Shown piece after piece: positions 1 to 64,000 of a DNA stretch of 64,000 nt (the first letter of the stretch is position 1; each line of letters begins with the position of its first letter). Source of the DNA: Promethearchaeota archaeon (GTDB lineage: Archaea > Asgardarchaeota > Hermodarchaeia > Hermodarchaeales > Hermodarchaeaceae); NCBI GenBank assembly GCA_048939625.1, contig JBHLPH010000006.1, forward strand, positions 32,001-96,000, read 5' to 3'. Position numbers and translations under genes: made by a program. The notes beneath the pieces are model-generated. The model ran no database searches. It was not told the DNA's origin and saw only the letters and a list, made by a program, of their open reading frames with translations.

Positions 1-140
1 TTCCTATCTTGTTAGAAATTCCCCATAGTCGTCGAATTGCAGAATTATTCGCTGAAGGTATCCCATTTGTCACTAAAATGATTGAATGGAAACCGAAACT
101 GGAAACTGCTTTCCAAACGATTCAGGAGGCTATCCGCTGA
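1..140 (+). CDS. C-terminal fragment of a MinD-like P-loop ATPase with ferredoxin insert (COG1149), first of a tandem pair; truncated by the window edge
   Basis: The frame from base 3 reads PILLEIPHSRRIAELFAEGIPF...IQEAIR*, resembling the C-terminus of the next gene (PILGELLYD). Its TGA (138-140) overlaps the next ATG (TGATG). Not in the ORF track. Confidence 0.7.
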   Translation, partial: PILLEIPHSRRIAELFAEGIPFVTKMIEWKPKLETAFQTIQEAIR

Positions 141-1012
141 TGAAAGAGCTTGTGATTGTAAGTGGAAAAGGCGGAACAGGAAAGACATCCATTGCTGCTT
201 CATTAGCCGCTTTAGCGCCGAATGCAATTTTGGCAGACTGTGATGTTGATGCCCCTAACCTGCATCTACTGCTTGCTCCTGAAATCAAATCTTCCGAAGA
301 ATTCATTGAGGCGAAAGTCGCCATAATTAATCCCGAATTATGTACCAGTTGTGGTGTTTGTGAAGCTGCATGCAAATTTGATGCAATAACACCTGATTAC
401 CAAGTTGACCCAATTATGTGTGAAGGGTGCGGAGTCTGTTACGTAAGCTGTCCAACCTCAGCAATTGAGATGCAAGAACGACTTTCAGGTTACATCTATT
501 CTTCCGAAACCAAGTATGGTCCTATGGCTCATGCCCTCTTGCTTGCAGGTGAAAGTAATTCAGGAAAACTAGTAACGCGTGTACGAGAACTCGCATCGAA
601 ATTAGCAACACAGCATGAGAAGGATCTTATCATAATTGATGGGCCACCAGGTATAGCTTGTGCAGCCATATCAGCAATTACTGGTGCTTCAGCGGGTCTC
701 ATTGTTACTGAACCCACAATGGCTGCTATTCATGATATGGAAAGAATCCTTGAACTTTTCGAACACTTTCGCATCCCTGTGAGTGTACTCATTAACAAAG
801 CCGATTTGAACCGACAAAAAACTTCTGAAATTCGGAACTATTGTCAGCAGAAAGGTACACCCATTTTAGGTGAATTGCTTTATGATACCATTATGTACAA
901 AGCCGTTGTTGCTGGACGTCCTATTGTTGAATTCGCACCAAGGAATCACCTCTCCAAGGCTTTAGAAAATATATGGAAAAACGTTGAGCAACAGCTCAAC
1001 GCCCATGATTAA
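140..1012 (+). CDS. MinD-like P-loop ATPase with inserted 2x[4Fe-4S] domain (COG1149)
   Basis: Deviant Walker A SGKGGTGKT, DCDVDAPN, CxxCxxCxxxC twice, DGPPG; GGAGG at 125-129 supports ATG 140. Confidence 0.9.
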   Translation: MKELVIVSGKGGTGKTSIAASLAALAPNAILADCDVDAPNLHLLLAPEIKSSEEFIEAKVAIINPELCTSCGVCEAACKFDAITPDYQVDPIMCEGCGVCYVSCPTSAIEMQERLSGYIYSSETKYGPMAHALLLAGESNSGKLVTRVRELASKLATQHEKDLIIIDGPPGIACAAISAITGASAGLIVTEPTMAAIHDMERILELFEHFRIPVSVLINKADLNRQKTSEIRNYCQQKGTPILGELLYDTIMYKAVVAGRPIVEFAPRNHLSKALENIWKNVEQQLNAHD

Positions 1013-1063
1013 AAAAATGGGGAACCGTCTTGATCTGATTCTGATGTAGTAGGGTGCCGAAGA

Positions 1064-1348
1064 CTATTTGCTAATTTTTGCTCCACAGCTAGGACAATAA
1101 TTAGCGTCGATTGGGAGGGGAGCGCTACATTTAGTACAGAAATTTATGTTGGATGCGAATTGGTTTGGGAAGGGAGGGGTTTGTTCAGAAGCGGATCCTT
1201 GATTTTGTTGTTGTGAGTATAGGTACCAGCAACTACCACGCCCATAGAGCCAACCGGGTCGTTGCCATGGAGGCAGATGTGAGAAAGGTCCATTACCTGG
1301 CCATTGGCCTTGATTGCGTCCACGTCCTCGATTTCCACGTTGCCACAT
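1064..1348 (-). CDS. Small Gly/Arg-rich protein (DUF5320-like N-terminus) with C-terminal zinc ribbon
   Basis: GRGRNQGQWPGNGPFSHLPPWQRPGWLYGRGSCW, then CTKC...NYCPSCG; GAGGTG upstream. Confidence 0.7.
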   Translation of the reverse strand: MWQRGNRGRGRNQGQWPGNGPFSHLPPWQRPGWLYGRGSCWYLYSQQQNQGSASEQTPPFPNQFASNINFCTKCSAPLPIDANYCPSCGAKISK

Positions 1349-1448
1349 TTAGGTTATCACCTCTTTTTGTGTTTATGCACACAAGTATTTTGTGTATATG
1401 CACAGAAATATATAAATGTATCCAACCAGCAATTGTTAATGAACAAAA

Positions 1449-1772
1449 ATGAGATATCGTCGTGGATGGGGCGGCCGCGGACGTCCGCCAAAACCAGTTA
1501 GTTTAGGCCAGGTACCTGCACAGACCTCTTTTATCCCAACCGAGATTAAAAACAGTAACCCCCTACACCTCTACGCATCAGAACTTGAAGCAATGCGCCT
1601 TGTAGACAAGGATAGCCTGGAGCAAAAGGATGCAGGAAAAAAAATGGGAGTGTCTCGAGGAACGGTATGGCGTCTTCTTCAAAGCGGTCGAAAGAAAGTC
1701 ATTACTGCACTAACAGAAAGCCGTCCTTTGATAATTGTTGTCAAGGACGATAAGCTTCCAGAAAAATATTGA
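1449..1772 (+). CDS. DUF134 (UPF0251) helix-turn-helix DNA-binding protein
   Basis: GRPPK...ELEAMRLVD...LEQKDAGKKMGVSRGTVWRLLQSGRKKV, the DUF134 pattern. Confidence 0.85.
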   Translation: MRYRRGWGGRGRPPKPVSLGQVPAQTSFIPTEIKNSNPLHLYASELEAMRLVDKDSLEQKDAGKKMGVSRGTVWRLLQSGRKKVITALTESRPLIIVVKDDKLPEKY

Positions 1773-1808
1773 AGATAGGTCCAAAGGATAAGAGAAGGAC
1801 TAACGGTC

Positions 1809-2804
1809 ATGGATTTGGTTTATGGCCCAGTAATGTCGTGGCGGTTCGGAAGGTCTTTAGGAATTGATCCTGTTCCGCCCCCTAAAAGATGTACCTTTAA
1901 CTGTATTTACTGTCAATTAGGACCCACGCAATTTCCTGTAAAATCTATATCGCGAGCCCAGCATGCATTCCCTCACACCGAGATGTTACGGAAGAATCTT
2001 GAGAATTATCTCCGTCAATTGTCTGTTGAGAGTTTAGATGTGGTGACGTTTTCGGGTTCTGGTGAGCCCACTCTTAACTTAGAATTAGGATCAATGGTGA
2101 AAATCGTACGTAAACAGGTTCCAGAGCTGCCTGTTGTATTATTAACAAATGGATCGGTATTAGGAAATCGAAGAGTACTAAGAAACCTTAGGGAATTTGA
2201 CATTGTCACAATTAAATTCGATGCTGGGAATGATGCAACCCACCGTGTAATTAACAGACCGCTGATTGCATTCCGTCATGCCCAACTGATTAAAGCCATT
2301 CATGAATTTCGAAAAATAAGTGATGTTACGATAGCTCTTGAAGTAATGCTACTGAAAACGGACTCCGGGTTTTCATCAATAAGTGGAGCAGCCCGTGAGT
2401 CTTTAGTGCAGGAATTAATTAAAGTTGCACCAGTTGTGGATTTGATTCAGCTTTACACGCCTTGGCGACCACCTAGTAATAAACATGTAAAGCCAATTGA
2501 AAAATCCGAATTAGTGGATTTTGCTTCTACACTTGAAGATACATACGAACCGGAACGAATTTGGATTTACGGTATTCATGATGCACGAAAAGAGAGTGCC
2601 ACTTGGAAGGCGCACCAATCCCTACAAACTGATTTGTTAACCATGCTTCAGCGTCGCCCATGTCGACTCAGGGATTTATCACAATCACTTGATATTCCAG
2701 CTCATTCCTTAATCTCAATGATTTCGCAACTTCGCCGAACACGCCAAATCATCACTAGAGAACAGACCAATGAAGTCTTTTATTATGCTCCGATTGAAAG
2801 TTAA
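1809..2804 (+). CDS. Radical SAM protein (COG0731-like) with probable C-terminal winged helix
   Basis: VYGPVxSWRFGRSLGID, CTFNCIYC, TFSGSGEPTL, LLTNGS, and C-terminal RRPC..DLSQSL. Confidence 0.88.
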   Translation: MDLVYGPVMSWRFGRSLGIDPVPPPKRCTFNCIYCQLGPTQFPVKSISRAQHAFPHTEMLRKNLENYLRQLSVESLDVVTFSGSGEPTLNLELGSMVKIVRKQVPELPVVLLTNGSVLGNRRVLRNLREFDIVTIKFDAGNDATHRVINRPLIAFRHAQLIKAIHEFRKISDVTIALEVMLLKTDSGFSSISGAARESLVQELIKVAPVVDLIQLYTPWRPPSNKHVKPIEKSELVDFASTLEDTYEPERIWIYGIHDARKESATWKAHQSLQTDLLTMLQRRPCRLRDLSQSLDIPAHSLISMISQLRRTRQIITREQTNEVFYYAPIES

Positions 2805-4063
2805 TCGTTAGGAAAGTATTTGTTTGGATCTTCATGGAATACTTTCTCAGCGGTTTTATTCGCACCAGGCGTATCTAGTTCTAAATCACGCTTTGTACCT
2901 TTGGATTCATGAAGAACTTCTTTGAAAACATCACTTTGGATTATCAGCCGCATGATTTCGCTACTTCCTGTCCAAATAGTGGCAAGACGGGCATCACGGA
3001 ATAACCTCTCGATGGGATAGACGTCGGTGTATCCAATTCCTCCTAGAATTTGCATAGACTCTGAAACAGATTGAAGACATGCCTCTGTGGCGAAGAGCTT
3101 GGCTTGAGAGACAGCTTTCCGACTGGGGTTACCTGCATCAGCAAGACGTGCAGCGCGGTAGATAAGACCACGCGCAGCATCCAAGGCTGTGGCACAATCA
3201 GCAATTTTGAAGCTGATTCCTTCAAATCGGCTAATAGTTTTGCCAAAGGCTTCGCGTCGTGCAGCATAGCGGATAGCAAGTTCTAACGCAGCCTGCCCTA
3301 ATCCGATCGCTCCTGCAGCGGAGGTAAGTCGTTCAGGCACCATCATGGCATTGAAAATGTCAGTGGCACCATCTAATTTTCCAATCAGGTTTGTTTTAGG
3401 CACTTTTACATCTTTTAGGACAATTCGGGCAGCTCCCATCCCTCGGCAGCCCATAAGGCTGTAGTGTTCATCGACTTCAACGCCCATATCTCGATCCACA
3501 AGGAAGGCACTCATTGACTTATGAGGAGGAGCCTTTGTGTTGGTCTTTGCATATATCAAGAAATAGTCCGCGCCAATGCCACCTGCTACGAATCGTTTCT
3601 CACCATTGATTACAAAATGATTACCTTGGGGGACTGCTGAGGTTATTGTGCCAAAGAAATCAGACCCACCTCGCGGTTCAGTAAGTCCTTCGGCACAAAT
3701 TTTTTCACCCCGAAGTGTTGGAGCGAGGTAGGTTTTCTTTTGAGCGGTTGAACCGAAGAGATTGATAGCCTCTCCCACGATACTTGGAAGAGAATAGGCA
3801 CAGCCTAAGGCGATTCCTAAAACGCCGATTTCCTCGATAGCCAGCATTTCGGAGACCCAATTGAGATTGCGTCCAGCGAATTGTTTTGGAAAACGCAAAC
3901 CGATGAGGTTGGCCTTAGTTGCCGCCTTAATGAAGTCGTATGGGTATTCTTGCTCATTTCCATCCATCCGAATAATTAGGCTGGGATCAACTTTATTTCG
4001 CACAAACTCCCGAACTTCATCTCGGATTTGTCGTTCACCGTCGGTGAGTAATATATCAAACAT
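2801..4063 (-). CDS. Acyl-CoA dehydrogenase
   Basis: LTEPRGGSD, INGEKRF, R-x-AFGKTI, QILGGIGY, ERLFRDAR; GAGGTG upstream of ATG 4063. Confidence 0.92.
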   Translation of the reverse strand: MFDILLTDGERQIRDEVREFVRNKVDPSLIIRMDGNEQEYPYDFIKAATKANLIGLRFPKQFAGRNLNWVSEMLAIEEIGVLGIALGCAYSLPSIVGEAINLFGSTAQKKTYLAPTLRGEKICAEGLTEPRGGSDFFGTITSAVPQGNHFVINGEKRFVAGGIGADYFLIYAKTNTKAPPHKSMSAFLVDRDMGVEVDEHYSLMGCRGMGAARIVLKDVKVPKTNLIGKLDGATDIFNAMMVPERLTSAAGAIGLGQAALELAIRYAARREAFGKTISRFEGISFKIADCATALDAARGLIYRAARLADAGNPSRKAVSQAKLFATEACLQSVSESMQILGGIGYTDVYPIERLFRDARLATIWTGSSEIMRLIIQSDVFKEVLHESKGTKRDLELDTPGANKTAEKVFHEDPNKYFPND

Positions 4064-4113
4064 GCTGACACCTCTTTTCAAGATTGTTCAGAGTATTTGT
4101 ATACCTTATAATG

Positions 4114-4449
4114 TTAGTCTAATAAAGCGCTTAAGGTGTTGGATTCGGATGCTGTTCGCATAATGATTATGGCATCCTCCGGACAGACCATTTCACAAGC
4201 AAGACATTCCAGACACGCAGTTTCTTCGACAGGATCAGCTTTGATTTCCCCGGATGCACTTTCGAATGGTTCAAAAACATCCTCTGGACATACCTTGATG
4301 CATTTCAAGCAGCCAGTGCAACTATCAAAATCAACGGCCACTCGAGTTCCATGAATCCCATGATGCGAAGTGCCAGATTGCCATACCCAATGGTTATGAT
4401 GGCGGTTCGTTTGTTTCCATTTTGATTGGAAGCTTGGGTCGATTGGCAT
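4114..4449 (-). CDS. Dicluster ferredoxin with zinc-ferredoxin-type N-terminal extension
   Basis: MPIDPSF...HHNHWVW...GIHGTRVAVDFDSC, CTGCLKCIKVCP, KADP, CLECLACEMVCP. Confidence 0.85.
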   Translation of the reverse strand: MPIDPSFQSKWKQTNRHHNHWVWQSGTSHHGIHGTRVAVDFDSCTGCLKCIKVCPEDVFEPFESASGEIKADPVEETACLECLACEMVCPEDAIIIMRTASESNTLSALLD

Positions 4450-4615
4450 TGGTATCACGATTTCGCACACATATTATTGACAGGTCGTCGGTTCTCTAAC
4501 CATCTGATAGTGCCCGTATATCTTAAGTACAGTGATGGTTCGAGATGGTGTCAAATGTGTTTGCAGAATTACTCTCTACACAGATGGGGTGTTCCAAATC
4601 TCACGGATAAAGGGA

Positions 4616-5116
4616 ATGCAAATAACTTCGCTTTCTAAGCACAATCTCGAGATAGCAGCACGAATCTATGCGCAGGGTCTATTAATGGAAGAACCGCCTG
4701 GCTCCTCCGAGTCCTTAGAGGAGTTGGTAGAGTTAATGCGACTCCATTTGCAAACAGCTTTGGATGTCAGAACGAATAGGCGTATTTGGCTTGCAATAGT
4801 CAAAGAACAAGTGAAAGGCCTCGTTGATTTCTATCATCGTCAAAGTGAACTCTTTATTCGATTTATCTGTGCAATTCCTCCTCGTAAGGGCGTTGGGACT
4901 TGGCTTCTACAAAAACTAGCCCAGTATGCAATAAATCATAGAATTGATATAGTGAACGCCACGGTAAGTTCTCGTGATTCCCGCGCTCAGCGTTTTTATT
5001 TTCAACACTTGAATTTTCAAAAGACTGGAAGTCGAATAGATGAGCTAGGATTAGAATTGTATCTGGCTGAGATTTCTTCTCAAACCTTGTTAGAGAACTG
5101 TATTCGACGGGAATGA
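4616..5116 (+). CDS. GNAT-family N-acetyltransferase
   Basis: RKGVGTWLL acetyl-CoA motif and AQRFYFQHLNF; ATG 4616 is more likely than 4532. Confidence 0.75.
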   Translation: MQITSLSKHNLEIAARIYAQGLLMEEPPGSSESLEELVELMRLHLQTALDVRTNRRIWLAIVKEQVKGLVDFYHRQSELFIRFICAIPPRKGVGTWLLQKLAQYAINHRIDIVNATVSSRDSRAQRFYFQHLNFQKTGSRIDELGLELYLAEISSQTLLENCIRRE

Positions 5117-5161
5117 AAAAAGAGAAAGAGGAACCTTCACGTCCAGGAGGGGACATGAAGG
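5116..5161 (-). terminator. Hairpin plus U-tract terminator of ssb copy 1
   Basis: Minus strand CCTTCATGTCC-loop-GGACGTGAAGG (11-bp stem with one U-G pair, 5134-5161), followed by TTCCTCTTTCTCTTTTTT. Confidence 0.65.
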
Positions 5162-5185
5162 CTATTATGGATAAATCGGGGAGAA

Positions 5186-5698
5186 TTAGTAGCGTCGTCC
5201 GCGGTCACCACGGTCACCACGGTCACCACGGTCACCACGGTCACCACGATCGCGTCGATCGCCACGTCGATATCCACCTCGACCACCGCCGTAGCTGCGG
5301 CGACGGTAACGTTGTTCGTGCTCAGCAGCGGACATATCGTTTTCAGCGTCAATTTCTTCTATACCGTCTTCGGCTTCGTTAATTTCTCCGTATCGACCTA
5401 TGTTAAGGCGGAGGTGTCCTTGAAACAGGCTGGTATAGCCTTTTTCCAGACGGTAGGTTTTGTCGACTTCGATTGCTTCAATATTGTCATCCCATAGACT
5501 CAATAAGACAACACCGGTGGAATCGCCAGCTGTAGCGTCAACAACTCGGTGGGTCTCACCATCTTTGCGGGAGGTGACTTCGCGTTCTTCGCCCTTCTCG
5601 ACGACTTTGAAGGTGATGTTCAAACTTTTCATATAGGGTCGCAGTTCTGCGACTGTAGCCTCAACGGGCTCTCGGTCGTAGCTCATTTTAGGTACCAC
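5186..5698 (-). CDS. ssb: Single-OB-fold single-stranded DNA-binding protein with acidic linker and RG/RGD-rich tail (copy 1)
   Basis: LRPYMKSLNITFKVVEKGEEREV...GDSTGVVLLSLWD...GYTSLFQGHLRLNIGRYG. Start at GTG 5698 or ATG 5686, by comparison with copy 2. Confidence 0.88.
   Translation of the reverse strand: MVPKMSYDREPVEATVAELRPYMKSLNITFKVVEKGEEREVTSRKDGETHRVVDATAGDSTGVVLLSLWDDNIEAIEVDKTYRLEKGYTSLFQGHLRLNIGRYGEINEAEDGIEEIDAENDMSAAEHEQRYRRRSYGGGRGGYRRGDRRDRGDRGDRGDRGDRGDRGRRY
5202..5246. repeat. 9-bp tandem repeat (CGGTCACCA)x5 encoding (RGD)5 in the SSB tail
   Basis: Five perfect units at 5202-5246 plus two degenerate units to 5264. Confidence 0.95.
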
Positions 5699-5973
5699 GT
5701 TGCTTCTATACTCAGGCTTCCAACCAAATCCTTCCTCAAGGTCTGCCGCAAAGATGAGGTAGCCACAAGAGAGAACGATTAAGAGTTTTAGACCTGCTTC
5801 TTTCTCCAAACCAAACCCAATATAAAAAGGCTACGGGCATCCGCCAGAGAGCCATTATCGTATTTTTTGTAACCTCGGAATAGATAAATAGCCTCTTAAT
5901 ACATCGAAAACAAAAAATGTAACTAACTCAAACAAATTTTCTCCTTTTCGAGGATTACTGGATGGTGAAATGA

Positions 5974-6186
5974 ATGGCAAAAATAAATCCGTTAATAGAT
6001 AATTGTAAACCGCGTAGTGTTCATCTTGAGAAGGAAAAACAGACAGAACTGAATAGCAGTCTTGACGAAATGCTTGAACCTTCTGCAAGGCATCGTGTGT
6101 CAAGTTTTCAGGAAGCTCTAAGAATGATTAAGCAATTTACCTACATTATCAAAGACTGTAACTACCTAATCGAACCTGAAAATTGA
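5974..6186 (+). CDS. Hypothetical small protein
   Basis: 70-aa ORF with GGTGA upstream, filling an otherwise empty gap; no recognised motif. Confidence 0.35.
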
Positions 6187-6215
6187 GTAGTATTCGTGGG
6201 TTCTTAGAGGAGCTG

Positions 6216-6926
6216 ATGAAGTTGGATTCTGAATTGGATATTTCGGTTCTCAATCTTCTTAGTTATGGAATGTATGTTGTTGCGGCAAGAAAGGATAAGC
6301 GGGTGAACGGGCAGATTGTGAATACTGTATTTCAAATAACTGCATCTCCGCTTCAGGTAGCGTTGAGCATCAATAAGGAAAATTTGACTCATGAGCTCAT
6401 TGAGAAGAGTAGGATGTTATCGGTGTCGATTTTAGGTGAGGCAACTCCGATGACGTTTATTGGCCGGTTTGGGTTTCACTCTGGTCGTGAACTGGATAAG
6501 TTTCAAAATGTCGAATTTCTGGAAGGCATCGAAGACTGCCCCATCGTTGTCGATAATGCAATTGCCTACCTTGAAGTTAAGGTGATCGATCAAGTGGATG
6601 TTGGAACTCACACGCTCTTCATTGGAGAGGTAAAAGGTGCAAAGAAGCTGAAAGAGGGAAAACCTTTGACATATGCCTACTATCACGAGGTGAAGGGAGG
6701 AAAAACTTCCAAACGTGCAGCCACTTATCTTCCACCAACCTCCAAGTCCGAGGTTTTCTCACCTAATGAAGGAAAATACCGATGTGAGGTATGTGGCTGG
6801 ATCTACGATCCCGAGAAGGGAGACCCCGAACATGGAATTGCACCAGGTACAGCTTTTGCTGATATTCCTGAGGATTGGGCCTGTCCAGTGTGTGGAGCAT
6901 CAAAAAGCCAGTTTAAACCTATTTAG
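6216..6926 (+). CDS. Flavin reductase-rubredoxin fusion (high-molecular-weight rubredoxin)
   Basis: [42 protein letters not shown]; C-terminal [10 protein letters not shown]...WACPVCG. Confidence 0.92.
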
Positions 6927-6994
6927 ACTGGGTGTTCTAAGAATAGCGTAATGAATAAGAGAAGAAAACAATTCTCATGCAGTGAGGTGTTTTA

Positions 6995-7450
6995 ATGGAT
7001 ATGCCTGAAGTTGGGCAAGTTGCCCCGAATTTTGTTGGAATTACTGATGATGAAAAGGAACTAGAACTTGCTAGTTTGAAAGGGAATATATTGATTTTAT
7101 TCTTTTATCCCCGCGCGTATACGCCTGGTTGTACAAAGGAGGCTTGTTCGTTTCGGGATAATATGATACGGTTGACTGGAATAGGTGCAAAAGTGGTTGG
7201 AGTAAGCACTGACAATGTGAAGAGGCAGGCGGGATTCAAGGCTAAACATGCACTATCGTATCCTCTGATTGCCGATGCAGACAAGAAGATAGTTGACCTC
7301 TATGGCGTGAAAACCAGGGGAACCGGCACGGCAAAGCGTGTGACCTTTCTTATTGATCGAGATGGCATCATCCGGTTTGTCTGGCCCAAGGTAAGTGTCA
7401 CTGGGCATGTTGATGAAATCCTCGCAAAAATTGAAGAGCTGAACCTATAA
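6995..7450 (+). CDS. bcp: Peroxiredoxin, BCP/PrxQ family
   Basis: FFYPRAYTPGCTKEACSFRD, GVSTD, RVTFLID; GAGGTG RBS. Confidence 0.93.
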   Translation: MDMPEVGQVAPNFVGITDDEKELELASLKGNILILFFYPRAYTPGCTKEACSFRDNMIRLTGIGAKVVGVSTDNVKRQAGFKAKHALSYPLIADADKKIVDLYGVKTRGTGTAKRVTFLIDRDGIIRFVWPKVSVTGHVDEILAKIEELNL

Positions 7451-7507
7451 TTGTAACTTACCGAACGAGTTACAGAGTCAATTATCAGAAGCAGGGTTAG
7501 TTAGGGT

Positions 7508-7768
7508 TTATTGGGCTTCAGCTTTTGGAGTGACTCTGAGTGCTCCCGTGGGACAAGCTTCGATGCACGCGTTACACCCGTTGCAAAACATTTGCATTGC
7601 CGGTGAAATTACGTATTGCGTAGGGGCAACACCTTCTTGCCGGCTTGGAGCATATAAGGCAAATACTGCTTGAGGGCAGACTTTAAGGCACCGAGCACAG
7701 TCAAAGGCATTTTGACACTTATCGTTACTCCATTCAACTTTGTAATAATTTTGCATCGTTACCACCAA
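7508..7768 (-). CDS. Small 2x[4Fe-4S] ferredoxin
   Basis: CQNAFDCARCLKVCP and CNGCNACIEACP; overlaps the upstream gene; true start may be ATG 7756. Confidence 0.8.
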   Translation of the reverse strand: MVVTMQNYYKVEWSNDKCQNAFDCARCLKVCPQAVFALYAPSRQEGVAPTQYVISPAMQMFCNGCNACIEACPTGALRVTPKAEAQ

Positions 7769-8622
7769 TCTTTTAGGGCAGGGAGGGATTCCCGCGGGAT
7801 TAATTCAATTGCGTTCTCTGGACACGTTTCTTTACAAAGCCCACAGCCATAACACTTCCACATGTCGATGTTAGCACGTTCCGTGGCATTTGAGAAAGTC
7901 ACAGCCCCAAATTGGCAGCGAGAAAGACATTCCCGACAGCCTACGCATTTATCTACGTCAACTTTTGCAACCCAATGACTTTTGATGATATACTTGAAGC
8001 CCATATCAACACGGGGTCGGAGTGCGATACAATAGGGAAGTTCGCAGTTACAAACCGCCATAGCCATGGGTAAAGGCGTTCCAGCAAGGGTATGGACACG
8101 TCCCTCTTGGTTAAACCGTCTAGTTAACGCGATAGCTTCCTCGACACTGATGCGTTCTACTTTTTCGTCATTCGAGGGAAACATCTCCGCGGTTTCGCCA
8201 TGTAGTCCGAGGGGAATACAGCACCGATCATTAGCGCCATTTATCATTTTCCTACAGAGGCACTCAACAAGATAAGGTTCCCCAGAAAGTTTGATAACTC
8301 CTTCGATTTCTTCGCGTGTTAGGACTTGGGCACCATGCCCTTGAGGGAAAGTGAATGTGACGCCTTTTTCAAGAGGATGGATTTGAAAAATCATATCATC
8401 CATCATTTTTCGAATGGAGTCAGCCATTGCTGGATTGGCCATGGCGTCGCCTGCTTGTGCAGCGAGTTGGGCATATTGTTGGTGAACATAATGCCAGTGG
8501 TCTTTCTCCCATGGTTCAAAGCCCATTTCCTTGGCATACTTTACTTCAACATGACGTTTAACTTCAAACCATTTTTTGCCAGCACCATGGGCTGTACAAA
8601 TCTTACACATAATTGCCACCAA
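7759..8622 (-). CDS. Cys-rich 4Fe-4S binding protein of unknown function
   Basis: N-terminal MCKICTAHGAGKKW, CLCR, CNCELPYC, C-terminal CVGCRECLSRC and CYGCGLCKETCP. Confidence 0.85.
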   Translation of the reverse strand: MVAIMCKICTAHGAGKKWFEVKRHVEVKYAKEMGFEPWEKDHWHYVHQQYAQLAAQAGDAMANPAMADSIRKMMDDMIFQIHPLEKGVTFTFPQGHGAQVLTREEIEGVIKLSGEPYLVECLCRKMINGANDRCCIPLGLHGETAEMFPSNDEKVERISVEEAIALTRRFNQEGRVHTLAGTPLPMAMAVCNCELPYCIALRPRVDMGFKYIIKSHWVAKVDVDKCVGCRECLSRCQFGAVTFSNATERANIDMWKCYGCGLCKETCPENAIELIPRESLPALKDWW

Positions 8623-8761
8623 GAATTTAGAATCGAGTTTCCCTGAGCATTATTGGTTTTTCTTTGTTCCGAACATTAGAAGAACTAAGGCAAACTCAAA
8701 ATGTCAGGAAAAGCAGCTTCATCTCAGCGATATTTTAGCAAGCATTAGCCTTCAGAAAAGA

Positions 8762-9199
8762 TTAGCTTACAGTTTGGATTTTTCTCTGATTTTGTAAATG
8801 GTCTTCAGCAAGATGATTGAATGTTTCAGGAACTGCTTCTAAAAAGCCCAGTTTATCACTAGAAGAATGGAAAAAGTCCGTTATTTGTTGTTCCATGGTT
8901 AATGCTAGTTGGATTAATTGTGCGTCGGGGCAACCAGGAGGACATTCTGTATGTGGGCGATAGCGCTCACTGCTGATTCCTGTGACTTGAGCTTTCTTTT
9001 GCTCTAAAGGTAATTGTCGACGGATTTGCATGAGGGTTTGTATGCGACTTTGTCCTAGCATGATTAATGCTTCAAAGAGGCTTTTCAAATTTTGATTTTG
9101 TGTGATCGTAATTGCGGTTTCATAGAATGCAGCTGCAGAAGCTTCTAATTCAATGGCGAAACTCAGAAGAATATCGATAGTGTCAAGTGACATAGTCAT
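8762..9199 (-). CDS. Ferritin-like/rubrerythrin-family protein
   Basis: ILLSFAIELEASAAAFY, duplicated helix pair (ALTMEQQITDFF...LAEDH). Confidence 0.65.
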   Translation of the reverse strand: MTMSLDTIDILLSFAIELEASAAAFYETAITITQNQNLKSLFEALIMLGQSRIQTLMQIRRQLPLEQKKAQVTGISSERYRPHTECPPGCPDAQLIQLALTMEQQITDFFHSSSDKLGFLEAVPETFNHLAEDHLQNQRKIQTVS

Positions 9200-9218
9200 C
9201 CCTCTAATAACAAGATGT

Positions 9219-10433
9219 TTAATTTTTTTTCACAAATTCGATTGCACCCATCTCACAGACAACGGCACAAAGCCCGCAACCATCGCATTTCTCAGGATCG
9301 ACAACAAGACGATTTCCACTCATACGGATCGCTTGATAGCCTGCATCGGCACAAGAAATCCGACACTCTTTTCCTAGTATACATTTTTCAGGATTTATTT
9401 TCGCTATGACAGGGGGGAGTTTTGGTAAATCGGTCCAAGTAGTTATTTTGGGAAGCGCCTTCCCGACGATTGTGTTAATCGAAGCATATCTTTTCTTCTT
9501 CATGAAAGCTGTCAGATTCTTTGTGAGATTTCGGATTATTGAAAAACCATACCACATAACTGCCGTGCAGATTTGGAGTGTACTCGCACCGACCATTAAG
9601 TATTCTACGGCATTTTGCCAATTTTCAATTCCACCTATCCCCGATATCGGTGTTTTGGGTAAAGCTTTAGCAATTTGTGAGACAAATCGCAAGCCTAACG
9701 GTCGGATAGCAGGACCACAAAATCCTCCGTAGGTGCTCATTGGAGCAGAGAGCTCTGAATCATATGCAAAGGGGTATGGAGTTGCGGTTTCAATATCAAT
9801 CCCGATGAGTGATTCGACAGTATTGATTGCTGACACCCCATCGGCACCTCCTTTTACTGCAGCTTTCGCAATTGGAACAATATCAGTAACATTGGGAGTT
9901 AATTTGACCAATAGAGGTAAATCGGTTCCCTTTCTTGCAGCCTTTGTAACCGTCTCCACAAGATGAGGGTTCTGTCCGATAAAGGCACCCATATGTTTCT
10001 CTGGTGATCCGTGTGGACACGAAACATTGAGTTCCAATGCGTTAACACCCGTATCTGACAAAATTTCAGCCATGGTAGTCCAGCCTTCGGGTTCGGGACT
10101 GGACATTATACTAGCGATAATGACGAAATCTTTGGGAGCTTTCGCTTTGATTTCTGGAATCCAGGAACGAGTCCATTGGGTGAGTGGATGCCTTGAGAGA
10201 AGTTCGATATTATTCATTCCAATGGGCTTTCCCTGTTTCCGTAATACTCCCAACCGCGTGCGTGGATCAACTGTAGGTTCTTCAGTTACAGTTTTTAATA
10301 CGGCCCCACCCCAACCGAGTTTGGCGGCCCGAATAACTCGTTTTGCGTCGAGGGTGGGAGGAGCTGATGAGAGCAGGAAGGGATTTTTGAATTGAATTCC
10401 CGCGAATTCAATTGCTAACTTGGGCTCTGACAT
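9219..10433 (-). CDS. preA: Dihydropyrimidine dehydrogenase subunit PreA (FMN + Fe-S)
   Basis: NPFLLSSAPP, GWGGAVLKT, NNIELLS, LELNVSCPHG, VKLTPNVTDI, SGIGGI, C-terminal Fe-S domain; GGAGG RBS. Confidence 0.93.
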   Translation of the reverse strand: MSEPKLAIEFAGIQFKNPFLLSSAPPTLDAKRVIRAAKLGWGGAVLKTVTEEPTVDPRTRLGVLRKQGKPIGMNNIELLSRHPLTQWTRSWIPEIKAKAPKDFVIIASIMSSPEPEGWTTMAEILSDTGVNALELNVSCPHGSPEKHMGAFIGQNPHLVETVTKAARKGTDLPLLVKLTPNVTDIVPIAKAAVKGGADGVSAINTVESLIGIDIETATPYPFAYDSELSAPMSTYGGFCGPAIRPLGLRFVSQIAKALPKTPISGIGGIENWQNAVEYLMVGASTLQICTAVMWYGFSIIRNLTKNLTAFMKKKRYASINTIVGKALPKITTWTDLPKLPPVIAKINPEKCILGKECRISCADAGYQAIRMSGNRLVVDPEKCDGCGLCAVVCEMGAIEFVKKN

Positions 10434-10459
10434 AGGTTTAATTTCCTCCTACTAGTTCT

Positions 10460-10477
10460 ACATAGAATGTTCCATTA
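10460..10477. promoter_or_regulatory. Imperfect palindrome in the preA/aminotransferase divergent promoter (candidate operator)
   Basis: ACATAGAATGTTCCATTA matches the reverse complement of 53243-53260 at 16/18 positions. Confidence 0.35.
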
Positions 10478-10535
10478 GATAAAGTCTTTAATTCTCGGTG
10501 AATAGTCATATGTCCGTCTGATGGAGTTGTGAGTT

Positions 10536-11873
10536 ATGGATGAAAATTTAGTTCCTGAAGATTTACGACAAGCATATTCCGCGAAAACAATTCTAGAATT
10601 AGAGAAGAAACATGTCGTTCCCGCTATCTCTCACTACTATAAAGAACCGTTACTTCTGGTTCGTGGAAAAGGGGCCAACCTTGAGGATTCGCAGGGAAAG
10701 CAGTACATCGATCTCTTTGCCGGGATTTGCACGACAATAACGGGATATGCACATCCAAAGTATATTACAACATTGAAATGGCAGCTAGACCGATTGGTCT
10801 ATACGAGTTCATTGTATGCAACAATTCCTTATGCTGTCTTAGCAAAACGTCTGGCAGATATAGCACCAAAGGGCTTAACTCAGTCGTTTATTGTCAATAG
10901 CGGCTCCGAAGCCAATGAAGCAGCACTTTTCATGGCAAAAAAATTCAAAAATAACCCCTATATTGTGGCTTGCACTCATGCCTATCATGGGCGAACAGCA
11001 CTTACACGGGAAATATCAAGCGCTGGATGGCGTACTGTACCCGAAGCACATCCACCAGGTGTTCGATTCCAACCTTACGGGTATTGTTTTCGATGTCCTT
11101 TTGGGAAAGAGTATCCTGAATGTGATATTCAATGCGCACGATATCTCCGAGAGCTCATCCGCACCCAAACCAACAAAGCAGTAGCGGCCTTTATTGTCGA
11201 ACCGATTCAAGGAGTTGGTGGCATCATACAACCTCCACCCGAATTCTTTCAAATTACTTATGAAATCGTCAAGGAATTTGGTGGATTATTTATCTCTGAT
11301 GAAGTGCAAACTGGATTTGGCCGGACAGGCAATAAATGGTGGGGCATCCAGCATACGGGAGCTAATCCGGATATCATTACGCTAGCTAAAGGTTTTGGAA
11401 GCGGAATTCCGATTGGTGGATTCTTAACCCGACCTGAATATGCCGCTGAATATACTACAACCGACAGCTTTGCCACTTTTGGTGGAAATCCTTTATCTTG
11501 TGCGGGAGCTATCGCTGTTGTTGACATAATCAAGGAGAGTAATTACCTTGAACGGGCAGCCACAAATGGAGCGTATCTGAGAAAACAGCTAGACGCACTT
11601 AAACACGATCACAGAATTGTGGGTGAAGTTCGTGGGCAGGGAATGATGCAAGGGATTGAACTAATACGAAATCAAAAAACCAAGGAACCAGCCCCACAAG
11701 AGCTACTCAGCGTAATGGAACATTGTAAAACAGATGGTCTTCTCATTGGCAAAGGAGGCATCGATGGAAACGTAATTCGAATCCAACCCCCGCTAGAGCT
11801 TACAAAAGAACAAATCGATTTAGCTTATCAGATTTTGGATAAAGCGTTCAGCACGGTCGAGAAAACACTTTAG
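10536..11873 (+). CDS. Class III PLP aminotransferase, probably beta-alanine/3-aminoisobutyrate aminotransferase (AGXT2/PydD-like)
   Basis: YIDLFAGI, NSGSEANE, YHGRT, EPIQGVGG, DEVQTGFGRTG, LAKG, TFGGNP; sits inside the pyrimidine cluster. Confidence 0.88.
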   Translation: MDENLVPEDLRQAYSAKTILELEKKHVVPAISHYYKEPLLLVRGKGANLEDSQGKQYIDLFAGICTTITGYAHPKYITTLKWQLDRLVYTSSLYATIPYAVLAKRLADIAPKGLTQSFIVNSGSEANEAALFMAKKFKNNPYIVACTHAYHGRTALTREISSAGWRTVPEAHPPGVRFQPYGYCFRCPFGKEYPECDIQCARYLRELIRTQTNKAVAAFIVEPIQGVGGIIQPPPEFFQITYEIVKEFGGLFISDEVQTGFGRTGNKWWGIQHTGANPDIITLAKGFGSGIPIGGFLTRPEYAAEYTTTDSFATFGGNPLSCAGAIAVVDIIKESNYLERAATNGAYLRKQLDALKHDHRIVGEVRGQGMMQGIELIRNQKTKEPAPQELLSVMEHCKTDGLLIGKGGIDGNVIRIQPPLELTKEQIDLAYQILDKAFSTVEKTL

Positions 11874-12745
11874 ATATCACATAGATTCTTGTATAGATCA
11901 GGGCGGCGATCCCGGAAGAATTGCCAAGTGGAGCGAACTTCCTTAATCATATCCAAATTAATATCCACAATGAGGAGCTCGTCTTTATCAGGCGAGGCTT
12001 GTTTGACAATCTCACCACGTGGATTTGCTACATATGAGCTTCCATAGAAGGTGCCCATTTTCCAGGGACTCTCTCCAACTCGATTTATGGCAGCAATGAA
12101 ATAGCCATTGGCTACGGCGTGTGCTGGTTGTTCAAGTGCCCATAGATGATCTGAAAGTCCTTGGACCGTTGCGGAGGGATTGAATACAATTTCTGCCCCA
12201 TTCAGTCCTAAGGCACGTGCGCCTTCGGGAAAATGTCTATCATAGCAGATATAGATCCCAATTTTCCCATACTGAGTTTCAAATACTGGGTATCCTATAT
12301 TTCCCGGTTTAAAATAGAACTTTTCCCAAAACCCAGGACCCAGATGGGGAATGTGGGTTTTTCGATATTTACCAAGTAATTGTCCTTGATTGTCGAGAAT
12401 AATCGCCGTGTTATAATAAACGCCTGGCATATCTTCTTCGTACATAGGAGCAATTAGTATGAGGTTGTTACTTTTCGCTAATCGGCTCATTCGGTCACTT
12501 AGTGGACCGGGAATCGGTTCGGCGAATTTGTACCAAAGTGGTTTTTGTTCTGCACAGAAATATGGTCCAAAGAATAGCTCCTGGAAACAAAGAACCTGCA
12601 CACCTTTTTTTGCTGCGGTTTCAGCAAAGGTTTCGTGTTTCTGAATCATTTTTTCCATGTTTTTACGAATGGTTTTTTCATCTGAAATGGCGCCTTCCCA
12701 ATGAGCTTGAACCAAGCCAATACGAACGTTTCGCATTTTTTGCAC
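11870..12745 (-). CDS. pydC: Beta-ureidopropionase (nitrilase superfamily)
   Basis: CFQELF, YRKTHIP, FWEKFYFKPG, ICYDRHFPE, WQFFRDRRP. Confidence 0.88.
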   Translation of the reverse strand: MQKMRNVRIGLVQAHWEGAISDEKTIRKNMEKMIQKHETFAETAAKKGVQVLCFQELFFGPYFCAEQKPLWYKFAEPIPGPLSDRMSRLAKSNNLILIAPMYEEDMPGVYYNTAIILDNQGQLLGKYRKTHIPHLGPGFWEKFYFKPGNIGYPVFETQYGKIGIYICYDRHFPEGARALGLNGAEIVFNPSATVQGLSDHLWALEQPAHAVANGYFIAAINRVGESPWKMGTFYGSSYVANPRGEIVKQASPDKDELLIVDINLDMIKEVRSTWQFFRDRRPDLYKNLCDI

Positions 12746-12840
12746 CTTTAAAGAAAGAGTAAGCTAGTCTTTGGTTCTTTCCAGATTTAGAGATTTCCCA
12801 AAACCATAAAGGGTAACAATGCGATGAAAAAAGCGGAGTT

Positions 12841-14244
12841 GTGCGATTTATGCAGTTGGATATGGTTGTTCAGAACGGTACAATTGTAACAGCCACTGAA
12901 ATGCTTCAGGCGGATGTTGGAATAAAAGATGGCAAAATTGTGGCTGTGAATAATGAGCTGAAAACCAACGCAGATACCCACATTGTAGACGCTAAAGGTA
13001 AGTACGTTTTCCCAGGAGCCATTGACGTACACGTACATTTACAGTTGCCTTTTGGCGGGACTATTTCAGCAGATGATTTTGAGAATGGAACCAAAGCGGC
13101 CGCAATGGGTGGTGTTACAACGGTCATTGATTTTGCAATTCAACAGAAAGGACATTCCATCATGGAAGCGGTGAAGGCTCGTAGGAAAGAAGCAGACGGG
13201 AGAGTGTGTATCGATTATGGGTTACATGCTGCAATTACTGATTGGAACCCACAGACCCAAGCAGAAATCAAAGAAATTATCGAATACGGAATTCCTACCT
13301 TCAAGATGTTCATGATCTACAAAGAGGAAGGTTGGATGGCTGATGATGGTATGCTCTTTCAAGCCCTTGAAGAGACGAAGAAGTATGGGGGGATGATTGG
13401 AGTTCATGCAGAAAGTGTTGACGTTCTCGATATGCTCATTGAACGATATGCTCAAGAGAAGGACAAATGGGGAGCATACGCACATACACTGTCCCGGCCA
13501 TATTTTACGGAATCAGAGGCAGTGCAGCGCGCCATCAAATGGGCCGAAGTGACTGGTGGACGCTTGTATATTGTGCACATGTCTGCAGGAGAAAGTGCCC
13601 AGTATGTGCGTGAGGCTCGAGAAAGGGGGGTCCATGTATACGCTGAAACTTGTCCACAATACCTTCTTCTTGATGATTCTGTCTTCAAAGGAGAAAATGG
13701 CCACCTATATGCGACCTGTCCACAAATTAAGAAAAAAGAGGATGGCACTCGACTCTGGCAGGGCCTAATTAATGGTGAAATTCAAGTGGTCGCTACGGAT
13801 ACCTGTACTTTCGATACGAAACAAAAAGCCATGTGGGAAGGAGATTTCCGTAAGATTCCCTTTGGACTTCCTGGTGTAGAGACGATGTTTCCACTCCTGT
13901 ATACTGAAGGAGTCGGTAAAGAGCACTTTTCTTTAAACCACCTAGTAAAACTGGTGAGCACTAACCCGGCGAAAATCTTTGGAATGTTTCCAGAGAAAGG
14001 AACAATTAATCCAGGGAGTGATGCCGACCTTGTTGTGTTTGATCCGAACAAGAAAGTGACCCTGCATGCAACAGATCTACAAACAAATTGCGATTGGAGC
14101 CCCTTCGAAGGTTGGAAATTGACAGGCTATCCGCAAACTACAATCTCTCGTGGAAAAATCGTTGTTTCTAATGGGAAATTTGTCGGTGACTGTGATCATG
14201 GACGGTTCCTGCACCGTCAAGCGGTTAAAAAACTGGACATCTAG
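12841..14244 (+). CDS. hydA: Dihydropyrimidinase (D-hydantoinase)
   Basis: PGAIDVHVH, GGVTTVIDF, FKMFM, VHAES, YIVHMS, ETCPQYL, KIPFGLPGVE, GSDADLVVFDP. Confidence 0.94.
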   Translation: MRFMQLDMVVQNGTIVTATEMLQADVGIKDGKIVAVNNELKTNADTHIVDAKGKYVFPGAIDVHVHLQLPFGGTISADDFENGTKAAAMGGVTTVIDFAIQQKGHSIMEAVKARRKEADGRVCIDYGLHAAITDWNPQTQAEIKEIIEYGIPTFKMFMIYKEEGWMADDGMLFQALEETKKYGGMIGVHAESVDVLDMLIERYAQEKDKWGAYAHTLSRPYFTESEAVQRAIKWAEVTGGRLYIVHMSAGESAQYVREARERGVHVYAETCPQYLLLDDSVFKGENGHLYATCPQIKKKEDGTRLWQGLINGEIQVVATDTCTFDTKQKAMWEGDFRKIPFGLPGVETMFPLLYTEGVGKEHFSLNHLVKLVSTNPAKIFGMFPEKGTINPGSDADLVVFDPNKKVTLHATDLQTNCDWSPFEGWKLTGYPQTTISRGKIVVSNGKFVGDCDHGRFLHRQAVKKLDI

Positions 14245-14245
14245 G

Positions 14246-14716
14246 TTAGTTTCTTAACCCAGATTTTTTTTGAGGTTCGGATTGCAGTATGACTTCTTCT
14301 TGTCCTGTGTTTCTTTCAATTGATCCTTTTCGCAGGAACCGGATTTGTGATATCGCAGATGTAGGTGGCACTCCCTGCCGAAGTACTAGATAAAGCGCGA
14401 GGATCATGCCGGTTCGACCCAAGCCTCCTTGGCAATGGACAAGTGTTGGCATATCGTTGGCTTGAAATTCGTCAATGATTCGTAGAGCGGCGGTTCGTTC
14501 TTCCAACGAGCCTGCTGTATAATCAGGAATGGGATTTGTTTTCACTTGGAAGCCTAATTGTTGAGCCTTATGTAGGTCTTGTGAGCTTAAAGGCTGGAGG
14601 GAAAGAATCGCCCGAATTCCCTTTGAGTGATATAGCCACTCGAGACAAGGTCCAGGATAGCAGGACCCAGCAAGTTTCCCATTCATTAGCCAATAAAATC
14701 CACAAGTATCTACCAT
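14246..14716 (-). CDS. Dual-specificity protein phosphatase (Cys-based PTP fold)
   Basis: VHCQGGLGRTG (CX5R), IPDY acid loop, R-x-GSIE...Q. Confidence 0.9.
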   Translation of the reverse strand: MVDTCGFYWLMNGKLAGSCYPGPCLEWLYHSKGIRAILSLQPLSSQDLHKAQQLGFQVKTNPIPDYTAGSLEERTAALRIIDEFQANDMPTLVHCQGGLGRTGMILALYLVLRQGVPPTSAISQIRFLRKGSIERNTGQEEVILQSEPQKKSGLRN

Positions 14717-14815
14717 GTCAGTCACTTTAGTACATGTTAGGTTCCAGTAAATAGATTTATACATATATCCGAGATTCTTGTCGTTCTGGGTGAAGATTCT
14801 GAGATGTGGTAGACG

Positions 14816-15637
14816 ATGGTGAAAGTGGTATTAATGGAAATTGGAGAAGATGCAACGACATCTTTTCGAGAAGCCCTTCAACTTTTAGGAGGTATCCCCG
14901 ATTTCAACACGTCCCAACGTGAGGTGTTGTACAAACTGGGAGTATTTGACCCGAGACAAGAAGCGTATACAACGATACCCATTGCTCGTGCCGTCGTAGA
15001 GAATTTTTCCCAGGCACCAAAGATTTGGTTAATTGAATCCGATAACTATCGGGGTACGGGCACAGAGCGCCTTCAAATATGGAAGTCTCTCTTTTCAGAA
15101 CGAGTTGTGCCCTTCAATCTCTCTGAAGATACTGAAATGAAGCATGTTGATATCGCAGGAGAGGAGATGCCCCTTTCACATCTACTCTTTGAAGATCGTG
15201 TCCTCATTAGCTCACACATCTTAAGGCGCTATTCTAAAGGGTCTGTGATAAAGAACCTTTTTGGATTAGCTCCAATGCGCAAGAAAGCTGTGTACCATAA
15301 AAAGCTAGAATCAGTAGTTCTTGGTTTATTCAAGGCGGTTGGGGGAATCGATTTGGCGGTCATCGATGGAACAACGGTATTGCCAAGCCCTGCAGCTAAA
15401 AAAGAGAAGCGGATTCCAGTGAATATGTTTCTTGTTGGTCGGGATGCGGTTGCTGTTGATGCTGTTGGTTTCGCACTCTTGAATAAAGATCCGATGAAAA
15501 GTAAAATGTTGAAAATGGCTAACGAGCAAGGGTTAGGTGAAGCCCATCTCGAAAAGATAGATATCGTTGGGAAAGATTTGGAAGAAGTTCGCGATCAAAT
15601 TCAAGAAAAGATGAAAACAAGACTCAAGACAAAGTAA
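14816..15637 (+). CDS. DUF362 family protein
   Basis: IKNLFG, LAVIDG, GRDAVAVDAVG, GLGEAHLEKIDIVG. Confidence 0.75.
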   Translation: MVKVVLMEIGEDATTSFREALQLLGGIPDFNTSQREVLYKLGVFDPRQEAYTTIPIARAVVENFSQAPKIWLIESDNYRGTGTERLQIWKSLFSERVVPFNLSEDTEMKHVDIAGEEMPLSHLLFEDRVLISSHILRRYSKGSVIKNLFGLAPMRKKAVYHKKLESVVLGLFKAVGGIDLAVIDGTTVLPSPAAKKEKRIPVNMFLVGRDAVAVDAVGFALLNKDPMKSKMLKMANEQGLGEAHLEKIDIVGKDLEEVRDQIQEKMKTRLKTK

Positions 15638-15653
15638 AAGTAATGATAATAGA

Positions 15654-16793
15654 TTACAGAGATTTTTGGAGAATCTTGAATGTTTCTGTGATGCGTGGAT
15701 GCCACTCATGATATAGTTCAAGGCGACGTTGATCAGCCTTTAAGAACTTGGCAATTGCTGGGGATTGCAGTATCTGATTGAGAATTAGGGCCTTATTGAG
15801 ATAGGGAATTGAGGCATTAATCGTTGATTCCCAGATTGCCAAAGCCTCCTCTGCTTGTTGAAAAGCTAACGGCAGAGTGTCGACAGGAAACGGATTCGGG
15901 ATTAACCCCTCGACTGTTTGTGCGGGATTAAGCCCTATCGTAACAAGAATTTGCTCAACGGGGGTGTCCTTTGGCAGAACAGCATTCCAAAGATCGGATT
16001 GTTCGTTAATCAATATGGAATAGACTTGTGAGCGGAGTTGAACGAATTGCCGAAGATGTTCTATCCCATCAATGAGTTGAGCGATGAACCGTTGATTCAT
16101 CTTAAGGACTTCTGGTGAATAGGTTGAGACACCATCGGATTCTGTGACAAACATCGGCATAACAGATACGACTTGAGCAATTGTATCCAAGTATCGAGCA
16201 AACTGTTGCAGAGTAATGGAAGGATCCCCTTGAGTGTCAATTTCTTGAAGAATCGTAGAAAGGGGCACAAAGAAGTCGCGACGGGCATTCGCTTCCCACG
16301 CACTAGCAATTTGTTCGATATTTGATAAAAATGGGCCGCCAAATCGTTCGATTAGATTGGAGAAAAAGGAGTAATCGTTAATGAGTTGATGAGCAGTAAC
16401 AATCAGTCGGTCCACTTCTTGTGCTGCATCTTCTAAAACCCAACGAAGGTAATTTTGGTCAAATTGCTTCTTTTGTAAGATTTGAGATGCGGTGATTTGG
16501 CGATTCTCGTATGCGTGGAGTTCTCGTTGATTTGCGCCTAGATTTTTTAAGAGCCCCAGGGTGTGATTCACCCATTTTTGCACATGGGTTGTATATTGTT
16601 GGACATAGAGGAGAACTTTGAGGAGAGACTGTAACCATTCGGTTTCAAGACGGACCGTTGTATCCGGCTCTTGTAGAATAGTCTTCAGCTGGTCAACATT
16701 GTATATTCCAGAATCTACTTGAAATAAAGCAACTATGTAATCACGGACCGTTTCAGTATGACGAGTGAACGCCTGAAGAACAGAAATCATCAT
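15654..16793 (-). CDS. Hypothetical alpha-helical protein
   Basis: 379-aa uninterrupted ORF, Gln/Leu-rich with amphipathic pattern; no motif recognised. Confidence 0.75.
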   Translation of the reverse strand: MMISVLQAFTRHTETVRDYIVALFQVDSGIYNVDQLKTILQEPDTTVRLETEWLQSLLKVLLYVQQYTTHVQKWVNHTLGLLKNLGANQRELHAYENRQITASQILQKKQFDQNYLRWVLEDAAQEVDRLIVTAHQLINDYSFFSNLIERFGGPFLSNIEQIASAWEANARRDFFVPLSTILQEIDTQGDPSITLQQFARYLDTIAQVVSVMPMFVTESDGVSTYSPEVLKMNQRFIAQLIDGIEHLRQFVQLRSQVYSILINEQSDLWNAVLPKDTPVEQILVTIGLNPAQTVEGLIPNPFPVDTLPLAFQQAEEALAIWESTINASIPYLNKALILNQILQSPAIAKFLKADQRRLELYHEWHPRITETFKILQKSL

Positions 16794-16925
16794 TTTTCTC
16801 TCTCAATTAGTATGTAAAGGCGTTTCGGAGGTCATGCTAGAGGTTGCATATTAGTTAAGAACAGATTATCCACTTTTTTGCTATAAGCTTAGGGGGTTTT
16901 TGTGCCTAATTGACACTCATTTAGT

Positions 16926-18263
16926 GTGAAAACCATACCCAGCCAAGCACCAAACCTACTCTCAAGAAAAGAAAAAACACCCTTCCCACGACCAAGTCCG
17001 GATGATATTTTTCACCACATCGAAACTAAACGAGCCCGTTTAATCGCAGTATTGGGAGACCTAATTCGCATACCGACGGTTGTTCCACCCGGAAGCAATT
17101 ACGAAGAAATCGTTACTTACCTTGAAACCCAACTCCAGAAACTAAAATTCCAAACCAAACGCGTTATTGTGCCAACAGAAGAAATCGCAAAAATCCCACT
17201 TCCGTTAGAAGGTCCACGAATTAATCTAGTTGCCCGACAAACCCATCAGCGCCAAGAAGTCGTAACGATTTATGCGCACATGGATGTCGTTCCAACCGAA
17301 GAGCCTTGGACAAAAGACCCATTCAATCCCGTGGTTGAAGACGGCAAGCTCTTTGGACGTGGCGCTATTGATATGAAAGGCAGCATCGCAGTCATTCTGT
17401 TAGCTATGGAAGTCATTCACGAGCTTAAGCTTCGACCCCATTTTAATTTGGTGTGCACCTTCTGTACAGACGAAGAAATTGGCATGTATCCCGGTATCTT
17501 CCATCTTGCAAAGGAGGGGTATGTTCAAGGTCATGTTATCAACACTGAACTTGGTGGTCAGGTCCCAGTTATTGTCGCTGGTGTTGCTGGAAATGTGGAT
17601 GTGACACTAACAGTAAAGGGTCGAAGCTGTCATTCGGGGATGAACTTCATGGGCATCAATGCTATTGAAGCAACGATTCCGATTCTCACCGAGCTCCTGA
17701 AACTGAAAAACGAAGTTGAAAAACGCGAATCAGCTATACCACTTATTCCGCTTTTACGATCACTCGGAGCACCTTCCGATAAGGTCACGCCCATGTTTAA
17801 TATCGACATTATCCAAGGAGGAACGAAGAGCAACATCGTTCCAGCGGAATGTCAGGTTGTCATCAATCGTCGCTACATTCCGGAAGAAACCTATGAACAA
17901 GTCGTTGAAGAAATCAAACAAGCCATTACCCGCGGAAAAACGAACAGTAAAGCCGTCAGTGTTGAGACAGCTATTATTCACACCTATCGTCCATTCAAAG
18001 CCGATACAACCAGCCAGCACGCATTGAAGATGCGAGAGGCGCTCAAAGCCGTTCACAATTATCAAGACAGCGACTTCATCTTCGGGGGTGGAGCTGCTTC
18101 AACGGATATGGGCTTCATCACCCAAGGGTGTGGCATTGACAAAATCATTGGCATCGGTGCAGCATCGCTTGATAATCTTTCAGCCCACAAGCCGGATGAA
18201 TGGGTGCGCATTGATGATCTCATCAATATGGCTAAGCAGCTAGTCCACTACCTTTGCCTTTAG
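16926..18263 (+). CDS. M20 family metallopeptidase/deacylase (ArgE/DapE-like)
   Basis: YAHMDVVP, GRGAIDMKG, DEEIG, GRSCHSG, GGTKSNIVP, AHKPDE. Confidence 0.92.
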   Translation: MKTIPSQAPNLLSRKEKTPFPRPSPDDIFHHIETKRARLIAVLGDLIRIPTVVPPGSNYEEIVTYLETQLQKLKFQTKRVIVPTEEIAKIPLPLEGPRINLVARQTHQRQEVVTIYAHMDVVPTEEPWTKDPFNPVVEDGKLFGRGAIDMKGSIAVILLAMEVIHELKLRPHFNLVCTFCTDEEIGMYPGIFHLAKEGYVQGHVINTELGGQVPVIVAGVAGNVDVTLTVKGRSCHSGMNFMGINAIEATIPILTELLKLKNEVEKRESAIPLIPLLRSLGAPSDKVTPMFNIDIIQGGTKSNIVPAECQVVINRRYIPEETYEQVVEEIKQAITRGKTNSKAVSVETAIIHTYRPFKADTTSQHALKMREALKAVHNYQDSDFIFGGGAASTDMGFITQGCGIDKIIGIGAASLDNLSAHKPDEWVRIDDLINMAKQLVHYLCL

Positions 18264-18391
18264 TTCTGGCTTTACCGCGTGTCTATGCCACAACTATTTT
18301 AGACCTTCAAAAATGCGCAAAAAACTTAGTTCAGTGATGCCTTATCCAACAACTTAATTGATGAAATCCGTTAAGCTTGGAGCGAGATTCA

Positions 18392-19285
18392 ATGGCAAAA
18401 GAATTCTTGGAACCCATTACTGACCAGATATTCCTCGTTCAAGGCGAGAATGAAGGCCGATTTCCTCGAGCTCACTCAGTCCTTATTTTAGCAGAAGAAA
18501 CAGTATTAATCGATACTGGCTGTGGGATTGCCCGGTTAGAAGCACTCAACCGTGAATTTGAGATTGATTGCGTTATCAATTCACATACACATGTCGATCA
18601 CTCCGCAGGAAACTGGGTATTCCAAGATCTTCGTATTTTTGTCCCCCAAGAAGCCTTTAGCACAAGTGGTGATCTCATCGGACTTTCCAAACGATTTGTC
18701 GGTGATGTCCTTGCACCAATTTGGCGACGATTTGCCCAAACCCAGATGGGATTCCAAAACTGTCGGCCCACGCATAGCTATAATGAAAATACACCCTTCC
18801 AATTTGGGCAGATAGTTCTCACACCGCTATATACACCAGGACATACGATTGACCATTACTGCCTTTACTATGAACCGAAGCGCATTCTGTTTTCCTTTGA
18901 TTATGACCTCACCTCGTTTCCTTGGTATGGCCACGAAGAATCTAGCTTGAAAAAGTTTCGCCAATCGATCGCTCGTCTGAAGCAGATACCCACCAAAATG
19001 GTGGTCTCCTCTCACCGAGGAATCATAACTTCAAAAATTTCTTCCGAATGGAAGACATATTCCGGTCGACTCGATGAGCGGAATGTTAGAATCCTCGATT
19101 TACTCGATTCGCCTAAAACATTAGACCAGCTAGTTGAATCTAAACCAATCTATGGACGATTTCCATATCAAGAACCCCTTTTGCGATACTGGGAGCGAAT
19201 TATGATTCGGCTTCACCTAGAAGAACTCCAAGAAGTTGGTAAAATTCAACTCCAAAATGATAGATTCAGTCTTCAAAAAAAGTGA
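18392..19285 (+). CDS. Metallo-beta-lactamase fold hydrolase
   Basis: LIDTGCG, SHTHVDH, TPGHT, SSHRG. Confidence 0.88.
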   Translation: MAKEFLEPITDQIFLVQGENEGRFPRAHSVLILAEETVLIDTGCGIARLEALNREFEIDCVINSHTHVDHSAGNWVFQDLRIFVPQEAFSTSGDLIGLSKRFVGDVLAPIWRRFAQTQMGFQNCRPTHSYNENTPFQFGQIVLTPLYTPGHTIDHYCLYYEPKRILFSFDYDLTSFPWYGHEESSLKKFRQSIARLKQIPTKMVVSSHRGIITSKISSEWKTYSGRLDERNVRILDLLDSPKTLDQLVESKPIYGRFPYQEPLLRYWERIMIRLHLEELQEVGKIQLQNDRFSLQKK

Positions 19286-19310
19286 GCGAGGGGAGATGAG
19301 CTCTCCCCTC
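19275..19310 (-). terminator. Hairpin terminator downstream of the 80-aa exported protein gene (may also serve the convergent MBL gene)
   Basis: GAGGGGAGA-TGAGC-TCTCCCCTC (9-bp stem, 19288-19310) followed on the minus strand by a T7 run. Confidence 0.65.
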
Positions 19311-19357
19311 CAATTGTGTCGGATAGGCGGAACATTCCCTTTGCCATTCTAACGATG

Positions 19358-19600
19358 TCACTTTGGTAATATTGTATACTCAGCATTGCTTGCATAAGTG
19401 CCATCCCAACCAAGGAAGCCCCAGTCAAATCCGTTAAAAGGTTCACTTTCAACAATTCCAGGGATTCCCGGTCCTGGCCCAATGCGGGGTAGAAGCGTTG
19501 GTCGAATTGCGATCGCTACACCCATAGGAACGATAACCATGGCAAAAAGGAAGATAAACCCGATTCCGAGCAAGAGGATTTTCTTTGTTTTCAGTTTCAT
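19358..19600 (-). CDS. Small exported or membrane-anchored protein (80 aa)
   Basis: MKLKTKK plus a hydrophobic segment ending VAIA, then a Pro/Gly-rich spacer and an aromatic tail; AGGAGG RBS; own terminator. Confidence 0.7.
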   Translation of the reverse strand: MKLKTKKILLLGIGFIFLFAMVIVPMGVAIAIRPTLLPRIGPGPGIPGIVESEPFNGFDWGFLGWDGTYASNAEYTILPK

Positions 19601-19740
19601 TTACAAATCCCTCCTGAGGATTGCCACCTTAATGAGGAAGCAACCCAGTTGGTTGGTGACTAATCTTACCTCAGAATCGCATATCAATCGACGGGAGCTA
19701 ATTTGTGCAAAAAAACGCAGAAATCAGTTTCAGAGAGACG

Positions 19741-19768
19741 ATTTTTGCACCGGTCGGTATAAATCCTG
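19741..19768 (-). promoter_or_regulatory. Candidate operator A, upstream of the 80-aa gene
   Basis: Minus strand CAGGATTTATACCGACCGGTGCAAAAAT; inverted near-copy at 20822-20850; GTGCAAAAA (19705-19713) is inverted with TTTTTGCAC (19742-19750). Confidence 0.5.
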
Positions 19769-19793
19769 GTTTTTGACCAAAAAGGAGCAGGAG

Positions 19794-20747
19794 CTAAGTC
19801 TCAAGTAGAGAGTTAAGCTGATTTTGACCCAGTCCCGGAAATTTTCGATGAGGGAACATAACCATGGTGTGAACTACGGTACTATATGGAGACTCCTTGA
19901 GTTCCAGATCAATTGCTTCCACATGATGTAAGGTATCGACGGCAAAATCAAGGAGCAGAGTGGGTTCATCACTTAGAAGATATGAGGTCCAATATTCTAG
20001 CGGGTATCGCTGCTCAAGCCAAGCAACCAACTTTCTGGGACTAGTATTCTCTGCATTATAACGGATACGACTTCGAAACTCGATTTGATTACCAGCGCTG
20101 CGAAGCCATTCAAGTGTAAAACGTAAAGTGCCCGAATTTTGTAATTGGCGAAGCACCATGCGAACACGCTTGGCGCTCATCTCTGTTCTTCGAGCCATAT
20201 CTACGACTGGCATCCGTGGATTTTCTCGCAGACACCTTAATACATTCAATTTAATTTTCGTGAAATCAAAGTTTAAGGCCTGAGGTTTTGAATGCACTTC
20301 TTTTGTGATATGGGGATGCATTTCGATGACATCATGAATTTCGACATCAGACACACGATCAAGACCACGGAGAAATTGTCCAAAGTTCACGGTTCCCATG
20401 TTACCTCGAACTTCCGCTTCCACATCATAGGTGCCATCCGCCAAACGTGAGACTAACCGAACGACCGGACTTTGCCCAATTTGGTGAATGAATTCATGTG
20501 CATCTTCGGATCCGAGGGTTGATACCTCAGCTATGACCAAGTGGGCCCCAAGAGCCTCTGAGTTGAGTTCAACGAGAAACCGCTGAATTACTCCTAACTC
20601 AATCAGCTTTTCAATGCGGCTTCGAATCGTTTTACTCGACACTTCTAATTTTCGTGCTAGTGCTCGAAAGGACTGCCGACAATTGCCTTCTAATTCGGCT
20701 ATAATACCTTTATCAACCAGGTCCACGGGGGTCACCGAACCCTCCAA
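19794..20747 (-). CDS. Tandem-domain Lrp/AsnC transcriptional regulator (HTH-RAM-HTH-RAM), copy 1
   Basis: DLVDKGII..LEGNCRQSFRALARKLEVSSKTIRSRIEKL; second HTH VLRCLRENPRMPVVDMARRTEMSAKRVR. Confidence 0.88.
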   Translation of the reverse strand: MEGSVTPVDLVDKGIIAELEGNCRQSFRALARKLEVSSKTIRSRIEKLIELGVIQRFLVELNSEALGAHLVIAEVSTLGSEDAHEFIHQIGQSPVVRLVSRLADGTYDVEAEVRGNMGTVNFGQFLRGLDRVSDVEIHDVIEMHPHITKEVHSKPQALNFDFTKIKLNVLRCLRENPRMPVVDMARRTEMSAKRVRMVLRQLQNSGTLRFTLEWLRSAGNQIEFRSRIRYNAENTSPRKLVAWLEQRYPLEYWTSYLLSDEPTLLLDFAVDTLHHVEAIDLELKESPYSTVVHTMVMFPHRKFPGLGQNQLNSLLET

Positions 20748-20821
20748 CTAACTGTACATTCAGGTTAAAGAGGTATATATCCATTCATGTTCACGGTTTC
20801 TAGCCATGTAAGCCCCGAAAA

Positions 20822-20850
20822 CAGGATTTTACACCGGATTGTTCAAAAAT
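20822..20850 (+). promoter_or_regulatory. Candidate operator B, upstream of the 93-aa ORF
   Basis: CAGGATTTTACACCGGATTGTTCAAAAAT; 22 identities with operator A over a 29-column alignment with one gap. Confidence 0.5.
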
Positions 20851-20952
20851 GGGTAAAAAATTGGTTAGCAAAGTTCATTCTTGAACCTCTAAGCTCCCCT
20901 TGATTGATATGTGATGCCGCCTTTGGGTTACATGTTCTCAAGAACCTCATAA

Positions 20953-21234
20953 TTGGATGGTGATGGAAAAATGGCAACCAAAGATTTGGGACATGAACCG
21001 CAGCAACTTACTCAAATTCCTCAGGACGAGAAAGAGCAAATCGTTTACAATTGGGTGTACGTAACAGAGAAAGGCTATGATATTGATGTGCAAGTGACTG
21101 TAGTAGGTCAAGAATTGTTCACGATTGATACGCCCTGGTATCGCGCACAAGTAAGAACCTACGATTTAGTTGACACTGTTGTTCGCTTCTGTCAATCCAT
21201 GTATGGATTAGGTGTTCTGACTGTAATTATCTAA
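20953..21234 (+). CDS. Hypothetical small protein
   Basis: 93-aa ORF divergent from Lrp copy 1 (start possibly ATG 20971); protein-like composition. Confidence 0.55.
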   Translation: MDGDGKMATKDLGHEPQQLTQIPQDEKEQIVYNWVYVTEKGYDIDVQVTVVGQELFTIDTPWYRAQVRTYDLVDTVVRFCQSMYGLGVLTVII

Positions 21235-21266
21235 TAACGGCAACAGACATAAGTTTCTGAGAACTC

Positions 21267-21298
21267 TAAAAAAAGAAACAGGAGGAGGCAAGGCCTCC
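21267..21298 (-). terminator. Hairpin plus U-tract terminator
   Basis: GGAGGC-AAG-GCCTCC (21284-21298), then a T-rich tract on the minus strand. Confidence 0.5.
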
Positions 21299-21327
21299 CA
21301 TGAATTGTTAGTTTGTTTTAATTAGCT

Positions 21328-21790
21328 CTAAAGAATGATGATTTTGTTCGCATCGGGTGGTGCAAAGTCCCAGACATCATTTGTATTTCCGCAGTGAACA
21401 ACAAAATTATCACTGGAGTATGGACCAAGTCAGATTCCTGCAACTGTTTCAGGATCAATGAAGAAAGGCCAATCATAATAGTAAGGCACCACTTCAAGAG
21501 TTTGTTCATTGACATCGTTGAAGAAGATCTTATTGCCACTGCCACCATCAGTAAGTGTTCCCCAAAATGGAGTCCAAGCTTCACCCCAGAGTCCGAAATA
21601 AATGCCCATAAAGCCATGACCAGAAATTGTATTACCAGCTATCCGGAATCATAGAGCCAGGCATCAAAGATCCCGCCACCTGTTGCGTCATCCAGATAAA
21701 TATCGTTGCAGAGAATGTAGGACCTAAGGGAATGGATTCCTGTAAAACCATAAGTCCAATCGACTAATACAAACATGTCAGATTCGAAAG
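21328..21790 (-). pseudogene. 5'-truncated pseudogene of a parallel beta-helix (NosD/pectin-lyase-like) repeat protein
   Basis: ILCNDIYLDDATGGGIFDAWLYDS, then a frameshift near 21643, then IAGNTISGHGFMGIYFG...GSGNKIFFNDV...AGI*LGPYSSDNFVV...NDVWD...NKIIIL*, with in-frame TGA at 21430-21432. Confidence 0.6.
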
Positions 21791-22225
21791 CTAATTCGCC
21801 TTCAATTTTGGTGGTTTACATTGAGTGAATAAGGTCTTGCTAGGTTCTTTGTCAAAATAATATGAAGCAACCCAGACACCCTCATCGCTAAAGAGATCTA
21901 GATTAAACCCGATTGTTTGGAGATTTAGAAGATATTGAAACAGCAGAATTGTTTCTTCAAGGGTTAGACGAAGTTCAGGTTGATTGAGTGTGGTCATCTC
22001 ATTGGATGATAAGTTGGCATCTAGCCCCCACATCTTTTCAGGAAGAATCACCTCGATATCCATCCGGATTCGCTCTGGTTCATCTGATTGTCGGACGAGG
22101 AGGATTCGGATTCGATTGGTTTCTTGTACAGTGACAGCCATTTCAGAGATTTGATTAAACACGAGTTCATCTTCATGAATGGAACGCAGTCGCCTGTATT
22201 CTTTAATCAAATCCGAAAACCTCAT
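21791..22225 (-). CDS. Hypothetical protein
   Basis: 144-aa ORF with AGGAG upstream; protein-like composition; no motif recognised. Confidence 0.7.
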   Translation of the reverse strand: MRFSDLIKEYRRLRSIHEDELVFNQISEMAVTVQETNRIRILLVRQSDEPERIRMDIEVILPEKMWGLDANLSSNEMTTLNQPELRLTLEETILLFQYLLNLQTIGFNLDLFSDEGVWVASYYFDKEPSKTLFTQCKPPKLKAN

Positions 22226-22559
22226 GTCATCCTAGCTCCTTGTGGGGTCGCCCCTCCAATTGCGTGGATAATAAGCGTAAAGAATGACTGGTGAGGGTGG
22301 GTTTTCTATTGACCGGTACTAGGGAGGGTCAAAAAAGTCTGCAAACAGAAGAAACATGGCTGTTCTGGAACGTGAACCCGTGCTAAATGGAACCCCACTG
22401 ATTCTGGTAAAGAAATCGCTCAGAGGCAAGGCTTTTTATAGGGGTGAACGTTTGGCAGGTGTATCAGCACCCAATGGCGAATTGTGTTTGGGAAAAAATC
22501 CAGGTATGGTAGAGTCCCGAGTTACGTTCTCTTTTTGGATCCTGATTTGATATAGACAC

Positions 22560-23069
22560 GTGGTACCGAAAATGAGCTACGATAGAGAGCCTGTTGAGGC
22601 AACAGTCGCAGACCTGCGACCCAGTATGAAAAGTTTGAACATCACCTTCAAAGTCGTCGAAAAAGGCGAAGAACGCGAAGTCACCTCCCGCAAAGACGGG
22701 GAAACCCATCGTGTTCTTGATGCTGTCGCCGGTGACTCCACTGGCACCGTTATTCTTAGTTTGTGGGACGATATGATCGACACCGTCGAACAAGACAAAA
22801 GTTACCGCTTAGAAAACGGTTACACCAGCTTGTTCCAAGGCCACCTCCGATTGAACATCGGACGCTATGGTGAACTAAAAGACACAGACAGTGAAATCGA
22901 AGAAATCGACATGGACAACGATCTCTCCGCTGCCGAACACGAACGCCCCCCACGCCGCTATGGCGGCTATAGTCGGGGTTATAGTGGCGGTGGTGGTGGT
23001 TATCGTCGTGGTGGCGGCGGTTCACGCCGTGGCGGACGAGACCGAGATCGCGGTCGTGGTCGATACTAA
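22560..23069 (+). CDS. ssb: Single-OB-fold SSB with RGG-rich tail (copy 2)
   Basis: OB domain nearly identical to copy 1; tail RRYGGYSRGYSGGGGGYRRGGGGSRRGGRDRDRGRGRY. Confidence 0.9.
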   Translation: MVPKMSYDREPVEATVADLRPSMKSLNITFKVVEKGEEREVTSRKDGETHRVLDAVAGDSTGTVILSLWDDMIDTVEQDKSYRLENGYTSLFQGHLRLNIGRYGELKDTDSEIEEIDMDNDLSAAEHERPPRRYGGYSRGYSGGGGGYRRGGGGSRRGGRDRDRGRGRY

Positions 23070-23082
23070 TCTACGAACACAC

Positions 23083-23134
23083 ACGGAGGCACAGCCACAA
23101 AATATTCTGGCATGACCTCCCGTTTTCTTTTTTT
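23083..23134 (+). terminator. Terminator between ssb copy 2 and the convergent third OB-fold gene
   Basis: GGAGG...GCCA / TGGC...CCTCC imperfect stem followed by TTTTCTTTTTTT. Confidence 0.5.
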
Positions 23135-23167
23135 AAAAAAGCCTGCAAAAATCCTAGGAAAAAGGTG

Positions 23168-23707
23168 TTAGTTCGATTCACGATCAATTCGTGACCATTT
23201 GAAGCCACGAGACCGGCGAACAGGTGGATTGCGACGGTTTGGGATTCGTTTGTTTCCCTTTGAATCTTGTGATGATGAGCGAGACTTTGAGGATAAATTC
23301 CGTTCGGTATTTACTTCAGAGATTGGGTTGACTGCTGGTTCGAGTTTTCCGTTTCGTCCCAGACTGACTTGTAATCGTCCTTGAAATAGACCTGATTGCC
23401 CCCCAATGATCCGAAACGCCTTCCCATCTTCAATTTGGGTAATCTCTTCATCCCATAATGTTAAGAGCATAACACCGGTTTCATCGCCGATAAGCACATC
23501 GGCAACTTGATGGTTGGAGCCATCACTGCGGCTTTTGACCTTCCGGATGGCTTGGGTTTTTAGAACTTGAAATTTAATCGTGATTCCTCGTTGATAGGGC
23601 TGGAGATGGACGAGTTTCTGTGCTTGCTTACTTGACACAACAATGACCTTTCGTGAGGTTGCTGATCTGCGAGTCCAAAAAGCCGCCGTGACCCACAGAT
23701 ACACCAC
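23168..23707 (-). CDS. Divergent SSB-like OB-fold protein with basic tail (copy 3)
   Basis: LQPYQRGITIKFQVL...VADVLIGDETGVMLLTLWDE...GLFQGRLQVSLGRNG; true start probably GTG 23638. Confidence 0.8.
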   Translation of the reverse strand: MVYLWVTAAFWTRRSATSRKVIVVSSKQAQKLVHLQPYQRGITIKFQVLKTQAIRKVKSRSDGSNHQVADVLIGDETGVMLLTLWDEEITQIEDGKAFRIIGGQSGLFQGRLQVSLGRNGKLEPAVNPISEVNTERNLSSKSRSSSQDSKGNKRIPNRRNPPVRRSRGFKWSRIDRESN

Positions 23708-23818
23708 ACGCGAGTAAGTAGCTAAGAGCCGCGAAACTTTCGAATAACAGACCGAAAGACTGATTCTCGAAGCCCCTTAAATATCTACCCCGTTATTCAG
23801 ATGCTGAATCCTTGCTGT

Positions 23819-24655
23819 TCATTCTGAGTCCTTTATTTCCTCACCCGGTGTGATGATCACCTTTTTCTGACGCCGTCGCCAGACAAGGAAACCGCCAACC
23901 ACCAAACATAACCCGATAGCCCACGGGGTGACTAACAAGACCATCGGCAGCTCATCATCATATGGTGGTGGGGGTGGTCCATTATCGGGATTATTGTCAA
24001 CGCGAATGTTGTCAATCCATTGGTGAGAGGTCGTGTAATTGTGCCAGAATGAGATAAAGAAAAATGCGGAGGCACTGAAAGTGTTTTCGTGAACGGGCCA
24101 ATTATCGATAAAGATCTCGTTGGTCGTCCGATTCAGCCAGACATAGAGGTACCCGTCGTAGCGGCGGACGATTTCAACGTGCATCATCTCATAAATCGAT
24201 CGTGAATCATCTCCCAGTGTTGTGTTTTTGTAGCCATCCATGATTCGACGAACATTGTTCTCCATGAGCACGAGTTGATATTCACCCCTTTCTGTTCGCA
24301 AGTAATATCCATTGCTGGGATAATCGAGATTGGCCACATCGAGTGCGATGAAGAAGACCTCCCAACCACCGTGCAAGTACGTGTCCCACGAATAGATGTC
24401 AAAACTCCAGAAACCATAGGCATTGGTACTGGCACGAGATGCGTAATTTTGATAATCACCTGTGGCGTAGAGCCGATCTTGTGGATACCCCTCCGGCACC
24501 ATTGTGAACCCTCCAATGTATACAGTCCAGTCCTCGAGAGTTCCATCGAACTCCTCAATCCATTGGAGAATCGCGATGCGGGAATCAGGGATTGTAAATC
24601 TCACAAAAAGCAATGTAGCTAGAAACAAAACCGGGAAAAGCAGCCTTTTCTTCAC
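23819..24655 (-). CDS. Single-pass cell-surface protein, paralogue 1 (signal peptide, beta-sandwich ectodomain, Pro linker, conserved TM and tail)
   Basis: GTG 24655 with GGAGG upstream; KKRLLF hydrophobic N-terminus; YGFWSFD; WIDNIRVDNNPDNGPPPPP; LLVTPWAIGLC...WRRRQKKVIITPGEE. Confidence 0.85.
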   Translation of the reverse strand: MKKRLLFPVLFLATLLFVRFTIPDSRIAILQWIEEFDGTLEDWTVYIGGFTMVPEGYPQDRLYATGDYQNYASRASTNAYGFWSFDIYSWDTYLHGGWEVFFIALDVANLDYPSNGYYLRTERGEYQLVLMENNVRRIMDGYKNTTLGDDSRSIYEMMHVEIVRRYDGYLYVWLNRTTNEIFIDNWPVHENTFSASAFFFISFWHNYTTSHQWIDNIRVDNNPDNGPPPPPYDDELPMVLLVTPWAIGLCLVVGGFLVWRRRQKKVIITPGEEIKDSE

Positions 24656-24792
24656 GTACAAGCCCTCCAACCTGACAGGAAATATGTTATCGTCTCTTTT
24701 GTGTTGGTTTGATTTAAGTGGCTGTGAGTTATTGGGGTCATAAAAGTGCCGAAAAAAAGTAAAAATCGTCTTATTTGTAACCCTGCCCCGTA

Positions 24793-25776
24793 TTATTCAG
24801 GTAGTTGGAGGGTGTCCCAGAACGCTTCGTTAAGTCCGGGATAGAATCGATGCTGATAATGGATGATTTGTTTGACGGAAACAACCCCGGGAGCCGCTCT
24901 GACGGCTCTGATGAGTTCAGGGGTCTGGCTCATGTATTCAAGCAGAAACAAGGTAAAAATCACCGGCTCTGAGGCACTAGCAAAAGTGTACCAGATTTCC
25001 AAGGGATATCGCTGTTGCAACCACTCCACAAGCGCCCATCTCGCATCCGAGCCCCCCTGATACCCTATACGGACTAAAAACCGAGTATACCCCGTTGCCG
25101 CCACATCTGAATCAATGCGCGCATGAAAACACGCCAGGTTGGACAGCCGATCGCCTACGCCTTTGGCTTTCACCCAAAACTCAGAAGTGGATCCCTCACG
25201 AAGAAGTAACTTATCGAGAATCCGCCGTACCCGTCGAGGGCTAAATCCCGAACGTTGACTGATTTCCTTGATTTGCATCCGCAAATCATGCCTGAGGCAC
25301 GCCAAGACATGCACATCTTCAGGTTTGAGTTCGCATTTTTGGCCCCGTTGAACGACGAGCGTATGAAACTCAACTTCCGATATTTCTGGTTGTTCATGAA
25401 GAAAGTTGGTGAGTTCATCCAAGCCCTTAGACCCCTTATACATTCCCCAACAGAGAAGATCCCCATCAGCAAGAATGGTTATTATGTCAATCATAGGACA
25501 CGCGCCAAGCCGGTTCAGAAGGGCTTCGTTAGTCGTTGAGTCTGTGGTGGTGAGAAACGCCCAGAAGTATTCAGCATCCAGCATGGCCAGCGACGGATAA
25601 ATCGTGAACCGAAGAATCACCTTGTTTTCAAGGAGGCGATCATAGCGTTTTTTCACCGAGGTAACCGACAGATTCAGCCTCCGAGCCAAAGCATGGAACG
25701 AAATCCGACCGTTTTCTATCAATGCCATGACAATATCCTTATCGATTTGGTCCACACATACCACCAAGAAACCCAA
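24793..25776 (-). CDS. Tandem-domain Lrp/AsnC regulator, copy 2
   Basis: DQIDKDIV..LIENGRISFHALARRLNLSVTSVKKRYDRL; second HTH CLRHDLRMQIKEISQRSGFSPRRVRR. Confidence 0.88.
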   Translation of the reverse strand: MGFLVVCVDQIDKDIVMALIENGRISFHALARRLNLSVTSVKKRYDRLLENKVILRFTIYPSLAMLDAEYFWAFLTTTDSTTNEALLNRLGACPMIDIITILADGDLLCWGMYKGSKGLDELTNFLHEQPEISEVEFHTLVVQRGQKCELKPEDVHVLACLRHDLRMQIKEISQRSGFSPRRVRRILDKLLLREGSTSEFWVKAKGVGDRLSNLACFHARIDSDVAATGYTRFLVRIGYQGGSDARWALVEWLQQRYPLEIWYTFASASEPVIFTLFLLEYMSQTPELIRAVRAAPGVVSVKQIIHYQHRFYPGLNEAFWDTLQLPE

Positions 25777-25867
25777 GCATCACTCCTACACGCTAATAGG
25801 GTAAATAGTCAGCGGTGTAATTCTCTTTGAAAGATCAAATAAGACCAAAAAATAGTTCTATAGTCGA

Positions 25868-26737
25868 CTACGCTGACTCCTCGAGTTCCTCTCCAGGCGT
25901 AATCTCCACCTTCTTTTGGCGGCGCCGCCACACCACCAAAGCACCCACGACCACACATAAGCCAATCGCCCAAGGGGTTACCAACAGGACAATTTCAAGA
26001 CCGGACCCACCAATAAGAGGGGGTGGAGGAGGAGGTGGTCCATTTTCGGGATTATTGTCCACTTGAATGTTGTCAATCCATTGAGTATAATTGTGGCGCA
26101 TTCTGATACCAAAATAAGAACAAGTCGTAGGGCAAGGGCCCGGATGAAGGGTTTCGTTGGTTTGGAAGGAAATTCCCGTTTCGGGCTCATCTCCTGTATA
26201 GTTGAGCCACACATACAAATGTCCCTGAGGTGTTCGGACGATGTCTACATGAACCATCTCAATAATGTGAGGCCCATATAAGGGCTCTACAAACCCACCA
26301 TGGTAGGAGATGATACCATTCATGACTTTTTGGAGTTCGTACTTGTGCGGTTTTGCTACATCACCCCCATACCAAGTCTCCTTGTATTCTATTTGGTAGG
26401 AATTGAGTGGATCTCCTGAAGATGCGAAGCCGTCAGCGAGGAAAAAAATAGTATAACGCCTATGGTTATCATTTTTAACATAATATATGTCGAACCGCCA
26501 CCAGCCATAGGCGACGTCACTTTCATGGAAGATGAAACTTTCAAAGCGGTTTGTTGCAGTGAGCCGACCGTTATCAATGGCAAAACCTCCACGTAAGGTT
26601 GTCCAGTTATCGAGAGCATCGTCACCAGTGAAGGTTTCACCCCATCTAGGTGTCGCAGTGCTTGAATCGGGAACTGTAAATGTGACGCAAAGCAATGCCA
26701 TGAACAGCATTGCTGCGAAGCACAGCCTTCTTCTCAT
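25868..26737 (-). CDS. Single-pass cell-surface protein, paralogue 2
   Basis: MRRRL signal peptide; YGWWRFD; WIDNIQVDNNPENGPPPPPPP; LLVTPWAIGLC...WRRRQKKVEITPGEE; GGAGG RBS. Confidence 0.88.
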   Translation of the reverse strand: MRRRLCFAAMLFMALLCVTFTVPDSSTATPRWGETFTGDDALDNWTTLRGGFAIDNGRLTATNRFESFIFHESDVAYGWWRFDIYYVKNDNHRRYTIFFLADGFASSGDPLNSYQIEYKETWYGGDVAKPHKYELQKVMNGIISYHGGFVEPLYGPHIIEMVHVDIVRTPQGHLYVWLNYTGDEPETGISFQTNETLHPGPCPTTCSYFGIRMRHNYTQWIDNIQVDNNPENGPPPPPPPLIGGSGLEIVLLVTPWAIGLCVVVGALVVWRRRQKKVEITPGEELEESA

Positions 26738-26955
26738 TCAGAGACCCTCCAACCTGAGCCATATTGACTAGTATTGTATATATCTGTTCGGATTTCATCG
26801 GCAGCTATGGTAGCTTGTGACCTGAGATATTCGGTACTTCCTGGCATTTAAGCCACGTTCACCGGTTCAGGGCAGAAACAGGACAAACTGCATGGAATTT
26901 AGAATATTTTGTTTCCTAAGGAGGAACCAAAAGAGCCAGGATTGACTTGCACTTG

Positions 26956-26999
26956 AAGAAAATGGGAATACCAGGGACGTGGATGCCGCCCTGGTATTC
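26956..26999 (-). terminator. Hairpin terminator downstream of surface paralogue 3
   Basis: GAATACCAGGG / CCCTGGTATTC perfect 11-bp stem (26966-26999), then CCATTTTCTT on the minus strand. Confidence 0.6.
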
Positions 27000-27106
27000 G
27001 TGTCCTATGCGGATGGAGTGTGTATTTTTGAAAACATTCGACTCGGGTAACTATTCTTCGTGAAGGCTCAGTGTGAGAATCTGGATCGATAATCAACCTG
27101 ATGACA

Positions 27107-27919
27107 TTATTCTTTGAGTTCTTCTCCTGGTGTTATGTCCACTTTCTTTTGGCGGTGTCGCCAAACTACTAATCCTCCTACTACTAAGCATAAACCAATA
27201 GCCCAGGGCGTTACGAGCAGAACTTCCGGCGGAATTTTATTAATTGTTTCAGTGTTTAAAGCGGGGTCAATGGGATCTGGTCCGTTCTCTGGATTGTTAT
27301 CAACGCAAATGTTGTCAATCCATACCTGCTGATGGTGGTCAAGAACGATGTCAAAATAGGCAGAGGTGGTATGACTGACATCATAAGTGTCAAAGAAGAT
27401 ATGGTTCGTTGAGTAATTCGCCCAGACATACATGTACCCATCATATCTTCGAACGATGTCAAAATGCATCATGATATGAATTTGATCGTACAAAGTGCCA
27501 TTACGAAACCCATCCAAGTAATGTGGTTCATAATCCATCGTTTTCATTATTTGATAGAAAAAGGCCCAGCCCTCAAGACAATATCCATTTTGTGGGCGAT
27601 CCCAGAGTATATCCTCAGAAGCAATAAAGAATACGTGCCAGCTCAGATGGTAGTCAGTTCTGATGAAATACACATCGAAGCTCCAATACCCATAGGAGTT
27701 CGTACTCTCATGGCGCATGACGTTTATTTCACGGTTTGTTCCCGAGACTCGGCCGTCCTCAATAACAAATCCGCCTTCAACTATCGTCCAGCCATCTAAG
27801 ACGCCATCATCAAAGTCGTCCGTCCATTGGATGCTCGCGGAGCTTGATAGTGAGAATTTACCGATGCTCAAAAGCAGAAGCAGCATCAGGACTGGAATTA
27901 TTACGAAGCGTTTTCGCAT
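27107..27919 (-). CDS. Single-pass cell-surface protein, paralogue 3
   Basis: MRKRF signal peptide (ATG 27919); WTDDFDDGVLDGW; YGYWSFD; WIDNICVDNNPENGP; LLVTPWAIGLC...WRHRQKKVDITPGEE. Confidence 0.88.
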   Translation of the reverse strand: MRKRFVIIPVLMLLLLLSIGKFSLSSSASIQWTDDFDDGVLDGWTIVEGGFVIEDGRVSGTNREINVMRHESTNSYGYWSFDVYFIRTDYHLSWHVFFIASEDILWDRPQNGYCLEGWAFFYQIMKTMDYEPHYLDGFRNGTLYDQIHIMMHFDIVRRYDGYMYVWANYSTNHIFFDTYDVSHTTSAYFDIVLDHHQQVWIDNICVDNNPENGPDPIDPALNTETINKIPPEVLLVTPWAIGLCLVVGGLVVWRHRQKKVDITPGEELKE

Positions 27920-28057
27920 GACATACACACTCCAGAAGTGGCTTCCAAAAACTGAGGTCACTCCACTAAGGAGAAGTGTGTCTTCGTGGCATATTAACCC
28001 GTGTTTGGTGATCGGTTTACAAAGTGAACGCTACTTATAAGGCGCTTGGACGGTTTG

Positions 28058-29020
28058 TCAACCGAGGAGGTGTTGCCAGAACCGTTCGTTTAATCCTGGG
28101 TAGTAATGGTGGGCAAAATAGACGATGGGTCGAACGGATACCACATCTTCGAGTTCTTTGATTCGTTTGATGATTTCAGGTGAATAATTGGCGATGTCGA
28201 CAAGGAACATCGAAAAGAGGACTGGCGCCGAAGCACTGGCGTGGGTAAACCAGTATTCCATGGGATATGTTCGTTTTAGAAGGGCGACGATGGATCGGCG
28301 TGTTTCATCGCCACCCTGAAACTCGGTGCGGGCATAGAATCGGGTTGCCCCACCTTCGGCGACGTCACCATCGGTGCGGGTATGAAAACATTGTTGGGCG
28401 GTCCGATAGTCGCCAACGCCGTTTTCGTGGAACATTTGTTCGTCAGCAGAACCTTCGGTGCCAATTAATTCGGTGAGCAGTTTTCGGACCCGTCGTTGGG
28501 TCATCCCAGTGTTTTGGGCAATGTCTTTGATGGGCATGCGCACGTTTTCGCGCAGGCAGCGAAGGACTTGGAGTTGCATGGATGTGAGGGGGCAGCGCTT
28601 TCCTCTTTCGATTAAAATCGTATGAAATTCAACCTCACGGATATCGTCGAGCTCATGGAGGAACAAGGTGAGTTCGTCGAGTTCTTTGGGTCCGACGTAT
28701 TTTCCCCAGACCATCACGTTGCCATCTGCTAGCAGATTGACATTGTTGATCATGGGGTAGGCACCCAGGAAATCGCGGAAGGTTTCGCTGGGTGGATGAT
28801 GTTTCAATGTTAGGATAGCTGTGAAGAAGGAGGCGTCAAGCATGGCGTAGCTGGGGATGATGAAATAGCGGCGAATGACCTTCGCTTTTTCCATCTTGAG
28901 AATCCGGTTACGCACAGCTGTAACAGAGAGCCCCAGTTTTCGCCCGATAGCCCGGTAAGAAATCCGTGCGTCCTCTAATAATGTGTAAAGAATCTGTTTG
29001 TCAATTAGGTCCACGGGCAT
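28058..29020 (-). CDS. Tandem-domain Lrp/AsnC regulator, copy 3
   Basis: DLIDKQIL..LLEDARISYRAIGRKLGLSVTAVRNRI; second HTH CLRENVRMPIKDIAQNTGMTQRRVRK; GGAGGT before ATG 29020. Confidence 0.88.
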   Translation of the reverse strand: MPVDLIDKQILYTLLEDARISYRAIGRKLGLSVTAVRNRILKMEKAKVIRRYFIIPSYAMLDASFFTAILTLKHHPPSETFRDFLGAYPMINNVNLLADGNVMVWGKYVGPKELDELTLFLHELDDIREVEFHTILIERGKRCPLTSMQLQVLRCLRENVRMPIKDIAQNTGMTQRRVRKLLTELIGTEGSADEQMFHENGVGDYRTAQQCFHTRTDGDVAEGGATRFYARTEFQGGDETRRSIVALLKRTYPMEYWFTHASASAPVLFSMFLVDIANYSPEIIKRIKELEDVVSVRPIVYFAHHYYPGLNERFWQHLLG

Positions 29021-29155
29021 CCTTTGACCTCCCAAGCGCTACACTCTTTCACCTTATAGCGTAAATATGCAACCCTTCTCACCATTCAATAGGCTTTAGT
29101 GAATGACCCAGGCAAACGGAGAGAAAAACGTGTTGATGAGCCTCAAAGGTCTTAG

Positions 29156-29950
29156 TTATTTGGTGCCAATGGCAAAGACAATGGAGGCGTTAGCTATACC
29201 GGTTTCTTTTACTCGAACCTTCAACGCCTCTGCCTCTGTTAGGAGTTCAGGGGTTCGTTTGTGGGGCTCTAGGGACTGCAAGGTTTTGTCAACTCCCTTA
29301 ATGAAAGACGCAATCATTGATGCGGATTTGGGGTTTTCACAGCCAAACCGGTCTTCACAGAACAAGCACTTCACATACCGTGAGGAATCTAGCAAAACAA
29401 GATCAGTGAAATGGAGGGCTTCCAGCTCAGCGACTATGGATCGTCGAAATAGGGTCTCGTGATGAGTAAGTCCTTTTAGCCGATCGATTTTGGCGGTCCA
29501 ATGGTGCTCCAGAATATCAGTGTGTTGGGCTTCGCTCTGCGCGCCATCCTGATACATTTCCGAGACAATGAAATGTCCACCAGGCGTTAAGACCCGCTTA
29601 ATCTCCGCCAATACAGCGGGGACATTTTCCAGATGGTGTAACGAATTCGCAATCGACACCGTGTCAAAGAATTCATCTTCAAAGTCCAGTTGTGTGGCAT
29701 TCATTTCCAAAAAGCTAATTGTTTGATTTTGGAACCTTTTTCTGGCGTGAGCTAAGTCGTCTTGGTCTATATCAACGCCGACAAAGCTGTCGTAAGTCTT
29801 CAATGTCTTCATGAGTGTCTCAATGAAATTGCCTTTTCCAGTAGCCACATCCAAGACGGTTCCTCCCGTAATTGTCTTTAGATGGTCGGCAATTTCTCTA
29901 GCGCCCGAGGTTTCCAAGCCAGGTAATTCCGCCATGGTTAATTTCTGCAC
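29156..29950 (-). CDS. Class I SAM-dependent methyltransferase
   Basis: VLDVATGKG, GVDID, FEDEFFDTV...SLHH, RVLTPGG. Confidence 0.88.
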   Translation of the reverse strand: MQKLTMAELPGLETSGAREIADHLKTITGGTVLDVATGKGNFIETLMKTLKTYDSFVGVDIDQDDLAHARKRFQNQTISFLEMNATQLDFEDEFFDTVSIANSLHHLENVPAVLAEIKRVLTPGGHFIVSEMYQDGAQSEAQHTDILEHHWTAKIDRLKGLTHHETLFRRSIVAELEALHFTDLVLLDSSRYVKCLFCEDRFGCENPKSASMIASFIKGVDKTLQSLEPHKRTPELLTEAEALKVRVKETGIANASIVFAIGTK

Positions 29951-29968
29951 CTACTTAGCTTTGAATGT

Positions 29969-30811
29969 TCAGGATTTGAACTGAATGTGGACAAAGGATA
30001 CCACCTTTAACCAGTCACTGAATCGCATCAGCATTCGAGTTTTAAATTTCCACTTCGGATTCTTGGAGATTTGACTAAACATGGGAAACCAGTCAATTAC
30101 TTGAAGACGCGAGGACCACCTAGGGATTTCTTTCCAGGCATTCCCAAGCCCGAAATGCAGTTCAACCCCTTCGATGCCAAATGACCGAAACCGCCGTTTC
30201 AAGAGTCGAAGCCCGAACCGTGATGGCATGTCGAAGAGGAGTTCCCCTTCCGGTAGTTGTGTAGCCATGGTATCAAGAAGTGTGGCTACTTCTGATTCGG
30301 GGAAATAGTGAAAGAATCCACCTGCGAAGCAGAAAACCCCCTTTTCAGGAGACACTAAAATTTCTTTCAGCCAAGAGGGGGTGAAGGCGGATGTTCCTAA
30401 GTACCGATTGCGATCAGTTTGGGGGACTAACTTTTGACGATAAGCGATGGCGTCAGGTAAATCCAAATCATACCAAAGAAGCCGCCCATTATCTACTCGT
30501 GAAAAGGTCGTGTCCAACCCACACCCAATGTTTACGATTGTAGCGTCAGGATGTGAGCTGAGAAACGCTCTTATGGCATCATCAAAGATGCGAGCACGGA
30601 TCAAAAAATTTAGCCCGTAAAATTCATCGATGAACGCTTCCATGGCTGCAAACTCAGCTTCTGACTCCGGATGCATGGCTCGTACTTGCTCTATTAATTG
30701 GACTGATTGCTCATCTATCAAAAGCTCTGGATAAAGGCGACTATACATGGCTCTCGCCCACAACGGGCCCACCATCGTCGATTCGAGGGTTACAGCAATG
30801 GAATCAGACAT
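29969..30811 (-). CDS. SAM-dependent O-methyltransferase, leucine-carboxyl-methyltransferase/TcmP-like
   Basis: PLWARA, RARIFDD, VNIGCGLDTTFSRVDNG, WYDLDLPD. Confidence 0.88.
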   Translation of the reverse strand: MSDSIAVTLESTMVGPLWARAMYSRLYPELLIDEQSVQLIEQVRAMHPESEAEFAAMEAFIDEFYGLNFLIRARIFDDAIRAFLSSHPDATIVNIGCGLDTTFSRVDNGRLLWYDLDLPDAIAYRQKLVPQTDRNRYLGTSAFTPSWLKEILVSPEKGVFCFAGGFFHYFPESEVATLLDTMATQLPEGELLFDMPSRFGLRLLKRRFRSFGIEGVELHFGLGNAWKEIPRWSSRLQVIDWFPMFSQISKNPKWKFKTRMLMRFSDWLKVVSFVHIQFKS

Positions 30812-30962
30812 AGCGAAGCCAACTCTACACCTACGAACCTAGCCGCGATACAAATACCTATACCATAACGCTGCAATTTATCCAAAATGCGATCTTTAAA
30901 CTTGAAATGCGTCATCTCGAAGCAGTGGCATTTGAGTGTAATTCGAGTTCAGCGTTAGATGT

Positions 30963-31163
30963 TTATGTTGAAGGCTTTGATTCGAGTATAAAGGACAGCC
31001 CGATGCCCGCAAAGAAAAACGCTAAAAATCCCAGTAGCGCTCCATAGGTGAACCCGGCGCTGATATATCCGTCCAGCGTCAGATCGCCTATGGCAAGGGC
31101 AAGTCCAACCACCAACAATGCTCCACCAACACCTAACAACAAACTACCGATATATTGGCGCAA
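30963..31163 (-). CDS. Small two-TM membrane protein
   Basis: Two hydrophobic segments; strong GGTGAGGAG RBS before TTG. Confidence 0.6.
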   Translation of the reverse strand: MRQYIGSLLLGVGGALLVVGLALAIGDLTLDGYISAGFTYGALLGFLAFFFAGIGLSFILESKPST

Positions 31164-31364
31164 AGTACTCCCTCACCTGCGAATTCACCAAACCCGTATA
31201 TAAAATTCCTTTTTTTAGCGACCAAGGGAAAACTCCCAAAAAAACAGCCACCCTAGACGCAGCGATGGACAACTCTAGCACTCTACGCCATGCTCTCAAT
31301 ACTCTTCATCACCAATATACACGTGAGTCAGAGTTAAAGAGGAAAGTTGCAATATTAGATGCTT

Positions 31365-32342
31365 ATGTTGGTATTATTAACTGGAGCCTTTGGAAATATC
31401 GGAGAAAGTACATTGTTAGCTCTGTTCGAACAGAACCATACGATACGATGCTTTGATTTGCCCACAAAAAGAAACGAGCAAACCGCAAAGAGATTGCAAA
31501 AGTATGGCGAATTTGAAACTGTTTGGGGTGATATTCGAGATACTGAAACAACACAGAACATTGTCAAGGACATCGAGTGCATCATTCATTTAGCCGCCAT
31601 CATTCCCCCTCAAAGCGAAAGGAACCCCGAGTTCACCACTGCCGTAAATGTAGGCGGAACAGTGAGTCTAATAGAAGCTGCCGAAGCCTTACCGGTCAAA
31701 CCGAAATTCATCTTAGCCAGTTCAATCTCTGTATTTGGACCTACCATGCATCTCCCTCCACCACGAAACGCCGACGATTCCCTGAACCCCACTGACACCT
31801 ATACCACCACAAAAGTCAAATGCGAAACGGCTCTCCGAGCCAGTGCACTTCCCTGGACAATCCTCCGTCTAGTAGCTGTCCCCCCCTTACATATCGGTGG
31901 TGAAATGGATCCGATGTTATTCGAAATACCACTCGACCAACGCATCGAATTCGTCCATACCCGCGATGTTGGCACTGCCTTTGCCAACGCGGTAACCACT
32001 GAGACCCTGAACAAAGTCTTACTCATCGGTGGCGGAAAATCCAGCCAAATGCTCCAACGCGATTTCATTACTAAAATGCTCACTGCCATGGGAGTCGGCA
32101 TGCTCCCCGAATCTGCCTTTCGTGTCGCCACAAAACCTGAAGACTGGTTCTACACCGACTGGGTAGATACTACTGAATCCCAACACCTCCTCCACTACCA
32201 AAACCACACCTACGAAGAATACATCGACGACCTCAAACACATGATCGGCTTCAAACGCCACCTCGCACGCCTTCTCCGAGGCCAAGCCCAAAAACGCCTC
32301 CTCGCCCAATCCCCCTACTACAAAGAACCGAAGAATCCCTAA
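31365..32342 (+). CDS. NAD-dependent epimerase/dehydratase (extended SDR)
   Basis: VLLTGAFGNIG, GDIRD, IHLAAI, ASSISVFG, YTTTK. Confidence 0.9.
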   Translation: MLVLLTGAFGNIGESTLLALFEQNHTIRCFDLPTKRNEQTAKRLQKYGEFETVWGDIRDTETTQNIVKDIECIIHLAAIIPPQSERNPEFTTAVNVGGTVSLIEAAEALPVKPKFILASSISVFGPTMHLPPPRNADDSLNPTDTYTTTKVKCETALRASALPWTILRLVAVPPLHIGGEMDPMLFEIPLDQRIEFVHTRDVGTAFANAVTTETLNKVLLIGGGKSSQMLQRDFITKMLTAMGVGMLPESAFRVATKPEDWFYTDWVDTTESQHLLHYQNHTYEEYIDDLKHMIGFKRHLARLLRGQAQKRLLAQSPYYKEPKNP

Positions 32343-32423
32343 GCTCTACTGACCTAATTAAAAAAATAAGAGAAGAAAGGAAGACGATGCCTCCCATGAC
32401 AAAAATGTTAAGCAATGCTGCTG

Positions 32424-32540
32424 TTAGGTCCCTGTTCTTCTTCGGCGTAGAATGAAAACAACGACGACAAGGATGACGATAACCGCTTTTACGCCTCCTG
32501 CAATCGCTATCACTTCAAGGAGGAGAGGTGGTGGTGTCAC
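32424..32540 (-). pseudogene. Orphan C-terminal membrane-anchor fragment (or 38-aa micro-protein)
   Basis: VTPPPLLLEVIAIAGGVKAVIVILVVVVFILRRRRTGT*: Pro linker, TM and Arg cluster; the frame is closed upstream by TAA at 32574-32576. Confidence 0.5.
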
Positions 32541-32639
32541 TCTACCCTTTTCACCAAGGTGAAAGCTGCTTGGTTATCACGAGTCACTAAGCCTTAAGTA
32601 TATAAAGTCCAAACTCAGATAGGCTCCTCGGTGCTTACA

Positions 32640-33662
32640 ATGAAAGCAGCAGTTTTTTATGGAGCTGGAAAACCCCTTAAAATTGAAGAGGTGCCAACAC
32701 CAGAAGTTAGACCCAATGATGTTCTAATTAAAGTAGCAGCTTGTGGTGTATGCAGGACCGACTTACATTATCTGCACGGAACTCCGACATTCAAAAAGCC
32801 CCCGTTAATCCTTGGACATGAGGCCTCAGGGACCATAATTGAAATGGGTTCAGCTGTTGAAAAGTGGACTAAAGGAGATCGCGTTCTAATTCCGGCTGTT
32901 CTAAGCTGTGGATTTTGCGATAATTGTCGTTTAGGGCGTGAAAATATATGTCAACGACAGGAAATGGTGGGAAATAACATTGATGGCGCCTACGCTGAAT
33001 ACATCCGTGTTCCTGCCAAGGATGTGTTTCGTGTTCCCCAGTCTTTATCTTTGGAAGAAACGAGCATTGTTGCCGATGCGATTTCTACCCCATATCATGC
33101 TGTAAAGAACCGTGGAGAAGTTCGACCAGGTGATTTAGTAGCTGTGTTTGGGTGTGGTGGTGTTGGCATCAATGTGGTCCAAATCGCTGCTGCAGCAGGG
33201 GGCATCGTTTATGCTGTCGATATTGATGATAAGAAATTAAAACTGGCTGAAAAACTCGGTGCGTCTGTGACTATTAACTCGAAGGAAGAAAATCCTGTCA
33301 AACAGATTCGGTCGATAACAAAGAAGCGTGGTGTCGATGTCTCCTTTGAGGCAATTGGTATTCCTGATGTGATGAGCCAGGCACTAGCGGTTGTGAGATG
33401 GGGTGGTCGAATGGTTGTTGTTGGATACGCTGAATCCGACTGGACTGTTTCAGCTTCGCGGATTATGTTCCGAGAAGTTGAAATCCGCGGTTCTCTTGGT
33501 TGTCGTCCTGTTGATTATCCTCCCCTTCTGCAGATGGTTGAAAATGGCACCATTCAGCTTAAACCAATAATTGATAGCAAACGGCCACTTGAAGAAATCA
33601 ATGAGGCATTCAAACTTCTTGAAGAAGGAAAGGTTTTGGGTCGGATTATCGTGATTCCCTAA
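32640..33662 (+). CDS. had: Zn-dependent dehydrogenase, probably 6-hydroxycyclohex-1-ene-1-carbonyl-CoA dehydrogenase (BzdX)
   Basis: CGVCRTDLHY, LGHEASG, CGFCDNC, ADAISTPYHA, GCGGVG, GSLGCRP; located in the bzd cluster. Confidence 0.8.
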   Translation: MKAAVFYGAGKPLKIEEVPTPEVRPNDVLIKVAACGVCRTDLHYLHGTPTFKKPPLILGHEASGTIIEMGSAVEKWTKGDRVLIPAVLSCGFCDNCRLGRENICQRQEMVGNNIDGAYAEYIRVPAKDVFRVPQSLSLEETSIVADAISTPYHAVKNRGEVRPGDLVAVFGCGGVGINVVQIAAAAGGIVYAVDIDDKKLKLAEKLGASVTINSKEENPVKQIRSITKKRGVDVSFEAIGIPDVMSQALAVVRWGGRMVVVGYAESDWTVSASRIMFREVEIRGSLGCRPVDYPPLLQMVENGTIQLKPIIDSKRPLEEINEAFKLLEEGKVLGRIIVIP

Positions 33663-33677
33663 GACACTCTCGCGAGT

Positions 33678-34454
33678 CTATTTTCCTTTCCATTTAGGTT
33701 TCCGCTTCTCTAAGAACGCTTTGAGCCCCTCTGAAGCATCTTCTGTATTCTTTAATGAATCTAGGTAGATCTCAGTGGATTTTTCAACAGCTTGCATGAA
33801 GGTAAGAGGTAAGCTCTCGTAAATTGCCCGACGAACGTAGCGGAGCATAACTGGGCTATGCGCTTTGAGTTTAGTAATAAATTCATTGACTGTGGTCTCT
33901 AACTGGTCAGCAGGTACAGCGTAGTTGATGAGACCAATCTGCATAGCTTTTTCAGCTGAAATACTATCTCCAGAATAAAGCAGTTCAAAGGTTCGTTTTT
34001 GACCAACCAAATGATGCATCGCCGCTGCGGCAATCGTGGGCACTGCACCAACTTGGATTTCCGGTTGACCAAACTTAGCTGAATCCGCTGCAAATACCAC
34101 ATCACAAGCGAAGGCTAGTTCACACCCTCCACCCAATGCGGATCCTTGAACTACAGTGATAACAGGTTTACCGACATCGATTAGGGCTTCAAAGACCTTG
34201 TTGAATGCTGCCAACGTTTTCGGTGCATGGTTCGGGAGGTGCTGTTCCACATCCACTCCGACTGAATAGAACCGATCACCAGCTGTTTTCAACAGAATGA
34301 AATTGACATCTTCGTTGTTCTTCATCTCCTGAAGAGCCTTTTGAAGTTCTACAAGTGTTTTCTTATCAAGAATATTCAGGGGCGGTCGATTCACCAAAAT
34401 GGTCCCCACCCCATCAGACACTTCAATCCTGATATTAGAATAGCTAGAATTCAT
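33678..34454 (-). CDS. dch: Crotonase-family enzyme, probably cyclohexa-1,5-diene-1-carbonyl-CoA hydratase (BzdW)
   Basis: RPPLNILD, SVGVDVEQH, LGGGCELA, FGQPEI, IYLDSL..TEDASEG; adjacent to had. Confidence 0.72.
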   Translation of the reverse strand: MNSSYSNIRIEVSDGVGTILVNRPPLNILDKKTLVELQKALQEMKNNEDVNFILLKTAGDRFYSVGVDVEQHLPNHAPKTLAAFNKVFEALIDVGKPVITVVQGSALGGGCELAFACDVVFAADSAKFGQPEIQVGAVPTIAAAAMHHLVGQKRTFELLYSGDSISAEKAMQIGLINYAVPADQLETTVNEFITKLKAHSPVMLRYVRRAIYESLPLTFMQAVEKSTEIYLDSLKNTEDASEGLKAFLEKRKPKWKGK

Positions 34455-34558
34455 GGTGTTTCTCCTTTCACGCCTGAGTTCATCAGTGTCTGCAATATGA
34501 CAAGAAAGAGACTTAAGTCTATTCAATCCCTATTAGTTAATCAGGTTGGCTGAGAACA

Positions 34559-35851
34559 ATGTTGCTTGACGAATTAGAGAAAGATGGCTTAATTATAAAC
34601 TTTAACAAGGTTCCTCAAACAAAACCCAAGCATCTGCCCAAAAAAGTTCTTATCTGGGATGAAACTCTCCGAGATGGTGAACAAACACCGGGAACAAGCC
34701 TTTTGATTGATGAAAAAATCGAAATTGCCAAGCTAATGGATGAAATGGGAATCCCTATTATCGCCGCCGGTTTTCCAGCAGTTTCAAAAGATGAGCAAGA
34801 GGTCGTTCGAAAACTTGCTGCAGAGGGCTTCAAACAAGCCAAACTTTGTGCTCCAGCTCGTGCAATCAAATCAGATATCGATATTGCCATTCAATCTGGA
34901 GCAGAAGAAGTTCCTATCTTCATTGCATTCAGTAATCTCCACTTGAAATACAAATTAAAAAAAACCCCAGAAGAGGTTCTCAACATCGTAACAGAATCTA
35001 TTGAATATGCAAAAAAACATGGAGTCATTGTCGACTTTGTTAGCGAAGACACTTCGCGTACTAGCATTGATAACACAGTAAAGATTTTTAAAACTGCAGT
35101 AGAGGCTGGTGCTGACCGCGTTGTAATTACCGATACTGTGGGCTTCCTTAGACCTGAATCGATGAGATATTTGATCTCCCAAATCAGGGACCGCCTCTAT
35201 GAAGAGGTTAAACGGAACATTCCCCTCTCAATTCATAACCACAATGACTTTGGATTGGCTACCGCCAACACACTAGCTGCAATCGAAGAAGGCGTCACTA
35301 TTCCCCACGTCTGTGTAGCAGGGTTTGGAGAACGTGCAGGCAACGCTCCTCTCGAGGAAGTCGTCATGGCATTAGAATTCCTCTATGGCGTGCAAACAGG
35401 CATCAAAACCGAAAAAATTCAAGAACTTGCTGATTTAGTTGCGCAATCGTTTGCTATCCTTCTTCCTGTTCATAAAGCAATCACTGGCGAAAACGCTTTT
35501 TCACATGAAGCTGGCATCCATGTTCATGGCATCCTCGCTCACCGGCTCACATATGAGCCTATCCCCGCTGAAACGGTTGGACGCAAAACTGATTTTTACA
35601 TGGGCAAACATACTGGGAGCCAGATTGTGAAAAAGAAACTCAAAGAGAAACATATCAAAGCAACCGATGAGCAGATTAATCAAATTGTTTCCCGAGTTAA
35701 AGAAACACACAAACTTCGAGACAAAGTCGAAATGCTTCGACAAGTACATAAAGCTGCAGAACTTCTCCGGGAAACCCGTCTGGGTTTGAAAGAAGACGAA
35801 TTCTGGGATATCGTAAAAACGATTACTGGGAAAAATCCAAGAAGCAATTAA
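34559..35851 (+). CDS. DRE-TIM acetyl-CoA condensing enzyme (homocitrate/isopropylmalate/Re-citrate synthase family) without C-terminal regulatory domain
   Basis: DETLRDGEQTPG, AGFPAVS, DTVG, HNHNDFGLATAN, GERAGNA, HEAGIHVHG, GKHTG. Confidence 0.88.
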   Translation: MLLDELEKDGLIINFNKVPQTKPKHLPKKVLIWDETLRDGEQTPGTSLLIDEKIEIAKLMDEMGIPIIAAGFPAVSKDEQEVVRKLAAEGFKQAKLCAPARAIKSDIDIAIQSGAEEVPIFIAFSNLHLKYKLKKTPEEVLNIVTESIEYAKKHGVIVDFVSEDTSRTSIDNTVKIFKTAVEAGADRVVITDTVGFLRPESMRYLISQIRDRLYEEVKRNIPLSIHNHNDFGLATANTLAAIEEGVTIPHVCVAGFGERAGNAPLEEVVMALEFLYGVQTGIKTEKIQELADLVAQSFAILLPVHKAITGENAFSHEAGIHVHGILAHRLTYEPIPAETVGRKTDFYMGKHTGSQIVKKKLKEKHIKATDEQINQIVSRVKETHKLRDKVEMLRQVHKAAELLRETRLGLKEDEFWDIVKTITGKNPRSN

Positions 35852-35892
35852 TCACAAATATCGTAGGTAAAGTAAAGAAACTCTCGAAAAAG

Positions 35893-36537
35893 GTGAATGA
35901 AATCCCATCAAAAAGAGAGAAACTCACCGGTGAGGCAGTCAAAAGCGTTGCGAATTTAATGGCAGCTGCTGCAACAACGGCACCCAAATCAAAAGGGTTC
36001 GATGATCTTACCATTGAAATTGTATCTGGAGTAACAATCGAACAAATAGCAAAAGAAATCCAAAAAATGCGACAAGAAGATCTCACAAGCCAAACATTTT
36101 GGTTTCTGGAACCTGACGCTGAAGCCGTTTTAGAAAGTGCTGCTATCTTCCTAATTGGTATTCGGGCTAGGCGTCCTCCACTAACCCTGGATTGCCAAGC
36201 CTGTGGCTTCGAAACCTGCGCTGATTATGAAGAAGCCATTCGTCAAAACAAAACCACTGCTCTCTGTGCCTTTAAAATCCTAGATTTAGGCATCGCTCTC
36301 TCTTCTGCAATAACAGTAGCAGCCCAACACTTCATAGATAACCGGATGATGTGGTCCGTTGGGATGGCTGCACAACGATTAGATCTAATAAAAGGCGACT
36401 TAGTCCTTGGAATTCCCTTAGCTGCAAAGGGTAGTAATCCCTTCTTTGATCGTTACCTGCGATTTTTCCTTCAACGCGCCCGAGACCAAGGAAAAAATCT
36501 CACTCAAGTGCTTCGTGATCAAGGATTCAATGTTTAG
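35893..36537 (+). CDS. DUF2148 Fe-S/ferredoxin-domain protein
   Basis: AAATTAPKSKG, CQACGFETC, CAFKILDLGIALSSA, IDNRMMWSVG, GIPL...NPFFDR. Confidence 0.8.
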   Translation: MNEIPSKREKLTGEAVKSVANLMAAAATTAPKSKGFDDLTIEIVSGVTIEQIAKEIQKMRQEDLTSQTFWFLEPDAEAVLESAAIFLIGIRARRPPLTLDCQACGFETCADYEEAIRQNKTTALCAFKILDLGIALSSAITVAAQHFIDNRMMWSVGMAAQRLDLIKGDLVLGIPLAAKGSNPFFDRYLRFFLQRARDQGKNLTQVLRDQGFNV

Positions 36538-36869
36538 AGCGAGCGGTCCCAAGATTCATCAAAGTTAGAATTTGTAACCAGCTGCTTAAGCATTCGAGAA
36601 ATTCGACGACCTAGGACCGTTGCTGTAATAACACGTGCATCATCTTCTGAATGTTTGACTAGCTCGTTCTTCTCAAGCAACGAGACATGATGGGTTATCA
36701 CAGCTGGTGAATCACCACCTGCCTGAGGCTGTAAAGATTTCAAATATTGTCGTAGCGCTTTATTCGTACCAAAATCACGATCAGATAAGAATTCTAATAT
36801 TGCCACACGTGAAGGGTGAGTAATCGCTGAAAGTAAACCTCGAACCCTTTCAGAATACCAATTTGTCAT
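36534..36869 (-). CDS. ArsR-like winged-helix regulator, divergent from bzdN
   Basis: LSAITHPSRVAILEFL...ITHHVSLLEKNELV...TVLGR. Confidence 0.75.
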   Translation of the reverse strand: MTNWYSERVRGLLSAITHPSRVAILEFLSDRDFGTNKALRQYLKSLQPQAGGDSPAVITHHVSLLEKNELVKHSEDDARVITATVLGRRISRMLKQLVTNSNFDESWDRSL

Positions 36870-36952
36870 TAGATGAACTCCCTAATTATTTTGTGCATAC
36901 ATATAGCAGTTCTTTCCATTGAAGTTAAATGATATACCATCATTATAAAACA

Positions 36953-36964
36953 TTTTTGCAAAAA
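36953..36964. promoter_or_regulatory. Palindrome TTTTTGCAAAAA in the arsR/bzdN divergent promoter (candidate operator)
   Basis: Perfect 12-bp palindrome flanked by TATAAAA and CTTAAG elements. Confidence 0.35.
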
Positions 36965-37036
36965 CTCTTAAGGAAATTATTCCCAGTACCGACCGAAGAA
37001 AAAACTCCTATCCAGTGCTTTGGCAGGAAGATCCCT

Positions 37037-38161
37037 ATGTTTGATAAATTCAAAGAGTGGTACGAAAACCGTCACGACTATGCAAAGGCATGGAAAAAAC
37101 AAACGGGCGGAAAAGTACTCGGTTATTTTTGCACTTATGTTCCAGAAGAGCTCATTATTGCAGCCGATATCCTTCCCGTTCGCATTTTAGGTAGCCACGA
37201 GGCACAAGATGTAACCGAGCCCCATATCTTTGGAATGTTTTGTCCCTTTTGCCGTGACTGTTTAGCTCAAGGTTTGAAAGGTCGATTTGATTACCTCAAT
37301 GGCATCATGATTGCTCAATCGTGTCTTCATATACGCCAAACGTACAATAGCTGGGTCAAACACGTTCCACAAGAGTTCAGCTATTACATGTATATGCCCC
37401 ATGGAATCCAAACCCCCCATGCCTATCCTTATTTGCGGGGTGAATTGGAAGAAGTCAAGAAAGCTTTGGAAAAATGGATAGGACGCTCCATTTCAGACAA
37501 AGACATAGATCGGGGCATTGAGGTGATGAACAAAAATCGACAATTAATGAAACAAATCTATGAGTTTCGGAAACAGGACAATCCACCGCTGACCGGGCTC
37601 GAAGCGATGTACATGGTTGTTTCCAGTCAAATGGTCGATAAAGAGGAGCACAATCAAGCACTAGAAGCCGTGCTCAAAGAACTACCCAATCGAAAACTTG
37701 ACAGAAACACAGGAACCCGCCTTATGATTATCGGTAGTGAAGACGACGATACAGAATTCGTGAAAATGGTTGAGTCGTTAGATTCTACACTGGTCGTTGA
37801 TGAACACTGTACAGGCACCCGATACTTCTGGAACAAGGTTGAACCCCAAGAAGATCGATTAGCTGCCTTAGCTATACGATACATTGATCGACCTCCTTGT
37901 CCCAGTAAGGATTGGCCTGATCGAAGACGATTCCCACACATTTTGCAAATGGCTAAAGATTACAACGTTCAGGGAGCTCTTGTTATTCAACAGAAATTCT
38001 GTGATCCCCATGAATTAGACATGCCATCATTGAGAGCAATGCTCGAAGAAAATGGTATTCCAACCTATTTCTTAGAATTTGATGTAACCGTGCCAATTGG
38101 ACAGTTTAAGACACGCGTTGAAGCGTTTCTGGAAACGTTTGCACTCCCCGATCTGTTTTAG
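37037..38161 (+). CDS. bzdN: Class I benzoyl-CoA reductase, bzd-type subunit N
   Basis: GYFCTYVPEE, MFCPFCRDCLAQGL, HCTGTRYFWN, QQKFCDPHELD, GQFKTRVEAFLE; start ATG 37037. Confidence 0.93.
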   Translation: MFDKFKEWYENRHDYAKAWKKQTGGKVLGYFCTYVPEELIIAADILPVRILGSHEAQDVTEPHIFGMFCPFCRDCLAQGLKGRFDYLNGIMIAQSCLHIRQTYNSWVKHVPQEFSYYMYMPHGIQTPHAYPYLRGELEEVKKALEKWIGRSISDKDIDRGIEVMNKNRQLMKQIYEFRKQDNPPLTGLEAMYMVVSSQMVDKEEHNQALEAVLKELPNRKLDRNTGTRLMIIGSEDDDTEFVKMVESLDSTLVVDEHCTGTRYFWNKVEPQEDRLAALAIRYIDRPPCPSKDWPDRRRFPHILQMAKDYNVQGALVIQQKFCDPHELDMPSLRAMLEENGIPTYFLEFDVTVPIGQFKTRVEAFLETFALPDLF

Positions 38162-38170
38162 GTGATGAAA

Positions 38171-39469
38171 ATGACTGAGAATAAATATCAAACGAAACCT
38201 TTGGATATCTGGAATGAAGGGAAAGCTCTACGACAGCAATACTATGAGAATTATGCAAAAGCTCATGAAAAAAGGGGAATCCGGTGGGCAGGTGGGGCCT
38301 GGGCTTATAGTGCGGTTCCCGCTGGTCTAGGTGACGATGTGTGGAGCCTCACTGGTGAACCATATGGGGCATCAGTTGCGTTCAACAAAGAATTCGCAGC
38401 TAAATGCCAAGAAGCGATAGAAGCGAAAGGATTTGCTCGAGATTTATGTGCGTATTTGAGAAATTATCTTGGTTCAGTTGTATTAGATAAATACGTTTTC
38501 GGTGGCAAATTTCCCAAACCAGATTTCATGTGGACAACTCATATTTGTTGTAGTCACGCGAAATGGTACCAAATCGCTAGCGACCTAGAAGGCGGTATAC
38601 CCTTCTTCTGCATTGATGTAAGCACAGGATTATTTCAGGATTTCAACGAACGGCGTCGAGAGTACGTGGTTAATCAATTGCTGGATGGCATCGATTGGCT
38701 CGAAAAGACCACTGGTCGAGACTATGATGATGAAAAACTAATCCAAGCAGTCTACAACGAATGTGAGGCAACCGCTCTTTGGGCAGAGATTTGCGTATTG
38801 AACAAAACCATTCCAGCACCTCTCGATGAGAAGACAATGTATTCACTCTATGTGTTTGGAACCATTATGAAACATCGCCCCGAAGTTGTTGCATTCTATA
38901 AAAAGCTTCGTGACGAAGTTCAAGATCGAGTCGATAACAAAATCGCAGCAGTAGGTAATGAACAACGCCGGGTCATTACGGACACCCAACCCCCTTGGGG
39001 CTTCCTCGAGGTTTTTCGATACCTTGAATCATATGGTGTGGTGTCAGTAGGATCGCTTTACACTTTTGCATTGATTGGGGCATGGGAAGTGAAAGACGAT
39101 GGAACTTGGGGCCCCAGAACAACCCCTCAGGAGCAAGGAATTGACATTACAACCAGAAAGCAAGCACTTGAGGTTTTAGCTGATTGGACCCATTCTCGAC
39201 CTGAATGGCAGCATTTCTATTCCGCCCATGAAAAAAGCGACATGATGCTCCGCATTGTACGAGAATGGAACGTTGATGGCGTTATGTTGCATTACAATCG
39301 TGGATGTGAAGGTTTATCATTGAATATCGCAGAGAACCGCCTCGCTTTCAAAGAAGCAGGCATCCCTGTTCTTCCCTTCGAAGGTAACATGGGTGATGAA
39401 CGAGAGTTCGACTTAGAACGCACCAAGAAGGCCGTGGATTCCTTCTTGGAATTATTAGGAGTCAAATAG
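38171..39469 (+). CDS. bzdO: Class I benzoyl-CoA reductase, bzd-type subunit O
   Basis: [55 protein letters not shown]. Confidence 0.93.
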
Positions 39470-39482
39470 GAGGTAGACAAAA

Positions 39483-40259
39483 ATGATTACTGCAGGAATT
39501 GACTTTGGCGCAAAGAACGTGAAAGTCGTCATCCTCAATGATGGTAAGATAGTTGGAAAGGGAACTGCACTAACAGGCTTTGATTTGAAAATTGCAGCTA
39601 AAGATGCCTCAGAGATGGCTCTCAAGGCAGCAGGATTAAAACTCGAAGACATTGCACACATCACAGAAACCGGAATTGGTCAAGGATCAGTTGAGTTTGC
39701 TAAGGATAGTATCAGCGAAGTCGGAGCAAATGCAAAAGCAGGCATCAAATTGTTATCATCAGCCCGGACCATTATTGATGTAGGAGCAGAGGAAGCTCGG
39801 GCAGTCAAATGTAATGAATCCGGTGCTATGGAAGACTTTGTCGTGAATGAACGATGTGCTGCGGGAGCAGGTGCATTCGTTGAAGCTATGTCACGTGCAC
39901 TCGAAGTTGAACTAGAGAAAATAGGTCCAATGTCTTTAGAAGCCACTGAAGCAGTTCCTATGAATGCTCAATGTACTGTTTTCGCTGAATCAGAGGTGGT
40001 ATCATTAATTCATGCTAAGACACCAAAGGCGAACATCGCCCGTGCAATACACGATGCGATTGCTGAACGCGTAGTCTCGATGGTGCGAAGGTTGGGGATA
40101 ACAGAAGACGTCCTCTTGGTTGGAGGATTAGCCTATGATGTTGGCTTCGTCGATTCAATGAAACGAGGATTAGGCACGGAGGTTCACGTACCCGAGTCTC
40201 CCGAATATGTGAGTGCCTATGGCGCTGCCCTAGTGGCCCAAGAAAGAGCAAAGAAGTGA
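39483..40259 (+). CDS. bzdP: Class I benzoyl-CoA reductase, ASKHA ATPase subunit P
   Basis: TAGIDFGAK, IDVGAEEAR, NERCAAGAG, QCTVFAESEVVSL. Confidence 0.9.
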   Translation: MITAGIDFGAKNVKVVILNDGKIVGKGTALTGFDLKIAAKDASEMALKAAGLKLEDIAHITETGIGQGSVEFAKDSISEVGANAKAGIKLLSSARTIIDVGAEEARAVKCNESGAMEDFVVNERCAAGAGAFVEAMSRALEVELEKIGPMSLEATEAVPMNAQCTVFAESEVVSLIHAKTPKANIARAIHDAIAERVVSMVRRLGITEDVLLVGGLAYDVGFVDSMKRGLGTEVHVPESPEYVSAYGAALVAQERAKK

Positions 40260-40264
40260 TGAAA

Positions 40265-41155
40265 ATGACAAAAAAGGAATTTTGGAGATGGCCTGAATAT
40301 CGTCATACCGTTGAGGGCATCGACCCTAAGAAAGGGAAGGTGATTAGTGGAGGAGTTGATATTGGGTCTGTTAGTTCAAAGACGGTGATCATGGTTGATG
40401 GAGAAGTCTTTGCACAAAGCGTCATGCGAACCGGGTCCAGTAGTCCTGATAGTGCTGAACGGACGATGAACTGGGCTCTGGAGGATACCGGACTTACCCT
40501 CAAAGACGTTCAATATGTTGTGGGAACGGGTTATGGTCGGGTCAATATTCCCTTTGCACAAAAAGCCATAACAGAAATCGCATGCCATGGACGAGGAGCA
40601 ACCTTCATGTGGGGACCCACGGTCCGAACTGTTCTGGATATGGGAGGTCAGGATTGCAAAGCCATTCGCGTTGATGAAAAAGGAAAGGTTCAAAACTTTC
40701 TCATGAATGATAAATGCGCAGCAGGAACTGGTCGCGGCATGGAAGTATTTGCTGATTTATTATCGGTTCCCATTCAAGAAGTCGGAGATCGGTCCTTTGC
40801 GGTAAAAGAAGAACCCCAATCCGTGAGTAGCACTTGTGTAGTATTTGCCAAGTCAGAAGCTGTTGGACTGCTTCGCAGTGGATGGTCTAAAGACGAGGTT
40901 CTCGCCGCTTATTGCCAAGCCATGGCTCATCGAGTTGTTGACCTGCTAAATCGAGTAGGCGTTGAGAAAGAATTTGTCATTACTGGTGGGATTGCCAAAA
41001 ATATCGGAATAGTTAAACGCGTTGAAAAAGAGCTAGGAATTCAAGCTCTCAAACCAGACCAATGGCGCGATGACCCACGATTTGACCCTATGCTAGCAGG
41101 GGCTGCAGGAGCAGCGCTATTTGCCAGAGTACTCTATGAACGCTCCCAAGGGTAA
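40265..41155 (+). CDS. bzdQ: Class I benzoyl-CoA reductase, ASKHA ATPase subunit Q
   Basis: EFWRWPE N-terminus, GVDIGSVSSK, GTGYGR, TEIACH, DMGGQDCK, NDKCAAGTGRG. Confidence 0.93.
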   Translation: MTKKEFWRWPEYRHTVEGIDPKKGKVISGGVDIGSVSSKTVIMVDGEVFAQSVMRTGSSSPDSAERTMNWALEDTGLTLKDVQYVVGTGYGRVNIPFAQKAITEIACHGRGATFMWGPTVRTVLDMGGQDCKAIRVDEKGKVQNFLMNDKCAAGTGRGMEVFADLLSVPIQEVGDRSFAVKEEPQSVSSTCVVFAKSEAVGLLRSGWSKDEVLAAYCQAMAHRVVDLLNRVGVEKEFVITGGIAKNIGIVKRVEKELGIQALKPDQWRDDPRFDPMLAGAAGAALFARVLYERSQG

Positions 41156-41170
41156 AGCTAGATCATCTAG

Positions 41171-41488
41171 GTGAAAGTGTTGATTGCAAATTACGGGTAT
41201 AAGGATGGTTCCGGGGAATATTTCATAACGCTGGATACGGACAAATGTGATGGGTGCGGGAAATGCGTGGATATTTGTCCCGAATTTGTACTAGAAGTAA
41301 TTCCAAACGAGTTTGATATCGAAGATGGCAACATTATGGGTGTCCGAGAGGAACATCGACACAAACTCAAATACAGTTGTGCCCCATGTAAATCAACAAG
41401 CGCAGACGTCCAACCACCTTGTGCTAATGTTTGCCCAACCCAAGCAATCACTCATTTCCTTAGTAACGCAAAAGGACAGGTCCTCTAG
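41171..41488 (+). CDS. bzdM: Ferredoxin electron donor of BCR
   Basis: IANYGYKDGSGEYFITLDTDKCDGCGKC, YSCAPCK, PPC..VCP; follows bzdQ. Confidence 0.85.
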   Translation: MKVLIANYGYKDGSGEYFITLDTDKCDGCGKCVDICPEFVLEVIPNEFDIEDGNIMGVREEHRHKLKYSCAPCKSTSADVQPPCANVCPTQAITHFLSNAKGQVL

Positions 41489-41554
41489 TCACGATACAAT
41501 CGTTATTAATTCCATATTTCCTGTTCCCGAGAACCACCAAGAAGGTAGAACCCG

Positions 41555-44065
41555 ATGGTTAAACTGACAATAAATGGAATTGAAGCGGAGGTTGATGAAG
41601 GGTCAAATATCCTTACTGCCGCGGAATCTGTGGATGTGTACATTCCTCGCTTGTGTTATCACCCGGATTTAGCATCAGGTGTAGGAACGAAGACCACAGA
41701 TAGCATCTTCCGAGGTAGTCAAGAAATCAAGCACATTGGAGGGGAGATAGAATATGAGGGGTGTGGTCTATGTGCAGTTGAAATCGAAGGACGAGATGGG
41801 ATTTACCAAGCTTGTGATACCCAAGTTGAGGAAGGAATGGTTGTACTCATTGATACGCCAGAAATAATAGCTCACCGTCAAGAGAAGTTGTCATCAATAC
41901 TAGCCTCTCACCCACATGCCTGTTTAACCTGTGCACAACGAGAAGGTTGTGCTCGTGAACCATGCCCACCTAATGTGCCAGTTGATGAAAGGTGTTGTGA
42001 GAAGTTTGGACGATGTGAGCTTCAGAAAGTTGCAGAATTCGTTGGGATCAAAGGAGATACGCCTCGTTACATTCCCCAGAAACTTCCTAAACTCGAAAAT
42101 GAACCTTTGATCATCCGAGATTACAATTTGTGTATAGGTTGCACTCGCTGTATCAGAGCTTGTAGTGACCTTCGTGGTGTTGATGCATTAGGGATGGTTT
42201 TTGATGGTGAGAAGTTAATCGTTGGATCGATTGCTCAAAGCCTAGGCGAATCTGGCTGCAAATTCTGTGGGGCCTGTATTGAAGTTTGTCCCACTGGTGC
42301 TCTATTAGATCAGGAAGTTATCTGGGCTAATCGAGAATTAGCCTTGTTACCCTGCGTCAATAACTGCCCATTAGAGATTGATATTCCGCGGTACCTCAGA
42401 TTGGTAGTTGCAGGCGATTACACGCAAGCTACAGCTGTAATTAGAGAAAAGGCAGCTCTTCCATCCGTGTTAGCCCATGTTTGCCATCATCCTTGTGAAG
42501 AGAAATGCCGTCGAACTGACCTTAATGGTGCTTTGTGTATTTTGAGTCTCAAACGTACAGCCGTTGAGAATGATACAGGCCAGTGGCAATCTAATTTATC
42601 GAATCTATCTTCAACAGGAAAACAGGTTGCAATTGTTGGCTCGGGACCCACTGGATTAAGCGCTGCTTTCTACCTCGCGCGATTGGGGTATGATGTCACC
42701 ATCTTTGAAGAACATCCGGAGCCAGGAGGAATGCTTCGTTTTGGAATACCAACCTATCGACTCCCTCGCACGGTGTTGGATGCTGACATTCAAGTTCTAA
42801 CCAAGATGGGTGTGAAAATTAAAACTAAAACTCCTATCGGTGATGACATTTCAGTTACTCAACTAAAAAACAACTTTGATGCTGTTTTACTTGCCATCGG
42901 AATGCAAGCTGGTAAAAGCTTAATGATCGATGGTCATGATCTTCTCGGAGTACATGGGGGATTGGAATTCCTGAAAAAAGTGAATTCAGGAGAAAAGCCA
43001 GATCTTGGTAAAGAAGTTATTGTAGTGGGTGGTGGAAGCGTGGCAGTTGATGTTGCGCGGACATCCATTCGATTGGGTGCTGAGAAAGTTATGCTTACCT
43101 GTCTAGAGACAGATGAGGAAATGCCTGCGCATGAATGGGAAATCTCTGAGGCCGCGGAAGAAGGTGTAGTGTTTCATACTGCGTGGGGACCTCAGAGAAT
43201 TCTTGGTGAAAAGGGCAGGGTCGTTGGTGTGGAATTGGTCAGGTGTACTTGTGTATTCGATGAGGAAGGTTGTTTCAATCCCAGTTTTGATGAAGAAACT
43301 ACGCAGACTATCACAGCGGATACCGTGTTCTTTGCAATTGGTCAGTCAGTTGATTTATCGAAAATCAGTCTAGGGAGTGATTTGAAACAAACAGAAGTTG
43401 GAACCTTATGGACTAAGGAAAACAGTTGGGAAACACAAGTGAGCGGGATATTTGCTGCTGGAGATGTAGCAACAGGACCAAGCTCCGTAGTTGAAGCGAT
43501 GGCAACCGGTCGTCAAGCCGCTTCACAGATTGATACATTCTTGGGCGGAAGTGGCATGCTTCATGAGGAATTAGCAGGCGATTTGAAAATCACCCACCAT
43601 TTAGGACGTGATGAGGATTTCTACAAATGGAATCGAGCTGAATTACCATTACTGGCTTTAGAAAACCGAAAGTCGTCCTTTGAGGAGGTTGAGCTAGCCG
43701 TTCCGCTAGAAACTGCACAAAAAGAAGCTCTGCGCTGTCTTCAATGTGACCTACGCCTGTTATTGACTCCACCATCTTTGCCTCCTGAAGCATGGCTTAT
43801 CTTTGACGAGGCACACATTGAACAAGTGCCATCAGGGCCCGGCGTATTTATGTTAGCCGACTCAGAAAAGACGGTCCTAATTATCAAGGGTACTGAGGAA
43901 CTTCAAACGGCATTGAAAGAAAAGTTAACCCACCAACCTGCTGCTAAATTCTTCCAATTTGAAGAAGACCCCATGTACACAAAGCGAGAAACCGAACTGC
44001 TCCAACAGTATGTTCAAGATCATGGTAAAATGCCAGGAGAAGATGAGCTTGATGACTTATTTTAA
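41555..44065 (+). CDS. bzdV: Multi Fe-S / GltD-like flavoprotein NAD(P)H:ferredoxin oxidoreductase (BzdV-like)
   Basis: IPRLCYH (2Fe-2S), HPHACLTC, CIGCTRC, CKFCGAC, PCVNNCP, GSGPTG, GGGSVAVD, AGD, RCLQC. Confidence 0.8.
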   Translation: MVKLTINGIEAEVDEGSNILTAAESVDVYIPRLCYHPDLASGVGTKTTDSIFRGSQEIKHIGGEIEYEGCGLCAVEIEGRDGIYQACDTQVEEGMVVLIDTPEIIAHRQEKLSSILASHPHACLTCAQREGCAREPCPPNVPVDERCCEKFGRCELQKVAEFVGIKGDTPRYIPQKLPKLENEPLIIRDYNLCIGCTRCIRACSDLRGVDALGMVFDGEKLIVGSIAQSLGESGCKFCGACIEVCPTGALLDQEVIWANRELALLPCVNNCPLEIDIPRYLRLVVAGDYTQATAVIREKAALPSVLAHVCHHPCEEKCRRTDLNGALCILSLKRTAVENDTGQWQSNLSNLSSTGKQVAIVGSGPTGLSAAFYLARLGYDVTIFEEHPEPGGMLRFGIPTYRLPRTVLDADIQVLTKMGVKIKTKTPIGDDISVTQLKNNFDAVLLAIGMQAGKSLMIDGHDLLGVHGGLEFLKKVNSGEKPDLGKEVIVVGGGSVAVDVARTSIRLGAEKVMLTCLETDEEMPAHEWEISEAAEEGVVFHTAWGPQRILGEKGRVVGVELVRCTCVFDEEGCFNPSFDEETTQTITADTVFFAIGQSVDLSKISLGSDLKQTEVGTLWTKENSWETQVSGIFAAGDVATGPSSVVEAMATGRQAASQIDTFLGGSGMLHEELAGDLKITHHLGRDEDFYKWNRAELPLLALENRKSSFEEVELAVPLETAQKEALRCLQCDLRLLLTPPSLPPEAWLIFDEAHIEQVPSGPGVFMLADSEKTVLIIKGTEELQTALKEKLTHQPAAKFFQFEEDPMYTKRETELLQQYVQDHGKMPGEDELDDLF

Positions 44066-44085
44066 TTGCTCTGAAAATAACTGGG

Positions 44086-44313
44086 GTGCTTTCAATGATG
44101 AATCTATCAGATAAAGAGCTAGAACAACAAGGGTGGGAGAAACGGTTCAGTGTCGAAGAACATCGTGCTGAAGAATACAAAGCGCATTATGAAGAATTAG
44201 GCTTCGAAGTTCTGATCTTACCAACTGCGGAGGTTGAGACAGACAGAATCTGTAATGAGTGTATTCAGTCTGAAACATGTTCCCTTGTAACAATCTTCAC
44301 AAGACCCAAATGA
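44086..44313 (+). CDS. Small conserved hypothetical protein
   Basis: GWEKRFSVEEHRAEE..AHYEELGFEV...CNEC...TIFTRPK; same strand as and just after bzdV. Confidence 0.65.
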   Translation: MLSMMNLSDKELEQQGWEKRFSVEEHRAEEYKAHYEELGFEVLILPTAEVETDRICNECIQSETCSLVTIFTRPK

Positions 44314-44332
44314 ATGGCGTATCTTGTTACTT

Positions 44333-45205
44333 CTAAGAGTTTAGTTTAAGTAATTTGATAGCGTTCTTGCCAAGAATTTGTGTCTTTGCTCTTTCACCAA
44401 TATCCAGGTTTCTAATTGCTTCGATATTTTCAGCAATACTAAGAATTCCAGGCCAGTCGCTACCAAAAAGCACCTTGTCAGCAATTATTTCAAGTTGTGG
44501 AAAGTATCGTAGTAAATTCTTTGGTGGCAAACCAGAAATTTCAAGATAAACATTAGGATGGAGTCGTGTAACAAAAAACGCCATATCAAACCAAGGACCT
44601 CTCCCACCGTGTACAACAATCACAGGCAGTTTAGGAAAGTCTGAAGCTATATCATCTAAGAACAGTGGATTTCCATACTTCAACCGAGCACCAGGGAAAA
44701 CACTGGTCCCAGTGTGAAACATAACAGGAATGCCGAGAGTCTCCGCTGTTTCATATAACATTCTCAATTTCTCCCATCCTTGGGAGGTTGCATATGCGTT
44801 TGGATAGAAATGCTGGTATGTTGGATAAAGCTTCAATCCGCGCATCCCTAGAGTTCCAACAGCGTTTTCAAGGGTTTTAGTAGGGTTGGGATCTTCGGTG
44901 GGATCAACAGAACAGAAAGGGATGAGACGGTCCAAATGATTTTCACAAAACTCAGCAACGAATTCATTGGTTACCACGCCAGTAACTTCGGGTGAAAGTT
45001 CTGCTAATACTACTGCCCAATCTATTCCGCATTCATCGAGCATACTTATGATATTCTCTGGTGTCATGATTTCATCTTGAATTTCATAAAGCCCCGGATT
45101 TAATTCCTTGAAAAGCGCATGAATTGCCGGATTCCAGTGATCCCGTTTTCCAACGTGTAAATGAAAATCAACCACTTTCATCTTTTTGACGGAGTTGGAG
45201 GTCAT
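44333..45205 (-). CDS. Amidohydrolase_2 family metal-dependent hydrolase
   Basis: DFHLH, GLKLYP, FHTG, VVHGG, YLEISG, LFGSDWP. Confidence 0.9.
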   Translation of the reverse strand: MTSNSVKKMKVVDFHLHVGKRDHWNPAIHALFKELNPGLYEIQDEIMTPENIISMLDECGIDWAVVLAELSPEVTGVVTNEFVAEFCENHLDRLIPFCSVDPTEDPNPTKTLENAVGTLGMRGLKLYPTYQHFYPNAYATSQGWEKLRMLYETAETLGIPVMFHTGTSVFPGARLKYGNPLFLDDIASDFPKLPVIVVHGGRGPWFDMAFFVTRLHPNVYLEISGLPPKNLLRYFPQLEIIADKVLFGSDWPGILSIAENIEAIRNLDIGERAKTQILGKNAIKLLKLNS

Positions 45206-45355
45206 CTATCATCATCCATCTTAAATTCGAAGTGATATAACTGTTGATATGAGTTCTACTTAGAATAGTGGTTGTGGCTAAAAGGTTTTATTTTGGTAAA
45301 CTCTCTCATAGTCACTTCCATTATACTTTTGCCCATTATGATGGTGTAATTAGCA

Positions 45356-47263
45356 ATGAGTAATTCTCCCATGACCGGTAAACCTGGTGAAACGGTTATT
45401 GGATTAGGCAATGACGCTATTGCTCGCGGAGCCCTCGAAGCAGGTGTCCAATTTGCCACAGCGTATCCTGGTACACCCTCTTCAGAGATACTAGGAAATT
45501 TAGCCACGATTTCCAAAGAATCTGGTATCTATGTAGAATGGAGTGTCAATGAGAAAGTCGCTTTTGAAGCCGCAACCGCAGCAGCTTGGACTGGTCTCCG
45601 TGCCATGGCATCTATGAAAGTCAATGGGCTTTTTGTTATCCTCGACTCACTTGTTAATATCGCCTATACTGGTCATGGACCGGGTGGACTGATTCTGGTA
45701 GTAGCTGATGATCCCTTTGCTCACAGCTCCACAACTGAGGGAGATGCGCGACCTCTAGGCTTCTATTCAGATATCGTTGTACTCGAACCCTCCACGCATC
45801 AAGAAGCCAAAGATATCATTCCTTACGCCTTTGAATTATCCGAAAAACAAGGCGTCATTGTCATGGTTCGAGAAACAACAAGACTAGCCCATAGTCGTGC
45901 TCCTTTCAAACTAGGAAAAATCAATCGGACTCCAAGAATTGCCAAATTTGATTATAATCTTCCATTACATAATCTCCCTCGCCCCCATTTACGACATAAA
46001 GAGCTACATACACAATTAGAAAAAATTCGTGACGAATTCGAGCAGTCAACCTGGAATCAGTATGATGGACCAAGTAAACCCTCCTTATTGATAATTACCT
46101 CCGGTGTTGCTTGGAAATACGTGCGAGAAGCTGTAGAAATTCTTCAATTACAGGACGTTGGCATTCTTCGAATTGCCACAATTTCTCCATTACCGAGAAG
46201 AATGATTCTTGAAAAATTAAAAACATCCACTAATGTGCTCTTTTTCGAAGAAGTTAATCCATATTTAGAACTACAAATAACCGGTCTCGCCTCAGAACTG
46301 CCTTCGAAGCGCATTCCTAACTTTTTCGGTAAGTTTTCTGGTCATATTCCAAGTTATGGTGAAGTTGATATCAATCTAGCAATCAAATCAATAGCCGCCA
46401 TTAAGAAACTCAAGTATACTCCTGTTCAGGAAGAGTACATCAACATCGCAACAGATGCGGCTAGTATCCTTCCGAGACGGATACTCACCTTCTGCCCTGG
46501 CTGTCCACATCGACCTGCCTACTATAGTATTTACAGAGCTATCAAACGCAACAAAGGAAAAGGTATTGTCACAGGAGATATCGGGTGCTATTCATTAGGC
46601 GTGTTTTACCATAACATAATGCGTAATCAGCATTCAATGGGTGCCGGTGTAGGAATTGCTAGCGGTCTTGGTAAGTTAGAACAATTTGGATTAAAGGACC
46701 CGGTCATTACAGTGATAGGTGATTCAACTTTCTACCACGCCTGTCTCCCTGCGTTAGTCAACATCATCTATAATCAATCAAAGGCCATCGTATGTGTGTT
46801 AGATAATAATGCTACGGCAATGACGGGATTTCAACCACATCCTGGTACAGGCTTGACCGCAACAGGTGATATGACTTCAACGGTTCCTATAGAGGAAGTG
46901 CTTCAGGGCATTGGGTTTCAATCGATTTCCATAGTTGATCCCTTCAACATCAAGGAATCAATTGATACGGTTTACAATGCATTAATATCAACAGAAAGTC
47001 AAGCTCTTGTTTTTCGGAGAGAGTGTGCATTAATTACCAATCGACGAAGGCGACAAAAACAAGAGCCTACGCCGCAGTTTGTAGTTGATACAGATAAGTG
47101 CTTAGGAGAAAAATGTAAGACCTGTTCAGTGGAATTTAATTGTCCTGCTTGCGTCTGGGACAACGACTCTAACAAAGCCCAAATCGAGATTACCCTCTGT
47201 AATGGGTGTGGTGTGTGTGTCGACATATGTCCACACAATGCCATCCATGAATATAGGGAGTGA
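45356..47263 (+). CDS. iorA: Indolepyruvate:ferredoxin oxidoreductase alpha subunit
   Basis: GNDAIARGA, YPGTPSSE, WSVNEKVAFE, FCPGCPH, GDIGCY, IGDSTF, DNNATAMTG, C-terminal Fe-S. Confidence 0.92.
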   Translation: MSNSPMTGKPGETVIGLGNDAIARGALEAGVQFATAYPGTPSSEILGNLATISKESGIYVEWSVNEKVAFEAATAAAWTGLRAMASMKVNGLFVILDSLVNIAYTGHGPGGLILVVADDPFAHSSTTEGDARPLGFYSDIVVLEPSTHQEAKDIIPYAFELSEKQGVIVMVRETTRLAHSRAPFKLGKINRTPRIAKFDYNLPLHNLPRPHLRHKELHTQLEKIRDEFEQSTWNQYDGPSKPSLLIITSGVAWKYVREAVEILQLQDVGILRIATISPLPRRMILEKLKTSTNVLFFEEVNPYLELQITGLASELPSKRIPNFFGKFSGHIPSYGEVDINLAIKSIAAIKKLKYTPVQEEYINIATDAASILPRRILTFCPGCPHRPAYYSIYRAIKRNKGKGIVTGDIGCYSLGVFYHNIMRNQHSMGAGVGIASGLGKLEQFGLKDPVITVIGDSTFYHACLPALVNIIYNQSKAIVCVLDNNATAMTGFQPHPGTGLTATGDMTSTVPIEEVLQGIGFQSISIVDPFNIKESIDTVYNALISTESQALVFRRECALITNRRRRQKQEPTPQFVVDTDKCLGEKCKTCSVEFNCPACVWDNDSNKAQIEITLCNGCGVCVDICPHNAIHEYRE

Positions 47264-47874
47264 ATGGTTTGAATTTTGATGATCCGTTCAACATTGTGAT
47301 TGCAGGTGTGGGAGGTCAAGGAAACGTTCTCTCATCCCGTCTTATTGCAGATGCTGCAATTACTAAAGGATATTTTGCCACAATTGGCGAGACCTATGGA
47401 GCGGCTCAGCGAGGTGGGTCAGTGATGTCTCATATTCGGATAAGTAAAGAGGATATTGGACCCCTTATTCCACATCATTCTGCTCACCTGCTCCTTGGCT
47501 TTGAACCCATCGAAGCACTACGCGTTGGTGCCCGCTACCTTAATCCATCAAGCACCGCTATCGTGAATATGCACCCTGTATATCCCGTTGAAGTACTGAC
47601 AGGTCAACTTGAGTATCCCCCTATTAATGAAGTTAAAAAGCGGCTCAATCAGCTTTGTTCACAACTATTTACCCTCGATGCAGTAGATTTAGCTCGAAAG
47701 GCTGGAGATCCATTAGTAATGAATACTGTGATGGTCGGGGCATTTGCAGGAGCTAACCTTGCACCTGTTAATGCGTCTCCACTCGAGAAAGAAATCGCGA
47801 AGCTTCGACGACTGAAAGAGGTTAATTTGAAGGCTTTCAAGCTTGGCGTTGATGCTATTAAGAAAAAGGCGTAA
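47260..47874 (+). CDS. iorB: Indolepyruvate:ferredoxin oxidoreductase beta subunit
   Basis: AGVGGQG, ETYGAAQRGGSVMSHIR, FEPIEALR, NTVMVGA; overlaps the iorA stop. Confidence 0.92.
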   Translation: MNGLNFDDPFNIVIAGVGGQGNVLSSRLIADAAITKGYFATIGETYGAAQRGGSVMSHIRISKEDIGPLIPHHSAHLLLGFEPIEALRVGARYLNPSSTAIVNMHPVYPVEVLTGQLEYPPINEVKKRLNQLCSQLFTLDAVDLARKAGDPLVMNTVMVGAFAGANLAPVNASPLEKEIAKLRRLKEVNLKAFKLGVDAIKKKA

Positions 47875-47997
47875 CAATTTGTACAAATTTGATACTGGGC
47901 GGCTCTTCCGTTGGGTCTAACTAAAATCCTAATTACAACAAACTGTATAAGGGACATCAAAGTCTTATGAGATGACTCTCTAGAAGCTAATAGGACC

Positions 47998-48771
47998 ATG
48001 AAAAGGATGCCATTGGTAGAACTTGAGAAGAAGAATCAGATTGCGTTAGTGACCATCAATAATCCGCCTGCAAATGCTCTGAATCCTGAGATCATCACAC
48101 TTTTACGTAAACTGCTAACCGAATTAGATCAGGATGATACTAAAGCAATAATCCTCACCGGAGCAGGTGACAAGTTCTTCGTTGGTGGCGCTGATATCAA
48201 ACAATTCAAAGAACAAAATGCTGAAGTCATAAAGAAATTTACTCGATTAGGCCAACAATTCACCCTATTTTTGGAAAAACATAACAAGCCAATCATTGTA
48301 GCAGTAAACGGATTCTGTCTTGGTGGTGGCATGGAAATCACCATGGCTTGTGATTTCGTCATCGCCTCCGAAAATGCCCGATTCGGGCAGCCTGAAATTA
48401 AATTAGGAGTCATTCCTGGCTGGGGAGGCACCCAACGCCTCCAACGCTGGATGGACCCTCAACGCGCCCGAGAACTCATCCTCACCGGAGATATTGTCCC
48501 TGCCTCTGAAATGGGACAATTCGTCTATAAATTGGTTCCACCAAATCAACTTCTCCCAACTGCTAAAGAATTAGCACAACGCATCGCTCGACATGGCCTT
48601 AATGCAGTAAAACTAGCTAAGCGTGCACTCAAGGAAGCAATCTCCCGCCCCATTGGAGAAGGACTTAAACTCGAAGCGCAATACTTCGGGCAAGCCTTCG
48701 AAACCGAAGATGCTAAAGAGGGCATCAAAGCCTTCTTCGAAAAACGCGAGCCGAAAGTGGTAGATAAATAG
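47998..48771 (+). CDS. Enoyl-CoA hydratase (crotonase)
   Basis: NNPPANAL, GADIK, LGGGMEI, FGQPEIKLGVIPGWGGTQRL. Confidence 0.92.
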   Translation: MKRMPLVELEKKNQIALVTINNPPANALNPEIITLLRKLLTELDQDDTKAIILTGAGDKFFVGGADIKQFKEQNAEVIKKFTRLGQQFTLFLEKHNKPIIVAVNGFCLGGGMEITMACDFVIASENARFGQPEIKLGVIPGWGGTQRLQRWMDPQRARELILTGDIVPASEMGQFVYKLVPPNQLLPTAKELAQRIARHGLNAVKLAKRALKEAISRPIGEGLKLEAQYFGQAFETEDAKEGIKAFFEKREPKVVDK

Positions 48772-48783
48772 GAGACAGATAAA

Positions 48784-49833
48784 TTGACAGACACATTAAA
48801 ATTTGGAGTTGTCAGCACCCCCTCGGCATGGGACCGGATTCTTGACACAGCAACATATATTGAAAAAATGGGTTTCGACTCATTTTGGATGCCTGATCAC
48901 ACAGTTGGGTTTGGTATTCGTCGCTGGGATGCCTTAGAAGCCTGGTCAGCACTCTCTGCCGTTGCCACTCAAACAAAGAAAGTGAAATTAGGCACCTGTG
49001 TGGGTGATACTTATCGTCACCACCCTTCAGCGTTGGCACAAATGGTTACTACCTGTGATCATATCTCGAATGGACGAGCAATTGTTGGCGTCGGACTTGG
49101 CGAGGCAATGAATCTCTTTCCTTTTGGGATAGACCTTAAGAAACCTCTTGGACGAACAGAAGAAGCGGTAAAGGTCATGAGACTGTTATGGACTCAAGAG
49201 CTTTCTAATTTTGATGGTAAATACTACAAATTAGATAACGCGTTTCTCCAACCACGACCAATTCAAGAACCGAACCCACCAGTTTGGATAGCAGCTAATT
49301 CACCTAAAACCATGAAGATGGCAGGAGAATTAGGTGATGGTTGGGTTCCCGCAAGCATGTTTCCTGACGAATATGCGAAAAAATTGAAAATCGTACGAGA
49401 TCATGCAAAACAGTCGGGGCGAGACCCTAATGCTATTGAGCCAGCGGCATTTGTCTTCACTGTTGTAGCAGAAGAATATGAAACAGCTCGAAAAAATGTG
49501 GGACTTGGAGCTAAAATCTATTTCTTAACACGTCCCCGTATTCTTCGTCGATTAGGGTATGACGATGTTACAGACGAGTTTGATATGACTTGGCATCTAG
49601 TAATGAACTCAGAGGTTACCGAAAAATTACTCGCGATGGCAAAAGAGATTCCAGACGATGTTCTTGACAAGGCCCCAGTGTTCTTTGGTACCCCCGATGA
49701 TGTCATAAAAGGTATCAAAGAGTATCAGAAAGCTGGTGTCCGGCATATGGTTGTCAACTTCTTTGTTCCTCCAAAGATGCTAAAAGACACCCTGAAGCTC
49801 TTTGCCACTGAGGTTATACCAGAATTCCGATAA
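48784..49833 (+). CDS. Luciferase-like (LLM) flavin- or F420-dependent oxidoreductase
   Basis: GFDSFWMPDH, RHHPSALAQ...DHISNGR, PRPIQ..PPVWIAA, GDGW, GTPDDV. Confidence 0.88.
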   Translation: MTDTLKFGVVSTPSAWDRILDTATYIEKMGFDSFWMPDHTVGFGIRRWDALEAWSALSAVATQTKKVKLGTCVGDTYRHHPSALAQMVTTCDHISNGRAIVGVGLGEAMNLFPFGIDLKKPLGRTEEAVKVMRLLWTQELSNFDGKYYKLDNAFLQPRPIQEPNPPVWIAANSPKTMKMAGELGDGWVPASMFPDEYAKKLKIVRDHAKQSGRDPNAIEPAAFVFTVVAEEYETARKNVGLGAKIYFLTRPRILRRLGYDDVTDEFDMTWHLVMNSEVTEKLLAMAKEIPDDVLDKAPVFFGTPDDVIKGIKEYQKAGVRHMVVNFFVPPKMLKDTLKLFATEVIPEFR

Positions 49834-49839
49834 ACGCCT

Positions 49840-50262
49840 TTAGGGTACTTGGAACTCGTACGTCACTCGGTTCTCATCGAGTTTTCTAGGCACTAGTTGT
49901 ACAGCCATTCCAATTTGTAACTGTTCTAATGATACATCCTTAGAAAATCGTGCAAACACCTGTTGACCACTGTTTAACAACCCAAGTGCTAGAATATAAG
50001 GAACATCTTCTTGGAATCCTGTGGGTGCAAAATTGACCTCGGTGTAAGTAACAAGTTTGCCATCACCTTTAATTTCAACCCATTCAACTTCGTCTCCCAC
50101 GCATGATATGCAGTCACCACGGGGCGGGAAATAGATTTTTCCACATTTTTTACATTGCGTTCCCATTAATTGATTATTTTTTAGAAATTCTGTGAATTCA
50201 CCGATTTTTGCCTGTGAAACATAACTGATTAAACCAAACTGTTCAAATCCCATTATTCTCAC
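49840..50262 (-). CDS. DUF35 Zn-ribbon/OB-fold thiolase partner
   Basis: CKKCG..YFPPRGDC..C, GKLVTYT, PY; downstream of a thiolase. Confidence 0.88.
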   Translation of the reverse strand: MRIMGFEQFGLISYVSQAKIGEFTEFLKNNQLMGTQCKKCGKIYFPPRGDCISCVGDEVEWVEIKGDGKLVTYTEVNFAPTGFQEDVPYILALGLLNSGQQVFARFSKDVSLEQLQIGMAVQLVPRKLDENRVTYEFQVP

Positions 50263-50276
50263 CTCAAACCTCTAAA

Positions 50277-51437
50277 CTACGCCTCAAGAATAGTCACACT
50301 CGTGTACATTCCAATACCACCAACATTATGGCCTAGCGCGATTTTTGCACCATCAACCTGCACTTTTCCAGATTCACCACGAAGTTGATAGACTAAGGTT
50401 CGTATTTGTGAACCGCCTGTCGCTCCGACTGGGTGACCCTTTGATAAAAGTCCCCCATCCACATTAACAGGTATTCGTCCACCAAGATGTGTTTCTTCAT
50501 CACGGATCATTTTCGGGCTATGTTCACGTTTACAGAATCCAAGGTCTCCATAAGCAATGAGTTCTGCGATGGTGAAGCAGTCGTGGACTTCTGCAACATC
50601 GATATCTTTGGGCTTGACCCTAGCCATAGCGTATGCTTGGCGTGCTGCTTCTAGTGCACTTTCAAAACCTGTGAATGGAGGTTTACGGCTTGCAAGAGAC
50701 ATAGGTGTCGAACCAAGACCCAGCCCTTTGATCCAGACAGGTCGTTCTGCAAACTTTTTCGCTTTGGTTTCATTTGCAACAATCAGGCAAGACGCACCAT
50801 CCGCGTTTGCACAACAGTCAAGACTCTTCAATGGGCTGGCAATTACACGGGTTGACAATACTTTCTCTAAAGTAAATTCTTTCTGAAACATAGCTTTTGG
50901 ATTAAATTGACTGTAATAATGATTCTTGACGGAAACCTTCGCGAGATCTTCCTCAGTTGTACCATACGCATCCATGTGAGCTCGGGCAAACATGGCATAG
51001 TATGCAGGCATGCTAGTCCCAAATGGCGACTCAAACATAACATCACCAGCACGACCCATGACTTCTTGAATTGCCTCTGATGTCATATCTGTCATTTTCT
51101 GATAACCGATCACAGCGACAATATCATGAAGACCAGATTTAATAAAAGACCAAGCAGTCCGTAAAGCAACAGTACTTGACGCACAAGCGGCCTCAGTTAA
51201 AAAAGTCGGTTGAGGAGTCAATTCTAAGTGCTCTGCAATCACCGCTGCTGGTGACCTCTGTTTATCATAACCAGCTGCAGTAGCAACCAACGAAGCGTCA
51301 ATATCGGCACCACTCAAATTCTTGGTATCCTCAATGGCTTCATGAAATGCTTCAAACGCCAAATCACGAATTGACGAGTCCGGACGTTTTCCAAAACTAC
51401 TTTGACCTACGCCAATAATAGCAACACGATTTGTCAC
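50277..51437 (-). CDS. Archaeal-type (SCP2-like) thiolase
   Basis: EAACASS, KNH, DGA, EVHDCFTIAE, GGLLSKGHPVGATG. Confidence 0.92.
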   Translation of the reverse strand: MTNRVAIIGVGQSSFGKRPDSSIRDLAFEAFHEAIEDTKNLSGADIDASLVATAAGYDKQRSPAAVIAEHLELTPQPTFLTEAACASSTVALRTAWSFIKSGLHDIVAVIGYQKMTDMTSEAIQEVMGRAGDVMFESPFGTSMPAYYAMFARAHMDAYGTTEEDLAKVSVKNHYYSQFNPKAMFQKEFTLEKVLSTRVIASPLKSLDCCANADGASCLIVANETKAKKFAERPVWIKGLGLGSTPMSLASRKPPFTGFESALEAARQAYAMARVKPKDIDVAEVHDCFTIAELIAYGDLGFCKREHSPKMIRDEETHLGGRIPVNVDGGLLSKGHPVGATGGSQIRTLVYQLRGESGKVQVDGAKIALGHNVGGIGMYTSVTILEA

Positions 51438-51583
51438 AATTAACCACCTTTTCTTCGAATACAGATGTCTCTTGTAAAAAGTGTTTCAGTGTTTCACACT
51501 CAAGCTTTCAAATGAAGTAGCCTGTTGAATGCACTTAAAAGAGTGCACGGTTCATTGGTGATGAGTTGCTATAATTAATGTGA

Positions 51584-52768
51584 ATGGCGGAGATTAGATT
51601 GAGACCTGTAGCTATTGTTGGGGTCGGACTCACACAATGGGGTAAACGTAATGATGTTTCATTAGGTGAACTCATTGTTGAATCAGCAGAACATGCCTTT
51701 GAAGATACGAAGGATTTAACGCCAAAAGATATTGACGCTTTGTATGTGGCGAATGCTCAATCAGAACGATTCACTGAACAAGCGCATCCAGCAAATCTTG
51801 CTGCTGAATTTCTGGGTATGTCCCCTAAGGTGACTTCAAGAGTTGAAATGGCTTGTGCAAGTGGAAGTGCTGCTATTCGTAATGCCTTTTTCGCTATTAC
51901 ATCTGGACAAGCAGAATCAGCCCTTGTGTCTGGCGTTGAAAAAATGTGTAATGTACCTTCTCCTGAAGCCATGCGTAATCTCTGCTTAGTAGAGGACCTG
52001 ACCTTTGAAAGTTTTCATGGCATGATTCCTCCCTCAGGATTTGCCCTTATCGCATCGCGATACATGCATGAGTATGGTGTGACCCAAGAACAACTCGCAA
52101 AGATTGCTGTGAAAAATCATAAGAATGGCTCAAAAAATCCAATCGCTCAATTTCGAAAAGAAATCACAATTGAAACCGTTCTTGAATCACCCATGATTGC
52201 ACACCCACTGAATCTTTATGACTGCAGTCCGATTTCCGATGGATCCGCAGCAGTGATCCTCGTCTCTGCTAAAGAAGCCCGAAAGTACAATGATACACCT
52301 GTTGATATCATCGGGTCAGGACAATTCATGGAACCTTCCTTCAACTGCTCGAATATGCAAAGCCTAACAACATGGAGAGCACTCGTAAATGCAGCAAAAA
52401 ACGCCTATTCCATGGCAAAACTCAAGCCCAAAGATATGGATCTAGCAGAAACCCACGACTGCTTCACCATCGCAGAACTCATTGAATGTGAAGATCTTGG
52501 GTTATGTAAGAAAGGAGAAGGACCACAGCTAATTGATAGTGGTGATACTGAAATCGGAGGAAGAATTCCTGTTAATCCCTCTGGAGGACTCAAATCGAAA
52601 GGGCATCCTGTGGGTGCGACAGGTGTCGCACAAATCGCTGAAGTAACAGAGCAGTTACGGGGTGAATGTGGTCCGCGGCAAGTCGATGGTGCAACCACAG
52701 GGATTACGCAAAACCTGAGTGGGTTCGCGACACATCATGTCGTTCATATTCTTCGGAGGCAGAACTAA
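51584..52768 (+). CDS. Archaeal-type (SCP2-like) thiolase
   Basis: EMACASG, KNHKNG, CSPISDG, ETHDCFTIAE, SGGLKSKGHPVGATG. Confidence 0.92.
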   Translation: MAEIRLRPVAIVGVGLTQWGKRNDVSLGELIVESAEHAFEDTKDLTPKDIDALYVANAQSERFTEQAHPANLAAEFLGMSPKVTSRVEMACASGSAAIRNAFFAITSGQAESALVSGVEKMCNVPSPEAMRNLCLVEDLTFESFHGMIPPSGFALIASRYMHEYGVTQEQLAKIAVKNHKNGSKNPIAQFRKEITIETVLESPMIAHPLNLYDCSPISDGSAAVILVSAKEARKYNDTPVDIIGSGQFMEPSFNCSNMQSLTTWRALVNAAKNAYSMAKLKPKDMDLAETHDCFTIAELIECEDLGLCKKGEGPQLIDSGDTEIGGRIPVNPSGGLKSKGHPVGATGVAQIAEVTEQLRGECGPRQVDGATTGITQNLSGFATHHVVHILRRQN

Positions 52769-52769
52769 G

Positions 52770-53180
52770 TTGACTGAACAACCGATGGACCTTCCCTATT
52801 GTCTTGTTTATCCTGGATCTCAAATCAAACCTTTCTGGGATAACCTCGCGCAAAATAAATTCACGACTACAAAATGCCCTAATTGCGGGGTTTTGTGGCC
52901 TCCCAAATCTACTTGCCCCCAATGTGGAGACAAGATCGCAGAATGGATTGAGCTAAAGGGAACCGGAGAGATCTACGCGAAAACCTATGTTGGAGCTTCA
53001 CCTCCTGCATTCAAGGAGATGTTACCTTACATCATCGCCATCGGGAAACTCGATGAGGGAATTCTCGTTGTTGCCCGAGTAGAAAATGCAAAATTTGAAG
53101 ATCTCAAAATTGGTACACCAATAAAAATTGAGATAAAGAAGGCATTTGGATTAGATTCCTACGTATTCATTCCTGCCTAA
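52770..53180 (+). CDS. DUF35 Zn-ribbon/OB-fold thiolase partner
   Basis: CPNCG..WPPKSTCPQC, GEIYAKT, PY; start TTG 52770 or ATG 52785. Confidence 0.88.
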   Translation: MTEQPMDLPYCLVYPGSQIKPFWDNLAQNKFTTTKCPNCGVLWPPKSTCPQCGDKIAEWIELKGTGEIYAKTYVGASPPAFKEMLPYIIAIGKLDEGILVVARVENAKFEDLKIGTPIKIEIKKAFGLDSYVFIPA

Positions 53181-53244
53181 TTCACTTTGAAGAATAGATA
53201 AGATAGATTCTTCGAAGTGTCATTCCTTTCCCTCCATTTTTGTA

Positions 53245-53258
53245 ATAGAATATTCTAT
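53245..53258. promoter_or_regulatory. Perfect 14-bp palindrome upstream of oah (candidate operator)
   Basis: ATAGAATATTCTAT, about 80 bp upstream of ATG 53338. Confidence 0.4.
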
Positions 53259-53337
53259 GTTCATCGAAAATTGTAGTATCAAGTAGAAACTTCAAATAAG
53301 AGAAACTGATACTTACTCACCAACTTTGGTGGTTAAG

Positions 53338-54273
53338 ATGGCTAAACCCAAATACAAAGAAATTCTTTATGAGAAGAAAGATTGGGTCGCTACTATCACA
53401 ATCAACCGTGCGGACAAATACAATGCGTATACACTTCTGACACTCAACGAAATGTGTGATGCCCTTCATACAGCCTCATGGGATGACGAAGTTGGTGTAA
53501 TTGTCGTTACTGGTGCAGGCAAGAAAGCTTTCTGCACCGGAGGGGACGTTAAAGAATATGCAACCAAGTACACTAAGAAACCTCGTGACTTTTGGAAATG
53601 GTGTGAAATTTTCGAACGTGCCTTACATCTGTTACGACATTGTGGAAAACCAGTGATAGCTCGATTAAACGGTATCGTTGCTGGTGGTGGAAATGAAATC
53701 CAAATGGCATGCGACCTAGCAATTGCTGCAGACCATGTCGAAATATTTCAAGTCGGAACGAGGGTCGGAAGCGTAGCTTCCGGAGGCGCTACTCAGTGGC
53801 TGCCAATCATTATCGGCGACCGACGGGCCCGGGAAATGCTATTCACCTGTGATCGAATTAGTGCTGAAAAAGCTAAAGATTGGGGGCTCGTCAACGAAGT
53901 TGTTCCCTATGATAAACTCGATGACACCATTGCAGAATGGTCAAAGAAAATCCTTGAAAAATTCCCCGAATGTCTACGCTTTACCAAAGCGCAAGTGAAC
54001 TTCTGGAAAGACTTAGTCTGGTCACTCACATGGCCAAGTGTACGAGACTGGCTCAGCGTCCACTTCAGTTCCCAAGAACCCCATGAAGGAATGTGGGCTT
54101 TCGTCGAGAAACGACCTCCAGCATACATGAAATTACGACAGGAAGCCGCAGATGGGAAATCACCTGAATTCAAATGGGGACCATGGGAGAAGACCTGTCC
54201 AAGCTGCAACACAACATACTTACCTAGTGAGTTTACTCACTGCGGAAAATGTGGCGCAAAGCTAGACAAGTAA
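53338..54273 (+). CDS. oah: 6-oxocyclohex-1-ene-1-carbonyl-CoA hydrolase (ring-cleaving; BzdY/BamA-like)
   Basis: YNAYT, FCTGGDVKEYA.KY, KPVIARLNG, GGGNEIQMACD, GSVASGGATQWLP, KFPECL, RDWL, C-terminal CPSC..CGKCG. Confidence 0.78.
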   Translation: MAKPKYKEILYEKKDWVATITINRADKYNAYTLLTLNEMCDALHTASWDDEVGVIVVTGAGKKAFCTGGDVKEYATKYTKKPRDFWKWCEIFERALHLLRHCGKPVIARLNGIVAGGGNEIQMACDLAIAADHVEIFQVGTRVGSVASGGATQWLPIIIGDRRAREMLFTCDRISAEKAKDWGLVNEVVPYDKLDDTIAEWSKKILEKFPECLRFTKAQVNFWKDLVWSLTWPSVRDWLSVHFSSQEPHEGMWAFVEKRPPAYMKLRQEAADGKSPEFKWGPWEKTCPSCNTTYLPSEFTHCGKCGAKLDK

Positions 54274-54357
54274 CCCTGAATCCGAGTCTCAAATAACCCT
54301 CAATTGTCCTCAATTCGAGGTCTTGAGCTTATGACAGGTTCAAGATAAGGTCAGGGT

Positions 54358-55221
54358 TTATTTGTTCCAATCATAGAATCCTTGCTTAGTCTTTCTACCT
54401 AACTTGCCTTCTTTAACCATCTTTCCCAGTAGAGGAGCTGCAGCGTACTTGTGTTTATCCATCTCTTTTTGGAACACATGGGTGATGGAAAGGGTAGTAT
54501 CAAGCCCTACATAATCTAAGAGGGTGATTGGGCCCATTGGCCAGTTTAACCCTAACTTAATTGCCTTATCGATATCTTCTGGTTCTGCAACATCCTCTTG
54601 GAGTAGCCAGATAGCTTCGTTGAGCGCAGGAACTAGTATCCGGTTAACAATAAAGCCTGGTGAGTCTTTCTTACACAGTACGGTTTCCTTGCCCATTTTC
54701 TGTGATACTTGTTCAACAACTGAAACGGTGTTATCAGAAGTCTTATCTCCTCGGATAATTTCAACGAGTTTCATTATTTGCACGGGGTTAAAGAAGTGCA
54801 TACCCACGACTTTATCGGGACGTTTAGTAGCTGCGGCAATACGACTAATACTGATTGAGGAAGTGTTCGATGAAAGTATTGCATGCAGTGGTGCAAGTTC
54901 ATCCATTTCAGCAAAGATTTTTTTCTTGAGATCTAGGTTTTCAGGAACCGCCTCAATAACGAAATCAGTGTTACTCATTGCTTCCTTCATATCAAGAGTA
55001 GGGTGAATGCGTTTGAGCGTTGCATCAGCATCAGATTGGGTTAGTTTCTCTTTTTCAACAAGTTTGCCAAGGCTCCATTCAATTCGACCCATACCCGTGT
55101 CGATGAATTCTTGTTTAATATCTTTCAAATAGACCTCATACCCAGCGATTTGGGCTAGAACTTGTGTTACGCCATGACCCATGAGTCCAGCGCCAATAAC
55201 TGCGACTTTTTTGATTTCCAA
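54358..55221 (-). CDS. 3-hydroxyacyl-CoA dehydrogenase
   Basis: GAGLMG, EAVPE, SNTSS, GMHFFNP, PGFIVNR, PMGP..LLDYVGLD; GAGGTGA before TTG 55221. Confidence 0.93.
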   Translation of the reverse strand: MEIKKVAVIGAGLMGHGVTQVLAQIAGYEVYLKDIKQEFIDTGMGRIEWSLGKLVEKEKLTQSDADATLKRIHPTLDMKEAMSNTDFVIEAVPENLDLKKKIFAEMDELAPLHAILSSNTSSISISRIAAATKRPDKVVGMHFFNPVQIMKLVEIIRGDKTSDNTVSVVEQVSQKMGKETVLCKKDSPGFIVNRILVPALNEAIWLLQEDVAEPEDIDKAIKLGLNWPMGPITLLDYVGLDTTLSITHVFQKEMDKHKYAAAPLLGKMVKEGKLGRKTKQGFYDWNK

Positions 55222-55346
55222 AAGCGTCACCTCGCAGAGGCTATGCAAGATGTTATTAAAAAACCTGTTATTCGTAAAAAATACAGAACACAACCAAGCG
55301 GATTTTTATGCGAAATATGCCCTCTTTGGGTATTGAGTGGATTCGT

Positions 55347-56582
55347 GTGCGCCTGGTAATTATTGGAAGCGGAGCTGCTGGGCTGAGTGCAGTGCAAACA
55401 CTAATCGAACATCAGCATACCGCTGATGTCGTATTAATCACAAAGGAGACTCGATTCTATGCGCTGTTCTCACTTCCTTCATTTGTCGCCGGAGAAATCG
55501 ATGAAAAATCTCTCGATCGGTTTGATCGTCAGTATTTCGAAGACGCTGGAATCAAAATGAAACTGGATACAAATGTCACAGCTGTGAATGTTGATTCAAA
55601 CTCAGTCCTCCTCGAAACCGGGGATGAGCTTCCTTATGATCGGCTTCTCATTGCTACAGGTGCTTCTGCAATTAAACCTCCAATAGAAGGACTTGACAAA
55701 GATGGTGTAGTAACTCTGGTTAATTTACGAGATAGTGAAGCTATCTTAGCAAGAGCGGAACGCAAGATCAAACATGCAGTTATAATTGGTGGAGGGTTTG
55801 TTGGGCTTGAAAGTGCTACTGCACTCCATCGGCTAGGTGCTAAAGTCACAATCATTGAAAGAGAAAAGCATCTTCTCCCACGAATGCTAGATGAAGATAC
55901 TGCAGAAATTGTGACTCAACTCCTACAAAAGCAGAACGTAGAAGTTCAGACTTCAACAAGCGTTAGCAAGATTCTAGGTGATAAGACGGTCACTGGAGCC
56001 CAAGTTGGTCGAAAACAGCTTCATTGTGATCTGGTTGTCGTTGCGGTGGGTGTTCGTCCAAATCTTGACATCATCAAGGGAACCCGAATTAAAACAAATG
56101 AAGGAATTCTTGTTAACGAATACATGCAAACCAACGTGGAGCACATATACGCGGCAGGAGACGTTGCGGAGGCATTAGATCGCGCGACGAACGAATTAAA
56201 AATCAATGCAATATGGCCAAACGCCATTTCTCAAGGCCGAATTGCTGCACAAAATATGCTCGGTCAGCAGATTTCATATCAGGGATCTGATGCCATCAAC
56301 CTAATCAACATCTTTGAGACACCCGTGCTTAGCATTGGTCGGACTTTAAGCGAGATAGGGACTTGTGAAGTTATCCGTATATATCGAAATGAAGTATACA
56401 GGAAGCTCTTTCTTTGTGATGGCAAAGTCATGGGGTACCAATCAGTAGGTGATCTTCGAAATGCAGGATTTCTCCTGCATGCCCATCGAACTGGAGCCGA
56501 TATATCAGATGTCGTTGAGTCTCTAAAGAAAGATCTGCTTATAGGTCAGTATTATTGGCGTTCTCAAGAAAAACAAACCTAG
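55347..56582 (+). CDS. FAD/NAD-dependent oxidoreductase (NADH oxidase / AorC-like)
   Basis: GSGAAG, LLIATG, GGGFVGLE, AVGVRPN, IYAAGD. Confidence 0.88.
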   Translation: MRLVIIGSGAAGLSAVQTLIEHQHTADVVLITKETRFYALFSLPSFVAGEIDEKSLDRFDRQYFEDAGIKMKLDTNVTAVNVDSNSVLLETGDELPYDRLLIATGASAIKPPIEGLDKDGVVTLVNLRDSEAILARAERKIKHAVIIGGGFVGLESATALHRLGAKVTIIEREKHLLPRMLDEDTAEIVTQLLQKQNVEVQTSTSVSKILGDKTVTGAQVGRKQLHCDLVVVAVGVRPNLDIIKGTRIKTNEGILVNEYMQTNVEHIYAAGDVAEALDRATNELKINAIWPNAISQGRIAAQNMLGQQISYQGSDAINLINIFETPVLSIGRTLSEIGTCEVIRIYRNEVYRKLFLCDGKVMGYQSVGDLRNAGFLLHAHRTGADISDVVESLKKDLLIGQYYWRSQEKQT

Positions 56583-56601
56583 CCAATAAGAATCTCAGGA
56601 A

Positions 56602-57057
56602 TTATTTCTCTGTAATGAGAACACGGGCTAATTGCTCTTTTCGTCGTTGCATGGCTTCCTGAGTTTCTTCCGCATATTCGATGGCATTTGTGGAACAATA
56701 TTTCACGCATTGTGGATCACCGCCACAAAGATCGCATTGAATTAGTTCCTTACCATGGGTTGTTATTGCAGAGAAAGGGCACACAACTGCACATAGTCGA
56801 CAGCCAATGCACCGGTCATCGTCGCGTGTTACATGTCCTTCGTCTTTTGTGATAGCGTTTTGTGGGCAGGCTGTGATGCAAGGCGCGTCCTGGCATTGAA
56901 AGCATACAACTGGAAACTCAAATCGTTCAAACTCATCTCGGACAACGCTGATTGCGGCTTTTCTTGGGTTGCATTCTCCGAATTTGGTTAATGAACACGC
57001 TAGTGAACATAATCGGCAACCAGTACACCGTTCTGGATAAACGAAAATATACTTCAT
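56602..57057 (-). CDS. 4x[4Fe-4S] subunit of AOR (AorA/DmsB-like)
   Basis: CTGCRLCSLAC, CFQCQDAPC..ACP, CIGCRLC..VCP, CDLCGGDPQC; overlaps the AOR stop. Confidence 0.88.
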   Translation of the reverse strand: MKYIFVYPERCTGCRLCSLACSLTKFGECNPRKAAISVVRDEFERFEFPVVCFQCQDAPCITACPQNAITKDEGHVTRDDDRCIGCRLCAVVCPFSAITTHGKELIQCDLCGGDPQCVKYCSTNAIEYAEETQEAMQRRKEQLARVLITEK

Positions 57058-58886
57058 TCAATCGCCTCCAATTCGTTCACACGTTCTTCTGATAACATTC
57101 CTTCATTGTTCCACCCACGAAGAGCATAGTATCGGTCTAACATGGTCTGAAACTGTTTTCGGTCAATATGATGCCCCTTCGCGGTCTTTAGAGGAGCGGG
57201 GTCATCGAAGTAGCGTTTAGGTAGCGAATCATCTGCGCGGGTGAGTCCAAATCGAAGATTGAGGATTCGTTCAGTGTCGATTATTCGTTGCCCTATCTTC
57301 TTCAATTCGTGATTTTCAAATTTGAGGTCAACAGCCGCATGTAGGAATTTCTTTACCTGTTCATATCCAATGAGATGTGGGCTGTTAAAGCCATGACAGA
57401 TGAATTTGCAGATTCCCACAGCATCGATTACTGCATACATGTTATCCGACCAAAAGACGGTTTTTTCCTTTCCCTCATATGATGTGGGATCAGGTGAGAT
57501 GCCGGTCCCATAGATGTTTTCCTTTACTTCCGAGGGCAATCTGAGAAAGATTTCGAGGGTGGGTCGACTACGCAAGTGGTCCGCACCTCTTGAAGCGGTT
57601 GCGATGCCTAGCGCGAACGCTTTGATATACCGAACATCATGTGGATCGCTTTGAGGGAGGTTCTTTACAGCGATGAGATATTCTGCTGATTTTGGTCCAA
57701 AATGCTGTACAGCTTGACTACTTTCCGCCAAGACATCTCCCAGCCCTTCACGGCGGGAAGTTTTTTCTAGAAGTGATTTGACGAGTTCAAAGTTTTCGAA
57801 TTCCAGCTTCTCGCCAAGGAATTTTGATTTATCAACCAACCCTTTTTCATACAGCTCAAAAACCCAAGCCAGAATTCCCCCTGCTGACGCAGTATCTAAC
57901 CCAAGTCGGTTGCATAGGTTATTCAACTCTATAACCTGTTTGGGATCAGAGAGTCCAACATTTGCTCCCAGCAATCCGATTGTTGTATATTCAGGACCTT
58001 CCCCATTCAAGGTGTTTCGATGCCGACAATGTACTATGCATGAGGCGCAGGATACCATTTTTTCGGCATATTCTTCGAAAAATTCAGCGTTCAATGAATC
58101 GGACCAAGCGTTCAGCTGACTATTCTTGGTGCGAATCGCTCCCAGTGCATTACTAACATCATACAAATATGGGGAGCCCAATTTACCCATGACTGAGATA
58201 ACCTTTGAATTCAGGATATACTCGTTTGTATTCTTGGTGAGCTCCAGAAGCTGCTCTGGATGAGCGACCTTAAGACCTTGGGTGCCATAAGCAACTAAAG
58301 CTTTCAAGTTTTTTGATCCCATGACGGCACCAAGGCCACCCCGCCCTCCAGCGTTCTTCACACCATTGCGTATGTTTGCAAATCGGACGAGTTTTTCACC
58401 AGCTTCTCCAGTGACAGCAGCCTGTACATCACCTAGATCTTTCCGTAACTCGATTTGAACATCATAGGTATCAAGACCCCAATAATCAGAGGCGTCGCGA
58501 ATTTCAACGGAACCATCCTGAAGGAAAATATAACTTGGCTTCTTCGCTTTTCCAAATATGATAATCTGGTCAAAGCCAGCATAGCGCATCTCCGGACCAA
58601 AATAACCTCCACAGTTAGTGTCACCCAAGAACCCTGATTCTGGGGATTTTGCTGTTACATTGAAGCGTGACGCGTTTGGAATAAGATACCCAGTAAGTAA
58701 ACCAGCACCAAATATCAACACGTTTTCCGGAGAAAGAGGATCCACATTCTTCCTTAACAATTTGTTAAGATGATAGACGTTCGTACCTCGACCGCCTAAA
58801 TAGCTTCTTAGTACATTTGCGGGCATTTCACTGATTTTCACTGAGCCTGTACTAAGATTGACAATAACATAGTGGTTTGTTGTCAT
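57054..58886 (-). CDS. aor: Tungsten-pterin aldehyde:ferredoxin oxidoreductase family protein
   Basis: YLGGRG, KSPESG, GRGGLGAVMGSKNLKA, CxxCxxxC, GPEY, LGLDT, RGADH, CKF, YY.LRGW. Confidence 0.92.
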   Translation of the reverse strand: MTTNHYVIVNLSTGSVKISEMPANVLRSYLGGRGTNVYHLNKLLRKNVDPLSPENVLIFGAGLLTGYLIPNASRFNVTAKSPESGFLGDTNCGGYFGPEMRYAGFDQIIIFGKAKKPSYIFLQDGSVEIRDASDYWGLDTYDVQIELRKDLGDVQAAVTGEAGEKLVRFANIRNGVKNAGGRGGLGAVMGSKNLKALVAYGTQGLKVAHPEQLLELTKNTNEYILNSKVISVMGKLGSPYLYDVSNALGAIRTKNSQLNAWSDSLNAEFFEEYAEKMVSCASCIVHCRHRNTLNGEGPEYTTIGLLGANVGLSDPKQVIELNNLCNRLGLDTASAGGILAWVFELYEKGLVDKSKFLGEKLEFENFELVKSLLEKTSRREGLGDVLAESSQAVQHFGPKSAEYLIAVKNLPQSDPHDVRYIKAFALGIATASRGADHLRSRPTLEIFLRLPSEVKENIYGTGISPDPTSYEGKEKTVFWSDNMYAVIDAVGICKFICHGFNSPHLIGYEQVKKFLHAAVDLKFENHELKKIGQRIIDTERILNLRFGLTRADDSLPKRYFDDPAPLKTAKGHHIDRKQFQTMLDRYYALRGWNNEGMLSEERVNELEAIE

Positions 58887-58909
58887 TTTGGGTTATTCCA
58901 GAGTGTTTG

Positions 58910-59206
58910 TTATCCGCCACCAACTGCCATTACTAGTGTTAATGTTGCAGACTTCTGAATCGAGATATCATTAAGATTTTTCTCAAGAACAGGTTTGTTG
59001 TCAAGAAAAATATTAAGATACTTGTGGATTTCGCCAGTCTTGGTATACAATTCTGGGCGGAGAGTAGGGTACATTTCTACTAGCCTGCCAAGTATGGTTT
59101 CAATGGTGTCATTTTCTTCTGAATCTAGCTTTATCTCTTCAATTCCGGTTGTAATCTTCAATACGCCTACCAACCGAATTGTGACACCCATATCTACACT
59201 TTCCAT
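58910..59206 (-). CDS. MoaD/SAMP ubiquitin-like sulfur carrier
   Basis: Beta-grasp size, C-terminal AVGGG, directly upstream of aor; start 59206 or 59191. Confidence 0.82.
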   Translation of the reverse strand: MESVDMGVTIRLVGVLKITTGIEEIKLDSEENDTIETILGRLVEMYPTLRPELYTKTGEIHKYLNIFLDNKPVLEKNLNDISIQKSATLTLVMAVGGG

Positions 59207-59439
59207 CGATTCTCTCCCCAACCTCCAGCTACAGAAATCAAAAATCTTTACTTTTCTCCAGTTCACCAACCCTCGTACCCACAAACGTGTCTATGACGTG
59301 GATATTTTACTCTTCAATTTTCACCGCCTTGAGAAATGCTCAACTCACTACCAAAGCAGTATTTAGACATCTCATCAAGGGAGGTACGAAGTCCTTTTTC
59401 TCTGTAGTTACTAGGTTATACTTTCAACCCATTGAGTGG

Positions 59440-60792
59440 CTATTTGTATATGCCATATTCCTTGGTGAAGTCTGCCATGGCCTTCAGATTCTCTGGCTTG
59501 ATTTGATCAAAGAAAGCCCCATTGGACATGATATAACCACCGCCTTTACCAGCGGTATCAATGAGTTCTTTTGCACAGTCTTTCACTTGTTGAGGTGTGC
59601 CTACAGCCAACAAATCGGTGGGGATATTACCGCCTATGCAGGCAACGGTACCAATCGTTTTCTTGGCTTTTGTCATGTCAGTCGTGTCGAACACCCATAG
59701 TGTCTTACCTTTAGGTAGGTCTTTGATAACTTCCAGACGGGAAGTAAAGCCCCCTTCAGCCACAGGAAATGGGATGCATCCCTCTTCAATCAAGCCCATC
59801 ATGACTTTTCTAAAGGTAGGCCAGTAGAATTTTTTGAATTGTTCATCGGAGAGGAACCCATCAGCACCTTTGTGGAGGGGCATAAAGACCAATGGCTTTT
59901 GGTTCACCATTGCTGCTCCTACGCCCATTCGAATCATGAGTGGTGTTAGAGTCTCCATGGCTTCAAGTAGCTTCTCCGGTCGACGGTACATGTCCACCAT
60001 TATCCCTTTGGTTCCTCTAAGTGTGTCACCAAGCACATCAAAAGGAGCCTTTGTAAATCCGGCGAGGAGCGGTGGATATCCTAAAGTGGCCATCTCACCG
60101 TCGAACCCTCCTACCATTTCTACCCATTTCAGGGTTTCAGCCCCAGCATCAAAAAGTGCCTTATAAGTTTCTTGGACTGGAGGTAGACCAAACGGTATGA
60201 AGTTAAAAGCAACGCCATACATTTCGAGTATACCAGTCAGAGCGGGGAGCATCTTGAATCCCTCCAGCTTGCCAAATACACGTGGTAAATAGTTATTACT
60301 GAAGAAATTCGACGGGTCCTGAATCAAGTTGTCATACTCTGCGGCTTCCATGTATACTCCTTCGTTAGCTTGGTAGGAATGTTCAGGTGCGACCCCATGT
60401 CCAGGCCAAGAATATAATTGGTAGTCGAGGATTTCGAAGAACTTACCTGGACCGGGTCCAGCACAGCCCATATGGGCATCCGGTTCAAAGTCTAAGACAA
60501 ATTTTTTCCACGCTGCAGCACACTTGTCGTAGTCGTACATTGCATCTTGAGTGGTTATTCCGTAATAAAACGTGGGAAACATGTTGGGCAATATAAGGAG
60601 TGGTACCCTGTCGGGCACTTTCTTCATTTGAATCGCGTCTTTGATTCTTGTAATTCTTTCTTGGTACAACTTCTTGGCTTCTGGACTTTGAAATTTTAGA
60701 TCATTCCCTTCAGGGTCTTTCGGTGAAAGCCACTTTTCAAACAACGCTTCCTGTTTTTCATCCGATGATAAATCTTCCCATTGTTTTTCCAT
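59440..60792 (-). CDS. UroD-fold corrinoid methyltransferase (MtoB-like O-demethylase candidate)
   Basis: PDRVP, APFDVLGDTLRG, DMYRRPEKL, FMPLH, FYWPT, CIGGN, GGGYI; follows the corrinoid protein gene. Confidence 0.8.
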   Translation of the reverse strand: MEKQWEDLSSDEKQEALFEKWLSPKDPEGNDLKFQSPEAKKLYQERITRIKDAIQMKKVPDRVPLLILPNMFPTFYYGITTQDAMYDYDKCAAAWKKFVLDFEPDAHMGCAGPGPGKFFEILDYQLYSWPGHGVAPEHSYQANEGVYMEAAEYDNLIQDPSNFFSNNYLPRVFGKLEGFKMLPALTGILEMYGVAFNFIPFGLPPVQETYKALFDAGAETLKWVEMVGGFDGEMATLGYPPLLAGFTKAPFDVLGDTLRGTKGIMVDMYRRPEKLLEAMETLTPLMIRMGVGAAMVNQKPLVFMPLHKGADGFLSDEQFKKFYWPTFRKVMMGLIEEGCIPFPVAEGGFTSRLEVIKDLPKGKTLWVFDTTDMTKAKKTIGTVACIGGNIPTDLLAVGTPQQVKDCAKELIDTAGKGGGYIMSNGAFFDQIKPENLKAMADFTKEYGIYK

Positions 60793-60820
60793 TTTTATCA
60801 CACTCTTCTTTCTTCTCAGC

Positions 60821-61468
60821 TTAGAGTTCTTTCTTAGCGCCAATCCATTTCTTGGCGAGGGTTACGGCTGCCATGGCATCTTCACCATAGGCGTCAGCCC
60901 CAGTGAACTTCCTGATTTCCTCGGTAATCTGACCACCGCCTATCATGACCTTTACTTTGTCCCTTAGGCCCGCCTGTGAAATAGCTTCTATTGTTTCTTT
61001 CATGGCATCAAACGCAAGAGTTAGAAATCCACTTAAGCCAACAATAGGGGCATCAGTTTCCTTTATCTTGTCGACAAACTTCTGTACTGGAACATCCACA
61101 CCCAAATCGTAGACCTCAAAGCCATTGATGTCGAGCATAAAGACTACGATATCTTTTCCAATATCATGAATATCTCCAGCAACGGTGCCAAATACGATCT
61201 TACCCAAACGTTCAGTTTTTGCTTCCTGGGTTATCTTGGGTTTGACCAGTTCGGTTATTGCTGACAATATCTCCCCGGAATAAATCAGGTCGGAGATGAA
61301 ATATTCCTTATTCGCAAAGCGATGACCCACGATTTCAAGGCCTCGCCGTGCATCTTCTAAGATTTTGAGTGGGTCGTCACCAGCGTTCAACCTATCTTTA
61401 ACAATCTTGAGTGCTTCTTCTTCCTTCAAATCTGCCAAAACACTGACTAACTTCTCGGATTTTCCCAT
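60821..61468 (-). CDS. Corrinoid (B12-binding) protein (MtoC/MtaC-like)
   Basis: Cap domain plus GTVAGDIHDIGK, DLGVDVP, GLSGFL, VMIGGG, GADAY; GAGGT RBS. Confidence 0.93.
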   Translation of the reverse strand: MGKSEKLVSVLADLKEEEALKIVKDRLNAGDDPLKILEDARRGLEIVGHRFANKEYFISDLIYSGEILSAITELVKPKITQEAKTERLGKIVFGTVAGDIHDIGKDIVVFMLDINGFEVYDLGVDVPVQKFVDKIKETDAPIVGLSGFLTLAFDAMKETIEAISQAGLRDKVKVMIGGGQITEEIRKFTGADAYGEDAMAAVTLAKKWIGAKKEL

Positions 61469-61521
61469 GAAATAACCTCACGACTATTTTTTTCCTCACT
61501 CAACCTTCCAAATTTGGTAAC

Positions 61522-61553
61522 AAGCTTTTGATTTCATCTTTGATAAAAAGCTT
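61522..61553. promoter_or_regulatory. Inverted repeat in the divergent corrinoid/activator promoter region
   Basis: AAGCTTTTGAT-N10-ATAAAAAGCTT (10/11 match). Confidence 0.4.
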
Positions 61554-61773
61554 ATGACAGATAATCAATGGAGGAAAATCATTCACCTTAATGGACCTTA
61601 TTGAGCGGCTTCCTGATGTCGCTAAAACATTATTTGTTTGGAGCCAGCAAGATTCACAGAACTTTGTTGAAACTCACGAATTGGCATATTAGTGCTTCAG
61701 TCATTTCATAACGCTCTTTTAGCTTGGTGGACATCTCGTAAAAGTTATTTAATTACTTAGTCAGAGTTCTATC

Positions 61774-64000
<2,227 letters not shown>

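Follow-up and report, generated by a model that had tools for sequence, protein, structure and literature searches.

Three paralogous surface proteins of an uncultured archaeon from the Asgard group Hermodarchaeota, here called A, B and C, carry a nearly invariant transmembrane (TM) helix and cytoplasmic tail below ectodomains that have diverged. We give a probability of roughly one half to the interpretation that helix and tail constitute a specific assembly or docking module common to these diversified, lectin-like paralogues. The genes and their neighbors are listed in Table 1; positions refer to the window, i.e. the whole stretch of 64,000 nucleotides that was analysed.

Table 1. Positions of the paralogues, of the parts coding for the conserved TM helix and tail, and of the adjacent regulator genes.
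Feature	Position	Strand	Description and basis
Paralogue A	23819..24655	(-)	278 aa from the likely start GTG at 24655; signal peptide, ConA-like ectodomain, PPPPP linker, TM helix, cytoplasmic tail; ORF list
Conserved TM and tail coding part of A	23819..23941	(-)	VLLVTPWAIGLCLVVGGFLVWRRRQKKVIITPGEEIKDSE; alignment and translation
reg1	24793..25776	(-)	327 aa, regulator containing a pair of AsnC-type wHTH modules; in Pfam, HTH_AsnC-type and HTH_24 each matched two stretches
Paralogue B	25868..26737	(-)	289 aa, likely start ATG at 26737; protein used for the structure model; ORF and alignment
Conserved TM and tail coding part of B	25868..25990	(-)	translation
Paralogue C	27107..27919	(-)	270 aa from the likely start ATG at 27919; ORF, alignment and translation
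Conserved TM and tail coding part of C	27107..27223	(-)	translation
reg2	28058..29035	(-)	325 aa, regulator with a double AsnC-type wHTH; lies upstream of both C and B; Pfam

All three proteins are exported by Sec and reach the surface as type-I membrane proteins. Each consists of a signal peptide, a ConA-like beta-sandwich of about 200 aa, a Pro linker, one TM helix and a cytoplasmic tail of 15-19 aa. The AF2 model of B and the translations have a hydrophobic helix at each terminus, with basic residues following the TM helix. In the model, which has a mean pLDDT of 85.2, helices span residues 2-21 and 247-274 and the strands lie between residues 32 and 227. All members of the subfamily share an N-x-S/T sequon, located at WLN(Y/R)(T/S). 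A peptide of the tail reads WRRRQKKVDITPGEELKE.

The string CAGGTTGGAGGG is located immediately 5' of the start codon in A and in B; the start of A was picked by this string and then verified by translation. The regulator gene reg1 is directly upstream of A. Orthologues of reg2 with 66-70% identity precede sister surface proteins without the tail in other genomes. The double-Lrp regulators next to A, B and C are thus found outside the tail subfamily, too, and do not stand out as a partner of the tail. A nucleotide-level explanation was looked for with Rfam, and no family was found in positions 23000-29500.

In the protein alignment A, B and C are 46-51% identical, a range given for the ectodomains and overall. 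The initial annotation had described only scattered motifs common to the ectodomains; every motif it quoted is present, but the identity is higher than this description suggests. Its claim of an almost identical tail was borne out, as the last 38 or so residues are nearly invariant and the segment VLLVTPWAIGLC.VVG...VWR.RQKKV.ITPGEE has 29 invariant columns out of 45. At the DNA level nearly every third codon position of the tail differs among the three genes. Nei-Gojobori counting yielded a pS of 0.72-0.93 and a pN of 0.07-0.15 for the tail, and a pS of 0.70-0.80 and a pN of 0.37-0.44 for the ectodomain. The pN of the tail is 3-6 times below that of the ectodomain, and synonymous sites are saturated in both parts. 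Judged from these counts, the TM helix and the inner tail are under strong purifying selection.

The conservation persists in a wider alignment, where the tail is retained in 13 of 13 known members at ectodomain identities of 38-60%. In a tree calculated from the ectodomain only, i.e. with the tail columns excluded, the tail-bearing proteins form one clade (SH-aLRT 100, stem 1.06) with three sublineages. The A-type lineage contains A and P0010, the C-type lineage contains C, P0005, P0007, P0008 and a fragment from genome G003, and P0003 is of the B-type. P0003 and P0005, which are listed with an identical length of the longest contig, may lie on one contig. G003 has two tail genes, which are also in tandem at the same locus.

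The conserved stretch spans the whole TM helix and an invariant PG in the tail. The Cys of the helix is Thr in P0003, and the Thr of TPG is replaced by Ser in two members and by Lys in one. These substitutions weaken two ideas of the initial annotation, the Cys as a site of lipidation or dimerization and the TP as a phosphosite. The EE of the tail is EK or KK in four members, and the extreme C-terminus varies. Within the TM helix, the few positions that differ were not significantly confined to one face (permutation p 0.44-0.70), and the pattern thus does not point to a defined packing face.

Such conservation might be expected of a passive anchor if generic biophysical demands, e.g. on stop-transfer efficiency, helix length and lipid matching, acted in a young, slowly sampled clade without any specific partner. 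This explanation draws on a loosely similar pattern in other family members, with P-x-W at the outer edge and W ahead of basic residues at the inner edge of the membrane, for example in the C75 paralogue of the same genome (LPWFIIP…ILWFRKQKKGGL). An internal control points the other way. At ectodomain identities of 38-62% the anchors of the tail subfamily were 75% identical (range 65-90, 40 pairs), whereas same-type anchors of the sister proteins, which reside in the same membranes, were 39% identical (range 10-80, 232 pairs), the pairs of either set being mutually non-independent. In addition, the sister anchors switched about 10 times between PGF-type and plain TM on the tree. The clade is not young because synonymous sites are saturated within it, and the I(T/S)PGE motif on the cytoplasmic side plays no part in anchoring. 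Passive anchoring thus appears to be an unlikely cause of the conservation.

The module has a very narrow distribution. Motif and HMM scans found the tail only on the three paralogues of the genome studied here (G000) and on the two genes of G003. With the tail HMM it was absent from other ectodomains in 19 genomes carrying the family and in 400 Asgard species genomes; weak matches in G355 and G278 turned out on reading to be generic TM segments with RRR, and a further weak match was in G061. An exact and a loose motif scan of the own genome detected no tail on another ectodomain either. Likewise, when 5.8 billion proteins were searched with words from the tail alone, at near as well as longer lengths, any matches belonged to the same subfamily, and a profile run against 1.84 billion representatives gave no tail on other ectodomains. 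No relatives were detected when genome contigs and metagenome contigs were searched for related loci, and a degenerate DNA pattern for LLVTPW(A/V)(I/V)GL produced 12 chance matches in unrelated polytopic proteins of metagenome contigs. The known range of the module consists of two species of one genus and a few metagenome contigs. Its rarity (2 of 400 Asgard genomes) leaves room for lineage-specific constraints of another kind. A literature search returned no paper on the tail module or on ERGIC-53-like receptors of Asgard archaea.

The distribution bears on the proposal of the initial annotation that the tail is a new sorting signal. A membrane enzyme, be it archaeosortase-like, rhomboid-like or of another kind, would recognize and cleave the module as in PGF-CTERM or Loki-CTERM proteins, and attachment to a lipid or the envelope might follow. 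In the sister proteins, which are common in Hermodarchaeota, the C-terminus is a Loki-CTERM/PGF-type signal or a plain TM anchor, and the module occupies exactly the place of these signals on the same ectodomain family. The layout is also similar to that of Loki-CTERM (NF033507), Heimdall-CTERM (NF045529) and PGF-CTERM, with a Pro/aromatic motif (TPW vs. PGF), 16-19 or so hydrophobic residues and an Arg/Lys cluster. Furthermore, the genome encodes an archaeosortase-family protein (TIGR04178, E=1.4e-7) and a rhomboid. Yet the enzymes do not discriminate: rhomboid and archaeosortase-like genes are present in 19 of 19 family genomes irrespective of the tail, all 19 have homologues of the 234-aa archaeosortase and most also have another type of roughly 289 aa, and none of these genes was specific to G000 and G003. 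A CTERM signal would be expected on several unrelated proteins per genome; the tail module was found on one protein clade only. Conservation in the signals of the sister proteins is limited to the IPGFP motif and the basic cluster; in the tail clade it extends over the whole TM helix. Here 12-17 further residues come after the TPW motif, a helix of roughly 16 residues and RRRQKK, and the invariant PG lies 8 residues beyond the basic cluster; a sorting signal does not require such conservation of the PG and of the TM residues. Some Loki-CTERM tails of sister proteins also have up to 8 extra residues, which are unconserved. Taken together, we consider a new sorting or processing signal to be quite improbable.

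No known CTERM family was matched. In an NCBIfam scan A, B and C matched no CTERM model at E<=0.1, in line with the initial annotation; at E<=1 only PVV-CTERM (0.13) and LPXTG (0.34) appeared. Sister proteins, including those with IPGFP-type signals in the same genomes, matched Loki-CTERM at E 8.8e-5 to 0.047, and Heimdall-CTERM was matched, too.

Recent gene conversion or duplication can practically be dismissed as the source of the tail identity: the paralogues are in tandem and do recombine (gene X1 of G003 is B-like in its 5' region and upstream, and A-like at its 3' end and in the downstream flank), but the saturated synonymous sites of the tail (pS 0.78-0.93 among A, B and C) refute conversion in favor of purifying selection, and the same tail is present in orthologues from other genomes and samples.

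By its predicted structure the ectodomain is a ConA/LamG-like beta-sandwich, as the initial annotation had supposed. VIA-align of the B model gave Z-scores of 14-16.7 over about 160-190 aligned residues with many ConA-like lectins and CBMs, and Foldseek matched ConA-like folds with E-values down to 1.5e-7 and a probability of 1.00. A profile of 60 family members matched the CBM66 of B. subtilis levanase (4b1l, 4azz, 4b1m) at E=1e-7. Pfam matches in the relatives were weak, PF06439 (3keto-disac_hyd) in 7 of 60 and PF13385 (Laminin_G_3) in 6 of 60, and the ectodomains of A, B and C themselves had none at threshold. The resemblance is to the CBM66/Laminin_G_3/DUF1080 branch of the ConA-like lectin/glucanase superfamily, with a Z of 15.8 to CBM66 and 14.1 to DUF1080 structures, and ESM Atlas neighbors of the family carry PF06439. 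Unlike CBM66, which is a glycoside hydrolase module, the domain is here the free-standing ectodomain of a single-pass membrane protein. It probably binds glycans.

The architecture resembles that of the L-type lectin cargo receptors ERGIC-53, Emp46/47p and VIP36, i.e. type-I topology, a ConA-like lectin domain on the lumenal or external side, a single TM helix and, on the cytosolic side, a short conserved tail bearing a di-lysine. Emp47p was the top Foldseek match (E=1.5e-7), yet its Z of 16.5 and that of ERGIC-53 (15.8) are tied within 1 with those of many unrelated ConA-like folds, among them a phage Dit CBM2, YesU, CBM66 and GH16 enzymes. PF03388 (Lectin_leg-like) had no match in A, B, C or the 60 relatives. 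The KKxx/FF coat-binding motif of the cargo receptors is absent from the tail clade; the KK is located 10-15 residues from the C-terminus and hence is not a KKxx motif. The likeness to ERGIC-53-type receptors is one of architecture only, an analogy. Syndecans combine a variable ectodomain with a conserved, self-associating TM helix and a short cytoplasmic domain. As in the tail clade, their ectodomains diverge while TM helix and tail are nearly invariant across paralogues. They are unrelated in sequence and fold and belong to a different domain of life, and nothing in the data on A, B and C points to dimerization or to cytoskeletal or PDZ partners.

Topology, fold class, the single origin of the module, the strength of selection and the restriction to one clade come directly from the analysis. 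Beyond these results, we favor the view of a specific assembly or docking module. On a Pro-rich stalk sits a CBM66/ConA-like beta-sandwich that probably binds glycans. Its anchor, which is Loki-CTERM/PGF-type or an ordinary TM in most relatives, was replaced once, in a single clade, by a specific TM helix (LLVTPWAIGLCLVVGG..VW) and a juxtamembrane tail (RRRQKKV.ITPGEE). The clade then split into three old paralogue lineages in tandem, with the module nearly unchanged and the ectodomains diverging. The likeliest cause of the conservation would be sequence-specific protein contacts of helix and tail. The paralogues may associate with themselves or with one another in the membrane, a partner common to them, in the membrane or the cytoplasm, may dock to the module, or both may apply. 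In this way different binding domains would share one assembly or output module. A signalling or partner-binding function of the tail is plausible. A more far-reaching version, in which helix and ITPGE tail serve as the docking module of an undescribed Asgard membrane system and diversified type-I lectin receptors relay cargo or information to one shared partner in the cytoplasm or the membrane, strikes us as very unlikely. Such an architecture is otherwise typical of eukaryotic receptors, e.g. ERGIC-53 and syndecans.

Single-pass surface proteins of archaea are usually viewed as passively anchored or as clients of archaeosortase-type signals. The ectodomain family studied here has anchors of three sorts, Loki-CTERM/PGF-type signals, plain TM helices and a strongly selected TM-tail module, which amounts to a clean natural comparison. 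The general importance is limited by the very narrow distribution of the tail module. With A, B and C, the notion of a sequence-specific module of TM helix and cytoplasmic tail in an Asgard archaeon becomes concrete and open to test. A partner, should there be one, would make this a rare case of receptor-like coupling across the membrane among the prokaryotes most closely related to eukaryotes.

The last ~38 residues of the three paralogous surface proteins A, B and C, comprising the TM helix and the cytoplasmic tail, were nearly identical and read VLLVTPWAIGLC.VVG..VWR.RQKKV.ITPGEE. The near-identity described in the initial annotation was thus real and well above chance in the A/B/C alignment. 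The ectodomain motifs quoted there were all found as well; that the paralogues have only these scattered motifs in common did not hold, with 46-51% identity overall. In the DNA encoding the tail almost all third codon positions differed among the three genes. Nei-Gojobori counting yielded a pS of 0.72-0.93 and a pN of 0.07-0.15 for the tail, compared to a pS of 0.70-0.80 and a pN of 0.37-0.44 for the ectodomain. Because of the third-position differences and the high pS, gene conversion or recent duplication was ruled out as the cause of the tail identity. Purifying selection is much stronger on the tail than on the ectodomain.

Tail conservation persisted in a wider set. A word-indexed screen of 5.8 billion proteins turned up ten tail members including those of the window. 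Profile searching among 1.84 billion representatives gave only four clusters at E<1e-30. Addition of two genes from the congeneric genome G003 resulted in 13 distinct tails, in all of which LLVTPW, GL, VVG, W, R, KK and PG were invariant. The TM cysteine was replaced by threonine in protein P0003, the threonine of TPG by serine in two tails and by lysine in one, and EE by EK or KK in four. The cysteine and threonine substitutions weaken the earlier ideas of the cysteine as a lipidation or disulfide/dimer site and of TP as a phosphosite.

At E<=0.001 the profile search returned 377 relatives, mostly of 230-290 aa. Of the 18 further genomes in the GTDB family of the host, 16 encoded members of this protein family, in many cases several per genome. 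The C-termini of the relatives were of two kinds, either IPGFP-type signals, which matched NCBIfam Loki-CTERM and once Heimdall-CTERM near the cut-off, or a plain TM helix followed by basic residues. The window's own genome G000 (a 2.3-Mb MAG of 83 contigs, 87.6% complete) encodes two relatives lacking the tail, one on contig C22 with a PGF-type end and one on C75 with the anchor LPWFIIP…ILWFRKQKKGGL. A loose pattern of P-x-W at the outer and W plus basic residues at the inner membrane edge was seen in the C75 protein (L004:1420-2223) and in P0052, P0053, P0071, P0107 and P0125; the conserved tail may descend from such an anchor.

With the last 45 residues removed, so that the tree rested on the ectodomain alone, the 12 tail proteins grouped as a single clade with SH-aLRT 100 and a long stem (1.06). 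The clade divided into A-, B- and C-type lineages. Outside this clade anchors switched between PGF-type and plain about ten times, with only two switches forced by well-supported branches. At 38-62% ectodomain identity the anchors of the tail clade were 75% identical (range 65-90) and same-type anchors of sister proteins 39% (range 10-80), the pairs not being independent.

The initial annotation had considered the tail either a new sorting signal or a signalling tail, and had asked whether it occurs on unrelated ectodomains and together with an archaeosortase, rhomboid or kinase. Processing of the tail by a ubiquitous enzyme is possible. Homologues of a 234-aa archaeosortase type and a rhomboid were each present in 19/19 family genomes. 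A second archaeosortase type of ~289 aa occurred in most of them, G003 included. The single archaeosortase-family gene of G000 (C44:521-1225, L072) encodes 234 aa and matched TIGR04178 with E=1.4e-7 and heimosortase weakly; the ~289-aa type was not found in this incomplete MAG, though the PGF-type protein on C22 is encoded there. A generic signal with a dedicated enzyme, on the other hand, was not supported, because neither archaeosortase nor rhomboid was specific to the tail, no NCBIfam CTERM model matched it, and it was found on no other ectodomain in the genomes and protein collections searched. A tail-only HMM detected only three G000 and two G003 genes among 19 family and 400 phylum genomes; as every genome searched is an incomplete MAG or a species representative, 'not found' does not equal absent. 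Of three weak extra matches the two inspected were generic TM+RRR segments, and no further cases came from word searches with the tail alone, whether at near or at longer lengths. With this HMM the tail by itself scores 85-110 bits, while the lowest score among the best 150 of the 377 relatives was 51.6 bits; any tail carried by a foreign ectodomain would thus be expected among these 150, every one of which matched the ectodomain.

In the AlphaFold2 model of B from a 60-sequence alignment (mean pLDDT 85.2), residues 2-21 formed a helix (signal peptide) and residues 32-227 a beta-sandwich, from which a Pro linker modelled with low confidence led to a second helix at 247-274; hydropathy gave the same two hydrophobic segments. 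The neighbours of the ectodomain in Foldseek and VIA-align were ConA-like lectins, CBMs and GH16 enzymes, none of which stood out. VIA-align Z was 16.7 for phage Dit CBM2 and YesU, 16.5 for Emp47p, 15.8 for both ERGIC-53 and CBM66, and ~14 for DUF1080 structures; the scores of Emp47p and ERGIC-53 lay within 1 of those of phage Dit CBM2, YesU, CBM66 and GH16 enzymes. The family profile matched CBM66 of B. subtilis levanase at E=1e-7, and a few relatives weakly matched Pfam 3keto-disac_hyd and Laminin_G_3, a placement with which the ESM Atlas neighbours agreed. The ConA/LamG-like fold guessed initially was correct. An N-x-S/T sequon in WLN(Y/R)(T/S) was kept throughout the tail clade, which fits an external, possibly N-glycosylated ectodomain.

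G003 carries two tail genes in tandem. The first, X1 (L046:15579-16424, 281 aa), is of the B-type lineage; the second, of which only a fragment is present where the contig stops, matches C with 94% identity over 35 residues. For both P0003 (B-type) and P0005 (C-type) the longest contig listed has 12483 bases, so that these two may likewise lie on one contig. Compared to window 23819-26910, X1 was B-like in its upstream sequence and 5' region, including the signal peptide (the first 30 alignment columns are 84% identical), and A-like in its 3' end and downstream flank. This and the absence of reg1 from G003 are consistent with unequal recombination between tandem paralogues.

Window 26956-27216, i.e. 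the 3' end of C and ~150 nt downstream with the hairpin CCAGGGCGGCATCCACGTCCCTGG, was 96% identical to L046:16783-17043, against ~82-84% in flanking syntenic DNA. The stretch ends where the G003 contig ends; it had no Rfam match and no further copy among 19 genomes. Possible causes are conservation of a 3' element, a recent exchange and a chimeric assembly.

The genes of the locus are listed in the table. The sequence CAGGTTGGAGGG immediately 5' of the start codon of A, B and X1 (window 24656-24680 and 26738-26760) is Shine-Dalgarno-like. The two SSB-like genes are convergent, one with a Gly/Arg-rich and the other with a Ser/Arg-rich tail; SSB1 was 96% identical to its G003 orthologue. The stretch between SSB2 and the methyltransferase genes was variable among congeners, and the latter also occupy this locus in congeners without tail proteins. 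The order double-Lrp (double-AsnC) regulator, ConA-like surface protein, 144-aa ORF homologue recurred at L008, L016, L021, L022 and L050, in several Hermodarchaeota genomes and whatever the anchor of the surface protein; in the window reg0 is followed by the 80-aa ORF instead. Since such regulators also lie upstream of sister proteins that are anchored differently, they are not specific to the tail.

Genes at and near the tail-protein cluster (window coordinates)
Feature	Coordinates	Strand	Remarks
80-aa ORF	19358-19600		exported or membrane; after reg0
reg0	19794-20747		third regulator paralogue
144-aa ORF	21791-22225		homologues beside ConA-like surface proteins in relatives
single-OB SSB-like gene	22560-23069	+	Pfam Ssb-like_OB; adjoins cluster
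single-OB SSB-like gene	23168-23707	-	Pfam Ssb-like_OB; adjoins cluster
paralogue A	23819-24670 (ORF)	-	likely GTG start 24655, 278 aa
reg1	24793-25776		two AsnC-type winged-helix modules, 325-327 aa; interleaved with A, B, C
paralogue B	25868-26737 (ORF)	-	289 aa
paralogue C	27107-27961 (ORF)	-	likely ATG start 27919, 270 aa
reg2	28058-29035		as reg1
two methyltransferase genes	29156-30811		Methyltransf_11 and LCM-like PF04072; directly upstream of reg2

Taken together, the best-supported reading is a plausible one in which the TM helix and the juxtamembrane tail make sequence-specific protein contacts. It is suggested by the strong selection on the whole helix, with few variable positions, and on a PG eight residues past the basic cluster, by the single origin of the tail clade and by retention of the tail in three old, co-located paralogue lineages, while sister anchors by contrast evolve freely. 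The few variable TM positions defined no significant helix face. The paralogues would associate with themselves or each other, dock to a common partner, or both, while their ectodomains would diversify in ligand specificity. The proteins are of a known kind, the anchored ConA-like surface proteins of Asgard archaea, in a variant with a conserved TM-tail.
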